Origin: an uncultured Bacteroidota bacterium
GTDB lineage: Bacteria; Bacteroidota; Bacteroidia; Bacteroidales; P3
DNA: 64,000 nt
Direction: 5' to 3'
Assembly: GCA_902774395.1 (NCBI GenBank)
Contig: CACYIK010000004.1
Coordinates: 30,932 to 94,931 of the forward strand
Shown here: positions 1-64,000 of the stretch, in pieces
How the letters are laid out: the number at the start of each line of letters is the position of its first letter
Position numbering within the stretch: the first letter of the stretch is position 1
Notes under the pieces: generated by a model
Database searches by the model: none
Told to the model about the DNA's origin: nothing
What the model saw: the letters and a program-made list of their open reading frames with translations, nothing else
Translations under genes and position numbers: made by a program

Positions 1-94
1 TAATGGTTCCCTTCAGCGTGCCTTGGGCGAGGGCGACCATTTCCGCCATCAGCAAGAGTCCGAATGTCAATAGTACTTTTCTAAACATTCTCAT
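1..94 (-). CDS. N-terminal end of a secreted protein; the gene continues beyond the window start
   Basis: Reverse strand from ATG at 92-94 reads MRMFRKVLLTFGLLLMAEMVALAQGTLKGTI. This is a signal peptide followed by a start resembling carboxypeptidase-regulatory-like N-domains of TonB-dependent receptors. Only 31 codons are visible. Confidence 0.3.
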   Translation of the reverse strand, partial: MRMFRKVLLTFGLLLMAEMVALAQGTLKGTI

Positions 95-123
95 TGCGTT
101 TACATGTTAAGTGATTATTTATT

Positions 124-480
124 TTATTGATTTATTTCGTCAATGTATTTATTGTTCAATATCACCTGGCTGATAACCGCCTGTCTCAGGTCGAACTGCG
201 GCCGAACAGTCTCTTCGGCAACCATGTTCATCACCGGGGCCGGCGCAGCCTTGGGAGCTGCCGACGGACGGTAGATGTCGTCGACGGTCTCATAGGTAAA
301 GTACGGCGACTCCATTTCGGAGGCAGCCTTCTCTTCCCGCATGCTCATGTCTCCCTCGTCCTCGGCGGGAACAGCAGAGCCACCCACAGGGACGCTCTGC
401 TCTTCCATAGCCTTCTTCGCCTTGGAGGTAAAAGAGACTCCAAAGAAAAGAATGAGGATTAATATGGTGACAATGCTCAT
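124..480 (-). CDS. hypothetical small membrane-anchored protein
   Basis: 118-aa ORF with an N-terminal TM helix (IVTILILILFFGV) and an acidic/proline-rich tail. It lies directly downstream of secDF on the same strand. No recognisable family. Confidence 0.4.
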   Translation of the reverse strand: MSIVTILILILFFGVSFTSKAKKAMEEQSVPVGGSAVPAEDEGDMSMREEKAASEMESPYFTYETVDDIYRPSAAPKAAPAPVMNMVAEETVRPQFDLRQAVISQVILNNKYIDEINQ

Positions 481-536
481 GTCGGTTATTTATCTCTTTT
501 TATATTGAATCAATAATTATTATATACACACACTTA

Positions 537-3524
537 TTACTCGGCGATCTCTTTTACTTTCTGCTTGCCGGAAATCTCGTAGACCACGGCGCAGGCAATG
601 CAGAGCGAGGAGAAGACACCGACGATGACACCGACGAGGAGAGCGAAGATGAATCCGCGGATCACCTCACCGCCGAAGAGGAACATCATCAGCAGGGTGA
701 CGAAGGTGGTGCCGGAAGTGTTCACCGTACGGGCCAAAGTGGAGTTGATAGCGTCGTTCATGTGGGTCATGAGGTCACGCTTCGGATAGAGCTTGCGGTA
801 CTCACGCACACGGTCGAAGATAACCACAGTGGCGTTGATGGAGTAACCGATGACCGTCAGCACGGCGGAGATGAAGTACTGGTCGACCTCCAGGTTGAAG
901 GGGAGCAGACCATAGAGCAGCGAGAAGAGACCGATGACCAGGATGGTGTCGTGGGTCAGAGCGGCCACAGAACCGATACCGAAACGCCAGCTGCGGAAGC
1001 GGAGTCCGATATAGACGAACATCACGAGGAGACCTCCGATAACAGCCCAGATGGAGTGCACCAGGTTGTCGTGGGCAACACCCTCGCCGAACTGGTCGGA
1101 CTGGATGACACCGTATTCAGAGCTCTCGGTAGACTGGAACTGCTCGAGGGTGGGCTGCTTGGCGAAGTGCTTGTTGGAACCGGCATAGAGCTTGCTCATG
1201 ATGTCGTTCTTCACATCGTCGCCATCCTCTTTGATCTTGTACTTGGTGGTCACCTTCACCTGGTTGGAGGGTCCGAAGTTCTTCACCTCGGGAGCCTCGG
1301 GGAACTGGCTGGCGATGTCGGCACGGACGGCATCCTCGTCGACGGGCTGGTCGAAGCGGATGACATAGGTGCGGCCACCGGTGAAGTCGATACCGAAGCT
1401 CAGGCCGCGCAGGGCGAAGCTGCCGAGGCAGACCACGATGGCGATGCCGGCGATGGCATAGAACATCTTGCGCTTGCCAAGGAAGTCGATATGGACATCA
1501 CGGAGGAAGTTCTCGGAGAAGGAGAAGGAGAAGTTCATCTTGCGCTTTCTGTTCAGACTGCCGTCAATCATCAAGCGGGTGATGAAGATGGAGGTGAAGA
1601 GCGAGGTGACGATACCGATGCAGAGGGTGACGGCGAAGCCGCGGACAGCACCGGAACCGAACATCACAAGAACGAGACCCAGCAGGAAGGTGGTCACCTG
1701 ACCGTCGATGATGGCGGAGTAGGCGTTCTTGAAACCGTTCTGGACAGCGTTGGAGATGCTGACGCCAGCGCGGAGCTCTTCTTTGATACGCTCATAGATA
1801 ATCACGTTGCCGTCGACAGCCATGGCCATCGTCAGCACAATACCGGCGATACCGGGGAGGGTGAGCACAGAGCCGATGGAGGCAAGGACTCCTATAAGAA
1901 GGAATACATTAGTAATAAGGGCAGCCACCGAGACCCAGCCGGCACGGTTGTAGAAGAACACCATGTAGATGAGCACCACGATGAATGCCAAGATGAAGGA
2001 AATAAGACCATTGTGGATGGACTCCTCACCGAGGGAAGGTCCGACGACGGTGTCGGAGACGATCTTGGCGGGAGCGGGAAGCTTACCGGACTTCAGGATG
2101 TTGGCGAGGTCCTTGGCCTCCTCGATGGAGAAGTTACCCGTAATCTGCGAACGACCGCCGGCAATCTCATTCTGCACCGTGGGGGCGGAATAGACCTGGT
2201 TGTCGAGGACGATGGCGATGGGTTTCTTGATATTCTGGGCAGTGATGGTTTTCCACTTGCGGGCACCTTCACTGGTCATACGCATGTCGACTTCGGCCTT
2301 GCCGTTGCCCTGACCGAAATCCTGGGAGGCGTCGGCGACGGCGCTACCGTCGAGCAGCGGGGAACCGTCACGCGTGGTAATCTTGATAGCATAGAGGGTG
2401 TAGACATCCTTCTCGTTGAAGTAGTCGGTCTCAGGTTTGGCCGACCAGAGGAACTTGACGGCCTTGGGATTGTAGGCCTTCTTCTCGATAGCCTGCTCAA
2501 GCATGGTGTTGATAGCGGCCATGTCCTGCTTCTTGGCATAAGCCACGAAGGAGGCGTTGCCGTTGAAGAGGTGCAGCTTGTCATAGAGCTTTGCCTCGGG
2601 CTGGGCGGCGGGAGCCTGAGCCTCGACGGCGGTGCTGTCATTCTCGACGGCGGTGCTGTCGTTGGTCTGCTCAGCGGTGGTGAAGTTGGCGACGACATTG
2701 TCGGCTCTGTCGAGGAAGGGTTTGGCCTCGGCGAGGTCGTAGACCTGCCAGAACTCGAGCTGGGCGGTACCCTGGAGGAGTTTACGCACACGCTCGGGAT
2801 CCTTCACACCGGGGAGCTCGACGAGGATACGCTCGGAGGCGGCCAGCTTCTGGATGGTGGGCTGAGCCACACCGAATTTATCGATACGACGGTTGATAAC
2901 CTCGAAGGTCTGGTCGTAAGCCTCGGAAGTAACATTGCGGATGGCTTCAATAATGGTGTCGCGCGTAGCGCCGGCTCTCAGTTTATCCTTGAAATAGCTG
3001 CTGCTTCCGAAAAGGGTGTAGAGGTCAAGGTCTTTGCTCTCCTCTGCAAACAGGGTGACAAAGTCAGCGTTGGTGGTCTTCTTCTGTCTGTCGAGAGCTC
3101 TCTTGATGGCGTCGTTGAGCTTCGGGTCGTCCTTGTGGTTGCCAGCCAGCTGGCGGACCACCTCAGAGGTGGAGACCTCGAGCATCACGTTCATACCACC
3201 CTTCAGGTCAAGACCGAGGTTGATTTCACGGGACTGGCAGTCACGGTAGGTATAGCCGAGATAAACCTTCTGATCTGCCTTCTCAAGAAGAATGCTCTCC
3301 TCCTTCACCTGCTGGATGGAATCCTGGAGGATCTGAGCTTTGTTCTTGTCATTGTTGGCAAGCTGCATGATCTGCGCCTGCACATCTTTGCTGTTAACGT
3401 AGTTTTCGGCTTCAGTTTTGGCGTTGCCCTCAATCACGGTTGTCACAACTGTAAACGACAATTGGAACAAACAAGCCAGGGCAAACGCCCAAGTCAGAAA
3501 TTTGATAAGTCCTTTATTCTGCAT
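537..3524 (-). CDS. secDF: protein translocase subunit SecDF (fused)
   Basis: 995-aa ORF with an N-terminal TM helix, a large periplasmic domain (LDLKGGMNV) and two 6-TM bundles. The fused SecD-SecF architecture is typical of Bacteroidota. Confidence 0.93.
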   Translation of the reverse strand: MQNKGLIKFLTWAFALACLFQLSFTVVTTVIEGNAKTEAENYVNSKDVQAQIMQLANNDKNKAQILQDSIQQVKEESILLEKADQKVYLGYTYRDCQSREINLGLDLKGGMNVMLEVSTSEVVRQLAGNHKDDPKLNDAIKRALDRQKKTTNADFVTLFAEESKDLDLYTLFGSSSYFKDKLRAGATRDTIIEAIRNVTSEAYDQTFEVINRRIDKFGVAQPTIQKLAASERILVELPGVKDPERVRKLLQGTAQLEFWQVYDLAEAKPFLDRADNVVANFTTAEQTNDSTAVENDSTAVEAQAPAAQPEAKLYDKLHLFNGNASFVAYAKKQDMAAINTMLEQAIEKKAYNPKAVKFLWSAKPETDYFNEKDVYTLYAIKITTRDGSPLLDGSAVADASQDFGQGNGKAEVDMRMTSEGARKWKTITAQNIKKPIAIVLDNQVYSAPTVQNEIAGGRSQITGNFSIEEAKDLANILKSGKLPAPAKIVSDTVVGPSLGEESIHNGLISFILAFIVVLIYMVFFYNRAGWVSVAALITNVFLLIGVLASIGSVLTLPGIAGIVLTMAMAVDGNVIIYERIKEELRAGVSISNAVQNGFKNAYSAIIDGQVTTFLLGLVLVMFGSGAVRGFAVTLCIGIVTSLFTSIFITRLMIDGSLNRKRKMNFSFSFSENFLRDVHIDFLGKRKMFYAIAGIAIVVCLGSFALRGLSFGIDFTGGRTYVIRFDQPVDEDAVRADIASQFPEAPEVKNFGPSNQVKVTTKYKIKEDGDDVKNDIMSKLYAGSNKHFAKQPTLEQFQSTESSEYGVIQSDQFGEGVAHDNLVHSIWAVIGGLLVMFVYIGLRFRSWRFGIGSVAALTHDTILVIGLFSLLYGLLPFNLEVDQYFISAVLTVIGYSINATVVIFDRVREYRKLYPKRDLMTHMNDAINSTLARTVNTSGTTFVTLLMMFLFGGEVIRGFIFALLVGVIVGVFSSLCIACAVVYEISGKQKVKEIAE

Positions 3525-3621
3525 ACTTTATATATAAATTTATGTTTTTTATTATATTCCTTTGAACATGCAAAAATAATAAAAAATATTGACATAGCAA
3601 ACAAAATCGAAAAAAAACATG

Positions 3622-3629
3622 TATCTTTG
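3622..3629 (+). promoter_or_regulatory. Bacteroidota -7 promoter box (TAnnTTTG) for radC
   Basis: TATCTTTG followed by CA, about 30 nt upstream of ATG 3658, in an AT-rich intergenic region. Confidence 0.5.
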
Positions 3630-3657
3630 CACAAAAATTCTAGAATTACAACAAGAT

Positions 3658-4371
3658 ATGAACGATAATTTTTCACTGACGCTCAAAGAGTGGGCCGACG
3701 AGGACAAACCCCGTGAAAAAATGCTTGACAAGGGCAAGAAGGAGTTGACTAACGCCGAGCTGCTGGCCATCCTGCTGCGCAGCGGCCTGAAGGGGAAAAC
3801 CGTTGTCGAGGTGGCCAAAGAAGTGCTGACCTGTTCGGGCAACAGCCTGACCACCCTTTCACAGATGGACTTCAAGCAGTTAAGCTCCATCAAAGGGGTC
3901 GGCGCGGCCAAAGCCACCACCCTCATGGCAGCCCTCGAGCTGGGCTGGCGCATGCAGGGGGAGATAAACAAAGACAAAGAGCTGGTAATCAGCAACAGCG
4001 ACAACCTCTTCAATTACATGAAGTCCACGCTCGTCAACCTCGACCACGAGGAGTTCTGGGCCATCTTCCTCAGCAACCGCGGCAAAGTGCTGGGGCGCCA
4101 GCGCATCTCCCTGGGCGGACAGACCAGCACCTCGGTCGATCAGCGCATCCTCTTCCGTAACGCTCTTGAATGCAAGGCGGTAAGCCTCATGGTGGCACAC
4201 AACCACCCTTCGGGCTCCCTGCGTCCGAGCCTGGAAGACAAACAACTTACCCGCCGCCTTACGGAAGCGGGTAGTCTTCTTGAAATCAAATTATTGGAGC
4301 ATATCATCATCGGCATAAACCCCTTGGGGCAGGCCGACTACTTCAGCTTCCACGACAACGGTCTCCTCTAA
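3658..4371 (+). CDS. radC: RadC-family JAB/MPN domain protein
   Basis: HhH-like IKGVGAAKA and JAB motif HNHPSGSLRPS. The start was moved from 3619 to the in-frame ATG at 3658 because 3619 lies inside the promoter box. Confidence 0.88.
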   Translation: MNDNFSLTLKEWADEDKPREKMLDKGKKELTNAELLAILLRSGLKGKTVVEVAKEVLTCSGNSLTTLSQMDFKQLSSIKGVGAAKATTLMAALELGWRMQGEINKDKELVISNSDNLFNYMKSTLVNLDHEEFWAIFLSNRGKVLGRQRISLGGQTSTSVDQRILFRNALECKAVSLMVAHNHPSGSLRPSLEDKQLTRRLTEAGSLLEIKLLEHIIIGINPLGQADYFSFHDNGLL

Positions 4372-4724
4372 CGCGACACCGTCAACTCCACGCTGACCGA
4401 CTCCATCTGCCCTCCCAAGGGAGGATTCAGCTTGCTGACTTTCACCGTAACCGTCTCTACAGCAGCAAAATCTGCCAACACCCTCTCCCCTATCCTGCGG
4501 GCCACATGCTCCAGCAGATGAGAGGGCGTCATCATTTCCGCCTTCACCACCTGGTAGACGTCCAGATAGCTGACCGTATCTGATATGTTATCAGACACTT
4601 CAGCCTTGGAAGTGTCGGTCATGAAGGCGAGGTCGACACGGAAATGGGTGCCGATGACACGCTCCTGCTCGAAACAGCCGTGATGCGCATAGAAGCGCAT
4701 GTCGTTGATGGTGATAACAGCCAT
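4368..4724 (-). CDS. folB: dihydroneopterin aldolase
   Basis: 118 aa. The N-terminus INDMRFYAHHGCFEQERVIGTHFRVDL is typical of the FolB family. Confidence 0.8.
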   Translation of the reverse strand: MAVITINDMRFYAHHGCFEQERVIGTHFRVDLAFMTDTSKAEVSDNISDTVSYLDVYQVVKAEMMTPSHLLEHVARRIGERVLADFAAVETVTVKVSKLNPPLGGQMESVSVELTVSR

Positions 4725-4728
4725 GGAA

Positions 4729-5772
4729 TCAGATGATATTGTCGAACTGGTGCAGGAAGCGGAGGTCGTTCTCGAAGTAGAGGCGCAGGTCGCGGATCTG
4801 ATACTTCAGCATGGCCATACGCTCCACACCCATACCGAAGGCGAAGCCCGTATATTCCTTGCTGTCAATGCCGCAGGCGTCGAGGACGTTGGGGTCCACC
4901 ATGCCGCAGCCCAGAATCTCGAGCCAGCCGGTACCCTTGCAGATATTGCAGCCCTTGCCGCCGCAGATGTTGCACGAGACATCCATCTCGGCACTCGGCT
5001 CAGTGAACGGGAAATAGCTGGGTCTCAGACGTATCTGGGTCTCCGGACCGAACATCTCCTTGGCGAAATAGAGCAGCGTCTGCTTGAGGTCGGCGAAGGT
5101 CACCTTCTTGTCGACATAGAGGCCTTCCACCTGATGGAAGATACAGTGGGCGCGGGCGCTAATAGCCTCATTCCTAAACACTCTGCCCGGGGCGATGATG
5201 CGGATGGGAGGCTTGTGGGTCTCCATCACGCGCACCTGCACCGACGAGGTGTGGGTACGGAGGGCGATATCCTGCTTACCTTCCTCTTTCTGAACGAAGA
5301 AGGTGTCCTGCATGTCGCGGGCGGGATGGTCGGGCGGGAAGTTCAGTGCCGAGAAGAGATGCCAGTCGTCTTCTATCTCCACCGACTCCTCGATGGTGAA
5401 GCCGATACGGGCGAAAATCTCGGCAATCTCGTTCATCGTCACCGACAGCACGTGACGGCTGCCACGGTTGGCGAAGTCGGCAGGCATCGTCAGGTCATGA
5501 CGGTCCTCGGCCTCCTCGCTCTCCTCGACGAAGTTCTTGAATTCCTCGACCTTGGCCAAAGCGGCGTTTTTCAGATTGTTCAGGGCCACGCCCATCTCTT
5601 TCTTCTGGTCGTTGGGGAGCGTCTTGAACTGCTCAAAGAGCTCGTTCATCACACCCTTGCGGCCAAGGAAACGGACACGGAACTTCTCCACCTCGGCAGC
5701 CCTGTCCTCAAACTCTTCGATGCGGGCCGCACGAATCTCTTCAATGTACTGGGAAATAAGATCTTTCAGCAT
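4729..5772 (-). CDS. pheS: phenylalanine--tRNA ligase alpha subunit
   Basis: Class II aaRS motifs: FPPDHPARDMQDTFF, GRVFRNEAISARAHCIFHQVEG, GFAFGMGVERMAM. Confidence 0.95.
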   Translation of the reverse strand: MLKDLISQYIEEIRAARIEEFEDRAAEVEKFRVRFLGRKGVMNELFEQFKTLPNDQKKEMGVALNNLKNAALAKVEEFKNFVEESEEAEDRHDLTMPADFANRGSRHVLSVTMNEIAEIFARIGFTIEESVEIEDDWHLFSALNFPPDHPARDMQDTFFVQKEEGKQDIALRTHTSSVQVRVMETHKPPIRIIAPGRVFRNEAISARAHCIFHQVEGLYVDKKVTFADLKQTLLYFAKEMFGPETQIRLRPSYFPFTEPSAEMDVSCNICGGKGCNICKGTGWLEILGCGMVDPNVLDACGIDSKEYTGFAFGMGVERMAMLKYQIRDLRLYFENDLRFLHQFDNII

Positions 5773-5781
5773 ATTATTACG

Positions 5782-6468
5782 TTACTTTTTAATCACTTTA
5801 ACACTCAGGATGCGGACATCCTCCAACGGACGGTCCATCGGGTCCGTCTTGACGGCCGCTATCTTGTCGACAACATCCATACCCTCAAGCACTTCGCCAA
5901 AGACGGTGTAGTCGCCGTCGAGGTGCGGGGCACCACCCTCCTCGGCATAGATCTTACGATGCTCGTCGGAGTATTTCTTGCCGAAGCGCTGCTCCATCAT
6001 ATTCATCTCGCCGTCAGACCATTTACGACCCTGGACGATATAGAACTGTGAGGCCGACGACTCCTTCTTGGGGTTCACGTCGTCACCCTGGCGGGCGGCA
6101 CACAGTGCGCCACGCTTATTGATATGGTTCTCACGGAATTCCGCGGGGATTTTATATCCCAAATCACCCTCGCCGAGCATCTGTCCCGCCTTGGCGTTCT
6201 TCGAGTCGGGGTCGCCACCCTGAATCATGAAGCCCTTGATGACCCGATGGAACAGCGTCCCGTCGTAGACACCTTCACCAGCCAATTTTATGAAATTGTC
6301 ACGGTGCAAAGGGGTGTCGTCATACAGCAGAATGACAATATTTCCGCTGCTGGTCTGCATTTCCACCCGCACGCCGGAATCCTTTCCGGACTCCTGTTTT
6401 TCAACCCCTTGCGCGGTCACGAATAAAGCAGGGAATAAAAAAAACGCCAAAAATATTATTTTTTTCAT
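5782..6468 (-). CDS. cyclophilin-type peptidyl-prolyl cis-trans isomerase, secreted
   Basis: FHRVIKGFMIQGGDP cyclophilin signature. The start was moved to the internal MKKIIFLAFFLFPALFVTAQG signal peptide (ATG 6466-6468); the upstream extension reads through an AT-rich promoter. Confidence 0.88.
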   Translation of the reverse strand: MKKIIFLAFFLFPALFVTAQGVEKQESGKDSGVRVEMQTSSGNIVILLYDDTPLHRDNFIKLAGEGVYDGTLFHRVIKGFMIQGGDPDSKNAKAGQMLGEGDLGYKIPAEFRENHINKRGALCAARQGDDVNPKKESSASQFYIVQGRKWSDGEMNMMEQRFGKKYSDEHRKIYAEEGGAPHLDGDYTVFGEVLEGMDVVDKIAAVKTDPMDRPLEDVRILSVKVIKK

Positions 6469-6550
6469 CCTATATAGAATAAATTTGCTAATTTTGCAAT
6501 GCAAAAATAAGAATAAAAATAGAAATAACGACTCAAAAAAACATAGTTTT

Positions 6551-6925
6551 ATGAAGAAAAAAATCCTCTCCTTCTTCGCGCTGCTGGCTTTCAGCATCTT
6601 ACCCATGACACTTTTTACCGCCTGCGACAAAGACACCAATAGTTATTTGGATGTTTATGTGGTCGACGAAGCCACCAACGAGCCGATTTCGGGAGCCGTC
6701 ATCAAGATTTCCCAAAGCAACGGAGGCAACGTCCGCGACAATGGCGTCACCGACAAGAACGGCCACTACAAAACAAAATTCTCCGCTCCCGCCATCATCA
6801 ATATCGAAGCCGCCCTCAACGTCCCCGGAGGAGAGCGCCGCGGCTCCACCACCATCCGCCTGCTCGAAGGCGAGACCATCAACACGAAAATCGCACTCAC
6901 AAGCCAGATCTACGGCCAACGATAA
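6551..6925 (+). CDS. small lipoprotein with a carboxypeptidase-regulatory-like (Ig-like) fold
   Basis: Start at ATG 6551 gives MKKKILSFFALLAFSILPMTLFTAC (lipobox). LDVYVVDEATNEPISGAVIKI...TDKNGHY resembles CarboxypepD_reg domains. Confidence 0.5.
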   Translation: MKKKILSFFALLAFSILPMTLFTACDKDTNSYLDVYVVDEATNEPISGAVIKISQSNGGNVRDNGVTDKNGHYKTKFSAPAIINIEAALNVPGGERRGSTTIRLLEGETINTKIALTSQIYGQR

Positions 6926-6937
6926 ACAACTCATACC

Positions 6938-8464
6938 ATGACCTTTAAACCGACAAAACAAGATCAGGAACAGCTCGTCTCGCTGGGCCTGACCACCGAG
7001 CGTGTACAGGAACAAATCAACCACTTCAAGGAGGGGTTCCCAAAATGCCGCCTCGATGCCGCCTCCACTCCCGAAAACAACGGCATCCGCTGCCTCGACG
7101 ACAAAGAGATAGCCCGCTGCGAGAAACAATACCGCACCCTAGCCAAAGGCAAGAAGATTCTGAAGTTCGTCCCCGCCTCCGGCGCCGCAACACGCATGTT
7201 CAAAGACCTTTACAGCTTCTCCTCGACCTATTTCGGCGTCGCCAAAGACTTCGAGAAGCAGTTCCCCGAAGTGAAGACCTTCCTCGAGAACCTCCGCACC
7301 TTCGCCTTCTACAACGACCTGAAAAACTGCATGGAAGCCGCCGACCTCGACCTCGAGGACTACATGCGCCGCGGCGACTACACCACCGTCATCAACTTCC
7401 TGCTCAAAGAGCAATACCTCGGCTACGGCAGCCTGCCCAAAGCGCTGTTAAAGTTTCACCGTTATGGAGCCGTGCAACGCACTCCGTTAGAGGAACATAT
7501 CGTCGAGGGCGCACTCTACGCCCGCAACAGCGACGACACCGTTAACCTCCACTTCACCATCTCGCCCGAACACCGCGCCGGCTTCCGCCGCAAAATCGCC
7601 GAAGTGAAACAATATTATGAGAGCACCTTCGGCATCAAACTGAATATAAGCTTCTCGGAACAAAAGCATTACACCGATATCATCGCCGTCGACGAGCAGA
7701 ACAATCCCGTGCGCGACGAGAACGGCCGCCTCATCTTCCGCCCCGGCGGACATGGTGCCCTCATCGAGAACCTCAACGAGCAACGCGCCGACCTTATCTT
7801 CATCAAGAACATCGACAATGTTGTCCCCGACTGGATGAAGCATACCACGGTGATTTACAAACAGGTGCTGGCCGGCATGCTCCTCGACCTGCGCGAGAAA
7901 TGCTTCGGCTACCTCCGCACCCTCGACGACAAACCCGACCGCCGCACCCTCAACAAAATTATCCGCTTCGCCAAAGAGGAGCTTAATATCATGGTACCAG
8001 ACGGTTGCGACGCCCAGACGCTCCACAGCCTCCTCAACCGTCCCATGCGCATCTGCGGCATGGTGAAGAACCTCGGTGAGCCGGGTGGAGGCCCCTTCTA
8101 TACCATTGATACCAAGGGCAGAAGAAGCCTCCAGATCGTCGAGTCGGCCCAGATCAACCACAACGACCCGCAGCAGGAGGGCATCTTCCAGGCATCGACC
8201 CACTTCAACCCCGTCGACCTGGTATGCAGCACCAAGAACTACCGCGGCCGTTATTTCGACCTGAGGAAATATGTCGACCCGCAGACCGGATTCATCAGCA
8301 AGAAGACCAAGGGTGCCCTCACCCTGAAGTCGCAGGAGCTCCCCGGCCTCTGGAACGGCGCCATGACCGACTGGATCACCCTCTTCGTCGAGGTCCCCGT
8401 CGCCACCTTCAACCCCGTCAAGACCGTCAACGACCTCCTTCGGAAAGAACACCGCGAAGCCTGA
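6938..8464 (+). CDS. conserved hypothetical protein, DUF4301-like
   Basis: 508-aa cytoplasmic ORF with good coding character. The N-terminus (QEQLVSLGLTTERVQEQINHFKEGFP) matches my recollection of DUF4301 proteins of Bacteroidota. Not verified by search. Confidence 0.45.
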   Translation: MTFKPTKQDQEQLVSLGLTTERVQEQINHFKEGFPKCRLDAASTPENNGIRCLDDKEIARCEKQYRTLAKGKKILKFVPASGAATRMFKDLYSFSSTYFGVAKDFEKQFPEVKTFLENLRTFAFYNDLKNCMEAADLDLEDYMRRGDYTTVINFLLKEQYLGYGSLPKALLKFHRYGAVQRTPLEEHIVEGALYARNSDDTVNLHFTISPEHRAGFRRKIAEVKQYYESTFGIKLNISFSEQKHYTDIIAVDEQNNPVRDENGRLIFRPGGHGALIENLNEQRADLIFIKNIDNVVPDWMKHTTVIYKQVLAGMLLDLREKCFGYLRTLDDKPDRRTLNKIIRFAKEELNIMVPDGCDAQTLHSLLNRPMRICGMVKNLGEPGGGPFYTIDTKGRRSLQIVESAQINHNDPQQEGIFQASTHFNPVDLVCSTKNYRGRYFDLRKYVDPQTGFISKKTKGALTLKSQELPGLWNGAMTDWITLFVEVPVATFNPVKTVNDLLRKEHREA

Positions 8465-8640
8465 GCGGCAAGGCAGTTTACTTACTTGTCCGAAGCAAAG
8501 CGATGAGGACGAAAGTCAGCATCTAGAAGGTTAAATTCTGCATCTAGAAGGTTAAATAAAGTTAGAAAAAAAGCTGACCAAAGCCCAAAAAACGGCCGAC
8601 AAAGCCAAAATTGGAAATCAATAAGATACAAGCGCAAAAT

Positions 8641-8675
8641 GGCACATAACTGACTAGTTATGTGCCATTTATCGT
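8641..8675 (+). terminator. intrinsic terminator candidate after the DUF4301-like gene
   Basis: Perfect 10-bp stem GGCACATAAC/GTTATGTGCC (8641-8666) with a 6-nt loop, followed by a T-rich tract (ATTTATCGTTTT). Confidence 0.55.
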
Positions 8676-8693
8676 TTTAATGAACTTATAACA

Positions 8694-8800
8694 CACTGAT
8701 ACTCAATACCAACACCGTACCAACGACGTATCAACACCGTATCAACTCCGACCCAACACCGACCACAGTCGGAGATGATACGTTTTTGCCACGGTACTGA
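8694..8800. repeat. stutter-word hairpin element, copy 1 of a dispersed ~85-bp repeat (second copy 38656-38790)
   Basis: CACTGATACTCAATACCAACACCGTACCAACGACGTATCAACACCGTATCAACTCCGACCC... aligns at roughly 80% identity, same orientation, with 38656 onward. The right arm GTCGGAGATGATACG pairs with CGTATCAACTCCGAC. Confidence 0.8.
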
Positions 8801-8868
8801 CACGTCATTCACACCAATCTCTTCTTTCTCTTTTCGCGCACATTTCATTGAACGTTAATTGCCGTTAA

Positions 8869-9467
8869 TTATCCATCAATTGTCTGGGATTCAGCGTCGA
8901 CAACGACCAGTTTGCCCTGCATTCGTGGTATTTCCGCAATGCGCTGGTCAGAGCCAACTACAAGAATGTGGCAAAAGGCATCAGTCAAGACGGTCACTTT
9001 CTTGAACTCTTCTTCCAGAATCTCCTGATGGGTGAGAATAACGAGCTAAAGAACAGATACATGCTGGTGAACCCACCTGAAGAGTGGAAACAACCCACAA
9101 GCACCGATCAAGAACAGGACAAGCACCGTACAAGTACCGTACAAGTACCGAACAAGCTCGAGGATTTATTACACACAAATAATCCTGACATTGTAAGGCT
9201 CGTGATGGCTATTGGATGTCGGCAATTATCTGTGACACAAATGATGGAATCCATTGGATTGAAACATCGACCCACTTTTTGCAGAACTATCTCAATCCTG
9301 CCATTACCGATGGAAATATCTGTTTGTTATATCCAGACAAACCTCGCCATCCCCGCCAGAGATACCTGCTGACCGTGAAGGGGCAGATGCTGTATCGGGA
9401 ACTTACAAAACAATATCGCCCGACACCGGCAGCGGATTCTTCGCTAGATAAAGTCGGTTCTCGTTGA
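8869..9467 (+). pseudogene. 5'-truncated, frameshifted fic-family gene remnant with a C-terminal wHTH module
   Basis: The frame opens at 8869 without a start or the Fic core. It reads ...HSWYFRNALVRANYKNVAKGI...LSVTQMMESIGLKHRPTF, then shifts frame at a T5 run (9276-9280) to QNYLNPAITDGNICLLYPDKPRHPRQRYLLT. The tail is homologous to the C-terminus of the 15441-16883 protein (MTEIMDHIGMKHRYNVKHRYIDPLIESGFLEMTIPDKPNSRSQKY). Confidence 0.55.
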
Positions 9468-9500
9468 ATTCAAGATGCAAGTCGCTAACTAACTGGATTT

Positions 9501-10352
9501 TCATAATCTAAATATTTGCATCATGCGGATTAACGCTCGACGGAAGAGTGCGTAATTCCTGCTGTCTGACACATCAAGCAGGTCGTTCAGCAGGAGGCTT
9601 TCGTCTTCCTTATCCACCTCCTGTTGCAACATTTCGGCATAGTATTGGCGATTATGGGGAGAAAGCATTGCCCGCAGGTCGGAGGCAATCCACTCTGCAC
9701 CGGCCACGGTGACGTCGAATGTTGTCGCCTCGACATCGACCTCTTGCGGAAGGCCGTCGCGCGTGAGGGCGTATGCCACATAAACATTCTGCAGAATATA
9801 AACCATATCGGACGCATCCTTGAGGGTGCTGAGGTGGCGGTCACTCCATGTGTCCAGTTTCAGTAGGAACTGGCCGCTGAGCGATGCCATCCGGAACGAG
9901 AATTCCTCATCCACAGTCACCTTGTCGGCATGTTCCATCACCTCCGAAAAGCAACGCACCGACATCACAGGCGACCCCTCAGGAGGCCAAGCAATCATCC
10001 CGTTGTGCTCCACCTCCCCAAACGGCACAATGTCCACCTCATAGTGGTTTTGCCCTTGCGGTCCCACATAGTAGAACCGTTGGCGTTCGGAAGCTTTAAC
10101 GAAATAGTTCTGCAACAGCAACTGTGAGAGGTGCTCATACTGACTCCAATCGTCCAACGCCACAGCCACATCGAGGTCGAGCGTACGTCGGGGATTATTG
10201 CCGACATTCAGCAATCTCATGGCGATATCGCGTGCGGCAGCCCCCACCACATAAACCTCCTCTCCGAGCGCCGCATAGCACTCCGACAGCGCCTGCAGCG
10301 TCTCCACCAGCAACTCGTTCTTCAACGTTTCTTTCTTTATCGAATACTCCAT
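9501..10352 (-). CDS. nucleotidyltransferase-domain protein, candidate toxin partner of the upstream AbiEi-like gene
   Basis: 283 aa. Pol-beta-type NTase motif VVGAAARDIAMRLLNVGNNPRRTLDLDVAV (G-x-A/S...DxD). Starts 3 nt after the stop of the 10356-10940 gene. Confidence 0.55.
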   Translation of the reverse strand: MEYSIKKETLKNELLVETLQALSECYAALGEEVYVVGAAARDIAMRLLNVGNNPRRTLDLDVAVALDDWSQYEHLSQLLLQNYFVKASERQRFYYVGPQGQNHYEVDIVPFGEVEHNGMIAWPPEGSPVMSVRCFSEVMEHADKVTVDEEFSFRMASLSGQFLLKLDTWSDRHLSTLKDASDMVYILQNVYVAYALTRDGLPQEVDVEATTFDVTVAGAEWIASDLRAMLSPHNRQYYAEMLQQEVDKEDESLLLNDLLDVSDSRNYALFRRALIRMMQIFRL

Positions 10353-10355
10353 ATC

Positions 10356-10940
10356 TCAATAACCAATAACCTTTATAATTCTCTCTGCGGCTTCGCGGCA
10401 GCGGTCGTTGCCCATCGCCAGCAAGTCGGCATACACCACCACAGGCGGGGTGCCCGCCTCGTCCCAGAACTTGCGGTAGACGTATATCTCGCCGTCGGCC
10501 TTCGGAATCATCCGACCAGTGGCTATCAGCGCATTGGCGTTGTCGGAAACGTAGACATCCCAACGTTCTGGCTGTAGGTAGTCATCCAATAAAGCAGCTG
10601 CAGGCTCCCCTCCCCAACTGACATTCTCCGGCATGCGTATGTCACGCCAGCACTCCTTTACCTGAGGTGTAAGAAACGTGAATCGAGCAACAAAGAAACG
10701 CTCTTTGAGCCCGTCGGCATAGGCTCGTGTCCATCGGTCGAGCAGAGATGTCCGTTTCCTCAGCAGGCGTTTTTTGCCGTCCTCCACGACGTAACCCTTC
10801 TCCATCAGGCTCTGCATGACATTATTTACCGACCCAACAGAGACACCTGCCGCCGCAGCCAGCTGCCGGTATCTTAAATTAGTGTTTGACTTATCTTGCA
10901 ACAACCTGAAAACAACCTGAAATTCTGCTTTATGCATCAT
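10356..10940 (-). CDS. AbiEi-like winged-helix transcriptional regulator / type IV antitoxin candidate
   Basis: 194 aa. N-terminal wHTH (LRYRQLAAAAGVSVGSVNNVMQSLMEKGYV). The C-terminal part (LLDRWTRAY...WGGEPAAALL...VVVYADLLAMGNDRCREAAERI) matches my recollection of AbiEi antitoxin C-domains. Confidence 0.55.
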   Translation of the reverse strand: MMHKAEFQVVFRLLQDKSNTNLRYRQLAAAAGVSVGSVNNVMQSLMEKGYVVEDGKKRLLRKRTSLLDRWTRAYADGLKERFFVARFTFLTPQVKECWRDIRMPENVSWGGEPAAALLDDYLQPERWDVYVSDNANALIATGRMIPKADGEIYVYRKFWDEAGTPPVVVYADLLAMGNDRCREAAERIIKVIGY

Positions 10941-10967
10941 AATTCTTAATGTTTATCCCACCTATTT

Positions 10968-11021
10968 TGTTCATTTAATACATTGTGTTCAAAATAATTG
11001 AACAAAAACAATTATTGAACA
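10968..11021. promoter_or_regulatory. nested palindromic operator candidate upstream of the AbiEi-like gene
   Basis: Four hexamer half-sites: TGTTCA (10968-10973), TGTTCA (10986-10991), TGAACA (10999-11004), TGAACA (11016-11021). The inner pair forms GTTCAAAATAATTGAAC. The site lies 28-80 nt upstream of the ATG at 10940 (minus strand). Confidence 0.4.
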
Positions 11022-11260
11022 ATATCGATGCAAAGATACACATTTTCTTTAATATAGCAAAAAAAATATCGTCATATAAAGAAAGTGTCGTGTTTTTTTA
11101 ATTTTGTTTATCACATTTTTATCTGTTTTCGTAAATCTTTCTACCCATAAAGTATGGAGATTGCGGAATTGTTACATGCTTGCCGCATGTTTTTTTTGCC
11201 TCCTCCGACGGGGCTCCAAAATTAAATTTGGCGGTTCCAGATAATCTTTGTATCTTTGCA

Positions 11261-11268
11261 GTTTGAAA
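11261..11268 (+). promoter_or_regulatory. Bacteroidota -7 promoter box (TAnnTTTG) for the type I R-M operon
   Basis: TATCTTTGCA about 30 nt upstream of the hsdR ATG at 11298. Confidence 0.5.
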
Positions 11269-11297
11269 ATGAATAATCGAATTCAAATATTACGCTG

Positions 11298-14003
11298 ATG
11301 ACACCGGAAGAGAAGGCTAGAGTTAAGATAGACCAGATGTTTGAGGACGCTGGCTGGAAGGTGGTGGATAGGGATTTCTATTCGCCAACCCTTACAGCTG
11401 CAGCTATTCGAGAAGGCCTTATGAACGGTAATCGAGAAGCCGACTACTTCCTGTTTATCAACGGTATGGCCGTAGGTGTGTTGGAAGCGAAACGTAAAGA
11501 GGTGGATGTAACCACGACTATTGTATGCGAACAGGCAGAACTATATGCCCGTGGTGTCCCCAATTGTTATAAGGCTTACTCTCGACCTCTCCCTATCATC
11601 TATCAGTCAAACGGCGAAGAAACATACTTCCGTGATTTCCGCGATAAAGAAGGCGAACTAGTAGAAACCGATCGCATCTATACTCCGAAAGAGATTGTCA
11701 AAATGCTGGGTATAGACGACCCCTACGCCGGTTTGCCTGATTTAAAAAGAAAAGGGCTGCGCGATTGTCAGTATGAGGCTATCCGCGAATTGGAAAGCAG
11801 TTTCCGCGCAGGTCAAAAAAAAGCCTTGATAGTGTTGGCTACAGGGGCGGGCAAGACTTACACCGCCTGTATGGCCGCCTATCGCTTTCTGGCTTTCACT
11901 CCGGTGAAACGTATCCTTTTCCTGGTCGACCGAAACAATCTTGGCAAACAGGCAGAAGGAGAGTTTGGAATGTTCCGCCTGACTGAAAATGGCGACCCGT
12001 TCAACACCATCTTTACGGTGGATCGCCTGAGGTCTGCCAAAGTGCCGTCGGACAGCAATGTGGTCATCTCCACCATACAACGCCTGTTCTCTCTTCTCAC
12101 AGGTAAGGAGATAGTAGATAATGATGACGACGATGAAGACACCGCCACAGAAGAAGTACAGTTGCCGGGAAACATCACGATTCCACCAGATTTCTTCGAC
12201 CTGATTATAATCGACGAATGCCATCGTTCCATCTATGGCAATTGGAAGAAAGTGTTGGATTACTTCCAAACAGCCAAAATGATAGGGCTGACGGCGACCC
12301 CTGTCCCCGAAACAAAGGCCTTTTTCAACAATAACATTGTTGTCAATTACACGCTTGAACAATCCATCGTGGACGGCGTGAATGTAGATGCCCGCGTTTA
12401 TCGTATCAAGACAGAGGCCACAGAGAATGGTGGCGCTATCTTGATAGGCGACAAACTGAGACGGATGACACGATATACAGGCAAGGTGGAAACCATCCGC
12501 AACGAAGAGTCGAAGAACTACACAAAAGAGGAACTGAACCGCAGCATTATCAATCCGGCACAAATCAAGCTCGTGCTGGAAACATATCGCGATACTGTCT
12601 ATACTGAGATGTTCACCGACCCTCAGCGTGAGCCGAATATGGATTATCTGCCCAAGACACTCATTTTCGCGCTGAACGAAATCCATGCCAACAATATCGT
12701 GACGATTGCAAAGGAAGTGTTTGGACGGACAGACGACAAGTTTGTGCAAAAGATTACATACTCCTCGGGCGACAGCAACGAGTTAATCCGTCAGTTTCGC
12801 AACGACAAGGAATTCCGCATAGCAGTCACCTGCACATTGGTGGCAACGGGCACGGATGTGAAACCGCTCGAAGTGCTGATATTCATGCGCGATGTGGCAT
12901 CCGAGCCGCTTTGTATCCAGATGAAAGGTCGCGGCGTGCGCACCATAGGCGACGACCAGCTGCGCAACGTCACCCCCAATGCCTTCAGCAAGGATTGTTT
13001 CTTCCTCGTAGATGCCGTAGGCGTAACCGAGAGCCAAAAGACTGTCACAAGTCCAGGCAATGGTGAAACCGAGCAAAATATCACGCTGAAACGGTTGCTG
13101 GAGCTGCTGACTCACGGCAACGTGAACGATGACTATCTGCGCTTGATTGCCGCCAAACTCGCGCGTATCTACAACAAGTGTACCGACAAACAGCGAGAGG
13201 AGTTTGAAAGAATGGCCCACAGCGGTATGCAGGAAATCTCGGCTGCCATCTTCGACGCTTTGGAGAAAAACACGTTGCCTCCATACGAAAGCATCGATGA
13301 GCCGAATTTTGAACGTAAAGCGTTGGTGGCTCCGCTGACCCATCATCCCGAGGCGCGTCAGTTTCTGCTTATCCTTGCGGCCGGTTTTGTGGAAACACTT
13401 ATGCCTGGCGAAGACCAGCTGATATCAAAAGGATTCTCGCAAGAGGAGGCAAAAGAGCTCACTTCGGCATTTGAGAAATACTGCGAGGAACATCAAGACG
13501 AGATTGAGGCACTTCGAATGATTTACAACAACGAGGGGGAGCCTCTGACCTACTATATCCTGAAAGACTTGGAGAACAAGCTGAAGATGGCCAACAATCG
13601 CTTCCAGTCGTCCCGCATCTGGAACTCGTATGCCATTGTAAGTCCTCAAGCTGTGAAGAAGCATACCACCAAGGAGGAGAAAGAGGCGCTCACCAATATC
13701 ATTCAGCTGGTGCGTTTCGCCAACCATCAGATAGAGAAACTGGAGAGCCTTTACCCATTGGCTCAGCAGCGTTTCAACCTCTGGTATGGTCAGATGCAGC
13801 GCACAGTGACCGAGTCTCAGATAGCCATCATCCGGCAGATAGTGGATTATATCGCTTCCAACGGAGCCTGCACCATCAAGGATATTATCGAGGACGACAG
13901 AAACCGTGCGGCCCAGCTCATCAATGCCTTCGGAGGGAAGGAGCAGGCCGACGAAGCCCTCGTGTCGCTCTCCAAATTCTTACTTTACAGAAAAACAGCA
14001 TAA
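11298..14003 (+). CDS. hsdR: type I restriction endonuclease subunit R
   Basis: 901 aa. N-terminal nuclease-like region (READYFLFINGMAVGVLEAKR). SF2 helicase motifs (LATGAGKT, IIIDECHRS, GLTATP, ATGTDV, QMKGRGVR). Confidence 0.93.
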   Translation: MTPEEKARVKIDQMFEDAGWKVVDRDFYSPTLTAAAIREGLMNGNREADYFLFINGMAVGVLEAKRKEVDVTTTIVCEQAELYARGVPNCYKAYSRPLPIIYQSNGEETYFRDFRDKEGELVETDRIYTPKEIVKMLGIDDPYAGLPDLKRKGLRDCQYEAIRELESSFRAGQKKALIVLATGAGKTYTACMAAYRFLAFTPVKRILFLVDRNNLGKQAEGEFGMFRLTENGDPFNTIFTVDRLRSAKVPSDSNVVISTIQRLFSLLTGKEIVDNDDDDEDTATEEVQLPGNITIPPDFFDLIIIDECHRSIYGNWKKVLDYFQTAKMIGLTATPVPETKAFFNNNIVVNYTLEQSIVDGVNVDARVYRIKTEATENGGAILIGDKLRRMTRYTGKVETIRNEESKNYTKEELNRSIINPAQIKLVLETYRDTVYTEMFTDPQREPNMDYLPKTLIFALNEIHANNIVTIAKEVFGRTDDKFVQKITYSSGDSNELIRQFRNDKEFRIAVTCTLVATGTDVKPLEVLIFMRDVASEPLCIQMKGRGVRTIGDDQLRNVTPNAFSKDCFFLVDAVGVTESQKTVTSPGNGETEQNITLKRLLELLTHGNVNDDYLRLIAAKLARIYNKCTDKQREEFERMAHSGMQEISAAIFDALEKNTLPPYESIDEPNFERKALVAPLTHHPEARQFLLILAAGFVETLMPGEDQLISKGFSQEEAKELTSAFEKYCEEHQDEIEALRMIYNNEGEPLTYYILKDLENKLKMANNRFQSSRIWNSYAIVSPQAVKKHTTKEEKEALTNIIQLVRFANHQIEKLESLYPLAQQRFNLWYGQMQRTVTESQIAIIRQIVDYIASNGACTIKDIIEDDRNRAAQLINAFGGKEQADEALVSLSKFLLYRKTA

Positions 14004-15434
<1,431 letters not shown>

Positions 15435-15440
15435 ACCAAT

Positions 15441-16883
15441 ATGATAACAAAAGAGGAACTGCGGGAATTACTGCACAGCACGGAAACATATAGAGTGGAA
15501 CGCACCACCTCGACAGGTGATATGGATAAGTTTCAGGAAGCCATCTGTGCGTTCTCGAATGATTTGCCCAATTCACGCAAGAATGGTTATCTTATTATAG
15601 GAGCATACGATAATGGGAAGTTGTCTGGCTTGAAAGTGACTGACGACCTGCTGAAGAAGATTGCCTCCATCCGTTCCGATGGCAATATTCTTCCGTTACC
15701 GATGATGTCTGTCGAACGCTTTGAATTTCCGGAAGGAGATCTTCTTGTGGCCGAGGTATTGCCATCGCTTCTTCCCCCCGTTCGTTACCGTGGACGGACA
15801 TTTATTCGCATAGGCCCTCGTCGAGATATTGCAACGGAAGCTGAGGAGAGAATACTATTAGAGCGTAGGACTTCATATATGGCCACCTTCGATGCAATGC
15901 CCTGTTTGGGAGCATCGATAAAAGACATTGACACCGAATATATAAAGAACGACTATCTCCCTCAAGTTGTTGATCCAGACTTGCTGGCCACCGACAAACG
16001 GGATTTGAAGGAACAACTGTCCGCCATCCATCTGTATGATCTCGAACACGACTGTCCCACAAATGCTGCCATCATCCTTTTTGGCAAGAATCCGCAATAC
16101 TATATGCACGGATGTTATGTCCAATATGTACATTTTGCAGGAATAAACAATGGTGGCGAAATATTGAACGAGAAGCAGATAAAAGGGTGCCTGTGTAGAA
16201 TGTTGCCTCAATTGGAGAGTTTTGTCCGTGACGCCGTCGTGACATCCCGTCCGGTACCCATTGGTATGTTGCGCGAGCAAACCGTCTTCAATTATCCAGA
16301 GTTGGCATTAAGAGAGTTGCTGATGAACGCCTGTATGCACAGGGATTACCAGTCGAATATGCCAATCCGTCTCTACCAGTATGACGACCGCATAGAAATA
16401 CTCAATGCTGGAGGACTCTATGGCGAGGCGAGGCCCGAGAACTTCCCGACGGTAAACGACTATCGTAATCCCATCATTGCCGAAGCTATGCGAGGGCTCA
16501 AATATGTCAATATGTTCAACCGTGGTATTGAGCGTGTTAAAACCATGTTCCAAGAAAACGGGAATCCGGAACCCTCATTCAAAGTCGATAAGATTACTGC
16601 TTTCGAGGTCGTGGCCAAACCGACTTTATCACTCAACTTAGTCACTGATAAAGAAAAAGTGACTAAGTCAGTGACCAAGATGACGGAAAAGGTGAATGAT
16701 ATTATTGCTTTCTGTTCCGTTCCTCGGAGTATGACCGAGATAATGGATCATATAGGCATGAAACACCGTTATAATGTGAAGCATAGATACATCGACCCTT
16801 TGATTGAAAGTGGTTTCTTGGAGATGACCATACCCGACAAACCAAATAGCAGAAGTCAAAAGTACAAGAGGGCATTAACTTAG
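15441..16883 (+). CDS. AlbA_2 (Schlafen-like) + HATPase_c_4 ATP-binding protein with a C-terminal wHTH module ('RecG-like' putative regulator)
   Basis: 480 aa. N-terminal AlbA_2-like region (ETYRVERTTS...EAICAFSNDLPNSRKNGYLIIGAYDNGKLSGL). Central region ELALRELLMNACMHRDYQSN...IEILNAGGLYG. C-terminal wHTH shared with the fic remnant. Embedded between hsdM and hsdS, 6 nt after hsdM. Confidence 0.75.
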   Translation: MITKEELRELLHSTETYRVERTTSTGDMDKFQEAICAFSNDLPNSRKNGYLIIGAYDNGKLSGLKVTDDLLKKIASIRSDGNILPLPMMSVERFEFPEGDLLVAEVLPSLLPPVRYRGRTFIRIGPRRDIATEAEERILLERRTSYMATFDAMPCLGASIKDIDTEYIKNDYLPQVVDPDLLATDKRDLKEQLSAIHLYDLEHDCPTNAAIILFGKNPQYYMHGCYVQYVHFAGINNGGEILNEKQIKGCLCRMLPQLESFVRDAVVTSRPVPIGMLREQTVFNYPELALRELLMNACMHRDYQSNMPIRLYQYDDRIEILNAGGLYGEARPENFPTVNDYRNPIIAEAMRGLKYVNMFNRGIERVKTMFQENGNPEPSFKVDKITAFEVVAKPTLSLNLVTDKEKVTKSVTKMTEKVNDIIAFCSVPRSMTEIMDHIGMKHRYNVKHRYIDPLIESGFLEMTIPDKPNSRSQKYKRALT

Positions 16884-16930
16884 TCACTTAACTTAGTCAC
16901 TAATCAAAAAAAGTGACCAAGTTAAAATGG

Positions 16931-18343
16931 ATGTTTATGGACACAAAGAAACTACGCCAGAAGATACTCGACCTCGCCATTCGTGGCAAACTCGTCCCCC
17001 AAGACCCCAACGACGAGCCTGCCTCTGTATTGCTGGAGCGCATCCTTGCTGAGAAAGAACGCCTCATCAAGGAAGGAAAGATAAAACGAAGCAAGAAGAC
17101 GGCTACAAATGATGATATTGAAGCGCCCTTTGAGATTCCTGAAAGTTGGGAGTGGACAAACATCGAAGCTGTTGCTGAATCCAATATAGGATTGACATAT
17201 AAACCATCTGATATTACATTAAATGGAATACCAGTTTATCGCTCAAACAACATTCAGAATAAAGAGATAGTTTTAACAGACATTGTAAGAGTAAAAACTG
17301 ATATTCAAACAAAACAATATCTCAATGAGGGTGATTTGCTAATATGTGCTAGAAATGGAAGTCGAAATCTTGTAGGTAAATGTGCTCTTATAAAGCACCT
17401 CACTGAGCCAACTTCTTTTGGGGCTTTTATGGCAGTTTGTCGAAGTGAGTTCAACGAATGGATTTTTCTATTGCTTAATTCAGAATACTTTAATACATAT
17501 TTGGACGAATCAAATTCAACTGCTATAAATCAGGTGACTCAGAAAATGCTCCTTGCATTTCAATTACCATTTCCACCTAAAAAAGAACAAAAGCGTATTT
17601 ATAATGAGGTTACTAAATGGTTTTCTGTGATTGACGAATTGGAGAGCAACGAGGGTGATTTGTTGAAGGCTATAGATAAAGCAAAGTCCAAAATCCTCGA
17701 CCTCGCCATTCACGGTAAACTTGTACCCCAAGACCCCAACGACGAACCCGCCATTGAACTCTTAAAGCGCATCAACCCAAAGTTTGAACCTTGTGATAAT
17801 GAACTCGACGACACCCATCTTCCAGATAATTGGTGCTGGACAACACTAGGCAATATCTTTAACCATAATACAGGGAAGGCATTAAATAAGTCTGATTCGC
17901 AGGAAGGATCATTGCTGCCATATATTACGACGTCTAATGTATATTGGAATCGGTTTGATTTATCTGAGATAAAGAAGATGTTCTTTAAAGACTCAGAAAT
18001 TGACAAATGTACAATAACAAAAGGCGACTTGTTGGTTTGTGAGGGTGGCGATATAGGACGTTCTGCAATATGGAACTATGATTACGATATTTGTATTCAA
18101 AACCACATCCATAGGCTACGTGCAAAAGGCGATGTCAGCCATCTCCTGTATTTATACGTCCTTATGTTTTACAAATGGACAGACAGAATACGGGGGAATG
18201 GCATTGGTCTTCAAGGATTGTCATCTAGGCTATTAGACAAAATCATCGTACCATTACCTCCATATCAGGAGCAACTCCGCATCGTATCAAAGATAGAAGA
18301 ACTCTTTGCCGCCCTTAACAGTATCAAAGAATCCCTAGAATAA
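16931..18343 (+). CDS. hsdS: type I R-M specificity subunit S
   Basis: Two AT-rich target-recognition domains separated by duplicated conserved helices KILDLAI(R/H)GKLVPQDPNDEPA (DNA 16961-17023 and 17690-17751). The ORF track starts at GTG 16913; the first ATGs are 16931 and 16937. Confidence 0.9.
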   Translation: MFMDTKKLRQKILDLAIRGKLVPQDPNDEPASVLLERILAEKERLIKEGKIKRSKKTATNDDIEAPFEIPESWEWTNIEAVAESNIGLTYKPSDITLNGIPVYRSNNIQNKEIVLTDIVRVKTDIQTKQYLNEGDLLICARNGSRNLVGKCALIKHLTEPTSFGAFMAVCRSEFNEWIFLLLNSEYFNTYLDESNSTAINQVTQKMLLAFQLPFPPKKEQKRIYNEVTKWFSVIDELESNEGDLLKAIDKAKSKILDLAIHGKLVPQDPNDEPAIELLKRINPKFEPCDNELDDTHLPDNWCWTTLGNIFNHNTGKALNKSDSQEGSLLPYITTSNVYWNRFDLSEIKKMFFKDSEIDKCTITKGDLLVCEGGDIGRSAIWNYDYDICIQNHIHRLRAKGDVSHLLYLYVLMFYKWTDRIRGNGIGLQGLSSRLLDKIIVPLPPYQEQLRIVSKIEELFAALNSIKESLE

Positions 18344-18347
18344 ACTC

Positions 18348-19445
18348 ATGAATAGGCTTGTACTCATAGGCAACGGCTTCGACTTGGCGCACGGCTTGAA
18401 AACAAGCTATGCGGATTTCATCAACTGGTATTGGGCGCAGTGGGGATACTTATTGAGAGGAAAAGCAAAAAGATTTGAAGAAGATGAGCTCTGTTCGTTT
18501 TCGCTGAATGAGATAGGACTGGGTGGCTGGTATCTTGTTTGGAGTCATTATTATCAAAAACAAAACCCCTTCGATTGGGATTTGAATGAGGTGGCGAAAT
18601 TAGCAAGAGAGGATCGAAAACTATGTGAATTCAAATACAAAAGCCCTTTCTTCGAGCATATCAACAAAAGCTTTGAAAACAAACGATGGGTTGATATCGA
18701 AAACGAATACTATGACTTACTGGTAAAGGCAAAAACATTTGGCAACCAATATCAATCTCTTAACAAACAATTGGAGTCTGTCCGTAACAAACTAATAACA
18801 TTTCTATGTGAGGTGAGCAAAGAACAACCTCCTATGATAGAGGAAATAAAAGAAAAAATATATCGTCCAATAGAAAGGAGAGAACTGCAAACATCTCACC
18901 CATATGTCAGAAATGAAGAATTAGTCATCAGGAACACGTTGTTGCTCAACTTCAACTATACCAACACTCCGGAAATGTATTTGGCAGATAATTCGACGGT
19001 CAACTACATACACGGGAAATTAGATGACCCTCAAAGCGTAATCTTCGGCTATGGGGATGAATTGGACGAGAATTATAAAAGGCTCAAGGAGCAAAATGAT
19101 AGCGAGTGTATGCGTCATGTGAAGTCCATCCGATACTTGGAGCACGACAACTACCGTCGCATGCTCGAGTTCATCGAGTCGGCCCCTTTCCAAGCCGTCA
19201 TTATGGGGCACTCCTGTGGCAATAGCGACAGAACATTGCTTAACACCATCTTTGAACACCGCAACTGCTTATCAATAAAGCCATATTATTACCAGAAAGA
19301 CGATAAGACAGACAACTATTCCGAATTGACAATAAACATCAACCGAAATTTCAGCGACCCAAAACTGATGCGCGACCGCGTGGTATGCAAAGATTACTGC
19401 GAACCACTAACTGGGGTGAAACCAGGAGTAATAGTAATGGGGTAG
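18348..19445 (+). CDS. AbiH-like abortive-infection family protein
   Basis: 365 aa. The N-terminus LVLIGNGFDLAHGLKTSYADFINWYW matches the hallmark N-terminal motif of the AbiH family (Pfam AbiH) as I recall it. Starts 4 nt after the hsdS stop. AT-rich like the hsdS TRDs. Confidence 0.65.
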   Translation: MNRLVLIGNGFDLAHGLKTSYADFINWYWAQWGYLLRGKAKRFEEDELCSFSLNEIGLGGWYLVWSHYYQKQNPFDWDLNEVAKLAREDRKLCEFKYKSPFFEHINKSFENKRWVDIENEYYDLLVKAKTFGNQYQSLNKQLESVRNKLITFLCEVSKEQPPMIEEIKEKIYRPIERRELQTSHPYVRNEELVIRNTLLLNFNYTNTPEMYLADNSTVNYIHGKLDDPQSVIFGYGDELDENYKRLKEQNDSECMRHVKSIRYLEHDNYRRMLEFIESAPFQAVIMGHSCGNSDRTLLNTIFEHRNCLSIKPYYYQKDDKTDNYSELTININRNFSDPKLMRDRVVCKDYCEPLTGVKPGVIVMG

Positions 19446-19479
19446 AAAATAGATGGACAAGAAAAGAAAGCGAAATGGG

Positions 19480-19925
19480 GTGTATGTGATAATGAAAGTG
19501 AAATGCGTTTATTTGCAAATGTGTGAATCTTGAACAATCGATTGCTTAAACTGAGGTCGGCGACAATGTGGAGCCAATATTTGAATGCGTTAATGTGTAA
19601 ATGCGTAAATGTGTGAGTAAACATAAAAATTACATATTTGGCTTCTATAGAGATAATTGTAAGAGAGGGATCTAATAAAAAAGGGTATTGGATTATAGCT
19701 GATTTACAATAAATGTTACAATAAATGTTACAATAAATGCTACAATAAATAATACATATCATCTATGAGACTTATCGATACTTGAATGCGATATAAACCT
19801 AAACATTTATATAAGTTAATGCGTGAACGTTATAACGAATGTGTAAATGCGATAATGTGTGAATGAGTAAATCTTGAATAATCGATTGCTTGAGCTGAGG
19901 TCGGCGACAATGTGGAGTCAATGAG
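19480..19925. repeat. non-coding repeat region: duplicated ~55-bp core with stutter-word arms, plus a 12-bp x4 tandem array
   Basis: Core AATCTTGAACAATCGATTGCTTAAACTGAGGTCGGCGACAATGTGGAGCCAAT (19526-19578) recurs as AATCTTGAATAATCGATTGCTTGAGCTGAGGTCGGCGACAATGTGGAGTCAAT (19870-19922). Both copies are preceded by AATGCGT/AATGTGT word runs. TACAATAAATGT x4 lies at 19705-19755. Confidence 0.8.
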
Positions 19926-20101
19926 ACAAAGGACAACAGGAGTCCCTGGTTGGTGGTCAAGAAGTATTAGCAGCCGCGGAAACACGCACTAACCTACAGC
20001 AATGCCAAGTCATGATATAGGCATCGAGGAAGAGGGACCTCTGCCGATGGCGGCAGAAAGCACCACAGATTATTGAATCAGAGATAAAGTTTTTTTCATA
20101 G

Positions 20102-20338
20102 GACCCTATTTTAACATTGCTGAGGATGATGAAGTCGGGCATCGTGGTGCGCAGTACTCATTATGAGGTAGAAGACCCCTTCTTCCGTCAATGGATTTGC
20201 CAGAATATCACGCAATATTTCTGGAATAGCAAAAAAAAGAAGAGGGGGGTAAATTCATGGTGTGTGCGTTGGTGGACGGGGTTTCCTCTGACCGAATCGG
20301 CGATTTCATATTTTATTTTTGGCGTTTTCCGGAAATAA
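20102..20338 (+). pseudogene. possible C-terminal remnant of an AAA/DUF234-type ATPase gene
   Basis: A frame without a proper start reads ...LTLLRMMKSGIVVRSTHYEVEDPFFRQWI..., resembling the tail (Y-x-I/V-x-DPFF-x-xW) of archaeal-type ATPase/DUF234 proteins common in Bacteroidales. The rest is low complexity. Confidence 0.3.
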
Positions 20339-20415
20339 TTATATATTTGCGAATAACAAACGTTTCGGATAATTCCGATAACGAACATATTATTAATTAA
20401 TTAAAAGAAATCGCT

Positions 20416-21567
20416 ATGAAAAAATTCTTACACACTTTTGCCCTTGTGGCTATGATGCTTCCGTTGGCAAGCGGCTCTCTTTGGGCCCAGGAAGATGTTA
20501 CCATCGGTTCTTTGGCTGGGGCTACGGATGACGCCTACCTCCCTGTAAACACGCTGTACAACTACTCCTACTCCCAGCAGATCTACACTGCTGATGAGAT
20601 TGGTATGGTTGGCACCATCGACTCAATAACCCTTTGGATGTTAGGAACCCAGGATTTATACAATGTTCCTATCACCATTTATATGGTTGAGGTGGACAAG
20701 GAGACCTTCGAAAGCAACACCGACTGGGTGACGGTGAGCGAGGGCGATATCGTGTATACCGACACGCTGACGGTTTTCCACGGTAACTATCCCGAAGCCT
20801 ACACCATCGTGCTTGACACTCCGTTTGTATACTCCGGCACCGGCAACCTGCTGATTGCCGTCAACAACACCACCGGCATTTGGAAGAGCGGTCTGAGAGC
20901 TATGGTATTCGGCAATAGCTCGGGGGCTGCAAAAGCCATCTATGCCCGCCGGGACGGCGTCGGCGTCTACGACCCCTACAACCCCACCTTCGAAGCTAAC
21001 GAAACCACAGGCAAACGCAATGTTATCACCCTTAGCTTCACCCCTGCCCCCTGCGACCCTGTGACCGACGTCACCGTGAGCAACATAACCGGCACCAGCG
21101 CCACTGTGGCTTGGACTGCCCCCGAGGGTCAGACCACCTGGGAGATTGAGTATGGCACGCCCGGCCATACTGCCGGCGCCGGCACCATTGTCACCGCTGA
21201 TAGCAACCCCTACGACCTCACTGACCTCGAGCCGAGCACCGAGTACGGCGTGTATGTCCGCGCTGTCTGCGCGCGTAATCTCTACAGCGACTGGAGTGCC
21301 GAGGCTTCCATCAACACGCTCGGCATCCACGACGCCATGGGCAGCACCGTCAGTGTCTCCCCGAACCCCGCCAGCAGCAATGTCACCATCAGTGGCATTG
21401 AGGACGAGGCCTCCGTTATGGTTGTCGACATGAACGGCCGCACGGTCTTCACCGCCAATGCCAACGAGAGCCTCACCATCGACCTCGCGGGCTTTGCCCA
21501 GGGCGCCTACTTCATCCGCATCTGCGGTGAGCAGACCATGGCCATCCGAAAGCTCCTCGTAAAGTAG
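20416..21567 (+). CDS. secreted T9SS cargo protein: N-domain + fibronectin type III + type A C-terminal sorting domain
   Basis: Signal peptide MKKFLHTFALVAMMLPLASGSLWAQ. FN3-like VSNITGTSATVAWTAPEG...TEYGVYVRAVC. CTD VSPNPASSNVTISG...GAYFIRI...RKLLVK. Confidence 0.8.
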   Translation: MKKFLHTFALVAMMLPLASGSLWAQEDVTIGSLAGATDDAYLPVNTLYNYSYSQQIYTADEIGMVGTIDSITLWMLGTQDLYNVPITIYMVEVDKETFESNTDWVTVSEGDIVYTDTLTVFHGNYPEAYTIVLDTPFVYSGTGNLLIAVNNTTGIWKSGLRAMVFGNSSGAAKAIYARRDGVGVYDPYNPTFEANETTGKRNVITLSFTPAPCDPVTDVTVSNITGTSATVAWTAPEGQTTWEIEYGTPGHTAGAGTIVTADSNPYDLTDLEPSTEYGVYVRAVCARNLYSDWSAEASINTLGIHDAMGSTVSVSPNPASSNVTISGIEDEASVMVVDMNGRTVFTANANESLTIDLAGFAQGAYFIRICGEQTMAIRKLLVK

Positions 21568-21586
21568 TTCTATCTCCGATATTAAG

Positions 21587-21622
21587 CGAGGTCCCTTGCA
21601 ATGCATGGGATCTCGTTTTTTT
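21587..21622 (+). terminator. intrinsic terminator
   Basis: Stem CGAGGTCCC / GGGATCTCG (21587-21595 / 21607-21615) followed by T7 (21616-21622), 20 nt after the stop at 21567. Confidence 0.65.
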
Positions 21623-21730
21623 GTTATGCAAAGCGAGAGGAGAAAGAATTTGCTTTATACATCAAGCAAAAAAAGGTGCCGACACAATAAAATGGGAAGT
21701 GATTCGTTTTTAGGGGAAAACTTTTATAAC

Positions 21731-22330
21731 ATGAAGAAATCAACTATCGTCATCATCAGCATTGTGGCCTTCGTGGCCATCCTCTTCATCTGGGGTATCA
21801 GCGTCAACAACAGCCTCGTGAAACACGACGAGAAGGTGCAGCAGGCATGGAGCCAGGTGGAGAACGTCTACAAACGCCGCATGGACCTTATCCCGCAGCT
21901 CGTCAACACCGTCCAGGGTGCCGCCAACTATGAGAAGGGCGTGCTCACCGAGGTCATCGAGGCCCGCTCGGGTGTGGAGAAAGTCAAGATCGACCCCGAG
22001 AACCTCTCCGAAGAGCAGGTCAAGTCGTTCCAGCAGGCTCAGGACCGCCTCAGCAAGGCCGTGGCCAACAGCATCAAGGTCACCGTCGAGCGCTATCCCG
22101 AGCTGACCGCCACGCAGGGATTCCTCAACCTGCAGCAGCAGCTGGAGAGCACCGAGAACCGCATCACCACGGAGCGCGGCAAGTTCAACAAGGAGGTGCA
22201 GGAATACAATACCAAGCTGCGCCGCTTCCCCAACAGCATCATCGCCGGCATCTGCGGCTTCGAGAAGAAGGGCTACTTCACCGCCCCCGAAGAGGCTGCC
22301 GAACCCGTCAACGTCGAATTCAACTTCTAA
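21731..22330 (+). CDS. lemA: LemA family protein
   Basis: Start at ATG 21731 gives an N-terminal TM helix (STIVIISIVAFVAILFIWG), then a typical LemA sequence (NSLVKHDEKVQQAWSQVENVYKRRMDLIPQLVNTV...RRFPNSIIAG). Confidence 0.88.
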   Translation: MKKSTIVIISIVAFVAILFIWGISVNNSLVKHDEKVQQAWSQVENVYKRRMDLIPQLVNTVQGAANYEKGVLTEVIEARSGVEKVKIDPENLSEEQVKSFQQAQDRLSKAVANSIKVTVERYPELTATQGFLNLQQQLESTENRITTERGKFNKEVQEYNTKLRRFPNSIIAGICGFEKKGYFTAPEEAAEPVNVEFNF

Positions 22331-22352
22331 AGACAACACTCTTCCCCTTTAG

Positions 22353-22425
22353 CAAAGACAAGAAAGGACAAGAAAAGACAATCTATATCATCAAAAGTTG
22401 TTCTTTCTTGTCCTTTCTTGTCTTT
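22353..22425. repeat. stutter-word hairpin between lemA and the TPM gene
   Basis: Left arm CAAAGACAAGAAAGGACAAGAAAAGACAA (22353-22381). Right arm TTGTTCTTTCTTGTCCTTTCTTGTCTTT (22398-22425) is its near reverse complement. Confidence 0.85.
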
Positions 22426-22448
22426 AAAACAACGAATACAGTAGTTCT

Positions 22449-23246
22449 ATGAGAAAAATAGTCTTGTTGTTGATGATAGTCTTGGGTGTGGGGGGGCTTC
22501 ACGCGCAGTGGATGCCTGAGAAGAGCAACCGGCTGGTCAACGACTATTCCCACATGCTCACCACGGAGCAGGCCAACAGCCTGGAGAAGCGCCTTGTGGC
22601 TTTCAACGACTCCACCTCGAACCAGATTGTGATCATCATCACCCCCACCCTGGGCGGCGACGCCGCCTGGGCCGTGGCCACACAGATAGGACAGGAATGG
22701 GGCGTGGGACAGAAGAAGTTCGACAACGGCGTGGTGATACTCATCAAGTCGAAAAGCGCCGAGGAGCCCGACGGCGACGTGACCATCGCCACGGGTTATG
22801 GCGTTGAAGGCGCCCTGCCCGACGCTTTCTGCAAACGCATCATCGACGACGTGATGGTCGGCCCCCTGGGCAATGGCGACTACTACACAGCCCTCACCGA
22901 GGCCCTCGACCTTATCGAGCCCACGCTGCGCGGCGAATACAGCTATGCCAAATACCGCGACGAGGAGCGCCGCGACGCCGTGACGGGCCTGCTCATCTTT
23001 GTCGGCCTCATCGGCGTGGTGGCCCTGTCGCTGTGGCTCTACTACCGCAAACACCCCAACGACTTCAACAACAAGGGCAACAACGGCCACAAGGGCGGCG
23101 GCGGCAGCGGTCTCTTCATGGGTGCCTACCCCTGGTTCATGGGCAGCGGCACCCGCGGCGGCGGCGGCGGCTTCAGCAGCGGCGGAGGTTTCGGTGGCTT
23201 CGGCGGCGGAAGCTTCGGCGGCGGCGGAGCATCGGGAAAGTTTTGA
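22449..23246 (+). CDS. TPM-domain (YgcG-like) membrane protein with a glycine-rich tail
   Basis: Signal peptide, TPM-like region (LVNDYSHMLTTEQANSLEKRLVAFNDSTSNQIVIII), a TM helix and a C-terminal GGGGFSSGGGFGGFGGGSFGGGG tail. Classic LemA neighbour. Confidence 0.82.
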   Translation: MRKIVLLLMIVLGVGGLHAQWMPEKSNRLVNDYSHMLTTEQANSLEKRLVAFNDSTSNQIVIIITPTLGGDAAWAVATQIGQEWGVGQKKFDNGVVILIKSKSAEEPDGDVTIATGYGVEGALPDAFCKRIIDDVMVGPLGNGDYYTALTEALDLIEPTLRGEYSYAKYRDEERRDAVTGLLIFVGLIGVVALSLWLYYRKHPNDFNNKGNNGHKGGGGSGLFMGAYPWFMGSGTRGGGGGFSSGGGFGGFGGGSFGGGGASGKF

Positions 23247-23380
23247 GAATTGAGAATTAAGAATTAAGAATTAAGAATTGAGAATTAAGAATTAAAAATT
23301 AAAAATTAAGAATTTCGCTATTGGGTGGGATTAAAAATATTGTTAATTTTTCAATTTTAATCACCAATTTTCAATTTTTT
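23245..23380. repeat. 7-bp x10 stutter array (GAGAATT/AAGAATT/AAAAATT) with an imperfect inverted partner
   Basis: 23245-23314 is exactly ten 7-nt words. 23331-23380 (TTAAAAATATTGTTAATTTTTCAATTTTAATCACCAATTTTCAATTTTTT) is a degenerate reverse complement (AATTGAAAATT vs AATTGAGAATT). Confidence 0.85.
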
Positions 23381-23382
23381 CG

Positions 23383-23390
23383 TATCTTTG
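23383..23390 (+). promoter_or_regulatory. Bacteroidota -7 promoter box (TAnnTTTG) for the small ORF
   Basis: TATCTTTGCA about 75 nt upstream of ATG 23466, followed by an AT-rich leader. Confidence 0.5.
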
Positions 23391-23465
23391 CAGCACGTTT
23401 GTTTTGAGCGGAATGCGCTTTACAAACTGATAGTCAAGTATATAAACAAATAAAAATTATACACC

Positions 23466-23603
23466 ATGGGTATCAATGCTAACAAAAAAGTGAAGAGAAG
23501 AAAGGTCCGCATCAACGGTAACAAGAACTCCACCAACAACTGGGGTATCACCGCTGCTGGCTGGAATGCTGTGCACAAAGCCATCATCAACGCTGAGGAC
23601 TAA
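23466..23603 (+). CDS. candidate small basic protein (45 aa), below the ORF-track length cutoff
   Basis: My translation: MGINANKKVKRRKVRINGNKNSTNNWGITAAGWNAVHKAIINAED*. It has its own consensus promoter box, an AT-rich leader, a downstream T9 run (23695-23703), and GC-rich codon usage like the neighbouring genes. Confidence 0.45.
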   Translation: MGINANKKVKRRKVRINGNKNSTNNWGITAAGWNAVHKAIINAED

Positions 23604-23618
23604 TTCCTTCAAAGTATC

Positions 23619-23773
23619 TGAGTTGCTGAGTGACTAAGTTGCTGAGTAACCAAGTAGCAAAGTAGCTAAGTTGCGAAGTAAAGCAATTTAGCTTCTTTTT
23701 TTTACTAGGAAAATCTAGGAGAAGCTAGGATAACCTAGGATAACCTAGGAGGTTCTAGGAGGACCTAGGAGGA
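23619..23773. repeat. two adjacent stutter arrays: AGTTGCTGAGT/AAGTAGC words, then CTAGGA every 10 bp x7
   Basis: 23619-23685: AGTTGCTGAGTGACTAAGTTGCTGAGTAACCAAGTAGCAAAGTAGCTAAGTTGCGAAGTAAAGC. CTAGGA occurs at 23705, 23715, 23725, 23735, 23745, 23755 and 23765, an exact 10-bp phasing. The array ends 25 nt before the Nudix ATG. Confidence 0.85.
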
Positions 23774-23797
23774 TTTAAGGGGAGAAAAACAACCACC

Positions 23798-24346
23798 ATG
23801 AAGCAAACCACTTTGTGCTATATCGACAACGGCGACAGCTATCTGATGCTGCACCGCGTGAAGAAAGAGAACGACGCCAGCCACGGCAAGTGGATAGGCG
23901 TGGGCGGCAAGTGCGAGGCCGACGAGAGCCCCGACGAGTGCATGCTGCGCGAGGTGAAGGAAGAGACGGGTCTGGACATCACCAAATGGCACTACCGCGG
24001 CATCGTCACCTTCATCTCCGACACCTGGCCCAACGAATACATGCACCTCTTCACCGCCACGGCCTGGCGCGGCGAGCCCGACATGAGCATCGACGACGAG
24101 GGCACCCTGGCGTGGATACCCAAATCAGTGATTAGTGATCAGTGTTCAGTGCTCAGTGACGTCCTGCAGGACAGCGGCAGCCAACTTAACACTAAACACT
24201 TACCACTAAACAATCTTCCCATGTGGGAGGGCGACAAGATATTCCTCCGCCTCCTTCTTGACGAGTCCACCCCCTTCTTCTCCCTCAAGCTCGTCTATGA
24301 GCAGGACGAAATGGTAAAAGCGACACTTAATGGAACGGCACTTTGA
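23798..24346 (+). CDS. Nudix hydrolase (MutT-like)
   Basis: Nudix box GKWIGVGGKCEADESPDECMLREVKEETGL. Carries an in-frame word-array insertion at 24126-24211. Confidence 0.85.
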   Translation: MKQTTLCYIDNGDSYLMLHRVKKENDASHGKWIGVGGKCEADESPDECMLREVKEETGLDITKWHYRGIVTFISDTWPNEYMHLFTATAWRGEPDMSIDDEGTLAWIPKSVISDQCSVLSDVLQDSGSQLNTKHLPLNNLPMWEGDKIFLRLLLDESTPFFSLKLVYEQDEMVKATLNGTAL

Positions 24347-27038
24347 CCCGTGGCAACAGGAGGCGATAGAGATCAGTGGCGGACGCCACCTGGTGCTGGC
24401 GCCTCCGGGATGCGGCAAGACAGACATCCTGACCGAGCGCATCGTCCACGCCCATGAGCAGGGTGTGGAATACCGCGACATGCTGTGTCTCACCTTCACC
24501 AACCGCGCCGCCAAGGGCATGGCTCAGCGTATCGCCGACCGCACAGGCAATCCTGTGCCCGACGACCTCTTCGTGGGGAACATACACCGTTACTGCTCGC
24601 AGATGCTCTTCAACGAAGGCCTCGTGAACCACAACAGCGCCATCATCGACGAGGGCGACGTGGACAACATCGTCCAGGAGGAGCTCTGCAAGAAGATGAA
24701 TATCGAGAGCCGCACCACGGAGCTCATGCGCTTCCAGCACGGCCTGCAGCAGATGGCGCTGGGCATGCGCGGCGAGCTGGTGCTGCACAACGAGCTTTTC
24801 CATGCCGGCGGCGTAGCGAAGCTCTGCGACGTACTGGGGCGTCCCTTCGACGAGGACAATATCGCCGACATCTACACCGACATCGAGAACCTCTACCAGA
24901 GATACAGCATACTGCAGGAACTGCCGGCCGCCAACCTCATGCGTCTGGCCAAAGCCTACGAGCACTACAAGGCAGAGAACGACCTGCTGGACTATGACGA
25001 TTTGCTGATACTGGCGTACCAGTATTTGCAAGGTGAAAGGTTAAAGGTGAAAGGTGAAACAGTTGGTACAATCAATACCTCTCACCTCTCACCTTTCACC
25101 TCTCACCATTACCAGTGGATTGAGATTGACGAGGTGCAGGACCTCAACGCATTGCAGTTCGCCCTGGTGGACCTCTTCGCTGCCGACGACGCCACCATCG
25201 TATACCTCGGCGACGAGCAGCAGGCCATCTTCTCCTTCATCGGCGCCAAACTCGAGACCCTCGAAACCCTGAAACAGCGCTGCGAAGGACATATCCACCA
25301 CCTGCACACCAACTACCGCTCGCCCAAATACCTGCTCGACCTACAGAACGACTATGCGGAGAAGAACCTCGGCATCAGACGCGACCTCCTGCCCACCACC
25401 CCGCAATCAGCGCCCGTCACGCCACACCCGCAGGACCTCTGCCTGATGAATGTCGGCGACGCACAGCTGGAGAGTTACTATGCCGCCCGCTTCGCCAAGC
25501 GTTACGGCGAGATGGATCCCGAAGGGAAGGTTGCCATCCTCGTCAGCACCAACCGCGAGGCCGACGACATCGGCGAAGTGATGAGCGGCATGGGCATCAG
25601 TCACTTCAAGATCAGCGGCACCGACCTCTTCTCGCTGCCCGCCATGCGGATGCTCACGGCGCACCTCAGCGTCCTGGCCGACGAGATGGTCTTCATCGCC
25701 TGGGCGCGTCTGCTGTGGGGTCTCAAGGTGACACCCACCTATACCGCCGCGCGCAACCTCATGCGCGACATGCGCCGCGTGGCGCTGCTGCCCACCGACT
25801 TCCTGCGCTACCCCGACAGCTCCTACCTGCAGGAGTTCGTCCATGTATACGACCACGAAGAGCTCGTCATCTTCGACACCGAGACCACCGGCCTCGACGT
25901 GCGCCACGACGACATCATCCAGATTGCCGCCGTCAAGGTGCGGCAGGGCAAGGTGGTAGGAAAACCCTTCAACATTATCCTCGAGACCGACAAGGAGCTG
26001 CCCGCCACCGTGGGAGGCCACCCCAACCCCATGCTCGAGGTCTACCGCAACAGCAAACGCTATTCCCGCACCGAAGGACTGAAGAAATTCCTGGAATACT
26101 GCCAAGGGAAGACCTTGGTGGGGCACAACGTGGAGTACGACTACCAGATACTACGTAATAATCTAATAAGGGAGACAGGAGATAAGGAGACAGGAGATAA
26201 GGCTGTACTCCCCAATAAATATTTCGACACCCTGAAATACATCCGGCTGGTGCGGCCGCGCCTGCGGCAGTACAAGCTCGGCCACCTTCTCGAGGTACTG
26301 CACCTCGAAGGGCAGAACAGCCACCAGGCCGACGACGACATCATGGCCACGCTCTCGCTACTCAACTACTGCCACAACGTGGCACGTCAGATGATTGACG
26401 ACCAGCGGCTCTTCGTCAGCAATCACCAGAAACAGGTGGACAAGTTCCACAAGCTGTACGCAGAGATGCATCAGCATGGATGTAAGGAGACAGGAGACAA
26501 GGAGACAGGAGACAAGACAAATGAAGAGGGGGGGATTGTTGCTGAATTACAATATGCCTACGAGAAGTTGCTCGAGGCCAAGCTTATCGAGCCCATCGAT
26601 AAATGGCATCACCTGCTGCACTACCTCGAGGGAGAGCTCATCCGCACCGACCTCTACCCCACTCTGCAGCAGCAGCTCGAGCGTTATGTCACCGACCTCA
26701 ACACCCTCAAGGAGGCCGACCTCTGCGGCAGCACGCTCGAGGAGCGCTACATCATCTCCACGGTACATAAAGCCAAGGGATTGGAGTTCGAGACGGTGAT
26801 AGTCTACCGCGCCATCGACGGCTGCTACCCCGGCAGCCACAGCTGGACAGAGAAACAGATACTGGAGGATGCGCGCCGACTCTTCGTGGCCCTTTCACGC
26901 TCCAAACGACGCCTCTGCGTGCTCTACGACGAGTATTACGGACGCTCGATACACGCCATTAGTCCCTTCCTAGAGAAAGTCCAGGGACACTTCACCCTCT
27001 ACCGCCGTTCGTCTGACGGTAAGATACGTGAAGTCTGA
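24330..27038 (+). CDS. UvrD/Rep-family SF1 helicase with an embedded DEDDh (DnaQ-like) 3'-5' exonuclease domain
   Basis: Walker A LAPPGCGKTDIL, Walker B IEIDEVQDL, exonuclease motifs VIFDTETTGLD / LVGHNVEYDYQIL / HQADDDIMAT, UvrD_C motifs ISTVHKAKGLEFETVIVY and LFVALSRSKRRL. Overlaps the Nudix gene by 17 nt. Confidence 0.85.
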   Translation: MERHFDPWQQEAIEISGGRHLVLAPPGCGKTDILTERIVHAHEQGVEYRDMLCLTFTNRAAKGMAQRIADRTGNPVPDDLFVGNIHRYCSQMLFNEGLVNHNSAIIDEGDVDNIVQEELCKKMNIESRTTELMRFQHGLQQMALGMRGELVLHNELFHAGGVAKLCDVLGRPFDEDNIADIYTDIENLYQRYSILQELPAANLMRLAKAYEHYKAENDLLDYDDLLILAYQYLQGERLKVKGETVGTINTSHLSPFTSHHYQWIEIDEVQDLNALQFALVDLFAADDATIVYLGDEQQAIFSFIGAKLETLETLKQRCEGHIHHLHTNYRSPKYLLDLQNDYAEKNLGIRRDLLPTTPQSAPVTPHPQDLCLMNVGDAQLESYYAARFAKRYGEMDPEGKVAILVSTNREADDIGEVMSGMGISHFKISGTDLFSLPAMRMLTAHLSVLADEMVFIAWARLLWGLKVTPTYTAARNLMRDMRRVALLPTDFLRYPDSSYLQEFVHVYDHEELVIFDTETTGLDVRHDDIIQIAAVKVRQGKVVGKPFNIILETDKELPATVGGHPNPMLEVYRNSKRYSRTEGLKKFLEYCQGKTLVGHNVEYDYQILRNNLIRETGDKETGDKAVLPNKYFDTLKYIRLVRPRLRQYKLGHLLEVLHLEGQNSHQADDDIMATLSLLNYCHNVARQMIDDQRLFVSNHQKQVDKFHKLYAEMHQHGCKETGDKETGDKTNEEGGIVAELQYAYEKLLEAKLIEPIDKWHHLLHYLEGELIRTDLYPTLQQQLERYVTDLNTLKEADLCGSTLEERYIISTVHKAKGLEFETVIVYRAIDGCYPGSHSWTEKQILEDARRLFVALSRSKRRLCVLYDEYYGRSIHAISPFLEKVQGHFTLYRRSSDGKIREV
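25032..25107. repeat. in-frame stutter-word hairpin inside the helicase gene
   Basis: Left arm GGTGAAAGGTTAAAGGTGAAAGGTGAAA (25032-25059) and right arm CTCTCACCTCTCACCTTTCACCTCTCACC (25079-25107) are near reverse complements. Translated as GERLKVKGETVGTINTSHLSPFTSH, immediately before the Walker B motif. Confidence 0.85.
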
Positions 27039-27091
27039 CATTTTCCCCTGAGTGATTTTACTTTTGCCCTGTTCAAACGTATTATAGGCAA

Positions 27092-27625
27092 ATGAACGGC
27101 ACGATAGACATAGAATTGATGCGGCAACTCCGTGGAGGGAGCGAGGCGGCGCTACGCGAAATCATCGAGCGCCATCGAGAACGCCTCTACCGGCTGGCAT
27201 ACCGCCTCCTGAACGACCGTGACGAAGCCAGCGACGCTGTGCAGGAGACTTTCATCCGCCTATGGAAGCATGCCCGCCGGTTCGACCCGAGCCAGAGCCT
27301 GGCTTCCTGGCTTTGCACCATCTGTGCCCGTCGCTGCTACGACGAACTGCGTCGGCGGAGACGCCACCGCGAGACCCTCGCCGAGATGCCCGTCGAGGTC
27401 GTACCACCCGATACACTAGCCTCCGAAGAACTGCTCATCCTACTCCGCCAAGCCATCGCCACCCTGCCGTCCAAGCAGCGCGTGGTCTACCAACTGCGCG
27501 AGATTGAGTGCCTCACCACAGACGAGGTCGCCGCCGCCACACGCATGAGCGCCGACCAGGTGAAAGCCAACCTCTGCGTGGCGCGCAACAAAGTGAGAGA
27601 AATACTGAAAGGATATGGAATATAA
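27092..27625 (+). CDS. ECF-type RNA polymerase sigma-70 factor
   Basis: 177 aa. Region 2 (RLYRLAYRLLNDRDEASDAVQETFIRLW) and region 4 (LPSKQRVVYQLREIECLTTDEVAAATRMSADQVKANLCVAR). Confidence 0.9.
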   Translation: MNGTIDIELMRQLRGGSEAALREIIERHRERLYRLAYRLLNDRDEASDAVQETFIRLWKHARRFDPSQSLASWLCTICARRCYDELRRRRRHRETLAEMPVEVVPPDTLASEELLILLRQAIATLPSKQRVVYQLREIECLTTDEVAAATRMSADQVKANLCVARNKVREILKGYGI

Positions 27626-27923
27626 CAAACTGATAGAACGAATGCAGCAGACGCCCGTCGAAGTTCCCGACACCGACGCCATCCTCGGCGGCATGCGACG
27701 TACCCTGCACCGTCGACGACAGCAACGGACACTGCTGGCCTCTGCGGTATGCCTGCTCCTTGCCACCCTGCCACTGACTATGTCTATGGGCGACAGCCAG
27801 TCCACTCCCACCCTGGCCGAGGCTGTCAGCGCCACCCTGCCGTCTTCGCCCAACGACCTGCCGGCGCCGCTGGCAGGATACAAGAACTCAATCCGTAACC
27901 ATCAAAAAACAAAAGTGATATGA
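27615..27923 (+). CDS. putative anti-sigma factor (single-pass membrane protein)
   Basis: 102 aa. Overlaps the sigma gene by 11 nt. One TM helix (LLASAVCLLLATLPLTM). The call rests on position only. Confidence 0.45.
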   Translation: MEYNKLIERMQQTPVEVPDTDAILGGMRRTLHRRRQQRTLLASAVCLLLATLPLTMSMGDSQSTPTLAEAVSATLPSSPNDLPAPLAGYKNSIRNHQKTKVI

Positions 27924-28891
27924 AACGCCATTCAATTATCCTTGCAGCGGCCTCGCTGCTGCTGATAGCCTCATGCACCGCGCACTATGTGGCTACCGAC
28001 ACCGTGAAGCGCAACCTCGACGGCTCGCGTCAGATTCTCACCAGCGCCAACAACAGAGCCTCTTTCGACGGCTGGCGAAAGGACACTCTTGCCACCCCGC
28101 AGCCTTTCGACTTCCGAAGCGAGAAAGACACCATGCGCTACGCCTTCACCATCGGCATCGTCCGCAACGGATGGACAATGAAGTCCGACAGTCTGCCACG
28201 TATTCTGCAGCCCGAGGTGACCGTCAGCAAGAGTTTCCGCTGGTTCACCACCCGCTACCACTACACGGCCCGTTTCCCCCAGCTGGACAGCCTGCCCGTG
28301 CCCATCGACGACTACCTCACCCCCGACGAGCAACGGCTACTCTTCACCCCCAACGAGTTGCCCGCCGACTGGACCGGCACCGACCTATACAGCATGCTTG
28401 ACAAGCTGAACACCAAGTATGTAAAATGGTGGGACCATTGCCTCTTTGAGAAAGAGATGGAAACCTATTCCGCCCTCTGCGACAGCACACAACGGGCATT
28501 GCTAACCCAATACCACGACACGTTGCTAGCCCTAATCCTTGCCGACCTGCCTAACGAGCGCAAATCATTCGGGAACGTAGCACAGAACTTCCCCGAGCTG
28601 GACTTCATCGGAGACCTAGACCGCAACGACAACACACTGTCCTGGACTGCCTCCTTCTGGGCCTACGAACACTGGAACCTAGACGCACAAGTACTTTGGC
28701 GCGTCGTGCTACCAGGCGACCACATGGTAGAGCACATGGTCAGTGCCGACCGCATGATTATGGGTGACTACGTGATTGAGGAGTACGCAGACGTCGTCAA
28801 CTGGTGGGCTTGCGCCCTGACGCTGATAGTGCTTGCCGGCGGATGCCTACTGGCAAAACGTAAGCTATCGAGAAAGATCAGAGAAATCTAG
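27920..28891 (+). CDS. hypothetical lipoprotein with a C-terminal TM anchor
   Basis: 323 aa. Lipobox LLLIASC, C-terminal TM helix WWACALTLIVLAGGCLLA followed by KRK. 4-nt overlap with the anti-sigma candidate. No family recognised. Confidence 0.5.
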   Translation: MKRHSIILAAASLLLIASCTAHYVATDTVKRNLDGSRQILTSANNRASFDGWRKDTLATPQPFDFRSEKDTMRYAFTIGIVRNGWTMKSDSLPRILQPEVTVSKSFRWFTTRYHYTARFPQLDSLPVPIDDYLTPDEQRLLFTPNELPADWTGTDLYSMLDKLNTKYVKWWDHCLFEKEMETYSALCDSTQRALLTQYHDTLLALILADLPNERKSFGNVAQNFPELDFIGDLDRNDNTLSWTASFWAYEHWNLDAQVLWRVVLPGDHMVEHMVSADRMIMGDYVIEEYADVVNWWACALTLIVLAGGCLLAKRKLSRKIREI

Positions 28892-31200
28892 CGTCTGTAG
28901 TCCTTCCACTTGTCGCAGTGGCGGGCGATGTCCTGACCCGTGGGGGTGTTGGCCAGATGCTGCATCAGGTAGGTATACTCATAGACACGTCGCAGGGCCT
29001 GGGCCTTGCGCTCGGGGTCGGCATAGGTCCGGAAAGCCTCTTTTCGCAGCCGCTGAGACTCTTTCTTGGCCTGACGGGCATAAGACATCACGGCGTCGTC
29101 GGCAGCCATGTAGGACTGCAAATAACGGTCGTCCCGCGGGTCTTCATCACCATACCAATCGGAGAGTTGTCCGTCGAAATAGTCGAAGCCGTAGCTCACC
29201 AAAGGCCAGCAACGTCCAGTGAACGACTCGTTCAGGTTGAACATATTGCTCAGCGCGATGGAGAGCGTCAGCAGGGCGTCGGCACGGTCGTCGGGACTTG
29301 CAGCCTCACGCGACTGGCGCTGCAAGTCGGCAAGACGCTTGGCGCTATTCACCTTATAGTTGTCGACATGCCACGTCTCCACCTCGCCATACTCGAAGGG
29401 GTCGAAGCGCATATACTCGTCCGTATTGAGGCATTGCTGATACTGGGGGCTGACCTTTGCCAGCCAGCGATAGGCCTCCTCATAGCGCAGCTCGCGCAGC
29501 AGGTGGGTGCCTATAATGTCGTACCAGTAGTCTTTCTCCACATATCCGCGCTCGTTGAGCCACTGTCCCATCTTGTCGGACGGCTTCACCACCTGCTGCC
29601 AGTAGCCGGCCAGCTTGTCGGCCTTCATCAGGTCGACACGCAAGAAGAGGCGGTTGCTGAAGTCGTGCATGTTGTATCCAGGGTAGAACTGATAGCGGAA
29701 GTTCCAAGGTAACCACGTTATATCACTGAAGTCCAATTTTGTGCGGAGAACAGCTCTCACCACCGTAGGACCATAGCCGTCGTAGCTTCTCGTCTCATCA
29801 TCAATCCAGTCATACTCCACAGACAATGGTCCCGGGGTGCGGAATGCTTTGAGCACCGAATTACCCGTCAGTTGGAAGAAGCGGTTGTCGGCCATATTGG
29901 CCAACTGGAGGGCTCGGTTCGTACGGCCGGCAGCAGCGAAGCGGTCGGCAAGGCCACCCTTGCGCAGCACGATACGGCGCAGCGCGTCGTTGGCATAGAC
30001 GGTGCGGAAGCAGTTGTCATAGTCGCCGATATGAAGCATAATATAGCGGCTCGCGCTGTCGAGACCTTCCCATTCGACCTTCATGCGGCTGTCAAGCCAC
30101 TGCAGGTCGGCGAAGAGCCGCTGCTCGTAGCGGGCGTCGATGGCGTCGAGGCATGAGTGGAGGTAGATGCGCAGGGTACGGATGGAGGCGTTGAGGAAGT
30201 CGTCCGTCGAAGTCAGCCCCTCCACCATCGCCAAGGCCTCGCGCTGGCGGCCCATGTGGTCGAGCAGACAGGCGGCGACGTAGCGCCACATAGGTTGGTT
30301 CTTCACTCGCGGGTCCTTGCCGGCGCGGGTGGCCACGTCAAGCAGGCGCCGCAGCTGGAGAGAGTCGAGGGCGTAGGAAGAGAAACGGTTGTCGACGGTG
30401 TAGTTCTCCACCACGAAGAGGACCCTTTGCAAAGCCATGGGGAAGAAGGGGGAGTTGGGGCGGTAGCGCATCACCTGCTCGAAGACCGCCACCTTGTCGT
30501 CTTGGATGAGCTGCAGCGAGGCGGCATCGCCAAGACGCGAATAGATGTCCACAGCCTCCTGCTTGCGTCCCATGCGGTTCAAACAGGCGGCAAGGTAACC
30601 CTCGGCCTGGTCTCGCAGGAAGCCTTTTTTCAGAACACCCTGGCGTTTCTTCCACAGTGCCTCGCAGTCCTCGTTGCGTCCACTGCGGTAGAGGCATTTC
30701 ATGGCCAGCAGCAGGTAGCGGTCGGCATAGCGTCCCTTCGCTTGGGAAGCCACGGCGACAATCTTGTCGATGTCGAGGCCACCGTCGTCCATGCCGCAGC
30801 CGTAATACCAGGGCGAACGCATCTGCTCGCTCCACTGCTCATAGTATTTGCTCCACACCAGCAGGCGTACAGCGTCGTTGTCTTTATTGGCAATAAGTTT
30901 GCGGCAGAAAGCGTTGCCGCAGTCTTCGCCACGCTCCACACGCTGCCAGTCGGCCAGATTGAATTCGTAAATTGCCTGGCGCACCTCTTCGTACTTCGTC
31001 CCCGGCACCGCCTCCATCCAGAGGCGGCAGTTGGCCTGCATGCGGCCGTCGGCGGGCTCTTTGAGTTCAGCATAATAGGGCAGCAGACGATAGAGGTCGT
31101 AGTCGGCGGGGAGGACGATGGGGCCGGGGCCGCAGGCCACGGCACGCAGCGCGCAAAACAGCAACAATGTACTAACGGCTATAAATCTCTTCAATCTCAT
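28888..31200 (-). CDS. large conserved hypothetical secreted protein
   Basis: 770-aa ORF with a signal peptide (LLLFCALRAVAC) and helical-repeat-like composition. No motif recognised. Confidence 0.55.
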   Translation of the reverse strand: MRLKRFIAVSTLLLFCALRAVACGPGPIVLPADYDLYRLLPYYAELKEPADGRMQANCRLWMEAVPGTKYEEVRQAIYEFNLADWQRVERGEDCGNAFCRKLIANKDNDAVRLLVWSKYYEQWSEQMRSPWYYGCGMDDGGLDIDKIVAVASQAKGRYADRYLLLAMKCLYRSGRNEDCEALWKKRQGVLKKGFLRDQAEGYLAACLNRMGRKQEAVDIYSRLGDAASLQLIQDDKVAVFEQVMRYRPNSPFFPMALQRVLFVVENYTVDNRFSSYALDSLQLRRLLDVATRAGKDPRVKNQPMWRYVAACLLDHMGRQREALAMVEGLTSTDDFLNASIRTLRIYLHSCLDAIDARYEQRLFADLQWLDSRMKVEWEGLDSASRYIMLHIGDYDNCFRTVYANDALRRIVLRKGGLADRFAAAGRTNRALQLANMADNRFFQLTGNSVLKAFRTPGPLSVEYDWIDDETRSYDGYGPTVVRAVLRTKLDFSDITWLPWNFRYQFYPGYNMHDFSNRLFLRVDLMKADKLAGYWQQVVKPSDKMGQWLNERGYVEKDYWYDIIGTHLLRELRYEEAYRWLAKVSPQYQQCLNTDEYMRFDPFEYGEVETWHVDNYKVNSAKRLADLQRQSREAASPDDRADALLTLSIALSNMFNLNESFTGRCWPLVSYGFDYFDGQLSDWYGDEDPRDDRYLQSYMAADDAVMSYARQAKKESQRLRKEAFRTYADPERKAQALRRVYEYTYLMQHLANTPTGQDIARHCDKWKDYRR

Positions 31201-32104
31201 CGTAGCTGTACTTTGAAAGGTTCAACGAATCGAGGTGATAGAGTATGGTGACACGCTCGCCGCCACGCTCGGGCATTTCTTTCCACAAATGGCGCATCTG
31301 CTCCATCTCGCCCCACTCCTCACGGACCACCAGGCCGTCGGAATCTCTTCCCAGTTCCGCCGAGTTAACGAGGTGTGAGAACTGGCCGCCGTCCTTGAAG
31401 GCCACCCCCCAGCCGAAGACCGGCCAGACAAGGGTCATGTCCTGCAGACGGCCGGTGGTGAGTCTCGAAAGATACGGCGCCACATCGTCGTAATCAAGGA
31501 TAGAGTTGCGCGTCTTCGGCGACCGCAGGTTACCGGTGTTGTAGAGCATGAGCGTTTTGTTGTCGACCTCCAGGCTGTCGAGCCGAGGCTCGATCTGGTG
31601 CAGACGTACCGTCGAGCTGAGGCGGATGCCGCGCTCGTGGAGCATCTCCTGCAAGTAATGGCAGAAGCGGTAGTATTCATCCTTGGTGCGCTCGGTCCAG
31701 TCGCAGTCTACCTGCAGTTCCTTCACCTCGAAGCCCTTGCATTCGGCCATCTTCAGCACACGCTCGACAATCTTCCGTCCTATCGCCTCACTTTCCCAAT
31801 ACATCTTGTCCATGGCCTCGTTGGTGATATACACCACGGGAACAATCTCCATGCCGTCGGGCAGCACCTGCAAGAAGCGGGTCGTGGCAATGGGTGCCGC
31901 TGTCTCGGTCTCGTGCACGTCGACATCGAAGAGGTGCAGATAGAGGCGCGTCACATGGTGGTCGCGCAACCAGTCGAGCTCATACTGCGTGGGGTTGTAC
32001 GTGGTCTTCCAATGATAGATAGCCCTGACGGGCTCTTTCTCCTGCGAGCAAGCCACCATCAGGAGGAAGCAGAGCACAGGGAAAAGGAGTGCACGGTTTT
32101 TCAT
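31172..32104 (-). CDS. hypothetical lipoprotein
   Basis: 310 aa. Lipobox FLLMVACSQ. Overlaps the downstream 770-aa gene by 29 nt (co-transcribed). No family recognised. Confidence 0.55.
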   Translation of the reverse strand: MKNRALLFPVLCFLLMVACSQEKEPVRAIYHWKTTYNPTQYELDWLRDHHVTRLYLHLFDVDVHETETAAPIATTRFLQVLPDGMEIVPVVYITNEAMDKMYWESEAIGRKIVERVLKMAECKGFEVKELQVDCDWTERTKDEYYRFCHYLQEMLHERGIRLSSTVRLHQIEPRLDSLEVDNKTLMLYNTGNLRSPKTRNSILDYDDVAPYLSRLTTGRLQDMTLVWPVFGWGVAFKDGGQFSHLVNSAELGRDSDGLVVREEWGEMEQMRHLWKEMPERGGERVTILYHLDSLNLSKYSYDEIEEIYSR

Positions 32105-32107
32105 TTC

Positions 32108-32587
32108 TCAGAGCTTATAGTTTTTCATCCGGTGCTCAGCGAGTGCCTCATAACGGGTACCCGGACGGCCATAGTTGGCGTAGGGATGGATGCTGATACC
32201 TCCGCGCGGGACGAAGAGGCCGACAACCTCGATATAGCGCGGATCCATCAGTTTGACGAGGTCGTCCATGATGATGTTCACGCAGTCCTCATGGAAGTCG
32301 CCGTGGTTGCGAAACGAGAAGAGGTACAACTTGAGACTCTTGCTCTCCACCATGCGCTGGTCTGGGATATAGAGAATCTTTATCTCGGCGAAGTCGGGCT
32401 GCCCAGTGATGGGACAGAGCGAGGTGAACTCGGGGCAGTTGAACTGCACCCAGTAGTCGCGCTCGGGATGGCGGTTTTCGAAAGCCTCGAGCACCTGCGG
32501 GGCATAGGTCTGAGGTATCTCGGCCTTGTGGCCTAACGACTGAAGATTGTCTTGTTCTCGGTTCATCTTTTTGTATTGTATCCCCAC
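32108..32587 (-). CDS. queF: NADPH-dependent 7-cyano-7-deazaguanine (preQ0) reductase
   Basis: Catalytic Cys context [14 protein letters not shown] and QueF motif [21 protein letters not shown]. Confidence 0.9.
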
Positions 32588-32627
32588 ACTTCATGTGGGG
32601 TTATTGAAAGGTTGTCCCTCCGGGACA

Positions 32628-33212
32628 TTATTGAATATTTAAAATCTTATGAATCTGCAATGAGAGTTTCCACTGGGGATGACCTTTGATGTAGTCGATG
32701 GCCTTGGCCGTAATCTCGGCGTTGCGCACGGGGTCGCCGGTGTCGCAGGGCTGCAGGAAACGGGCGTGGGTACACATGATGTCGGCATACATCGAAGGTT
32801 CCGTCTCGCCATCGTAGACCACTTTGATCTCGTCGACGATGGAGAGTTCCACCTTGGCCTCGCGACCGAGGAAGAGGTCCTTCGGCGAAAGGGTGATCCA
32901 GTCAACATTGGAGGGCAGTCGACGGGTGCCGTTGGTCTCCACGGCGACGAACCTGTCCTCGTCATGCAGGGCGTCGACAAGACTTTTGGTGAGTTGCAGC
33001 GATGGCTCGCCACCGGTGATGACCACGAGGCGGGCAGGATACTGTACCACCTCGGCCACAATCTCCTCGTCGCTCATCTCGGTGCCACTCTCGTGCTGCG
33101 TGTCACAGAATGGGCAACGCAGATTGCAGCCGCTCAGCCGCACGAAGACGGCGGCGGTGCCGGCATAGTAGCCTTCACCCTGCAAACTGTAGAATATCTC
33201 GTTGACTTTCAT
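32628..33212 (-). CDS. queE: 7-carboxy-7-deazaguanine synthase (radical SAM)
   Basis: IFYSLQGEG and radical-SAM cluster CNLRCPFCDT. Lies in the que operon. Confidence 0.9.
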   Translation of the reverse strand: MKVNEIFYSLQGEGYYAGTAAVFVRLSGCNLRCPFCDTQHESGTEMSDEEIVAEVVQYPARLVVITGGEPSLQLTKSLVDALHDEDRFVAVETNGTRRLPSNVDWITLSPKDLFLGREAKVELSIVDEIKVVYDGETEPSMYADIMCTHARFLQPCDTGDPVRNAEITAKAIDYIKGHPQWKLSLQIHKILNIQ

Positions 33213-33230
33213 ACTTTTCTTTACTCTGGG

Positions 33231-33362
33231 GTAGTTAAAGAAGTTAAAGGAAGTTATCGCTCGCTACGCTCGCTAGTAGTTAAAGCCGATAGTACCGTCT
33301 CTGGTGCAGAATAATGCATTTGTCCTTTAACTACTTTAACTACCTTGACTACTTTAACTACC
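33231..33362. repeat. stutter-word hairpin inside the que operon (queD-queE spacer)
   Basis: Left arm GTAGTTAAAGAAGTTAAAGGAAGTTAT...AGTAGTTAAAGCC (33231-33286). Right arm CCTTTAACTACTTTAACTACCTTGACTACTTTAACTACC (33324-33362), with 9-nt words that are the reverse complement of the left-arm words. Confidence 0.85.
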
Positions 33363-33367
33363 TAAAA

Positions 33368-33700
33368 TCAATCGATCTCGTACGTGGCGATATTGCCGGT
33401 GGTCTCCTGGACGTCGACGCGGTAGCAGTTGGGCACCTGCTGCTGGCACCAGTGGGCGATATTCTCGGCCGTGGGGTTGCAGCCTATCACGTCATTGATG
33501 ACCTGGTGGTCGAGACGGTCGACAATCTGGCTCTTGATCTTGGAGAAGTCCACCACCATACCGTTATGGTTCAACTCGCGAGCCTTGCAATAGATAGTGA
33601 TCTGCCAGTTGTGGCCGTGCAGCTGGGTGCACTTGCTCGGATAATCCAGTTCCAAGCGGTGGGCACCGGAGACTTCAATATGCTTGGTTACGTAATACAT
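33368..33700 (-). CDS. queD: 6-carboxy-5,6,7,8-tetrahydropterin synthase
   Basis: 110 aa. PTPS-family motifs (SGAHRL, LHGHNW). Lies in the que operon. Confidence 0.88.
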   Translation of the reverse strand: MYYVTKHIEVSGAHRLELDYPSKCTQLHGHNWQITIYCKARELNHNGMVVDFSKIKSQIVDRLDHQVINDVIGCNPTAENIAHWCQQQVPNCYRVDVQETTGNIATYEID

Positions 33701-33736
33701 ATTTTTTTTGTAGTTAAGTAGACAGTAGTTAAGTAG

Positions 33737-34402
33737 TTAAGCCAATTGCCCCGTCTCATATTCCGTGGGGTCGGGGATGCCGGCTTCGCGGAAGGCTTCT
33801 TTACGCTCGGTGCAGGTACCGCAGGTGCCACAGTGCTTTTCGCCACCACGGTAGCATGAGTAGGTATGGCCATAGTCGATGCCGAGGGCTGCGCCGCGAC
33901 GCACCAGGTCGGCCTTGGAAAGATTCGTATAGGGCGCCGCAATTTCCACATTGACATAGGTCCCAGCCCGCATGGCAGCATCCATGGCCTCGATAAACTC
34001 GGGACGGCAGTCAGGGTAGATGGCGTGGTCGCCGCCATGGTTGGCTATCAGCACACGCTTCAGTCCGCGGCTCTCGGCCAACCCACAGGCGATAGAGAGC
34101 ATGATGCCATTGCGGAACGGCACCACGGTGCTCTTCATGTTCTCTTCGTCATAGTTGCCGCTAGGGATAGCTTCGGCGCCACTGAGCAGCGACGACTGGA
34201 AATAGCGGCTCATGAAGCCCAGCTCTATCACCAGGTGCTCGATATTCAGCAGGGCACAATGATGGCGCGCACAGGCAATCTCGCGTGCAGCGTGGTTGCT
34301 GCCGTAATCGAAGGTAACAGCGAGCGCGACCCGTTCACGCTCCTCATAGAGCAGCGTGGTCGAGTCGAGCCCGCCGGAATAGATGATTACAGAATCTCTC
34401 AT
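33737..34402 (-). CDS. queC: 7-cyano-7-deazaguanine synthase
   Basis: PP-loop YSGGLDSTTL and C-terminal Zn cluster CYRGGEKHCGTCGTCTERKEAF. Confidence 0.93.
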   Translation of the reverse strand: MRDSVIIYSGGLDSTTLLYEERERVALAVTFDYGSNHAAREIACARHHCALLNIEHLVIELGFMSRYFQSSLLSGAEAIPSGNYDEENMKSTVVPFRNGIMLSIACGLAESRGLKRVLIANHGGDHAIYPDCRPEFIEAMDAAMRAGTYVNVEIAAPYTNLSKADLVRRGAALGIDYGHTYSCYRGGEKHCGTCGTCTERKEAFREAGIPDPTEYETGQLA

Positions 34403-35103
34403 TTCAGATAATACTCCACGGTGGTCACCACACGGACTTTCTTAATCTGCGGGGTGTTCTCGTCAAGGTCCTCGACATCGAAGTAGCCCTGCGAGGCAGT
34501 GCGCATCTTGCCAATCTCGCTACCCGAGTTCTTGGCGAACTCGTCGGCGGCCGAGCGGGCATTCTTCAAACTCTCGGCAATCATCGAGGGCTTGATATCG
34601 TTCAAGCCGTGATACTCGTAGTTGGCGTAGGTGCTGCTGATGATGTCCTTCTTGAGCAGCTCGGCATCGATCTTCTTCTGCAGCGAGCCCACGAGGTCCA
34701 TCTTCGAGGTGAAGACATTGATGGTCTGGTTGGCGTTGTAGCGGAAGCGGATATTGGAGGTGTAGTAACTGTCGAAACGGTCGTTGAAGTGGGCCGAGGT
34801 GTACTTGATCTCGTCGTCGGTGAAGCCAGCCTGCTTGAGGAGAGCGATGATCGTCTGGTCGTTGCGGTCCATACGGCTACGGAGGTCGGGCAACTCGTTG
34901 TCCTGCTCGCTGTAGCTGATACGCAGCACCACACGGTCAGCAGGCACTTCTTTCTCGCAGAGGCCACGGACAGTCACGGTGTCGTCGTAGGATTTGAGGG
35001 TCTTGATGGTGCAGACCATAAAGATACCCAGCACGAGGGCCGCCAACACAAGGCTAACGCCCAGGATGATGTTCTTCTTGAACAGACATTTGTTTTCTTC
35101 CAT
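34399..35103 (-). CDS. SIMPL-domain (DUF541-like) membrane-anchored protein
   Basis: 234 aa. N-terminal TM helix, then a pattern typical of SIMPL proteins (VTVRGLCEKEVPADRVVLRISY ... ASQGYFDV). 4-nt overlap with queC. Confidence 0.6.
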   Translation of the reverse strand: MEENKCLFKKNIILGVSLVLAALVLGIFMVCTIKTLKSYDDTVTVRGLCEKEVPADRVVLRISYSEQDNELPDLRSRMDRNDQTIIALLKQAGFTDDEIKYTSAHFNDRFDSYYTSNIRFRYNANQTINVFTSKMDLVGSLQKKIDAELLKKDIISSTYANYEYHGLNDIKPSMIAESLKNARSAADEFAKNSGSEIGKMRTASQGYFDVEDLDENTPQIKKVRVVTTVEYYLK

Positions 35104-35184
35104 GATATTGCTTTTTAATACATTCTTAAGTATTTCCTTAACGTCATTTCTTTCATTTTATTACCCCGAGTCAAAAAAAGTTTG

Positions 35185-35192
35185 TATCTTTG
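35185..35192 (+). promoter_or_regulatory. Bacteroidota -7 promoter box (TAnnTTTG) for sstT
   Basis: TATCTTTGCA 26 nt upstream of ATG 35218. Confidence 0.5.
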
Positions 35193-35217
35193 CACCCCCA
35201 AACAAAAACAATCTATC

Positions 35218-36447
35218 ATGAATTTTGCCGTCAAGATCTTGAATAAATATACCAATACCAGCCTGATGCTAAGGATTTTCATCGGACTGGTGATAGGTGC
35301 CGCCATCGGACTGCTGCTGCCGCAGTGGACTGGCATCGCCATCCTTGGGAAGATGTTTGTCAGCGCCCTGAAAGGCATCGCGCCGGTGTTGGTGGCGGTG
35401 TTGGTGATGTCGTCGGTAGCCAAAGCCGGCAAAGGCTACGGACGCCGCTTCACATCGCTGATATGCATCTACCTGCTCTCCACATTCATCGCCGCCGTCT
35501 GCGCCGTGGTGGGCAGTTTTCTGTTCCCGGTGACGCTCGATCTCGGCGAGGCCGCACAGGTCGACTCCAGCGTGGGCTCGCTGGCCGACGTGTTCGCCAA
35601 CCTGCTCACCTCCATGGTGGCCAACCCCGTGGCAGCCATTGCCAACGCCAACTACATCGCCATCCTCTTCTGGAGCATCGTCATTGGCATCTCGCTGAAG
35701 ACCATGGCCTCGAAGGCCACCGTCAACGTAGTACACGACCTCTCCGCGGTGGTCACCAAGGTGGTGCGGTGGGTCATCCAGTTCGCCCCCTTCGGCATTT
35801 TAGGTCTGGTCTTCTCCACCGTCAGCGAGAACGGCCTGACCGTCTTCTCCACCTACGGCCACCTGATACTCCTGCTGGTGGGTTGCATGCTCACCAACGC
35901 ACTCATCTTCAACCCTCTCATAGCTTTCATCCTGACCAAGAAGAACCCCTACCCGCTCCTCTTCACCTGTCTGAAGGAGAGTGGCCTGCAGGCTTTCTTC
36001 ACACGCTCTTCGGCGGCCAATATCCCCATCAATATGGCGCTCTGCAAGAAGCTGGGATTGGATGAGGACTTCTACTCCGTGAGTATCCCGCTGGGCGCCA
36101 CCATCAATATGGACGGCGCGGCGGTCACCATCACCGTCTTCGCCCTAGCGGTGGCCCACACCGTGGGTGTCGACGTCACCTTCGCCTCGGCCCTGTTCCT
36201 GGGCATCATCGCCACCCTCGGCGCCTGCGGCGCCTCGGGCGTGGCCGGCGGTAGCCTGCTGCTCATCCCCATGGCCTGCTCCTTCTTCGGCATCGGCAGC
36301 GACATAGCCATGCAGGCCGTCGCCATCGGCTTCATCGTCGGCGTCGTCCAAGACTCCGTCGAGACCGCCCTCAACTCCAGCGGCGACGCCTTCTTCACCG
36401 CCACCGCCGAACAGCACGACAGGGCAAAAGTAAAAAGTAAAAACTAA
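35218..36447 (+). CDS. sstT: serine/threonine transporter SstT (DAACS family)
   Basis: Polytopic membrane protein with sodium:dicarboxylate symporter motifs (TRSSAANIPI, ATINMDGAA). The start was moved to ATG 35218 because 35182 lies inside the promoter box. The last codons (DRAKVKSKN) fall in a GTAAAAG word array. Confidence 0.88.
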   Translation: MNFAVKILNKYTNTSLMLRIFIGLVIGAAIGLLLPQWTGIAILGKMFVSALKGIAPVLVAVLVMSSVAKAGKGYGRRFTSLICIYLLSTFIAAVCAVVGSFLFPVTLDLGEAAQVDSSVGSLADVFANLLTSMVANPVAAIANANYIAILFWSIVIGISLKTMASKATVNVVHDLSAVVTKVVRWVIQFAPFGILGLVFSTVSENGLTVFSTYGHLILLLVGCMLTNALIFNPLIAFILTKKNPYPLLFTCLKESGLQAFFTRSSAANIPINMALCKKLGLDEDFYSVSIPLGATINMDGAAVTITVFALAVAHTVGVDVTFASALFLGIIATLGACGASGVAGGSLLLIPMACSFFGIGSDIAMQAVAIGFIVGVVQDSVETALNSSGDAFFTATAEQHDRAKVKSKN

Positions 36448-36459
36448 AAGGTAAAAGGT

Positions 36460-36508
36460 AAAAAAAGAAGGCTGACACAATGTTGATTGTGTCAGCCTTC
36501 TTTTTTTT
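36460..36508. terminator. bidirectional intrinsic terminator between sstT (+) and hutU (-)
   Basis: Perfect 14-bp stem GAAGGCTGACACAA / TTGTGTCAGCCTTC (36467-36480 / 36487-36500), flanked by an A7 run upstream and a T8 run downstream. Confidence 0.8.
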
Positions 36509-36527
36509 GAGTTCTTACCTCTTAGTT

Positions 36528-38528
36528 CTAGAAGAGGCCTTCGAGGACGGAGTCGTCGACGAGGTTGGGCATGGTGACCTTAAGCTCGGGGCAGATGTCC
36601 ATGGCGCGCTTGATGGCGAACATGGCGCCTTCGTTGCGGGCCCAGGAACGGCGGCTGATGCCGTTGTTGACGTCCCAGTGGAGCATCATGCGGAGACGGC
36701 GGTCGCAAGCCTCAGAACCATCGAGGACCATGCCGAAGCCACCATTGATGACCTCGCCCCAGCCAACGCCGCCGCCGTTGTGGATAGAAACCCACGTGGC
36801 GCCACGGAAGCTGTCGCCGATGACGTTCTGCACGGCCATATCGGCGCAACGGTTCGAGCCATCGTAGATGTTGCTGGTCTCACGGAAGGGGCTGTCGGTA
36901 CCGCTGACGTCGTGGTGGTCGCGACCGAGGACGATAGGGGCGCTGATCTCACCCTTCTTGATGGCCTCGTTGAAGCGGGCGGCAATCTTGGTGCGGCCTT
37001 CGCAGTCGGCATAGAGAATACGGGCCTGGGAACCGACAACAAGGTGATTCTCCTTGGCACCCTTGATCCACTGGATATTGTCGTGCATCTGCTGCTGAAT
37101 CTCGGCGGGAGCCGTGGCAGCAATCTCACCCAGCACCTCCATGGCGATATGGTCGCTCTTGTCGAGGTCCTCAGGCTTGCCACTGGTGCAGACCCAGCGG
37201 AAGGGACCGAAGCCGTAGTCGAAGCACATCGGGCCCATGATATCCTGAACGTAGGAAGGATAGCGGAAAGCGGTCTTATCGGCATTCCAGATATCGGCAC
37301 CGGCGCGGCTGCTCTCCAGCAGGAAGGCGTTGCCGTAGTCGAAGAAGTACATACCCTTGGCGGTAAGCTTGTTGACGGCAGTCACATGGCGGCGGAGAGA
37401 CTCCTGCACCTTCTCCTTGAAGAGCTCTGGCTTCTCGGCCATCATCACCTTGGCATCCTCGAAGCTGACACCCACGGGATAGTAGCCACCGGCCCAGGGG
37501 TTATGCAGCGAGGTCTGGTCGCTGCCGAGGTCCACCTTGATGCCCTTCTCAGCGCAGTACTCCCAGAGGTCGACGACATTGCCCTGGTAGGCATAGCTCT
37601 TGGCCTCCTTGGCGGCGATGGACTTGTTGACGGCCACGAAGAGCTCGTCGAGGTTGTCGTGCACCTCGTCGACCCAGCCCTGCGTGTAGCGCTTCTGCGT
37701 GGCGGCGGGGTTGATTTCGGCGGTGATGGAGACCACACCGGCGATGTCACCAGCCTTGGGCTGGGCGCCACTCATGCCGCCGAGGCCGGCGGTGATGAAG
37801 AGCTTACCGGCGGTGCCACCACCGAGCTTACGGGCAGCGTTCAAGACGGTGATGGTGGTGCCGTGGACGATACCCTGAGGACCGATGTACATGTAGGAGC
37901 CGGCGGTCATCTGACCGTACTGCGTGACGCCGAGGGCGTTGTAGCGCTCCCAGTCGTCGGGCTTGCTGTAGTTGGGAATCATCATGCCGTTGGTGACGAC
38001 CACACGCGGGGCGTCCTTGTGGCTGGGATAGAGTCCCATGGGATGACCGCTGTACATCACGAGTGTCTGCTCGTCGGTCATCTCACTCAAATATTTCATA
38101 ACCAGACGGTACTGAGCCCAGTTCTGGAAGACGGCGCCGTTGCCGCCGTAGGTGATGAGCTCGTGGGGATGCTGAGCCACGGCGGGGTCGAGGTTGTTCT
38201 GGATCATCAGCATGATGGCGGCAGCCTGACGGCACTTGGCGGGGTACTCCTCGATGGGGCGGGCATACATCTTGTAGGTGGGACGCAGACGGTACATATA
38301 GATGCGGCCGTACTTCTGCAGCTCCTCGGCGAACTCCTTGGCCAGCATCTTGTGGTGCTTGGCGGGGAAGTAGCGCAGGGCGTTGCGGATGGCGAGCTTC
38401 TTCTCGGCAGGCGTCAGGATGTCCTTACGCTTGGGGGCGTGGTTCACCGTAGGGTCGTAAGCGGGCATTTCGGGCAGCGGATCGGGGATACCGAGGCGCA
38501 ATTCATTCTGGAATTCTTCTAAAGTCAT
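36528..38528 (-). CDS. hutU: urocanate hydratase
   Basis: 666 aa, long-form urocanase. Conserved blocks include TAGLGGMSGAQP and GTDSPFRETSN. Confidence 0.93.
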   Translation of the reverse strand: MTLEEFQNELRLGIPDPLPEMPAYDPTVNHAPKRKDILTPAEKKLAIRNALRYFPAKHHKMLAKEFAEELQKYGRIYMYRLRPTYKMYARPIEEYPAKCRQAAAIMLMIQNNLDPAVAQHPHELITYGGNGAVFQNWAQYRLVMKYLSEMTDEQTLVMYSGHPMGLYPSHKDAPRVVVTNGMMIPNYSKPDDWERYNALGVTQYGQMTAGSYMYIGPQGIVHGTTITVLNAARKLGGGTAGKLFITAGLGGMSGAQPKAGDIAGVVSITAEINPAATQKRYTQGWVDEVHDNLDELFVAVNKSIAAKEAKSYAYQGNVVDLWEYCAEKGIKVDLGSDQTSLHNPWAGGYYPVGVSFEDAKVMMAEKPELFKEKVQESLRRHVTAVNKLTAKGMYFFDYGNAFLLESSRAGADIWNADKTAFRYPSYVQDIMGPMCFDYGFGPFRWVCTSGKPEDLDKSDHIAMEVLGEIAATAPAEIQQQMHDNIQWIKGAKENHLVVGSQARILYADCEGRTKIAARFNEAIKKGEISAPIVLGRDHHDVSGTDSPFRETSNIYDGSNRCADMAVQNVIGDSFRGATWVSIHNGGGVGWGEVINGGFGMVLDGSEACDRRLRMMLHWDVNNGISRRSWARNEGAMFAIKRAMDICPELKVTMPNLVDDSVLEGLF

Positions 38529-38655
38529 AGTATTATATTTTTATTTATCAATCACTTACACGTACGTATCACGCTCATGGCACAACACGTACAACGTTGC
38601 AAAAATACAAAAAAAATCCCGACTCCCGACAGCAAATTTTATCCAAATTGCAACT

Positions 38656-38790
38656 CACTGATACTTAACACCAACACCGTACCAACTCCGTATCAAGTCC
38701 GACTCAACTCCGACCCAAGTCCGACTATGGTAGGAGTTGATACGGTGTTGGTAGGGTGTTGGTAGGTGTTTGATAGGGTATTGGTACGGT
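38656..38790. repeat. stutter-word hairpin element, copy 2 of the dispersed repeat seen at 8694-8800
   Basis: The left arm CACTGATACTTAACACCAACACCGTACCAACTCCGTATCAAGTCCGACTCAACTCCGACCC pairs with the right arm GGAGTTGATACGGTGTTGGTAGGGTGTTGGTAGGTGTTTGATAGGGTATTGGTACGG. Confidence 0.85.
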
Positions 38791-41187
38791 TTAGAACTGG
38801 AGTTGGAGGCCGACGGTGAGGCGCGGGAGGAGGACCTTGCCGGGGGCGGGGTCCTTTCCGAGGTCCTCAAGACGGTAGCGGGCATAGACGCCTATAACGT
38901 CGTAGGTGAGGCGGGTGACGACGCCATAGGTAATACGGTAGTCCTCGGTAGCTTTGGCATCGGAGTAGGAGTGCTCGCTGTAGTTGGACGAGGAGCCATT
39001 GGGATTTTCTCCGCCGAGGGTGTAGGTGTCACCCTCGCCGCTCACGTAGACGCCAAGGTCCCAATGGAGGCCATTGCCGAAGAGGCCTAGGGCACGGAGG
39101 CGGATGCGCTGGAAGAGTTCAAGATTGAGGACCTCGCTCATTTCGAGGCTGCGGTTGATGACCTCCTTGTAGCCGCTCAGGTCAGCCTGGGTGATACCCA
39201 GCGAGGTCTCGAAGTCGTTGAGGGGTGCGTCGTTGAAACGGTAGTGCGTGAAGGTCATGCCGATGCCGATACCAATGCTATAGGTCTTGCTGTAGGACTG
39301 GAGGATGCGGATGCCGAAGCTCCAACTGGGGGACCAGCCGTTGACAGGCATTTCAGCACTCTCAGTGGAGATGGGCAGGCCGAAGCCAAAGTAGACATGG
39401 GAGTGATATTTGGCGTTGCTTCCATAGAGGGAGGGCTGCTGCATATCATCGTCACGGTAATGTTTGTCGGAGGCGGCGAAAGCGTCCTCGGAAGTTATGG
39501 TACCAAAACTGTCGTGATCAGCATCAGGATCTATGCTGGAGGTAATGCCCTCTGTATAACCATCAAGGAAGACTTCGAGGCGATGGCCTGAACAGATGCT
39601 GAAATGTATGGCACCGGTGGTGTCGAGGAAGTAGATGTGCTGATTGCCGTAGCGCACGACATATCCATCGATGGCCATCTCTTTATAGAAGATGGGCTTG
39701 TTGACAACCGCACGGAGTGGACGGACAAGGATTTCGCCGTCTTTCTCTTCGAAGTGGAAGGTGGGGGACGGAGTGGCTGAGTGACTAGGTGACTGAGTGA
39801 AAAAGTCGGCCTGGGGGACGCCGTAGCCGAAGGCGTAGTCACAGTAGGGGTAGAGGTCGGCAGACTGCTCGATGAGGTGGAACATCTCCATGGCGCTCTT
39901 GCCGGGCGAGGCCTGCCAGGCACAGGCGGCAAAGCCGGCGACGAGGGGGCAGGAGAAGGAGGTGCCGTGGACATAGTGATATTTGTTGTCACCCTTGCCG
40001 GTATTGGCAGTGCGGGCGTAGCCAAAGGCGCAGACGTTGGGTTTCTGGCGGCCGTCGGCGCTGGGACCGTAAGATGAGAAGGCGATGTGGTTGTACTTAG
40101 TGAGGCTATTTTCGATGCCACCCACGCAGAGGACGCTATCGGCGTCGGCGGGAGTGATGATGGTTTTCCACTGGCTATCGGTGGCTTCGTTGCCGGCGGA
40201 GTTGACGACGAGCATGCCCTTGCGGGCAGCAAGGTTGCCTGCCTTGGCGACATAGGAGGTGCCGTCCATGTCGGTGGTGTAGTGGCGTTCCTTTCCATAG
40301 CCGAGGGAGGAAGAGATGATGTTGGCGCCGTTGCGGTCGGCCCATTCCACGGCCATCTGCCACCAGACCTCTTCCTTGAAGGGCTCGGAGTTGACCTCGG
40401 TACGTGCCAGGAGGAACTCGGCGCCTGTGGCGAGGCCAAGGTCGCGGTTGTCCATGCGGCCGGCGATACAGGAGAGCGTCATGGTGCCGTGGGAGTTCCA
40501 TCCGTAGACATCCTCCTTATCCTTGGGAAAATTCCAGGTCTTGATAATCTGATGGTTGTCGCGCAGATGTTTGAAGGCGGCGTGGGTGTTGACCTGCGGG
40601 AAGCCGCCGTCGAAGACGGCGATGCGGATGCCACGGCCGTCGAAGCCGGCGTCACGGAAGGCCTTGCCATTCATACGGACGAGCTGAGCCTCGAGAGGGC
40701 CGTCGACGGTGGCGATGTCGAAGAGGCCAGGAACGTCGGGTGACTGATTGGCTGAGTGACTAAGTGGCTGAGTGGCTGACGCGAGGTGGAGGCCGGTGGC
40801 GGCGATGGGTTGGACGCGGAGAACGTAGGGCAGATGCTCGATGGCAACGATTTGGTCAGGGGTGGCCATGACACCTAGGGCGTTCATCCAACGGCTAACG
40901 CCGATTAATGATGAATAATGAGTGATGAATGATGAACTATCGGTGAGGATCGTCTCTATCTGTTTTACGTAACCGTCGTTCAGCGGGTAGTTGGTGATGT
41001 CGTAGAGGTCGGCACCGCACTGGTGGTAGCGTTCGATGGCCTTGGCGTCGAAATAAGAGTAAGGGTCGAAGGTAGTGCCAGCCTTGTCGGCAAGGAAGAC
41101 CCAGTAGGCCTGTTGCGAGTGGAGAGTGGAGAGAGGAAAGTGCAAAGCAATAGCACAAAGCACTGCAAAAAACAAAATCTTTTTCAT
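38791..41187 (-). CDS. S8 (subtilisin-like) serine peptidase with a C-terminal beta-barrel-like domain
   Basis: Signal peptide. Catalytic triad contexts IAVFDGGF (Asp), NSHGTMT (His), GTSFSCPLVAG (Ser). The C-terminal ~260 aa show alternating-hydrophobic strands and end in LTVGLQLQF. Contains four in-frame word arrays. Confidence 0.82.
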   Translation of the reverse strand: MKKILFFAVLCAIALHFPLSTLHSQQAYWVFLADKAGTTFDPYSYFDAKAIERYHQCGADLYDITNYPLNDGYVKQIETILTDSSSFITHYSSLIGVSRWMNALGVMATPDQIVAIEHLPYVLRVQPIAATGLHLASATQPLSHSANQSPDVPGLFDIATVDGPLEAQLVRMNGKAFRDAGFDGRGIRIAVFDGGFPQVNTHAAFKHLRDNHQIIKTWNFPKDKEDVYGWNSHGTMTLSCIAGRMDNRDLGLATGAEFLLARTEVNSEPFKEEVWWQMAVEWADRNGANIISSSLGYGKERHYTTDMDGTSYVAKAGNLAARKGMLVVNSAGNEATDSQWKTIITPADADSVLCVGGIENSLTKYNHIAFSSYGPSADGRQKPNVCAFGYARTANTGKGDNKYHYVHGTSFSCPLVAGFAACAWQASPGKSAMEMFHLIEQSADLYPYCDYAFGYGVPQADFFTQSPSHSATPSPTFHFEEKDGEILVRPLRAVVNKPIFYKEMAIDGYVVRYGNQHIYFLDTTGAIHFSICSGHRLEVFLDGYTEGITSSIDPDADHDSFGTITSEDAFAASDKHYRDDDMQQPSLYGSNAKYHSHVYFGFGLPISTESAEMPVNGWSPSWSFGIRILQSYSKTYSIGIGIGMTFTHYRFNDAPLNDFETSLGITQADLSGYKEVINRSLEMSEVLNLELFQRIRLRALGLFGNGLHWDLGVYVSGEGDTYTLGGENPNGSSSNYSEHSYSDAKATEDYRITYGVVTRLTYDVIGVYARYRLEDLGKDPAPGKVLLPRLTVGLQLQF

Positions 41188-41195
41188 GGTGTTTA

Positions 41196-41906
41196 TTATT
41201 GTAATACTGTATGCAAGATTTCGTGGCTGTGGAAATGTGAGAAGCCGCTGAGGTGGAGGTGGTAGTAGGTGATGAGGGCGTTGATGAGCGCGGTGCGCTC
41301 ATCAAGTGGAGAGTGGAGAGTGGAGAGTGGAGAGTTAAGGTAGTGGTGGAGGGTTTCGGAGAGGTGGGGGGAAAGGGTGGTCTCGGTGGAGGCGGAGACG
41401 AAGCGGCCTTCTTGAAGATCGAAGAGGGGCTCGCGGGTACAGTAGTTATCGAAAGGCTCGATGCCGAGGTGACGGGCAACGGTGAGGAGGAAGGTTATGG
41501 GAAGTGATGAGTGAGGAGTGGGGAGTGAGGAATTTATGGATTCGACGTAGTCGAAGAGGGCGGGCATGGGTTCGGATTCACGGAGGGCTTTATAGAGCAC
41601 TTCCGTCATGAAGAAACGCAGAGCGTTTTGTGTGGGTGAGTAACTGAGTGGCTGAGTGGCTGAGTGACTGAGTAACTGAGAGAGTTCTTTGACGTAGTTG
41701 AGGTCGGTCTTTTCGTTGTTGTAGACCACCATATCGAGGCATGAGAGGGGCTGCAGGAGGTTCTGTTTTACGCGGCCTCCCCTACCCCTTACACCTTTTA
41801 TTATATAGGAGCGCACCCCGAGCTGCCGCGTGAAGACCTTCACCACTACCGAGGACTCTGAGTAGGGAGTGGTGTGGAGTACGAGGCCACGGGTGGAGAG
41901 AAGCAT
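41196..41906 (-). CDS. recO: DNA repair protein RecO
   Basis: 236 aa. The N-terminal OB-fold sequence TRGLVLHTTPYSESSVVVKVFTRQLGVRSYIIKGVR is typical of RecO. Contains three in-frame word arrays. Confidence 0.8.
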   Translation of the reverse strand: MLLSTRGLVLHTTPYSESSVVVKVFTRQLGVRSYIIKGVRGRGGRVKQNLLQPLSCLDMVVYNNEKTDLNYVKELSQLLSHSATQPLSYSPTQNALRFFMTEVLYKALRESEPMPALFDYVESINSSLPTPHSSLPITFLLTVARHLGIEPFDNYCTREPLFDLQEGRFVSASTETTLSPHLSETLHHYLNSPLSTLHSPLDERTALINALITYYHLHLSGFSHFHSHEILHTVLQ

Positions 41907-41958
41907 TGTTTAATGATGAATGATGAGTGATGAGTGATGAATGATAAGTGATAAACGA

Positions 41959-44310
41959 CTATCTGATGATAAGGATCTTGGCCACGGAGCGGTTGTCACC
42001 TTGGCTATCGGAAGCGAAGACGTAGTAGACGCCCGAGGCCACCTTTTCGCCGCTGGCGGTGCGACCGTCCCAGATGGCCTGACCACCGTTGGCGGTGGTG
42101 GTATAGACGGTATGTCCGGCAGCATCGGTGATATGCACCAAGCCGTTGCGGGTGAAGCCCTTGATGGCGATAGGACCGTCATAGTCGGGCTTTACGGGAT
42201 TGGGGAAAGCATAGACCTTGTCGAGCGGCGAGCTGACGGCATAGGTGGCGGTGCCGCGGTAGACCTGCAAGCCACGGTCGGTGCCAATATAGACCTCGCC
42301 GGTGCGCTCGTTGATACCCAGAGCGACAACCTTATCGGAATAGAGCGGGCTGTTGCTGGCAGTGAAATGCGCAAGCTGATCGAGGCCGTTGGCGGAGATG
42401 AGGTAGAGTCCCCCGCTGGCTGTGCCCACCCACTTGCGGTTAGCGCCGTCGACAGCGATGGCGGTGATACTCTCGTAAGCCATGAGGTATTCCGAGAACT
42501 CACCGTTGGTGATGGTGATGTTGCTGCAGTTCACCGGTGCATATTCTCCGTTACCGCCGTTGTTGAAAGCCTTGTAGCCGTCGTAGATAACCTTGATACC
42601 CTTGTTGGTGCCAATCCAGATGTTACCGTTATGATCCTGCAACAGGGCGGTGACGGCGTCGGTGGAGAGTTTGCTGCCGTTGTTGGGGTTGACTTTTGCC
42701 ATGTGGCTCACGCCGTCGTGGACATAGATGACGTTGCTGCGACCGCAGAACCACTTATAGCCTGTGACGCTGTCGCAGACAAGCTTGTCGACCTCGGGGG
42801 TAGTGACCATTGACATGGTGGGGAAACCCTTCCAGGTGCCGTCGGCACGACGGACAGCGAGGGCATGAGTGCTTTGGGAGTTGAGTATCCACAGGTCGCC
42901 ACGGAGGTCGAACTCCACCGCGCCGGTATTGAGACGGCTATAAGATCCCGAGCTGTAGGGTATCAGAGCGCCCTCCGTATTGGTGCTATTGTAGAGCGTC
43001 TGCACCTGGTTGTTGCGTATCGACACCACCCCATGTCCCCATAGGGCAGCCACGCTCTCATTGGTGTCGCGGGGATTGACAGCCACGTCGAGGAGGTCGC
43101 TAAGACCGTCGAGGAGACCATTGCTGCGGTCGAGAGAGGACCACCTTTGACCCACGGCGGTATACACATTGGGGGCGAGATAGGCACTGGCGTATGTCGG
43201 TGTATGGCCACCAGGGCAAAGCATCATACGATAGTTGAAAGGTACGAGACGGTAGACATTGTCGGCATTCGCGGGACCGGAAGGACGGTGGTATTCCTCT
43301 TCGCCGGAGGGATGAATGCCCACGATACCCTCCCATGGATGCGCCACCCATAGGATACCCTCGCGAGCGAAGGTGGCGTCGCGAGCCTCGAGGGTGCCCC
43401 AGTTGTAGGTGCTGTAGTCGTCAATGAGGGTAAACAACGTGTCGTAGACAAGCACATGGCCATCGGCGCACACCGCCACCTTGTCGGCGGAAGCCTGCAT
43501 GGCGTTCACAACACCACCCCAGCGCAGAAGGGAATAGGAGGAACCACGGCGGACAAGGAGCGAGCAATTATCGGGGTTGGAGGCGTAGCCGGCAACCAAA
43601 AGTTGTTGTGCAACGGGACAGAGCATGGCGACATTGAGGCTGTCGAGCCGGTGGTCGATATCCCAACGGTCACTGACGGAAGGGTGTTGTTCTGAGACGG
43701 AGAGCCGCTTCAAGCCCTCGCCGGTGGCGGCGAAGAGGCTGTCGGGCATGAAGGCGAGGTCGTAGACAGGCGTATAGGTGCCGCCGGCGCCGAGATACCA
43801 GGTCTCCTTGATTTCCTGACGGCGGACATCCACCACCACCACGCCAAAGCCTGTAGCCAGATAGGCGTTGCCGTTGGAGAAACGCACGTGATAGATGCTT
43901 TTGTCGCCAGAAATCTCGCTGCGTTTGATGTCGGAGAGGTTGTATGTACGGCCATCGATGAGCAGGTCGACATTGGAGTTATTGTAGGCCACCACAAGAC
44001 ATTGTGTAGCCTTGTCATAGCCTATTGTGGCGATACCGACATCGTTCAGTCCGTCTCCCTTGTCGAAAGTTGTCAGCGTGTGGTCGTCGAGGTCGTAGCA
44101 AAACACGCCGTCCAGGGCAGCAGCATAGATTCGGTCGCCGGCATCGACCACATGATTGACCAATGAATAGTCCAGACATCCGCGCCAGTGGCCAATGGCC
44201 GTCTGGGCAATTGCTGAATTGAAAATTGAAAATTGGAAAATGAAAAATAAACTTACACAGAGAATGCTGCGCAAGCAACTGACCACCGACCGCTGACGAA
44301 CAACTTTCAT
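41959..44310 (-). CDS. two-beta-propeller protein with a T9SS-type C-terminal domain (PorZ-like)
   Basis: 783 aa. Signal peptide, repeated propeller blades (WIGT/WVGT/IGTDRGL motifs), and a C-terminal Ig-like domain AFPNPVKPDYDGPIAIKG...SGVYYVFA...AKILIIR. Size and architecture match PorZ. Not verified. Confidence 0.5.
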   Translation of the reverse strand: MKVVRQRSVVSCLRSILCVSLFFIFQFSIFNSAIAQTAIGHWRGCLDYSLVNHVVDAGDRIYAAALDGVFCYDLDDHTLTTFDKGDGLNDVGIATIGYDKATQCLVVAYNNSNVDLLIDGRTYNLSDIKRSEISGDKSIYHVRFSNGNAYLATGFGVVVVDVRRQEIKETWYLGAGGTYTPVYDLAFMPDSLFAATGEGLKRLSVSEQHPSVSDRWDIDHRLDSLNVAMLCPVAQQLLVAGYASNPDNCSLLVRRGSSYSLLRWGGVVNAMQASADKVAVCADGHVLVYDTLFTLIDDYSTYNWGTLEARDATFAREGILWVAHPWEGIVGIHPSGEEEYHRPSGPANADNVYRLVPFNYRMMLCPGGHTPTYASAYLAPNVYTAVGQRWSSLDRSNGLLDGLSDLLDVAVNPRDTNESVAALWGHGVVSIRNNQVQTLYNSTNTEGALIPYSSGSYSRLNTGAVEFDLRGDLWILNSQSTHALAVRRADGTWKGFPTMSMVTTPEVDKLVCDSVTGYKWFCGRSNVIYVHDGVSHMAKVNPNNGSKLSTDAVTALLQDHNGNIWIGTNKGIKVIYDGYKAFNNGGNGEYAPVNCSNITITNGEFSEYLMAYESITAIAVDGANRKWVGTASGGLYLISANGLDQLAHFTASNSPLYSDKVVALGINERTGEVYIGTDRGLQVYRGTATYAVSSPLDKVYAFPNPVKPDYDGPIAIKGFTRNGLVHITDAAGHTVYTTTANGGQAIWDGRTASGEKVASGVYYVFASDSQGDNRSVAKILIIR

Positions 44311-44822
44311 ACGTTTTCTTTCTTCAGGAAAATATACTGGTAGAGTACCGCCAACAGCGTGGTCGTCAGCGTGGAGAGGATGGTGGCGAGAAGCATGCTG
44401 CCGAAGCCTCGAAAACCAAAGAGTTCCAGCAAGAAGAATACAAAATAGAAAGCCCCCAGCATCAACAGCAGATAGCTGATGAAGTACTGAGGTGTCACGC
44501 TATAGAAACTGGGAGTGTTGATTACCACCGGCTCGCCACGTGTTAGGATACGGTTGGCAAAGAGGATACGCAGCATGGCCACCACAGTACAGGCCATCGC
44601 GTGGAATCCCAACATATTGCTCATCATGTCGGCAACCAGACCTGTGGCAAATGCCGTCAGCAAGAGCGGTATGCGTTTCATGTCGGTGGGCAGCATCAAG
44701 ATGAACAGCACATAGAGCATCGGCATGGCATAGCCACCGAGATAGACGTGGTTGAGCACCACCACCTGCAAAAACATCAGCAGACAAAAACGACCTATAT
44801 TCCGTAAAAGCAGATTATTCAT
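44307..44822 (-). CDS. mreD: rod shape-determining protein MreD
   Basis: 171 aa, about 5 TM helices. Immediately downstream of and overlapping mreC. Confidence 0.7.
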   Translation of the reverse strand: MNNLLLRNIGRFCLLMFLQVVVLNHVYLGGYAMPMLYVLFILMLPTDMKRIPLLLTAFATGLVADMMSNMLGFHAMACTVVAMLRILFANRILTRGEPVVINTPSFYSVTPQYFISYLLLMLGAFYFVFFLLELFGFRGFGSMLLATILSTLTTTLLAVLYQYIFLKKENV

Positions 44823-45654
44823 ATTTCGACAGGGTTTCTTCCATCAGTTTGTCCTGTTCCTCGCGGAAACGGTTCTTGATGATATAGACATGGTCCAGTT
44901 TATTGAAATTGGTAGCCAGGAGAATCTTCACTTTATAGAAGCCCGTACCCTGCTCGGGTTCAGCCTCCTCTATATAGCCCACCGGAATGCCCTCCGGGAA
45001 ATCGCCCTCATGCGACGTAACGATAGTGTCGCCAGGGTAGAACTGATACGCGACGGGCATGTCCTTCACCTGAGCATAGCGGTAGTCTTTTCCGTCCCAC
45101 ATCAGATGGCCACTGATACCGGTGCGCTGGGCTTTCACGCTGTTGAGACTCTTTGAGTGAAGCACCGGCATGATGGTGGCGAAATTGTCCGACACCGACA
45201 TCACCACACCTACAATGCCTTCGGGCGAGATGACAGTCATGTCGGGCTCAATGCCGTGAGTACGGCCCTTATTGATCATGATGTAGTTGTTCTGCTGACT
45301 CCACGAGTTCTTGATGACTTGTGCCTCTGTGTAGCTGTAACGCTGGCGGTAGACGGTATCGTTCACCGTGAAGACGCTGTCGCTATAGCTAATGTATGAC
45401 GCCGCCAGTTGTGCTCTGAGCTGGGCATTCTCCGCGGCCAAGCGGTCGTTCTCGCCTTTCAGCCCGAAGTAGCCACTGATACTATGCACTCCTTGGTACC
45501 AGCCTCCAGCGATGCTGTTAGTCCATGCTATAAGTTTAGAACTCTGGTAATAGCTGGTACGGGACATCAACACAATACTCACTATCAGCAATAATACGAA
45601 TACTACCACGTAGTCGTATTTCCTAAGCAGTATTATCAGTCGGTTCCTATTCAT
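44815..45654 (-). CDS. mreC: rod shape-determining protein MreC
   Basis: N-terminal TM helix, coiled coil (ENDRLAAENAQLRAQL), and beta-barrel domain blocks GIVGVVMSVSDNFATIMPV and GDTIVTSHEGDFPEGIPVGYI. Confidence 0.85.
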   Translation of the reverse strand: MNRNRLIILLRKYDYVVVFVLLLIVSIVLMSRTSYYQSSKLIAWTNSIAGGWYQGVHSISGYFGLKGENDRLAAENAQLRAQLAASYISYSDSVFTVNDTVYRQRYSYTEAQVIKNSWSQQNNYIMINKGRTHGIEPDMTVISPEGIVGVVMSVSDNFATIMPVLHSKSLNSVKAQRTGISGHLMWDGKDYRYAQVKDMPVAYQFYPGDTIVTSHEGDFPEGIPVGYIEEAEPEQGTGFYKVKILLATNFNKLDHVYIIKNRFREEQDKLMEETLSKYE

Positions 45655-46210
45655 TTAAAAACTCCTCTATCACTTTACGGGTCTCGTCCACGGCGCGCTG
45701 CAGGTCGTCGTTGACGATGGTACGGTCGAATGCCGGTGCCTGCTCCAGTTCCTCGGCACTGCGGGCCAGACGCTTGACGATGGCCTCCTCGCTGTCGGTA
45801 CCACGGCTGCGCAAGCGCTGCTCCAGTACCTGCAGACTGGGCGGCATAACAAAGACTGACAGGGCATCGGCTCCAAAATAACGTTTGATATTCTTACCTC
45901 CGTTGACGTCAACATCGAACACAATCACCTTACCCTCGTTCCAGATGCGGTCAATCTCGCTCTTCAGCGTACCGTAACAAGTCCCCTGATAAACTTCTTC
46001 CCACTCGAGGAACTCGTCGTCATGAACACGTTTCATGAATTCCTCATGGCTGAGGAAATAATAGTCCTTGCCGTTGACCTCCTCGCCGCGCGGCTTGCGC
46101 GAGGTAGCCGAAATGGAGAAATCGAAACAGTCGAAATACCGCATCAACTCCTTGATGATGGTCGTCTTGCCACATCCCGACGGTGCAGAGAACAGAATTG
46201 CTTTGCCCAT
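45647..46210 (-). CDS. gmk: guanylate kinase
   Basis: P-loop SAPSGCGKTT, TSRKPRGEEVNGKDYYF, GTCYGT. Confidence 0.93.
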   Translation of the reverse strand: MGKAILFSAPSGCGKTTIIKELMRYFDCFDFSISATSRKPRGEEVNGKDYYFLSHEEFMKRVHDDEFLEWEEVYQGTCYGTLKSEIDRIWNEGKVIVFDVDVNGGKNIKRYFGADALSVFVMPPSLQVLEQRLRSRGTDSEEAIVKRLARSAEELEQAPAFDRTIVNDDLQRAVDETRKVIEEFLNE

Positions 46211-46213
46211 AGG

Positions 46214-47251
46214 TTAGAATTTCTTGTTAAACACCTTGTAGAACGACTGAACCGACAAGGAATTCTCATCCCACTGGTTCTGCGCCGACACCTCGTTGAC
46301 ATAAAGCAGGGCCTCATCGCGCGTGTCGATGCTGTTCAGGCGAAGGATAAAGTCGTTGTAAGCCTTCATATTGTTGTGGAACAACTCGGACATGAAGCTG
46401 AACTTGTCATTGATGTTGATTACCGTACGAAGGTCTAAGACTTTCTTGCCCAGTCCCACTTCACTATCCACACGCAGTTCGCCGCTTTCCACGCCGCCCA
46501 GCTTCTCACCCAGCGTGCGCACCGTGGGTTTCTCGACGACAGGATTCTTCAGGTAGTCGAGCAGCGAAGCCTGGGTGCCTGACTTGGAGTCGCTGGCAGC
46601 AACGGACTCCTGGACGGGTTCGGGTGCAGGTTCAGGAGCGGGTTCGGGTGCGGGAACAGGTTCGGGTTCAGGAGCGGGTTCGGGTTCTGGCTCCGGTTCG
46701 GGTTCAGGCGTAGCTTCAATAATCACTTCGTCAAACAACAGGCCGTTACCGTTTCCCTCCAAGTCTTCCATCTGAGGCATCTCCACGGGCTCGGGTTCGG
46801 GAGCGGGTGCAGGCTCAGGAACAGGCTCGGGTTCAGGTGCGGGCTCGGGCTCCGGTTCAGGTTCCGGTTCAGGTTCCGGCTCGGGCTCGGGTTCCGGCTC
46901 GGGAGCAGGTGCGGGTTCGGGTTTAACCATAGGTTCGGGGGCGTCCGTAGGCTCAGCCTCCACGTTTTCCACACCCATGGCGGCCATCGTCGCCATCACG
47001 GTCGACGACAGTATTTCGTCGTCAGGCATAACAAGCGTCTCCATCCGATGTGCCTCGTCACCCTCTTTGGTCTTTCCGCCGTCCACTTTCTCTTCTCCCA
47101 TACGTAAAGCCACATCATACAAACGGCGAAGGTCCTCAAGCAAGAGGTCTCTCTCGATGAGGCTCACCTGTCCCTCATGCGCCACAATGCGGTTGGCAAT
47201 GGCACACAACTTCTGCATACCCTCTGTCAGTTCTTTGACACTGTTTTTCAT
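46214..47251 (-). CDS. hypothetical protein with two long Pro-Glu ([12 protein letters not shown]) linkers
   Basis: 345 aa. Structured N- and C-terminal domains are separated by hexanucleotide GGTTC(G/A)-type repeat tracts at about 46610-46720 and 46790-46925. Confidence 0.6.
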
Positions 47252-47354
47252 GCGTTATATCTATTAACTTATTAAATACAAATAGATTATACCACCTCCA
47301 TGGTATATTTTCCAATTGTAAAAGTACCATATTTTTAACTACCACGCACGCATG

Positions 47355-47389
47355 ACAAAAAAAAGTTATCAAACCATAGGGTTGATAAC
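47355..47389 (-). terminator. intrinsic terminator after the DUF4956 gene
   Basis: On the minus strand: stem GTTATCAA / TTGATAAC (47382-47389 / 47365-47372) followed by a U8 run (A-run 47357-47364 on the plus strand). Confidence 0.6.
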
Positions 47390-47427
47390 TCAAAAAAAGC
47401 AGACGTTAAATACTAAACGCTAGCTGG

Positions 47428-48138
47428 TTATGATTTCTTGAATTTCGTCACCATGTCAATGTCATTGGGTTCGGGATCATCGGGGAGATAGGTCACTTTG
47501 AGGAAGGCGGTGTCTTTGAGGAAGTCGATGCTCCCCACTTGCACCTTGACAATCTCCAGACCTGTGCGCTCGCGCAGGTCCGCCAGCAGCTCGGCCCTAC
47601 GTTCAGGTTTGATCAGTTCAATTTTCTCATAGGTAATGATTTTCTGAGCCTTGCGGTTGGACATCCCTGCGGCCTCGAGCACCCCTATCAGCAGGATAAA
47701 GATAACGTTAGTGGCGATAAAGGAGGCGTAGCTCGATGCCATCCCCGCACCGTTGATGATGCTGATAGCGATGAGTACAAACAGATAGGTCATCTCTCGG
47801 ATGGGCAGTTGTTCAGTACGATAGCGTATCATGCTGAATATACCGAAAAGACCCAAGGCGACACCCACCTCCACCGACATGTTCTGCAGCTGATAGAGGA
47901 TAAAGAAGATAGCCGAAGAAAAAAGAATATAGGTGAAATAATAGTCACGGCGACGACTCTTGCGATAGTAGAAAAAGTGGGTAATAATCCAGCATACCAA
48001 TAGATTGATACCGAACAGGATAAGCAACTTACCCAATGCAGGTCCATCAAAGACCTGAATATTGAGAAAATCGACAGCCTGTTCCTCGGCATCGCCGAAA
48101 CGTGCTGCAATGTCAGAATTAAATTCAACGGGTTCCAT
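47428..48138 (-). CDS. DUF4956-like membrane protein (VTC partner)
   Basis: 236 aa, 4-5 TM helices plus a soluble C-domain. Overlaps the upstream VTC gene by 14 nt. This pairing is typical of Bacteroidales polyphosphate clusters. Confidence 0.65.
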   Translation of the reverse strand: MEPVEFNSDIAARFGDAEEQAVDFLNIQVFDGPALGKLLILFGINLLVCWIITHFFYYRKSRRRDYYFTYILFSSAIFFILYQLQNMSVEVGVALGLFGIFSMIRYRTEQLPIREMTYLFVLIAISIINGAGMASSYASFIATNVIFILLIGVLEAAGMSNRKAQKIITYEKIELIKPERRAELLADLRERTGLEIVKVQVGSIDFLKDTAFLKVTYLPDDPEPNDIDMVTKFKKS

Positions 48139-48892
48139 ATTCTTTCAATTTATTTATATACAATAATTTACTTTTAAACCGATTATGTTTTGCACCGGGG
48201 TCTGTCAACGATGTGCCGATACAATATTTGCTCATCCGTCGCGGCAGGATATGCATCTCATGAAGAGCTTTCTCTATGTCCGACATGGGGGCGCCCACCT
48301 CATGTTTCACTTCTATCACCAGCAAATGACTAATATCGGCATCGATACCTGTGGCACGATTATGGAACGAGATGCCGCTGTCGATGGTCACCCTTTCTTT
48401 CATCCCTTTATCCACCAGCGTAATACGTTCAAACCTATTCTCCAAGCATTCATGCAGCGACGCCACAGGATAGGGGGTTCGCTCATCAACGAAGTGCGCC
48501 ACCTCTGGGAGCTCCAGACAGCTGTCGAACAACGACACATCAATAGGTATGCGCACTTTCCGGGTCTTCTTCTTATTATCCTTATTCTTGATTTCGAAGA
48601 AGGTGGTGTCTGTCGAGCGATAGGTTCGCACCCGCAACTTCTGCCGATTGAGTTTCTTGTTGTGGTGCATGGTGTACATAGCCAAATCGGCGGTGTCGAA
48701 ATAGAGCGTGCGGTAAGGGGCAATGGGATTGTCGGCAATGTGTTGCACATAGTATTGTCCCGCCACCCGTTCCAGCAGTTCCTCCAGCTGGCAGATGGAA
48801 GCCATATACTTCTGATCCACACGATTCATCAGACGGACAGCTTTCATGTCGTCCAGTCCAATGGGGGCCATCTGTTTCAACACCGAGTTCAT
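48125..48892 (-). CDS. VTC-domain polyphosphate polymerase-like protein
   Basis: 255 aa. RVDQKY, Y..LYFDT, LRVRTYRSTDTTFFEIKNKDNKKKTRKVRI and LLVIEVK blocks are typical of VTC/triphosphate-tunnel domains. Confidence 0.7.
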   Translation of the reverse strand: MNSVLKQMAPIGLDDMKAVRLMNRVDQKYMASICQLEELLERVAGQYYVQHIADNPIAPYRTLYFDTADLAMYTMHHNKKLNRQKLRVRTYRSTDTTFFEIKNKDNKKKTRKVRIPIDVSLFDSCLELPEVAHFVDERTPYPVASLHECLENRFERITLVDKGMKERVTIDSGISFHNRATGIDADISHLLVIEVKHEVGAPMSDIEKALHEMHILPRRMSKYCIGTSLTDPGAKHNRFKSKLLYINKLKEYGTR

Positions 48893-48906
48893 GCTCTAAC
48901 CTAGAA

Positions 48907-49329
48907 CTACTTGTAGGAATACTCGAACGTCTTGGTAGTCTCCAACTTGCCGTTGGGCTTGTAGTTCAGTTGACGTTTCTTCGTACCATCGTCGTTATAC
49001 TCGAACTGTTTGATACGTACCACTTTGTTCTTGTCGTTATACTCCACCTGTTCCTTGCACTTGGTCGAGTTGCCCTCATAGCTGTAGGTCGTGCGCTTTT
49101 TCTGCCCATAGGAGGCATACTCTATCTCTTCTATCTTACGACCTTGCTCGTCGTATGTCACCATATTGTCCAGATAGGGGACAGTAGAGCCCGCACGGGT
49201 GTTCCATTCCTTGACCACAAGATTCTTCTTGCGCTCGCGCTTGCTAGGTTTGTCGTTTTGAGTCTGTGCCTCGGCAACGCCCATCAAACCTATCAGTCCC
49301 ATCAGACCTAATACTAAAATCTTTTTCAT
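48907..49329 (-). CDS. hypothetical small secreted protein
   Basis: 140 aa. The signal peptide MKKILVLGLMGLIGLMGVAEAQ is encoded by a word array. Followed by repetitive beta-hairpin-like KxxEYxYxxxG segments. Confidence 0.5.
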   Translation of the reverse strand: MKKILVLGLMGLIGLMGVAEAQTQNDKPSKRERKKNLVVKEWNTRAGSTVPYLDNMVTYDEQGRKIEEIEYASYGQKKRTTYSYEGNSTKCKEQVEYNDKNKVVRIKQFEYNDDGTKKRQLNYKPNGKLETTKTFEYSYK

Positions 49330-49343
49330 CTCTCTATAATACT

Positions 49344-50189
49344 TTAAAACGAGTAACTATATCCTATCACAAGCCAGCCCTTAAAACCCGATACACGTTC
49401 GTAGCTTTTCAACTTAGTACCCTCGGCATTGGCGTCGACCTCCTTGTCGGTCAACCAGTCGGCCAGCAGTGCCACCTCCAGTCGGTTTTCCTTATTCAGC
49501 CTATATTCCACTCCCAGGGCACCGCGCCAACGGTTGACATACCAGCCACTGAAACCGTCGAGGAACCAACCAGCCTCGCCAGTACGCGACCCCGCGTCGG
49601 TCACATAGTAGGTGCCGTCCCAGTTGGCTTTGATGACAGGCGCATTCATGGTATTGCGCATCTCCACATAGCCATACGGTTCCCAGCGTCGGAAGCCTTT
49701 GTATGTAAGTTTCAGGCGACTCTTGAGCATCCATGCCATGCGAGGTGCTTGGTATTCGTTCATTTGGCCCGAGCGGTAGGTACCCTGCACACGTTCTCTT
49801 AACGAGAGACTCCAGTCGCCAAAGCGGTAGGTGTAGGCCACATCAGCCATCAGCCTGTGACGCGGACTTTTAAAAGCCGAATCACTCGAGCTATAAGAGT
49901 TTATCATGGCATAGCCCAGCGACACCTTCAACTCTGGCGATATCTTGTAGCTCAACGACAACTGGCTCTGGAACCTGTCGAACGAAGCGAAATTATTATC
50001 CATCCACACTTGTTCCCTCAACGTCAGGTGCAGCCCCTTGGCGAGCTTTTTGTCGAACGACAACGACAGACGTCCACCCACCTCCGGGTCTAGGGTCACA
50101 TCCGTCTGAGCCCGAACAGCGCTCATCAAGCCCATAAGTCCCATCAGACCTATAATCAACGCTCTTTTCATAATTTCAACATTCATCAT
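49344..50189 (-). CDS. outer-membrane beta-barrel protein, DUF2490-like
   Basis: The signal peptide (alternative start MKRAL at 50171) is encoded by a word array. Alternating-hydrophobic strands, C-terminal YSYSF. Confidence 0.5.
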   Translation of the reverse strand: MMNVEIMKRALIIGLMGLMGLMSAVRAQTDVTLDPEVGGRLSLSFDKKLAKGLHLTLREQVWMDNNFASFDRFQSQLSLSYKISPELKVSLGYAMINSYSSSDSAFKSPRHRLMADVAYTYRFGDWSLSLRERVQGTYRSGQMNEYQAPRMAWMLKSRLKLTYKGFRRWEPYGYVEMRNTMNAPVIKANWDGTYYVTDAGSRTGEAGWFLDGFSGWYVNRWRGALGVEYRLNKENRLEVALLADWLTDKEVDANAEGTKLKSYERVSGFKGWLVIGYSYSF

Positions 50190-50203
50190 TCAACATTTAT
50201 CAC

Positions 50204-51913
50204 TTACCACCCACTTCCGCTATAGTTGGTCAGGCTCACATTGCTGCCGCCACTAACCTCGGGCCCGGCGACAAGCATCCCGTTGCACATCTCGGTTCCT
50301 CCACTGACGGTAACGCTCTTCTTCACCGTCGGCTGCTGTGCGCCAGAGACGACAAGTTTGGTTCCACCGCTCGAAGGAGTTTTGAAAGCATAGGTATTGT
50401 CACCCACGGTGATGCTGTACCACACATTCTTGGTCCACGACGATGCCTGGTAGCAACTCTGCGTCAGCTGGGCGCCATTCTCCAAGTTGCCGATGGCAAT
50501 GATGGTTCCTCCCTGAATGTAGAGTTTATATCCCCCCTCGGTATTGGCGTCGATAGCCATCTCGGGCGAGGTCTTGCCGATGGCGTAGACCACCCCACCC
50601 TGGATGTAGCAGTTGCCGTTGGCATCGAGGGCGTCGTTGCCTGTAGAGTAGGCGCAGACAACGCCGCCACTGATTGTCATGGTTGAGGCCGAGTTGATGG
50701 CGTCGTCCGAGGACTGGCTGTACACCTCGCCACCCGTCACGGTCAGCGTACCCTTGGTTTCTATGCCTTCGTGGCTCGAAGCCTTGACGGTAATCACGCC
50801 ACCTGAAATTTCAATATTGCCATCCACCTTGATGCCCTTGGCACCCACACTGTTGTCTCTGCTGCTGCCACCGGGACCACCTCCGGGGCCGTGACCACCG
50901 CCACTGGACGAGCCGAAGTTGGAACCCGTCACGGTGATATTCACCTCACCGCCACGGAAATAGGCAGCGCCATCACAGCTGATGCCTTTGCCTCCCATGC
51001 CACTATTAGTGATAGTCAGAGTTCCGTCAATCATCTCGAACAGCTGGTCGGCCTTCACACCCGCCGTGCCGCTGGTGTCGCGAACGCCATCCTCGGTGGT
51101 CACCACGGTATTACCCGTGATGGCAAGCGTGGTGGCACCGCCTTCGAAGCGCACCAGCGAGTCACTGCTGAATCCTTTCTTGCCAGCGGCCGACACATTC
51201 ACATTGACAGTGCCACCTTTGACAAGAATATAGTCCTTGCCGCGTACACCGTGGCCTGCCGAAGAGCTCACATTGACACTTCCCGATGCAAAACAGACCC
51301 AGTCGTCGCTGGTGATGCCCGCCTTTCCGGTGGCCGTCACCGCCAGCGCCCCTTCACCACTCACCACAATCTGGCCTTCGCTGAACAGCGCAGCCTTCTC
51401 GTCTTCTGTCGAGGGTGTGAGCGTGTAGTTGGCACCATCGGCCAGCGTACTGCTGCCTTTGAGTACCACATCCACCCGCTTGCCCTTGTTGGGCGTGGAG
51501 GAGAGCCCCTGCACATTGATGGCTGCGCCACGAGTATTTTTGATGCTGGCATCATTCAACGTAATGCCCTGTTTGCGGCCGCTGTATATCTTCAGATAGC
51601 CGTCGGTGGTCGACCCACTCACATGGTACATCACCTTCTTTGCGCTGGTATTGGTCACCGTCACATCGTTCCCGTTCACCGTAGCCGACACACTGTCGCC
51701 AGTACCCGTCACAGTGGCATCGCCCGACGTGGAGAAAACCACCTGCACAATGCGGTCATAATCACCATCGTCAATGATAATGCTATCGATTACATCATCA
51801 TTGCCTGGCGACACATTATTGATTTCATCCTTATTACAGGCCATGGCCAGCATTGTGGTCATTGCCAACATCGTCCACAGGGGGAAATTTCGGCCAAGAC
51901 TTCTCCTTTTCAT
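50204..51913 (-). CDS. lipoprotein with parallel beta-helix-like repeats (DUF4353 'carbohydrate-binding domain' type)
   Basis: 569 aa. Lipobox LAMAC. Repetitive G/T/V-rich beta-strand repeats and an internal GGGHGPGGGPGG tract. Commonly accompanies VTC/DUF4956 clusters as I recall. Confidence 0.5.
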   Translation of the reverse strand: MKRRSLGRNFPLWTMLAMTTMLAMACNKDEINNVSPGNDDVIDSIIIDDGDYDRIVQVVFSTSGDATVTGTGDSVSATVNGNDVTVTNTSAKKVMYHVSGSTTDGYLKIYSGRKQGITLNDASIKNTRGAAINVQGLSSTPNKGKRVDVVLKGSSTLADGANYTLTPSTEDEKAALFSEGQIVVSGEGALAVTATGKAGITSDDWVCFASGSVNVSSSAGHGVRGKDYILVKGGTVNVNVSAAGKKGFSSDSLVRFEGGATTLAITGNTVVTTEDGVRDTSGTAGVKADQLFEMIDGTLTITNSGMGGKGISCDGAAYFRGGEVNITVTGSNFGSSSGGGHGPGGGPGGSSRDNSVGAKGIKVDGNIEISGGVITVKASSHEGIETKGTLTVTGGEVYSQSSDDAINSASTMTISGGVVCAYSTGNDALDANGNCYIQGGVVYAIGKTSPEMAIDANTEGGYKLYIQGGTIIAIGNLENGAQLTQSCYQASSWTKNVWYSITVGDNTYAFKTPSSGGTKLVVSGAQQPTVKKSVTVSGGTEMCNGMLVAGPEVSGGSNVSLTNYSGSGW

Positions 51914-52047
51914 AAACTATTGGTATCTAGATATCATTTTTGATTACAATTTGGTTCCGGTAACACAAATTTTCTTGCAAAGATAAACATTTTTTTTCAT
52001 CTAGCGAATATAAAAAAACACTTTTTAAATAAATAAAGTTTTTTTCT

Positions 52048-52055
52048 TATATTTG
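52048..52055 (+). promoter_or_regulatory. Bacteroidota -7 promoter box (TAnnTTTG)
   Basis: TATATTTGCA in the AT-rich region upstream of the CoA-transferase gene (ATG 52147). Confidence 0.4.
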
Positions 52056-52146
52056 CACCGCGATACTATCATAACATCAATGCATAACAGACAATAGGAC
52101 AATATTTTAAGAAGCAATTAAAAACAAAACCTATTAAAAACTGTTT

Positions 52147-53451
52147 ATGAACTGGAAAGACGAATACAAAAGGAAGATTTCGAAACCCGAAGACGCCATC
52201 AAAGATATTCATGACGGCGATTGTGTTGTTTTAGGTCATGCTGCCGCTGTGCCGCGTGTGGTGCCCCATGTCATGGCCGAACACTGTGAAGACTACAACG
52301 ACGTACTTATTTTCCACATGACCACGCTGGGCGACAACGAGCTACTGCATCCGCGCTGCTATGGTCATTTCCGCCATGTGAGCAATTTCCTCAGCGGCAA
52401 CTCGCGCGATACGGTCAACCATCTGGAGGGTGACTTTTTCCCCGCCTACTTCCACGATGTGCCCGAGATGATTGGCGACGAGATTCCCTGCGAGGTGGCC
52501 ATCTTCCAAGCCACGCCGCCCAACGAGGACGGTTACTGCTCGCTGGGTGTCAGCTGCGACTACGCCCTCGCCGCCATCCGCCGCGCCCGTTCCGTCATCA
52601 TCGAGACCAACGAACTGATGCCTTTCGTGGGCGGCGACAACATGATTCACGTGTCGCAAATCGACCATATCATCCCCTGTGCCAACCCCCTGCCCGAGTT
52701 GCACTCCTCCGAGCCCTCGGAGGTAGAGAAAGCCATCGGACGCCACTGCGCCTCGCTGGTGGTCGACGGTGCCACCCTTCAGCTGGGTATCGGCGCCATC
52801 CCCAATGCCGTGCTCGCCGAGCTGGCCGACAAGAATGACCTGGGCATCCACTCCGAGATGTTCAGCGACGGCGTGGCCGACCTCATGAAGAAGGGCAACA
52901 TCAATGGCAGCCGCAAGACCATGCATAAGAACAAGGTGGTGGCCACCTTCATCATGGGCAGCCGCGAGCTGTACGACTTCGTCGACGGCAACGAGGATAT
53001 CGAGCTCTACCCTGTCGACTATACCAACGACCCCATCGTCATCGCACAACAATACCGCATGACCTCCATCAACTCGTGCCTCGAGGTCGACCTGATGGGT
53101 CAGGTGGCCAGCGAGACCATCGGCATGCGCCAGTATAGCGGTATCGGAGGCCAGATCGACTTCGTGCGCGGCGCCTCCATGGCCCGCGAGGGAAAGAGCA
53201 TCATCGCCATGCCCTCCACCGCCGCCGGCGGCACCATCTCACGCATCAAGCCTTTCCTCACCCCCGGCTCGGCCGTCAGCACCACACGCAACGACGTGAA
53301 CTACCTCGTCACCGAGTATGGCATCGCACGTCTCAAGGGACGCACCCTGCAGCACCGTGCAGAAGACCTCATCCAGATTGCACACCCCGACTTCCGTCCC
53401 ATGCTCATCGAAGAGTACGAACGACGCTTCCAGTGCAAATTCCCCGCATAA
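52147..53451 (+). CDS. acetyl-CoA hydrolase/transferase family protein (4-hydroxybutyrate/butyryl CoA-transferase-like)
   Basis: 434 aa. Family blocks LQLGIGAIPNAV, GIHSEMFSDG, SGIGGQIDFVRGA. Confidence 0.88.
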   Translation: MNWKDEYKRKISKPEDAIKDIHDGDCVVLGHAAAVPRVVPHVMAEHCEDYNDVLIFHMTTLGDNELLHPRCYGHFRHVSNFLSGNSRDTVNHLEGDFFPAYFHDVPEMIGDEIPCEVAIFQATPPNEDGYCSLGVSCDYALAAIRRARSVIIETNELMPFVGGDNMIHVSQIDHIIPCANPLPELHSSEPSEVEKAIGRHCASLVVDGATLQLGIGAIPNAVLAELADKNDLGIHSEMFSDGVADLMKKGNINGSRKTMHKNKVVATFIMGSRELYDFVDGNEDIELYPVDYTNDPIVIAQQYRMTSINSCLEVDLMGQVASETIGMRQYSGIGGQIDFVRGASMAREGKSIIAMPSTAAGGTISRIKPFLTPGSAVSTTRNDVNYLVTEYGIARLKGRTLQHRAEDLIQIAHPDFRPMLIEEYERRFQCKFPA

Positions 53452-53480
53452 TCATAATTCATTTTTAATATCACCAAAAC

Positions 53481-56390
53481 ATGAAAAAGACAATCCTGAG
53501 TTTCTGCTTCATCGCCGCCATGCTCATCACGGGCGTCAGCGCACAGAAGTATGAGTACAAGACCTATCCCAACGACCCGCTGAACATCCGCGAGTACACG
53601 CTGAAGAACGGTCTCAAGGTGTTTATGAGCGTCTACAAGGACGCTCCGCGTATCCAGACCTACATCGCCGTGCGTGCAGGTTCGAAGAACGACCCCGCTG
53701 AGACCACCGGCCTGGCCCACTACCTGGAGCACATGCTCTTCAAGGGCAGCCACCAGCTCGGCACCACCGACTGGGAACGCGAGAAGAAAGAGTTGGACAA
53801 GATTGAGGCCCTCTACGAGGTATACCGCAAGACCACAGACGATGCCAAACGCGCCGCCATCTACCACCAGATTGATTCCATCAGCTATGTGGCATCTACC
53901 ATTGCCATCGCCAACGAGTATGACAAGTCGATGACCGCCATCGGCAGCGAGGGCACCAACGCCTTTACCAGCAACGACTACACCATGTACGTCGAGAACA
54001 TCCCCGCCAACATGCTGGAGACCTGGGCGAAAGTGGAGGCCGACCGCTTCCCGAACCTCGTGCTGCGCCTCTTCCACACCGAACTCGAGGCTGTCTACGA
54101 GGAGAAGAACATCAGCCTGGCTCAGGACAACCGCCGCGTCAACGAGGAGATGATGCGCGCCCTCTTCCCCCACCACCCCTACGGCACCCAGACCACCCTC
54201 GGCACCATCGAGCACCTCAAAAATCCCTCGATGACCAACATCTACCGCTTCCACCACACCTACTATGTGCCTAACAACATGTGCATCGCCATGGCCGGCG
54301 ACTTCAACCCCGACGAGGCCATCAAGATTATCGACAAATACTTCGGCAGCTGGGTGCCCGGCAACGTGCCTGAGTTCCACAAGGTGAAGGAAGCACCCAT
54401 TACCAGCCCCATCATCCGCCTGGTCAACGGTCAGGACCCCGAAAGCATCACCCTCGCCTTCCGCATCGAGGAAGGTAACGGCAGCCGCGACGCCCTGCTG
54501 GCACAGGCCATGGAGTATGTGCTCAACAACGGTTCATGCGGTCTCATCGACCTCAACCTCAATCAGAAGCAGCTCTGCCTCGGTGCTTACGCCGGCACCT
54601 ATACCCTCAACGACTATGCTGCCTTCATGCTCGGCGGTCGTCCCTCACAGGGTCAGAGCCTCGGCCAGCTGCGCGACCTGCTGCTTGAACAGGTGGAGCT
54701 CCTGAAAGAGGGCAAGTTCGACGAGGACCTCATCAAAGCCGGCATCAACCAGCTGAAGCTCCAGATCATGAAACAGGCCGAGAGCAACAACAGCCGCGCC
54801 TCGCAGATGGCCTACGCCTTCGTGCAGCACCAGACCTGGGACCAGGTGTGCAAGGAAATCGATGAACTTGCTAAAATCACGAAGAAAGACATCGTAGACT
54901 TCGCCAACCGCATCTGCAAGGACAACAACTACGTCATTGTCTTCAAGCACCAAGACACCCCCGACCCCGTTACCAAGGTTGTCAAACCCGCCATCACCCC
55001 CATCAGCGTGAGCCGCGACAACGAGAGCGCTTTCCTGTCTCAGATAAAAGCCGATGCTGCCAAGGCCAAGCCCATCCAGCCCGTCTTCGTCAACTTCAAA
55101 AAAGACCTACAGAAGGGCAAGACCGCCAACGGCAGCGAGGTGCTCTATGTGAAGAACGTCGAGAACGGCACCTTCAATCTGCAATACCGCTTCGAGTTCG
55201 GCTACGCTGCCGACAAAAGCATGGACCTGGCCGCCGACCTGGTGGAATACCTCAACACCGACAAGCACACCGCCGAGCAGCTGCAGGAAGAATTCTTCAA
55301 ACTGGCTTGCAGTTATAACATCCACGTGGGCGACGAGAACATCACCGTGGGCATCAGCGGCTTGGCCGAGAATATGGAGAAGGCCATGACCCTGGTGGAG
55401 GAGATTATGGCCGGCTGCCAGCCCAACGACGAAGCGCTGCAGATGCTTGTGGAGCGCCTTATCAAGAGCCGCACCGACAACAAGACCAACCAGCGCGCCG
55501 CCTTCCGCGCCCTCAACACCTACGGTGTCTGGGGTGAGGAATACGTCAAAGAGAACAACGAGAGCGACGCCCAGCTGCGCGCCTACACCGCCAAACAGCT
55601 TACCGATGCCCTGCACGGTCTCTTCCAATACAAGCACCGCGTGCTCTACTATGGCCCGCTGACCCTCAAGGAGGCCACCGCAGCCGTCAACAAGATACAC
55701 AAGGTGAAGCCCGTCAAGGATGTGCCCGCCAACAAAGTCTACCAGCCTGTGGAGACCAATGAGAACGAGGTACTCTTCGTGAACTACGACGCCAAGAACG
55801 TCTACCTCACCGAGTACTTCCGCGGCGAGCAGTACAACACCTCGCTGGTACCCAAAGTGTATCTCTTCAACGAGTACTTCGGCGGCTCGATGAACGCCAT
55901 AGTGTTCCAGGAGATGCGCGAGAAACGCAGCCTCGCCTACAGCGCCAGCAGCTACTACAGCAACAGCGGACGCAAGGACGGCTTCTTCTACAACTCCGCC
56001 AACATCATCACCCAGAACGACAAGCTCTTCGACGCCCTCGATGCCTACGAGGAGCTCTTCAACGACATGCCCGAGGCCGAGGCCAATTTCAATCTGGCCA
56101 AGGATGCCCTCATTGCCAGCAGCCGCACCAAACGTATTACCAAAATGGCTATCATCACCGTCTACCTGCATTGCGAACGCATGGGTCTCAAAGAGCCTCT
56201 GAACAAACAGAACTTCGCCGCCTTCCAGAAGCTGACCATGAACGACCTCACCAGCTTCCAGAAGCAGTACATCAAAGGCCAGAAGAAAACCTACCTCATC
56301 CTCGGCAAGGAGAGCGAGATCGACTTCAACCGCCTCGCCAAGTTCGGCAAAGTGAAGAAGCTCACGCTCGACGAGGTCTTTGGCTACTAA
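53481..56390 (+). CDS. M16-family (insulinase-like) zinc peptidase, secreted
   Basis: 969 aa. Signal peptide, inverted zinc motif HYLEHMLFKG (HxxEH). Two M16 halves. Confidence 0.9.
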   Translation: MKKTILSFCFIAAMLITGVSAQKYEYKTYPNDPLNIREYTLKNGLKVFMSVYKDAPRIQTYIAVRAGSKNDPAETTGLAHYLEHMLFKGSHQLGTTDWEREKKELDKIEALYEVYRKTTDDAKRAAIYHQIDSISYVASTIAIANEYDKSMTAIGSEGTNAFTSNDYTMYVENIPANMLETWAKVEADRFPNLVLRLFHTELEAVYEEKNISLAQDNRRVNEEMMRALFPHHPYGTQTTLGTIEHLKNPSMTNIYRFHHTYYVPNNMCIAMAGDFNPDEAIKIIDKYFGSWVPGNVPEFHKVKEAPITSPIIRLVNGQDPESITLAFRIEEGNGSRDALLAQAMEYVLNNGSCGLIDLNLNQKQLCLGAYAGTYTLNDYAAFMLGGRPSQGQSLGQLRDLLLEQVELLKEGKFDEDLIKAGINQLKLQIMKQAESNNSRASQMAYAFVQHQTWDQVCKEIDELAKITKKDIVDFANRICKDNNYVIVFKHQDTPDPVTKVVKPAITPISVSRDNESAFLSQIKADAAKAKPIQPVFVNFKKDLQKGKTANGSEVLYVKNVENGTFNLQYRFEFGYAADKSMDLAADLVEYLNTDKHTAEQLQEEFFKLACSYNIHVGDENITVGISGLAENMEKAMTLVEEIMAGCQPNDEALQMLVERLIKSRTDNKTNQRAAFRALNTYGVWGEEYVKENNESDAQLRAYTAKQLTDALHGLFQYKHRVLYYGPLTLKEATAAVNKIHKVKPVKDVPANKVYQPVETNENEVLFVNYDAKNVYLTEYFRGEQYNTSLVPKVYLFNEYFGGSMNAIVFQEMREKRSLAYSASSYYSNSGRKDGFFYNSANIITQNDKLFDALDAYEELFNDMPEAEANFNLAKDALIASSRTKRITKMAIITVYLHCERMGLKEPLNKQNFAAFQKLTMNDLTSFQKQYIKGQKKTYLILGKESEIDFNRLAKFGKVKKLTLDEVFGY

Positions 56391-56399
56391 CGACGAGCC

Positions 56400-57344
56400 A
56401 TGGACAACAACAAGGTATCAATAGTTGTATCTGTATACAACGAGGCACAAGTGCTGCCCCGGTTCTATGAAGAACTGGAGGCAGCACTTGCCGGCCTTGG
56501 CCGTGAGCACGAGACCATCTTCGTGGACGACGGCTCAACCGACGGCAGCCGAGAGCTGCTCGACCGCCTCAGCGCTGCCGACGAGACCGTGACAGCCATC
56601 CATTTCTCGCGCAACTTCGGCCACGAAGCAGCCATGATTGCCGGCATCGACCACGCCTCCGGAGACGCCATCGTCTGCATGGACGCCGACTGCCAGAACC
56701 CGCCGGCACTGCTCCCCTCCATACTGCAGCGTTTCGACGAGGGAAACGATATCGTGACCATGACACGCGAGGAACGAGCCGACGGAGGATTCCTCAACCA
56801 CCTCTCCTCTCGTTTCTTCTACGCCCTCATCAACCGCCTCTCCGACACTCGCCTGCAGCCCAACGCCTCCGACTTCTTCCTCATCTCCCGCCGCGTGGCC
56901 GATGTGCTGCGCCGCGACTACCGTGAGCGTACCCGCTTCCTGCGCGGCGTAATACAGACCGTGGGGTTCAACGCCACCACACTCCCCTACCGCGCCCCTC
57001 AACGAGCCGCCGGAGAGAGCCACTACCACTTCTCCAACCTGCTCCATCTCGCCTTCTCCTCCATCGCTTCCTTCTCCAAGGCTCCCCTGAAACTGGGCAT
57101 CTACAGCGGACTGCTGTTCGGCGTGCTTTGCATAGGCTTGATTGTCTACTCCCTGGTGATGTGGATTGTCGACCGTCCCGTGGGTGGCTACACCACCCTC
57201 ATCATCTTCCTCAGCGCCTTCGCCGCTGTCTTGCTCTTCGTAGTGGGCGTGATAGGCTACTACGTAGGCATCATCCTCGACGAGGTGAAGGGACGTCCCC
57301 TATATGTCATCGAATACACTTCGACAAACAAAGACAATAAATAA
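56400..57344 (+). CDS. family 2 glycosyltransferase (polyprenyl-phosphate sugar transferase type, GtrB/ArnC-like)
   Basis: VSIVVSVYNE, FVDDGSTDGS, DADCQNPP, plus two C-terminal TM helices. Confidence 0.88.
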   Translation: MDNNKVSIVVSVYNEAQVLPRFYEELEAALAGLGREHETIFVDDGSTDGSRELLDRLSAADETVTAIHFSRNFGHEAAMIAGIDHASGDAIVCMDADCQNPPALLPSILQRFDEGNDIVTMTREERADGGFLNHLSSRFFYALINRLSDTRLQPNASDFFLISRRVADVLRRDYRERTRFLRGVIQTVGFNATTLPYRAPQRAAGESHYHFSNLLHLAFSSIASFSKAPLKLGIYSGLLFGVLCIGLIVYSLVMWIVDRPVGGYTTLIIFLSAFAAVLLFVVGVIGYYVGIILDEVKGRPLYVIEYTSTNKDNK

Positions 57345-59219
57345 ATGAAGTTCTTGAAGGACCTGGCAAGCCAGTCTGTTCTACCCTACGTGGCATGGCT
57401 GGCGGTGGCAATACTCGCCGTGAGTCCGCTCTTCCAGATAGGCGTCAACTCAAGCGACGATTTCCAATACTACGTCACAGCACAGCGGTCGTGGGATTAC
57501 TGGGCGATGGACCACTACTACTACGCCATCACTGGCCGTTTCTACTTCCTCATCACCAAATACTTCTACTACATCCCCTATCTGCTCGACAATTTCTTTG
57601 CAGCCAAGTTGATACAATACGGAACACTTTTCTCCGCCTATCTGCTCTTCGCCTACCTGGTCTGGCGTGTGCTCCATTCACGTCAGGCCGCTGCACTGAC
57701 ATTGCTCATCCTGCTGTTCAATACTGTGGCCACGCCGCCGTCATTCTTCATCGCCGTCACCAGCTATCCCTTCTACTTCACTTTCAGCCTTATCATCTTC
57801 CTCCTGGGATGCCTGATGTATGTAAACCACTACCAATGCCCCACCCCAACGCGCCACTGGCGTCCATGGGTGGGCGGAGCCTTGATATTCATCAGTTTCC
57901 TCTTCTATGAGACCTACATTGTCTTTGCGCTGATGCTGGGAATCTACGTCTTCTTCCGTCATTGGCGTAACGAGGGACTGAAGGACTCCTTCCGTAGCCG
58001 ATCCTTCTATCATGAGACCTTACCGCTGCTGCTGGCTGCTGGCATCTACCTCCTCATCTATTTCGGCTATCGAATCTATCTGCAGAAATACAACGCCGAA
58101 GCGGCGCTCTACGATGGCACCTCCTTCAATGCCGCCACCTTCAGCATAGCCAACTGCTGGAGAGTCCTCTACCGCTGCGCCATCATGGCGCTGCCTGGAC
58201 AGCCCTATTTCCACAGCCAACACCTCATGGTCGACAATTCCATGCTGCTGGAGGGCCACTCCAACACGCCACTCTTTGTCCTCGGGCACGCCTCGGCAGC
58301 CACATGGGCATGCGCCCTGCTAGTGGGTGCTCTGCTCTGGTGGATTACCAAGAGATTTGACACAATCTCTTGGAAAAAACTGTTATGGACAGCCCTTATC
58401 GGCATAGCCGTCGCTTTGTTCGCACACACGCTCATTGCACTGTCCGAGAAATACAATACGCAATGGGCCGGCTGGATTCGTGGCTATGTCACCACGTTGT
58501 TCTCCTACTTCGGTGTAGCGCTGGTGCTGATGGCCGCCGTGCTGGCATCGCTCAAAGGGATACAGCATCTGCGATGGCAAAAGGTCGTTCGCAGCTTCTG
58601 GTGCATCCTCATTGTCTTCTTTGCCGTACTCAACGGCTACTCCAATGAGCATATCTCCCGGGCACTGTCATGCAACCTGAACCGCGTCACAGCCATCAAC
58701 CTGATCGGCGAAAGCGGGTTCTTCGACCAGATGCCACAGGGTTCCATACTCTATACCGACGCGCTCTACCGCATCTCCCCTATGGCATTCTCCATCTCTA
58801 ATGCCGACTACACAAGTGATATCGACAGTCTGATTGCCTTGCGGGCCAACCACAAAATCCTCAGCACTAACAAACTTCAATTCGTCAACACATTCCGTGA
58901 AGAGAATCCCGAGGCCCCTCTCTACGTCATCAATGCCATTCCCACACAAAAAGCCGGCGAGCTGTTAGTCGTTATCGCTCCTGTCGACTCCCTCTCCTCT
59001 CCTGTCGAAGATATCCGCACCTCGCATGCCGACATCTTCTACCTCTCACCGGAGAAGCACTACACCGTAGTCTACACCTCCCTCTCCGGCACCCATTTCG
59101 TCACCGTCGATGCTCCCAAACACGAGTCCATGACTCACTGCACACTCGATGACGAAGGGCTGAATCCTTGGGAGATATTCATCAGCAACATGATTCCCCA
59201 TAACCTTTACCACGAATGA
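57345..59219 (+). CDS. large polytopic membrane protein (GT-C/ArnT-like candidate)
   Basis: 624 aa. About 12 predicted TM helices in the N-terminal 430 aa, then a soluble C-domain. The start codon directly abuts the GT2 stop. No motif recognised. Confidence 0.55.
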   Translation: MKFLKDLASQSVLPYVAWLAVAILAVSPLFQIGVNSSDDFQYYVTAQRSWDYWAMDHYYYAITGRFYFLITKYFYYIPYLLDNFFAAKLIQYGTLFSAYLLFAYLVWRVLHSRQAAALTLLILLFNTVATPPSFFIAVTSYPFYFTFSLIIFLLGCLMYVNHYQCPTPTRHWRPWVGGALIFISFLFYETYIVFALMLGIYVFFRHWRNEGLKDSFRSRSFYHETLPLLLAAGIYLLIYFGYRIYLQKYNAEAALYDGTSFNAATFSIANCWRVLYRCAIMALPGQPYFHSQHLMVDNSMLLEGHSNTPLFVLGHASAATWACALLVGALLWWITKRFDTISWKKLLWTALIGIAVALFAHTLIALSEKYNTQWAGWIRGYVTTLFSYFGVALVLMAAVLASLKGIQHLRWQKVVRSFWCILIVFFAVLNGYSNEHISRALSCNLNRVTAINLIGESGFFDQMPQGSILYTDALYRISPMAFSISNADYTSDIDSLIALRANHKILSTNKLQFVNTFREENPEAPLYVINAIPTQKAGELLVVIAPVDSLSSPVEDIRTSHADIFYLSPEKHYTVVYTSLSGTHFVTVDAPKHESMTHCTLDDEGLNPWEIFISNMIPHNLYHE

Positions 59220-60685
59220 AGTCCCTGTTGCCTCTTTTCTTCGCACTCCTTCTGGCAGGCTGTTCCGGACAATGTCCCTGCACCGTCTGCGAAGAGGTCC
59301 CCGCCACACCAGCCCCTGGTTTTGTCACCCTGCAGGATGGCCATTTCTCCATTGACGGAGAAAAATGGTTCCCCATGATGCTAAACTACAAGGCCTTCAT
59401 CGATGGCGACCGTGTGGTACCCGCGCCATGGTACAGCGACGGCGATGTCCGCGCCCATTTCGACACCATAGCCGCCTGGGGATTCGATGCCGTACGCGTC
59501 TGTCTCGACGCCATAAGCGAAGAGGGCGACACCACCGCCATGTACCGCGCCACACGCCGCATGGTGCAGCAAGCCGACAGCGCCGGACTCCGTGTCATGC
59601 TGCTCATCAAGCCTCCTCTCGACAACTACTGGCGCGAATATACCATCGGGCTGCTGAAACGTCTGTCCGACCTGCCGGCGCTGTGGGCCTACGACTTCAT
59701 GAACGAGCCGCTCTACTTCGACCCCGAGCCTGAGCGCGGCAAATGCGACGCCGTCAACACCGTGTGCGAATGGCGCCAAATGGTACGCACCTACGCGCCC
59801 CATCAGCTCTTCACCGTGGCCACCGCCGAACCCATCGAAGTCTTCGAGTGGGACCCCTCCATGCTGCCGGTCGACTTTTTGGAGATGCACACCTACCATC
59901 CCCTGCGTGTGCAGGCCGAGATGTGGTGGTACAGCCACTACTGCGGCAAGCCCTGGATGGTAGGCGAGACAGGCTTGCCTGCCGACGGCGACAGCATACC
60001 CTACTCCGAACAAGTGGGCTTCATGTGGGAGACCTACCGCTACGCCAAGCTGAACGGTGCTGCAGGCTACGGATGGTGGGAGTTCCAGGACTGCCCCGAA
60101 GGTGTCAACTTCGAAGCACAATACACCGGTCTGCGCGACCGCGAAGGCCGTCCCAAATTGGCTGCCGACTTCGCCAAAACAATCCCCATCGTCTGTCTTG
60201 GAGTCGATTTGGAAGAGGACTACCTGCCACCGGTGAACTACTACAACATGCTGGCCTACGAGAATGTGGCCGCAACAGGTCGTGTGGTGGACGAAAAGGG
60301 GAAGCCCATCGAGGGCGCCGTCATCCGCGGATGGAACAAGGACTGGAGCGTCGGCATGAACACCTACAGCGACTGCAACGGCCGTTTCCGCCTGGTGAGC
60401 AACGACATCTGCACCCACTTCGAGGTGAGCGCCCCGCGATGCAGCAAAGTGAAGTTCGACAAGAAACTTTCCTATCCTGCCGGCATCAGCCTTCCCAACC
60501 GCACACGCGAGTACCAGCAGATACCCCTCCTCGGCTGGGGTCCCTGCTACCCCGGTCCCATGGGCGACACCGCCTGCTATCCGCTCCCCTGGGCGGCCAT
60601 CGACGACACCGCAGCCCGCAAACAATTCGAGGCCTCCACTGCCGTGGAAGCCTCGATAGGAGACATAAAGCTGAAACGGCTCTAG
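59216..60685 (+). CDS. GH5-like glycoside hydrolase lipoprotein with a C-terminal carboxypeptidase-regulatory-like domain
   Basis: Lipobox LLLAGCSG. GH5 acid/base context YDFMNEPLYF and nucleophile context WMVGETGLP. C-terminal TGRVVDEKGKPIEGAVIRG...DCNGRFRL. Confidence 0.68.
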   Translation: MKSLLPLFFALLLAGCSGQCPCTVCEEVPATPAPGFVTLQDGHFSIDGEKWFPMMLNYKAFIDGDRVVPAPWYSDGDVRAHFDTIAAWGFDAVRVCLDAISEEGDTTAMYRATRRMVQQADSAGLRVMLLIKPPLDNYWREYTIGLLKRLSDLPALWAYDFMNEPLYFDPEPERGKCDAVNTVCEWRQMVRTYAPHQLFTVATAEPIEVFEWDPSMLPVDFLEMHTYHPLRVQAEMWWYSHYCGKPWMVGETGLPADGDSIPYSEQVGFMWETYRYAKLNGAAGYGWWEFQDCPEGVNFEAQYTGLRDREGRPKLAADFAKTIPIVCLGVDLEEDYLPPVNYYNMLAYENVAATGRVVDEKGKPIEGAVIRGWNKDWSVGMNTYSDCNGRFRLVSNDICTHFEVSAPRCSKVKFDKKLSYPAGISLPNRTREYQQIPLLGWGPCYPGPMGDTACYPLPWAAIDDTAARKQFEASTAVEASIGDIKLKRL

Positions 60686-61164
60686 AAGACCTCCTTGATG
60701 GTCTGCGACTGGCCGTTGATGATAAACGTGTCGCCTACCTTATGGCCTTTCACAGCCATATAGATAGGTGTCTGCGCCGAGATGGCAAACCAGACCTCTG
60801 CGGGCCTCGGTTCTGCCGAGGACGACTTATAATTTACAGTAAATTTTCCTGCGCCGATGCTTAAGAAGAACTTCTGCCGATCGGTGACTACGCAGGCGCC
60901 GTGTTCCACGGTGTCGAACGGCGGCAGCTTGAGCAAATCCTGCAAGGCGCGGATGCCGGCCAAGGCATTGCTGTACTGACGGGCATACATATCGCGCGAG
61001 CGCATCATCTTGGTACGGTAAGCGTCGTAGCGGTCCACGTTGGCGCCATAGTCGTTGCTCTGCTGCTGCGCCGAGTCCATCTCCTGCTTGGCTATATTAG
61101 CAATATGCTCCTGCTGTTGGATGCAGGAGCATATCACTTGTTGTCTATTTTCTTCGCGCGTCAT
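60682..61164 (-). CDS. GreA/GreB-like C-terminal-domain protein
   Basis: 160 aa. N-terminal coiled-coil-like region. The C-terminus ISAQTPIYMAVKGHKVGDTFIINGQSQTIKEV resembles the Gre factor FKBP-like domain (SP.G.AL.G..VGD). Confidence 0.45.
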   Translation of the reverse strand: MTREENRQQVICSCIQQQEHIANIAKQEMDSAQQQSNDYGANVDRYDAYRTKMMRSRDMYARQYSNALAGIRALQDLLKLPPFDTVEHGACVVTDRQKFFLSIGAGKFTVNYKSSSAEPRPAEVWFAISAQTPIYMAVKGHKVGDTFIINGQSQTIKEVF

Positions 61165-62441
61165 TTCTTCTTCGCGGGGGCTTTCTTCTTGGCAGCCGGC
61201 TTCTTAGCGGCAGCTTTCTTTGCCACCGGCAGACGGCCAGGATAGACCTTGAGGGCCTCTTCAAGGCACTTCATGGCAGCCTTGAGGTCGTTGATGTTGA
61301 GGCAGTAGGTGATACGGGCCTGATGGCGTCCCAACTCGGGATTGACATAGAAACCCGTAGCCGGAGCCAACATCACGGTGGCACCATTGTAGCTGAAGTC
61401 CGTCAAGAGCCACTGGCAGAAATGGTCGCTGTCTTCCACCGGCAAGTCGATGACGGTGTAGAAAGCACCCTTGGGCATCGGGCAGAAGCAGCCGGGAATC
61501 TTGTTGACGCCCTCGACGATGACATTGCGGCGAGCCACATATTCTTTCTGTACCTTGTTGAAATAATCCTGCGGAGTATCCACAGCGGCCTCGGTGAAGA
61601 ACTGTCCGAAGCTGGGGGGAGACAGACGGGCCTGCGCCAGACGCATGGCCGTGGCATAGACCTCACTGTTGCGGGTCACCAAGCAGCCCACACGGGCACC
61701 GCAGGCGCTGTAGCGCTTCGACACCGAGTCGAACAGGATGGTGTTGCGCTCCAAGCCTTCGAGCTGCATGACGCTGAAATGCTTGTTGCCGTCATAGCAG
61801 AACTCGCGATACACCTCGTCGGCAAAGAGGAAGAGGTCGTATTTCTTCACCAGACCAGCCACCTTCAGCAGCTCCTCGTGGGTGTAGAGGTAACCCGTGG
61901 GGTTGTTGGGGTTGCAGATCATGATGGCACGCGTATACGGCGTGATATACTTCTCGAACTCGTCCATCGGCGGCAGGGCAAAGCCCGTTTTGATGTCGCT
62001 GGGCACCGTGACGATCTTCGCACCACAGAGGCTGGCGAAGGTGTTATAGTTGGTGTAGTAAGGCTCGGGAATGATAATTTCGTCGCCCGGGTTGAGGCAG
62101 ACGGTGAAGGCCATCTGCAAAGCCTCGCTGCCACCAGTGGTGATGATAATCTGGTTGGGGGTAACGTCGATACCATGACGGTGGTAGTAGTTGCAGAGCG
62201 CACGACGGGCGCTGGGGATACCGGCCGAGTGGCTGTATTCCAACACGCCGTGGTTCTTGGCCATCTCGTGGGCCTTGACCGACAGGGCCTCGAGGGCACC
62301 GGCGGGGGTCTCGATATCGGGCTGGCCGATATTCAGGTGGTACACATGCACTCCACGCTCCTTGGCGGCATCGGCGAAGGGGACGAGTTTACGGATGGCA
62401 CTCTGAGGCAGTTCGAGGCCTTTATGCGAAATATGCGGCAT
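61161..62441 (-). CDS. PLP-dependent (class I/II) aminotransferase with a Lys/Ala-rich C-terminal tail
   Basis: Typical aspartate-aminotransferase-like sequence with the PLP lysine context SVSKRYSACGARVG. Extra tail PVAKKAAAKKPAAKKKAPAKKK. Confidence 0.88.
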   Translation of the reverse strand: MPHISHKGLELPQSAIRKLVPFADAAKERGVHVYHLNIGQPDIETPAGALEALSVKAHEMAKNHGVLEYSHSAGIPSARRALCNYYHRHGIDVTPNQIIITTGGSEALQMAFTVCLNPGDEIIIPEPYYTNYNTFASLCGAKIVTVPSDIKTGFALPPMDEFEKYITPYTRAIMICNPNNPTGYLYTHEELLKVAGLVKKYDLFLFADEVYREFCYDGNKHFSVMQLEGLERNTILFDSVSKRYSACGARVGCLVTRNSEVYATAMRLAQARLSPPSFGQFFTEAAVDTPQDYFNKVQKEYVARRNVIVEGVNKIPGCFCPMPKGAFYTVIDLPVEDSDHFCQWLLTDFSYNGATVMLAPATGFYVNPELGRHQARITYCLNINDLKAAMKCLEEALKVYPGRLPVAKKAAAKKPAAKKKAPAKKK

Positions 62442-62460
62442 AGTAATTCAGTAGTATGGT

Positions 62461-62967
62461 TTAACGGGTAGGTTTGTTCTTCATGATGGGGACCGTCTTC
62501 TCGGCGGGAGCAGCCTCGACAGCGGGAGTAGCCTGGGGCTTGTCCTGAGGAGCGGGAGCAGCTTCCTGCTTCACATTACCTTTGATACGCAGCACCACAC
62601 GGGGATTGTCGACGGCGTTGCTGGTGACGGTGACGGTCTTCGAGAAACCACCCACGTTGTTGGTGTTGTAGTGCACCTTGATGGTACCTTCCTGACCCGG
62701 CATGACGGGTTTCTGGGTATAGCTGGGGGTCGTGCAGCCGCACGAGGCCTTCACACTGGAGAGAATCAAGGGCTCGTTGCCCTCGTTGACGAAGGTGAAC
62801 ACGCAGTCGCCGTTGGCGCCCTTCATGATGGTACCGTAGTTGTGCTCGGTCTCGGTGAAACGAATCTTCGCGCCGTTGGCGGGAACTTCTTTCTTCTCAG
62901 TCTCCTGAGCGTTGGCAAAGCCAAATGCCATCGAGGCAAAAAGGCAGATTAATGCAAACTTTTTCAT
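62461..62967 (-). CDS. DUF1573-domain secreted protein
   Basis: Signal peptide. Hallmark FTFVNEGNEPLILSSVKASCGCTTPSYTQKPVMPGQEGTIKV. Confidence 0.72.
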   Translation of the reverse strand: MKKFALICLFASMAFGFANAQETEKKEVPANGAKIRFTETEHNYGTIMKGANGDCVFTFVNEGNEPLILSSVKASCGCTTPSYTQKPVMPGQEGTIKVHYNTNNVGGFSKTVTVTSNAVDNPRVVLRIKGNVKQEAAPAPQDKPQATPAVEAAPAEKTVPIMKNKPTR

Positions 62968-63370
62968 TTTGTTATAATGTTTTTAGGTTTATTCTGTTCT
63001 TTTCTTCCCTCTCCCTTGGGAGGGTTTTAACCATTATTTATTTGGGCTGCAAAATTACTAAATTTTTAGTACATGCAAACAAAAAAAAATTGCAAAAAAA
63101 AGCAAAAACCGCACAACCCTTTGATTCACAAAGTCGCAACGCATTTATTTTTACTTACTTTGGTCTTGGTTTAGTGAGAGTTAAGAAGGGAGATAAAAAA
63201 AGGGACTTTAACAGTGTTTTAACATTTGGGAGAGCTGTAATGAGTCCAGACGGACAGGCGCGGTGGCAGAGGTGCTGTCGGAGATACATGACAAGACAGA
63301 ATATCAATAACTTAATCATACACTAAAAAATATTTTCACCATTTTTGGTGATGGTATGATTTTTTTTTCG

Positions 63371-63378
63371 TATCTTTG
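63371..63378 (+). promoter_or_regulatory. Bacteroidota -7 promoter box (TAnnTTTG) for the oxidoreductase operon
   Basis: TATCTTTGCA about 57 nt upstream of ATG 63435. Confidence 0.5.
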
Positions 63379-63434
63379 CAGGCACATATTTAACGACGCG
63401 AAAACCAATATATTAATCTTATAACATTAAAATT

Positions 63435-63653
63435 ATGGCATTTAAAGGACAAATCATCATCGATACCGAGCGCTGCAAAGGCTGCGGAGTCTGTGTACCC
63501 GTGTGCCCGATGAAGTGCATCGCGTTGTCGAAAAATGTAAACGGTAAGGGTTACAACTACACCGAGACCGTGAATGACAGTTGCATTGGCTGCGCCAGCT
63601 GCGCCATGGTGTGCCCCGACGGCGTGATCTCCGTTTACAAGAAGAAAATCTAA
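63435..63653 (+). CDS. 4Fe-4S dicluster ferredoxin subunit of a 2-oxoacid:ferredoxin oxidoreductase (delta subunit type)
   Basis: 72 aa with two CxxCxxCxxxCP motifs (CKGCGVCVPVCP, CIGCASCAMVCP). Confidence 0.85.
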   Translation: MAFKGQIIIDTERCKGCGVCVPVCPMKCIALSKNVNGKGYNYTETVNDSCIGCASCAMVCPDGVISVYKKKI

Positions 63654-63677
63654 ACGAAAAAGAAAGAAAGGAATACT

Positions 63678-64000
63678 ATGGCAAGAGAACTTCAACTGAT
63701 GAAGGGCAATGAAGCTATTGCCCGCGCAATGATTGCCAGCGGTTGTGACGGATACTTCGGCTATCCTATCACCCCGCAGAGCGAAGTTATGGAAACCCTT
63801 ATGGCTGAGAAACCGTGGGAGACCACCGGTATGACCGTGCTGCAGGCCGAGTCTGAGGTCGCTTCGATCAACATGGTCTACGGCGGCGCCGCCACCGGTA
63901 AGAAAGTCGCCACCTCGAGCTCCAGCCCCGGAATCTCGCTGATGCAGGAAGGTCTGACCTACCTCGCCGGCGCCGAAATCCCCTGCCTGGTGGTCAACGT
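63678..64000 (+). CDS. 2-oxoacid:acceptor oxidoreductase alpha subunit (KorA/VorB-like), 5' part only
   Basis: My translation from ATG 63678: [41 protein letters not shown]...[17 protein letters not shown]. It runs off the window end. Confidence 0.82.

Follow-up and report, generated by a model that had tools for sequence, protein, structure and literature searches.

In-frame heptamer and octamer arrays in an S8 peptidase gene and recO probably belong to a genome-wide, slippage-varied repeat population of a Bacteroidales lineage

Results

Tandem arrays of the S8 peptidase gene, recO and the porZ–recO spacer

Eight tandem arrays of 7- or 8-base units lie in the S8 peptidase gene, in recO and in the spacer between recO and porZ. 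Such arrays occur throughout the genome of this Bacteroidales lineage, and the eight are probably members of that population, varied in unit number by replication slippage and then sorted by selection. The window (the whole stretch of DNA analysed, 64,000 nucleotides) holds 38 arrays. The three genes share the minus strand and are those named in the first-pass annotation. The S8 (subtilase) peptidase gene (38791–41187; 798 aa with a signal peptide; Pfam PF00082, E = 9.7e-42) contains four of the arrays and has orthologues in 36 of the 40 genomes of the genus. Three more are in recO (41196–41906; 236 aa), whose product matches Pfam RecO_N over residues 1–76 and RecO_C over residues 94–221 and which has orthologues in 31 of 31 genomes. 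The porZ-like T9SS gene (41959–44310; Pfam PorZ_N_b_propeller, E = 1.1e-33) lies upstream of recO. TRF recovers all eight arrays that the annotation had named (4–6 copies, 73–100% match), in frame in the coding parts and on the minus strand, and the peptides it had quoted (SHSATPS, ATQPLSHSANQ, LSHSATQPLSYSPTQ, PLSTLHS and SPLSTLHSPL) are present in the translations.

In the S8 gene, a period-8 array of CACTCAGT/CACCTAGT/CACTCAGC units (39767–39800) occupies the linker 3' of the catalytic domain, and encodes SPSHSATPS where the orthologues have a GGKKAV-type sequence that is 3 aa shorter. Within the species this site has three states, namely the array just described, a CAATCAAG/CACACAAT array (+3 nt), or none. 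A second period-8 array (CAGCCACT/TAGTCACT, 40740–40779, peptide ATQPLSHSANQ) is found in the hypervariable linker between propeptide and catalytic domain, which in other species has other repeats such as YSENSE or SDYSEY. The period-7 array of TCATCAT/TCATCAC units at 40903–40936 (peptide SSFITHYSSL) is a clean 10-aa insertion in this species alone, missing in all 19 of the other orthologues shown, and the DNA of the relatives, which reads ACCGAGGAAATCGG, has no local seed for it. In the signal peptide, a TCTCCAC array (period 7, 41117–41142) encodes PLSTLHS and adds 5 aa relative to most orthologues; in genome G017 an AATTTTC array (SFQFSIF) sits there. Just 3' of the S8 stop codon, TRF also reports an inverted pair of 11-mer arrays (ACCAACTCCGA and its complement, 38670–38790, neither strand assigned) that forms a hairpin.

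The recO gene has a perfect TCTCCAC array (4.4 copies of the 7-base unit, TRF match 100%, 41305–41335) in a loop of the C-domain, encoding SPLSTLHSPL, of which G017 has a decayed copy. Another RecO loop is encoded by a period-7 array of CCTCACT/CCCCACT/CATCACT units (41503–41531, peptide SSLPTPHSSL), and this loop has unrelated units in other species. The third array, of period 8 (CAGTTACT/CAGTCACT/CAGCCACT, 41632–41680, peptide LSHSATQPLSYSPTQ), marks the junction of the N- and C-domains, between the end of RecO_N at residue 76 and the start of RecO_C at residue 94; it does not vary within the species, and its occurrence in close species is patchy. Placement of the RecO loops is based on Pfam domain borders and alignments; an AlphaFold2 model of RecO, for which 26 sequences were aligned, reached a mean pLDDT of 44.7 and was discarded as poor. 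The eighth array (TCATCAC/TCATCAT, period 7, 41914–41952) fills the 52-nt porZ–recO spacer up to the recO start codon, a spacer that has a different array (TTAATACA) in G017 and none in G009 and G011. Further upstream, the stretch FIFQFSIFNS in the PorZ signal peptide is encoded by a minus-strand AATTTTC array (44217–44246; TRF and translation) of the commonest family in the genome, which counts 108 arrays.

The annotation had sorted the arrays into three separate word families, A, B and C. On the coding strand they have a CACTC core in common and form one superfamily, with units CACTCAG[T/C], CACTCAT, CACTCTC and CACTCC[T/C]. The core occurs in seven of the eight consecutive arrays, against 17% genome-wide. 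The mirrored order of the families about the S8/recO junction is weak, since three mirrored inner pairs arise in 12 of the 560 A3B3C2 orderings (post hoc P ~0.02) and family assignment is fuzzy; we judge the symmetry to be a post hoc pattern. That all copies have one orientation is true but trivial, because the three genes share a strand and a stop-codon filter operates.

Coding filter and tolerant sites

Among 496 non-triplet arrays in genes, 392 are free of stop codons in the sense orientation, and 323 of these contain stops in the antisense direction. Three units of a 7- or 8-base repeat encode one cyclic peptide of 7 or 8 residues whichever frame is used, so identical peptides arise in unrelated proteins. 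The earlier proposal that the common peptides of S8 and RecO come from repeats at the DNA level, and not from shared protein function, therefore holds; they follow from the repeat period. The sites that the arrays occupy are gaps between Pfam domains, hypervariable linkers and signal peptides. Alignment of the orthologues defines the S8 and RecO insertions, and other species have different units, or none, at these tolerant sites. In-gene arrays persist only at tolerant protein loops, so the S8/recO pair is not special.

Strain variation

The arrays of this stretch are seen again in eight or more independent metagenome assemblies (sources ENA, JGI and NCBI), and 11 contigs are on record with the identical RecO protein. 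Over the recO–S8 stretch of eight strain-level loci all indels fall on arrays, save for a divergent patch of strain L100. Outside genes the steps are 7 and 11 nt, that is one unit; the spacer array is 7 nt shorter in strains L099, L100 and L102, and the hairpin 3' of S8 is 11 nt shorter in strains L102–L104. Within genes the steps are 21 and 24 nt, that is three units. The array at 40740–40779 lacks 24 nt in strains L099 and L102, and the one at 41305–41335 is short by exactly 21 nt, or 7 aa, in strain L105 (protein P0015). At 41503–41531 the mosaic of CCTCACT and CATCACT units differs between strains at constant length. The restriction of indels to arrays, with one-unit steps outside and three-unit steps inside genes, points to replication slippage followed by selection, and it demonstrates both the slippage steps and the selective filter. 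The variants were read from consensus assemblies, in which minority off-frame variants would be hidden.

Genome-wide population of arrays

The 2.35-Mb genome of this rumen-type Bacteroidales has 3,108 TRF arrays, 1,543 of them with a period of 6–12 and at least three copies, so that arrays like those of S8 and recO, which the annotation had taken for a peculiarity of two adjacent genes, occur throughout. Period 7 dominates; arrays of at least 3.5 copies number 791 for period 7, 154 for period 8, 133 for period 9, 74 for period 10 and 96 for period 11. The density of 6.9 arrays per 10 kb compares with 0.04 in an order-3 Markov simulation (~170-fold), with 0.8–4.8 in relatives of the same genus and with 0–1 in most of the other Bacteroidales families sampled. 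The units are diverse, with 456 canonical types; the largest families have 108, 102 and 60 arrays, and the top family makes up only 7% of the total.

By position, 678 arrays are inside genes, 259 at gene edges and 606 intergenic. Gene counts depend on a crude gene caller based on codon usage, and a conservative subset of genes is therefore given: 354 arrays lie deep in coding sequence (30 or more codons into well-scoring genes of at least 900 nt), at least 228 arrays of period 7 or 8 lie deep in good genes, and 202 of 783 long genes (26%) have a deep array. Housekeeping genes, including recO and mutL, are among those affected. Judged by gene content, mismatch repair has not simply been lost, both MutS and MutL being present, and its loss was rejected as an explanation. 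Intergenic arrays follow no clear rule of position or orientation with respect to start and stop codons.

Local clustering of related arrays

Mapping across the genome reveals a modest local clustering of related arrays. Same-orientation related pairs are in excess over shuffles at 100–500 bp (59 vs 17.8 expected) and, genome-wide, at 0.5–2 kb (116 vs 52.6), and the raw counts show no excess beyond 20 kb. Segmental duplication is partly accepted as a source. Homologous flanks, conserved ends or a fixed internal sequence would mark copies of small mobile repeats (MITE/REP-like or small dispersed repeats); only 42 of 266 related nearby pairs have such flanks. When the pairs with homologous flanks are removed, 84 remain at 0.5–2 kb against 49.3 expected (z = 4.8) and there is no excess at 250–500 bp or beyond 2 kb; the excess at 0.5–2 kb thus amounts to 1.7–2.2 times the shuffles. 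A second genome of the genus, G003, replicates the clustering (14 vs 3.6 at 0.5–2 kb). Between arrays of different genes only a modest excess is seen, 33 vs 19 in one distance bin. Regional base composition was rejected as the cause, as the GC contents of unit and flank are uncorrelated (r = 0.05) and GC-matched shuffles keep the excess.

The first-pass annotation had proposed a process that seeds related words locally. Related units do cluster, but the S8/recO locus taken alone does not establish it, its strict unit-match cluster score giving P = 0.19 after genome-wide correction. At the locus itself, three of the 14 family-A arrays lie within 1.9 kb, the remaining 11 being singletons, and the 14-mer TAGTCACTCAGCCA has three copies in the genome, all on this contig and two of them in S8. 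In G017, AATTTTC-type units are found instead in both the recO loop and the S8 signal peptide. Block copying between dispersed arrays was assessed by shared higher-order unit order (non-periodic blocks of at least three units). Measured against unit-shuffled controls, such sharing is clear in a few families and weak or absent in most; for family A it is not significant (6 vs 3.4, null maximum 8). Local seeding of related units is on these data modestly supported.

Inverted pairs and PF05635 cassettes

Inverted pairs of related arrays less than 100 bp apart number 88, against 9 expected; 42 are inside genes, and the 11-mer hairpin at 38670–38790 is one of the 88. The genome has 13 clear PF05635 ('23S rRNA intervening-sequence protein') genes, and 12 of these are flanked by two inverted arrays of the same unit, the unit differing from copy to copy. 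These cassettes are at intergenic sites, and the order of unit variants is sometimes the same in both arms. Contig C4 has no PF05635 match, and the eight arrays of S8, recO and the spacer have one orientation and no partner arm. Among the papers covered by the literature search, none ties PF05635 genes to heptamer arrays.

Discussion

Origin and maintenance of the arrays

In the reading that we prefer, replication slippage would add whole units to these arrays (7- or 8-base units in 4–6 copies) or remove them, and selection would then sort the products. Between genes any number of units would be tolerated. An array inside a gene would survive only if the sense orientation of the repeat has no stop codon, if its length changes by multiples of three units, so that the frame is kept, and if it lies in a loop, linker or signal peptide that accepts any filler. 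Fast turnover of units within arrays would then place different units in the orthologous loops of sister species.

We can only infer how a gene acquires an array in the first place, and how related units come to be near one another. Intermediates of +7 and +14 nt are frameshifts, so a heptamer array would not readily arise in an essential gene by stepwise slippage. The clean 30-nt insertion in S8, with no visible local seed in the relatives, speaks against slippage as the sole process. Growth from local sequence does not predict the dominance of a few families or the want of correlation between unit and flank GC, and slippage alone leaves the local clustering of related units unaccounted for. 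One alternative, close to the process proposed in the annotation, is short-range templated seeding, in which ready-made blocks are copied from an array within ~2 kb by template switching, microhomology-primed repair or gene conversion and slippage merely maintains them; block birth would skip the frameshifted intermediates, and the S8 insertion with no local seed fits it. The excess of related pairs at 100–500 bp and 500–2000 bp and its absence beyond 20 kb fit such copying, as do its survival of GC-matched shuffling and of the removal of homologous flanks (at 0.5–2 kb), its replication in G003, and the local concentration of the CACTC core, of family A, of the 14-mer and, in G017, of AATTTTC-type units. 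Much of the raw excess, however, consists of intergenic multi-array blocks and local duplications, the excess between different genes is small, the locus alone is not significant, unit order within families is not clearly shared beyond controls, and imported recombination tracts with other unit preferences could give the same clustering. We regard templated seeding as possible though not favoured; it adds a mechanism of birth to slippage and selection more than it excludes slippage.

The excess of close inverted pairs, and the position of 12 of 13 PF05635 genes between inverted arrays, would also fit a selfish, hairpin-forming element akin to the PF05635 cassettes, with the arrays as its arms or as solo arms left behind. 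This seems unlikely for the arrays of S8 and recO, given their single orientation, the absence of a partner arm and of a PF05635 gene on the contig. Moreover, arm sequence is not conserved from copy to copy, unlike known mobile-element ends, most arrays have no homologous flanks, and a cassette that targets, or is stabilised by, pre-existing array hairpins fits equally well. Phase variation, with single-unit slippage toggling S8, recO and many other genes, draws on the frameshift that each one-unit change of a 7- or 8-base unit brings and on the arrays that adjoin start codons or lie in 26% of the long genes. It is very improbable, as the in-gene length variants are all in frame (21 and 24 nt, in consensus assemblies) and one-unit steps are intergenic, housekeeping genes such as recO and mutL are hit, and copy numbers are low (4–6). 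A selected functional motif has nothing beyond the identity of the peptides in its favour; this identity follows from the period, orthologues have unrelated peptides or none at the sites, and the TCATCAC/TCATCAT unit also fills the non-coding porZ–recO spacer. This explanation is scarcely credible, and the same is true of an assembly artefact, given the recurrence of the arrays in at least eight independent assemblies and of the identical RecO on 11 contigs.

Comparison with known repeats

Slippage-varied arrays of this kind have close counterparts. Prokaryotic repeats of 5–11 nt, in which heptamers are over-represented and polymerase slippage has been proposed (Mrazek, Guo and Shah 2007, as summarised in PMC4679880 and PMC4692102), resemble them in their genome-wide excess, dominance of period 7, sporadic lineage-specific spread and strong variation of length and sequence between close relatives. 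The present arrays show the features of that class, being in excess over composition, commonest as heptamers and polymorphic in unit number between strains. In that work the repeats of coding regions were reported to have mostly multiple-of-three units, whereas ~45–60% of the arrays here touch genes, and this uncultured Bacteroidales genus is not among the lineages described.

Heptamers known as STRR in cyanobacteria (Calothrix PCC 7601, Nostoc) and GGGAATC/GGGGAYT in Xanthomonas and Nostoc (PMC4692102) are likewise tandem, with few families dominant per genome and some inverted pairs capable of forming hairpins, and the array between a given pair of genes can differ from one sister species to another. 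They are reported there as mainly intergenic (7–11% overlap ORFs in Xanthomonas) and dominated by one or a few units, whereas here there is a large in-frame fraction and 456 unit types; the arrays are thus neither mainly intergenic nor made of few units. The direct repeat TAACTGA occurs in marine Beggiatoaceae, some Cyanobacteria and five Bacteroidetes, in the last beside other heptamer repeats, and often adjoins start codons, as does the recO spacer array (PMC4679880). It is translatable only in 'reverse' orientation, because the forward orientation contains stops. It is a single unit in 2–6 copies, mostly just 5' of start codons, and has been proposed to act in translation; its fixed position and orientation are not found for the present arrays.

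Phase variation through simple sequence repeats is well known, for example at the contingency loci of Haemophilus influenzae (PMC2651432), where unit number likewise changes by slippage within the species. Contingency loci shift the frame or promoter spacing of surface genes, whereas the in-gene variants here are in frame and genes of every kind are involved. In Coxiella burnetii the 23S rRNA IVS has an S23p (PF05635) ORF within a stem-loop (PMC4990558). The PF05635 genes elsewhere in our genome similarly sit in a loop between complementary arms, but these arms are tandem arrays that differ with each copy, and the sites are intergenic and not in rRNA. The S8/recO arrays, with neither partner arm nor ORF, do not resemble such elements.

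Implications

Birth as complete blocks by active short-range copying, whether by template switching between neighbours or by an activity linked to the PF05635 cassettes, is in our view rather doubtful. If true, it would mean that loops, signal peptides and spacers are continuously rewritten over a quarter of the genes, and non-triplet repeats could then get into essential genes with no frameshifted stage. It would also account for the dominance of a few unit families and for the clustering of related units within ~2 kb. How bacterial heptamer repeats originate has long gone unexplained, and the association of PF05635 cassettes with array hairpins may be relevant to it.

Unrelated proteins can acquire identical peptides through the dynamics of DNA repeats, so annotators should not call such peptides motifs. 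This uncultured Bacteroidales genus is an extreme case, with ~1,500 arrays that reach a quarter of the long genes, mutL and recO included. It offers direct strain-level evidence for a rule by which unit number changes in threes within genes and singly between them, and its non-triplet repeats are a steady supply of variation in protein loops and signal peptides.

Tandem arrays of the S8-recO block

The porZ-like gene (41959-44310), recO (41196-41906; Pfam RecO_N residues 1-76, RecO_C residues 94-221) and the S8 subtilase gene (38791-41187; Pfam Peptidase_S8 residues 184-456) share one orientation, on the minus strand. Tandem Repeats Finder (TRF) recovers all the short tandem repeats (arrays) named in the first-pass annotation, and the peptides quoted there are found in the gene translations. 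Period-8 arrays lie at 39767-39800 and 40740-40779 in the S8 gene and at 41632-41680 in recO; period-7 arrays lie at 40903-40936 and 41117-41142 (signal peptide) in the S8 gene, at 41305-41335 (100% perfect) and 41503-41531 in recO and at 41914-41952 in the porZ-recO spacer. The annotation had divided these words among three families, A (8-nt period), B (ATGATGA/GTGATGA) and C (GTGGAGA). On the coding strand the units read CACTCAG[T/C] (A), CACTCAT/CATTCAT (B) and CACTCTC (C), with CACTCC[T/C] in the recO copy assigned to B. The pentamer CACTC (GAGTG on the plus strand) is common to all of them, and the three merge into one family with this core. It is present in 258 of 1,543 arrays genome-wide, in 7 of the 8 consecutive arrays of the block and in 0 of 30 other arrays in the window.

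Past its catalytic domain the S8 protein has ~340 residues that match nothing in Pfam, and its C-terminus (...LQLQF) resembles that of outer-membrane beta-barrels. Directly past the S8 stop codon an inverted pair of 11-mer arrays (38670-38790) makes a long hairpin, one arm of which is shorter by one 11-nt unit in three strains, the other arm being unchanged. Long 6/12/36-nt repeats within a gene at 46615-46923 (GGTTCAGGTGCGGGC-like, Gly/Ser/Pro-type coding) are a triplet-compatible class, distinct from the 7/8-mers.

A genome-wide population of arrays

The surrounding assembly (2.35 Mb, 26 contigs) contains 3,108 merged TRF arrays. Among those with at least 3.5 copies, period 7 dominates (n = 791), with 154, 133, 74 and 96 arrays of periods 8, 9, 10 and 11. 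At periods 6-12 and at least three copies there are 1,543 arrays of 456 canonical unit types, so the phenomenon is not confined to the S8/recO pair. The commonest unit is AAAATTG (108 arrays), followed by ACTCATC (102, the GTGATGA of family B), AATGATG (60, its ATGATGA), AAGAATT (58), AAAGGTG (44), AAACACT (38) and ACTCTCC (35, family C); family A has 14 arrays. Density is 6.9 per 10 kb, against 0.04 in an order-3 Markov simulation and, in comparisons that ignore kinship between genomes, 0.8-4.8 in seven other species of the genus and 0-1 in larger samples of other Bacteroidales families. The abundance is an expansion specific to the lineage, with this genome at its extreme.

Arrays within genes

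With a codon-usage gene caller of our own making (1,727 genes, 86% coding), 678 of the 1,543 arrays map inside a gene, 259 to a gene edge and 606 to intergenic DNA. At least one array occurs in each of 407 genes, and arrays are about twice as numerous in the opening tenth of genes as in any other tenth. Restricting the count to well-scoring genes no shorter than 900 nt, and to arrays 30 codons or more from either gene end, is a conservative choice that still leaves 354 arrays (period 7, 179; period 8, 49), found in 202 of 783 such genes. Of the non-triplet genic arrays, 392/496 are free of stops in every sense frame, and 323 of these 392 have stops on the opposite strand. Read on the plus strand, families A and B include TGA. 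All S8/recO copies do point one way, but this is not special, since a stop-codon filter acting on three minus-strand genes accounts for it. Three 7-mers (21 nt) or three 8-mers (24 nt) span all frames and thus encode the same cyclic 7- or 8-residue peptide in each; given the repeat period, identical peptides in unrelated proteins are no surprise.

MutS and MutL genes are present in the genome. A family-A (CACTCAGY) array lies in the MutL gene region (contig C3:136504-136533; MutL_C match C3:136403-136819), so that a gene for mismatch repair is itself host to an in-frame 8-mer array.

Variation among strains

Records of the identical RecO protein come from 11 contigs, and many variants at 95-99% exist. 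Across eight strain-level loci from ENA, JGI and NCBI assemblies, each locus shows all the arrays over the part it covers, save for the variants described here; recurrence of the eight arrays in independent assemblies rules out an assembly artefact. Outside one divergent patch in locus L100, every indel in the recO-S8 stretch falls on an array, and unit steps are seen at four of them. Two are intergenic: one unit (-7 nt) is lost from the porZ-recO spacer array in L099, L100 and L102, and one (-11 nt) from the 11-mer array after S8 in L102, L103 and L104. Two are coding: the S8 array at 40740-40779 loses three 8-mers (-24 nt) in L099 and L102, and the recO TCTCCAC array three 7-mers (-21 nt, 7 aa) in L105. 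The recO array at 41503-41531 is constant in length, its CCTCACT/CATCACT unit mosaics varying by strain, and the S8 site at 39771-39800 has three states within the species: a CACTCAGY array, a CAATCAAG/CACACAAT array of unchanged period, and no array. These data show units being gained and lost, unit sequences that turn over fast, and selection that preserves the frame.

The L100 patch, equivalent to 39438-39800 in the C-terminal part of S8, has several small indels and is missing the array at 39771-39800. The patch resembles sequence brought in by recombination from another lineage.

Array sites across species

RecO sites were located by alignment over 26 genomes, against the DNA of the three nearest species, and against 26 close proteins. 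The arrays occupy the junction of the N- and C-domains and two separate loops of the C-domain, all hypervariable in sequence and length across the genus. Net length change is only 0 to +5 residues, and the arrays thus substitute loop sequence more than they add to it. At the SSLPTPHSSL loop, close relatives have SSLSTFHFPLSTF, SQFSILNSQL, TFHLSPLTSHL, TSDLRPPTSDL or VSIFNFQFSIS instead. In S8, the signal-peptide array adds 5 residues relative to most orthologues, and SSFITHYSSL is a clean 10-residue insertion that none of the 19 other orthologues shown possesses; the remaining two arrays lie in hypervariable linkers that hold different repeats in other species (e.g. YSENSEYSENSE, SDYSEYSDYSDY, SDLSDQSDLSDL).

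Most window arrays are without counterpart in another species of the genus (G017) and few are common to both; the shared recO TCTCCAC array is perfect in the window and decayed in G017. That genome has AATTTTC-type units at both the recO loop and the S8 signal peptide. An AATTTTC array also encodes FIFQFSIFNS in the PorZ signal peptide (44217-44246). This unit codes for hydrophobic residues and seems to be favoured in signal peptides.

Local clustering and the origin of arrays

The first-pass annotation attributed the S8/recO words to local seeding at the DNA level. Arrays counted as related when their consensus units had equal length and, in the best rotation, no more than one mismatch; unit labels were shuffled within classes (genic plus, genic minus, intergenic). 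Same-orientation related pairs exceed expectation at 100-500 bp (59 observed, 17.8 expected), 0.5-2 kb (116 vs 52.6), 2-5 kb (124 vs 84.3) and 5-20 kb (380 vs 318), with no excess over shuffles, all pairs considered, beyond 20 kb. GC-matched shuffles leave the excess unchanged, and unit GC does not depend on flank GC (r = 0.05). A second species (G003; 768 kb, 237 arrays) gives 14 vs 3.6 at 0.5-2 kb and 12 vs 5.4 at 2-5 kb, with no excess at 20-50 kb. The excess consists mainly of intergenic pairs; arrays in different genes give just 33 vs 19 at 0.5-2 kb. Much of the raw clustering is due to intergenic multi-array blocks, such as those on contigs C18 and C21. Flanks are homologous in 42/266 nearby related pairs (multi-array blocks or local duplications), and with all flank-similar pairs removed an excess is left only at 0.5-2 kb (84 vs 49.3, z = 4.8). 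In the C18:42642-50006 and C21:3860-4761 regions, all intergenic stretches flanking two consecutive large genes contain GAATTAA arrays that point the same way, and one spacer of ~900 bp is nearly all TCATCAC-type arrays.

Taken by itself, the S8-recO locus has a strict score of 6 related pairs among its 8 arrays, and 19% of shuffles produce a score that high at some point in the genome. The CACTC core is a stronger measure (7/8 consecutive arrays, base rate 17%; P ~0.04 by hand calculation, corrected for ~1,500 positions). Three of the 14 family-A arrays lie within 1.9 kb here, the other 11 being singletons, and the 14-mer TAGTCACTCAGCCA has three occurrences in the genome, all on the window's contig. 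Local clustering is thus real but modest. Templated copying may lie behind it, as may gene conversion or tracts imported by recombination. The excess at 0.5-2 kb, also seen in G003, modestly supports local seeding; this locus by itself is not significant on the strict score.

Stepwise growth of a heptamer inside an essential gene is barred because +7 and +14 nt are frameshifts, and where S8 carries its 30-nt insertion the relatives read ACCGAGGAAATCGG, in which no seed is visible. For these reasons birth as a block is favoured, which would proceed by multi-unit stutter or by copying of another array. Shared non-periodic order of unit variants, compared with unit-shuffled controls, shows a weak excess in large families (1,144 vs 951; 367 vs 305), a clear one in a few small families and none in family A (6 vs 3.4). 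Block copying between arrays is unproven.

Array hairpins and PF05635 genes

For inverted related pairs, strong excess is limited to distances under 100 bp (88 vs 9 expected; 11 vs 0.7 in G003); these pairs are array hairpins. Outside the window the genome has 13 clear PF05635 genes ('23S rRNA intervening-sequence protein', a four-helix bundle; e.g. C10:31895-32355, C3:73257-73711, C1:144096-144517 and C11:28743-29256), 12 of them flanked by an inverted array pair of one unit that differs at every copy. In some copies the order of unit variants is equal in both arms, and in one subfamily the arms also have a GGACAATA motif in common. The element often fills the spacer exactly, from the upstream gene's stop to the downstream gene's start codon. 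The known relative of this arrangement is the S23p ORF within the stem-loop of the Coxiella 23S rRNA intervening sequence (PMC4990558); a literature search found no paper tying the PF05635 family to heptamer arrays. Array hairpins and PF05635 cassettes may be connected. The eight S8/recO/spacer arrays were rejected as an element of this type, being without a partner arm or such a gene nearby.

Relation to known repeats

According to Mrazek et al. (2007), as relayed in PMC4679880 and PMC4692102, heptamers are over-represented among prokaryotic 5-11-nt repeats and sporadic across the phylogeny, and 7 nt may correspond to the DNA segment that polymerase holds. The same two papers describe cyanobacterial heptamer repeats, TAACTGA repeats in Beggiatoaceae and five Bacteroidetes, and Xanthomonas GGGAATC repeats, some in inverted pairs and differing between sister species. 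The present genome differs in lineage, in its number of unit types and in its very large in-frame fraction, whereas the non-triplet units of published repeats are, as these accounts give them, mostly outside genes.

The first-pass observation is confirmed and its interpretation supported in part. The best explanation for the S8/recO words is a genome-wide population of slippage-prone tandem arrays with 7- to 11-base units, on which stop codons, the reading frame and the tolerance of protein loops act as filters; local seeding may reasonably be added to it but is unproven. The population is a variant form of a known repeat class that reaches unusually deep into coding sequence.
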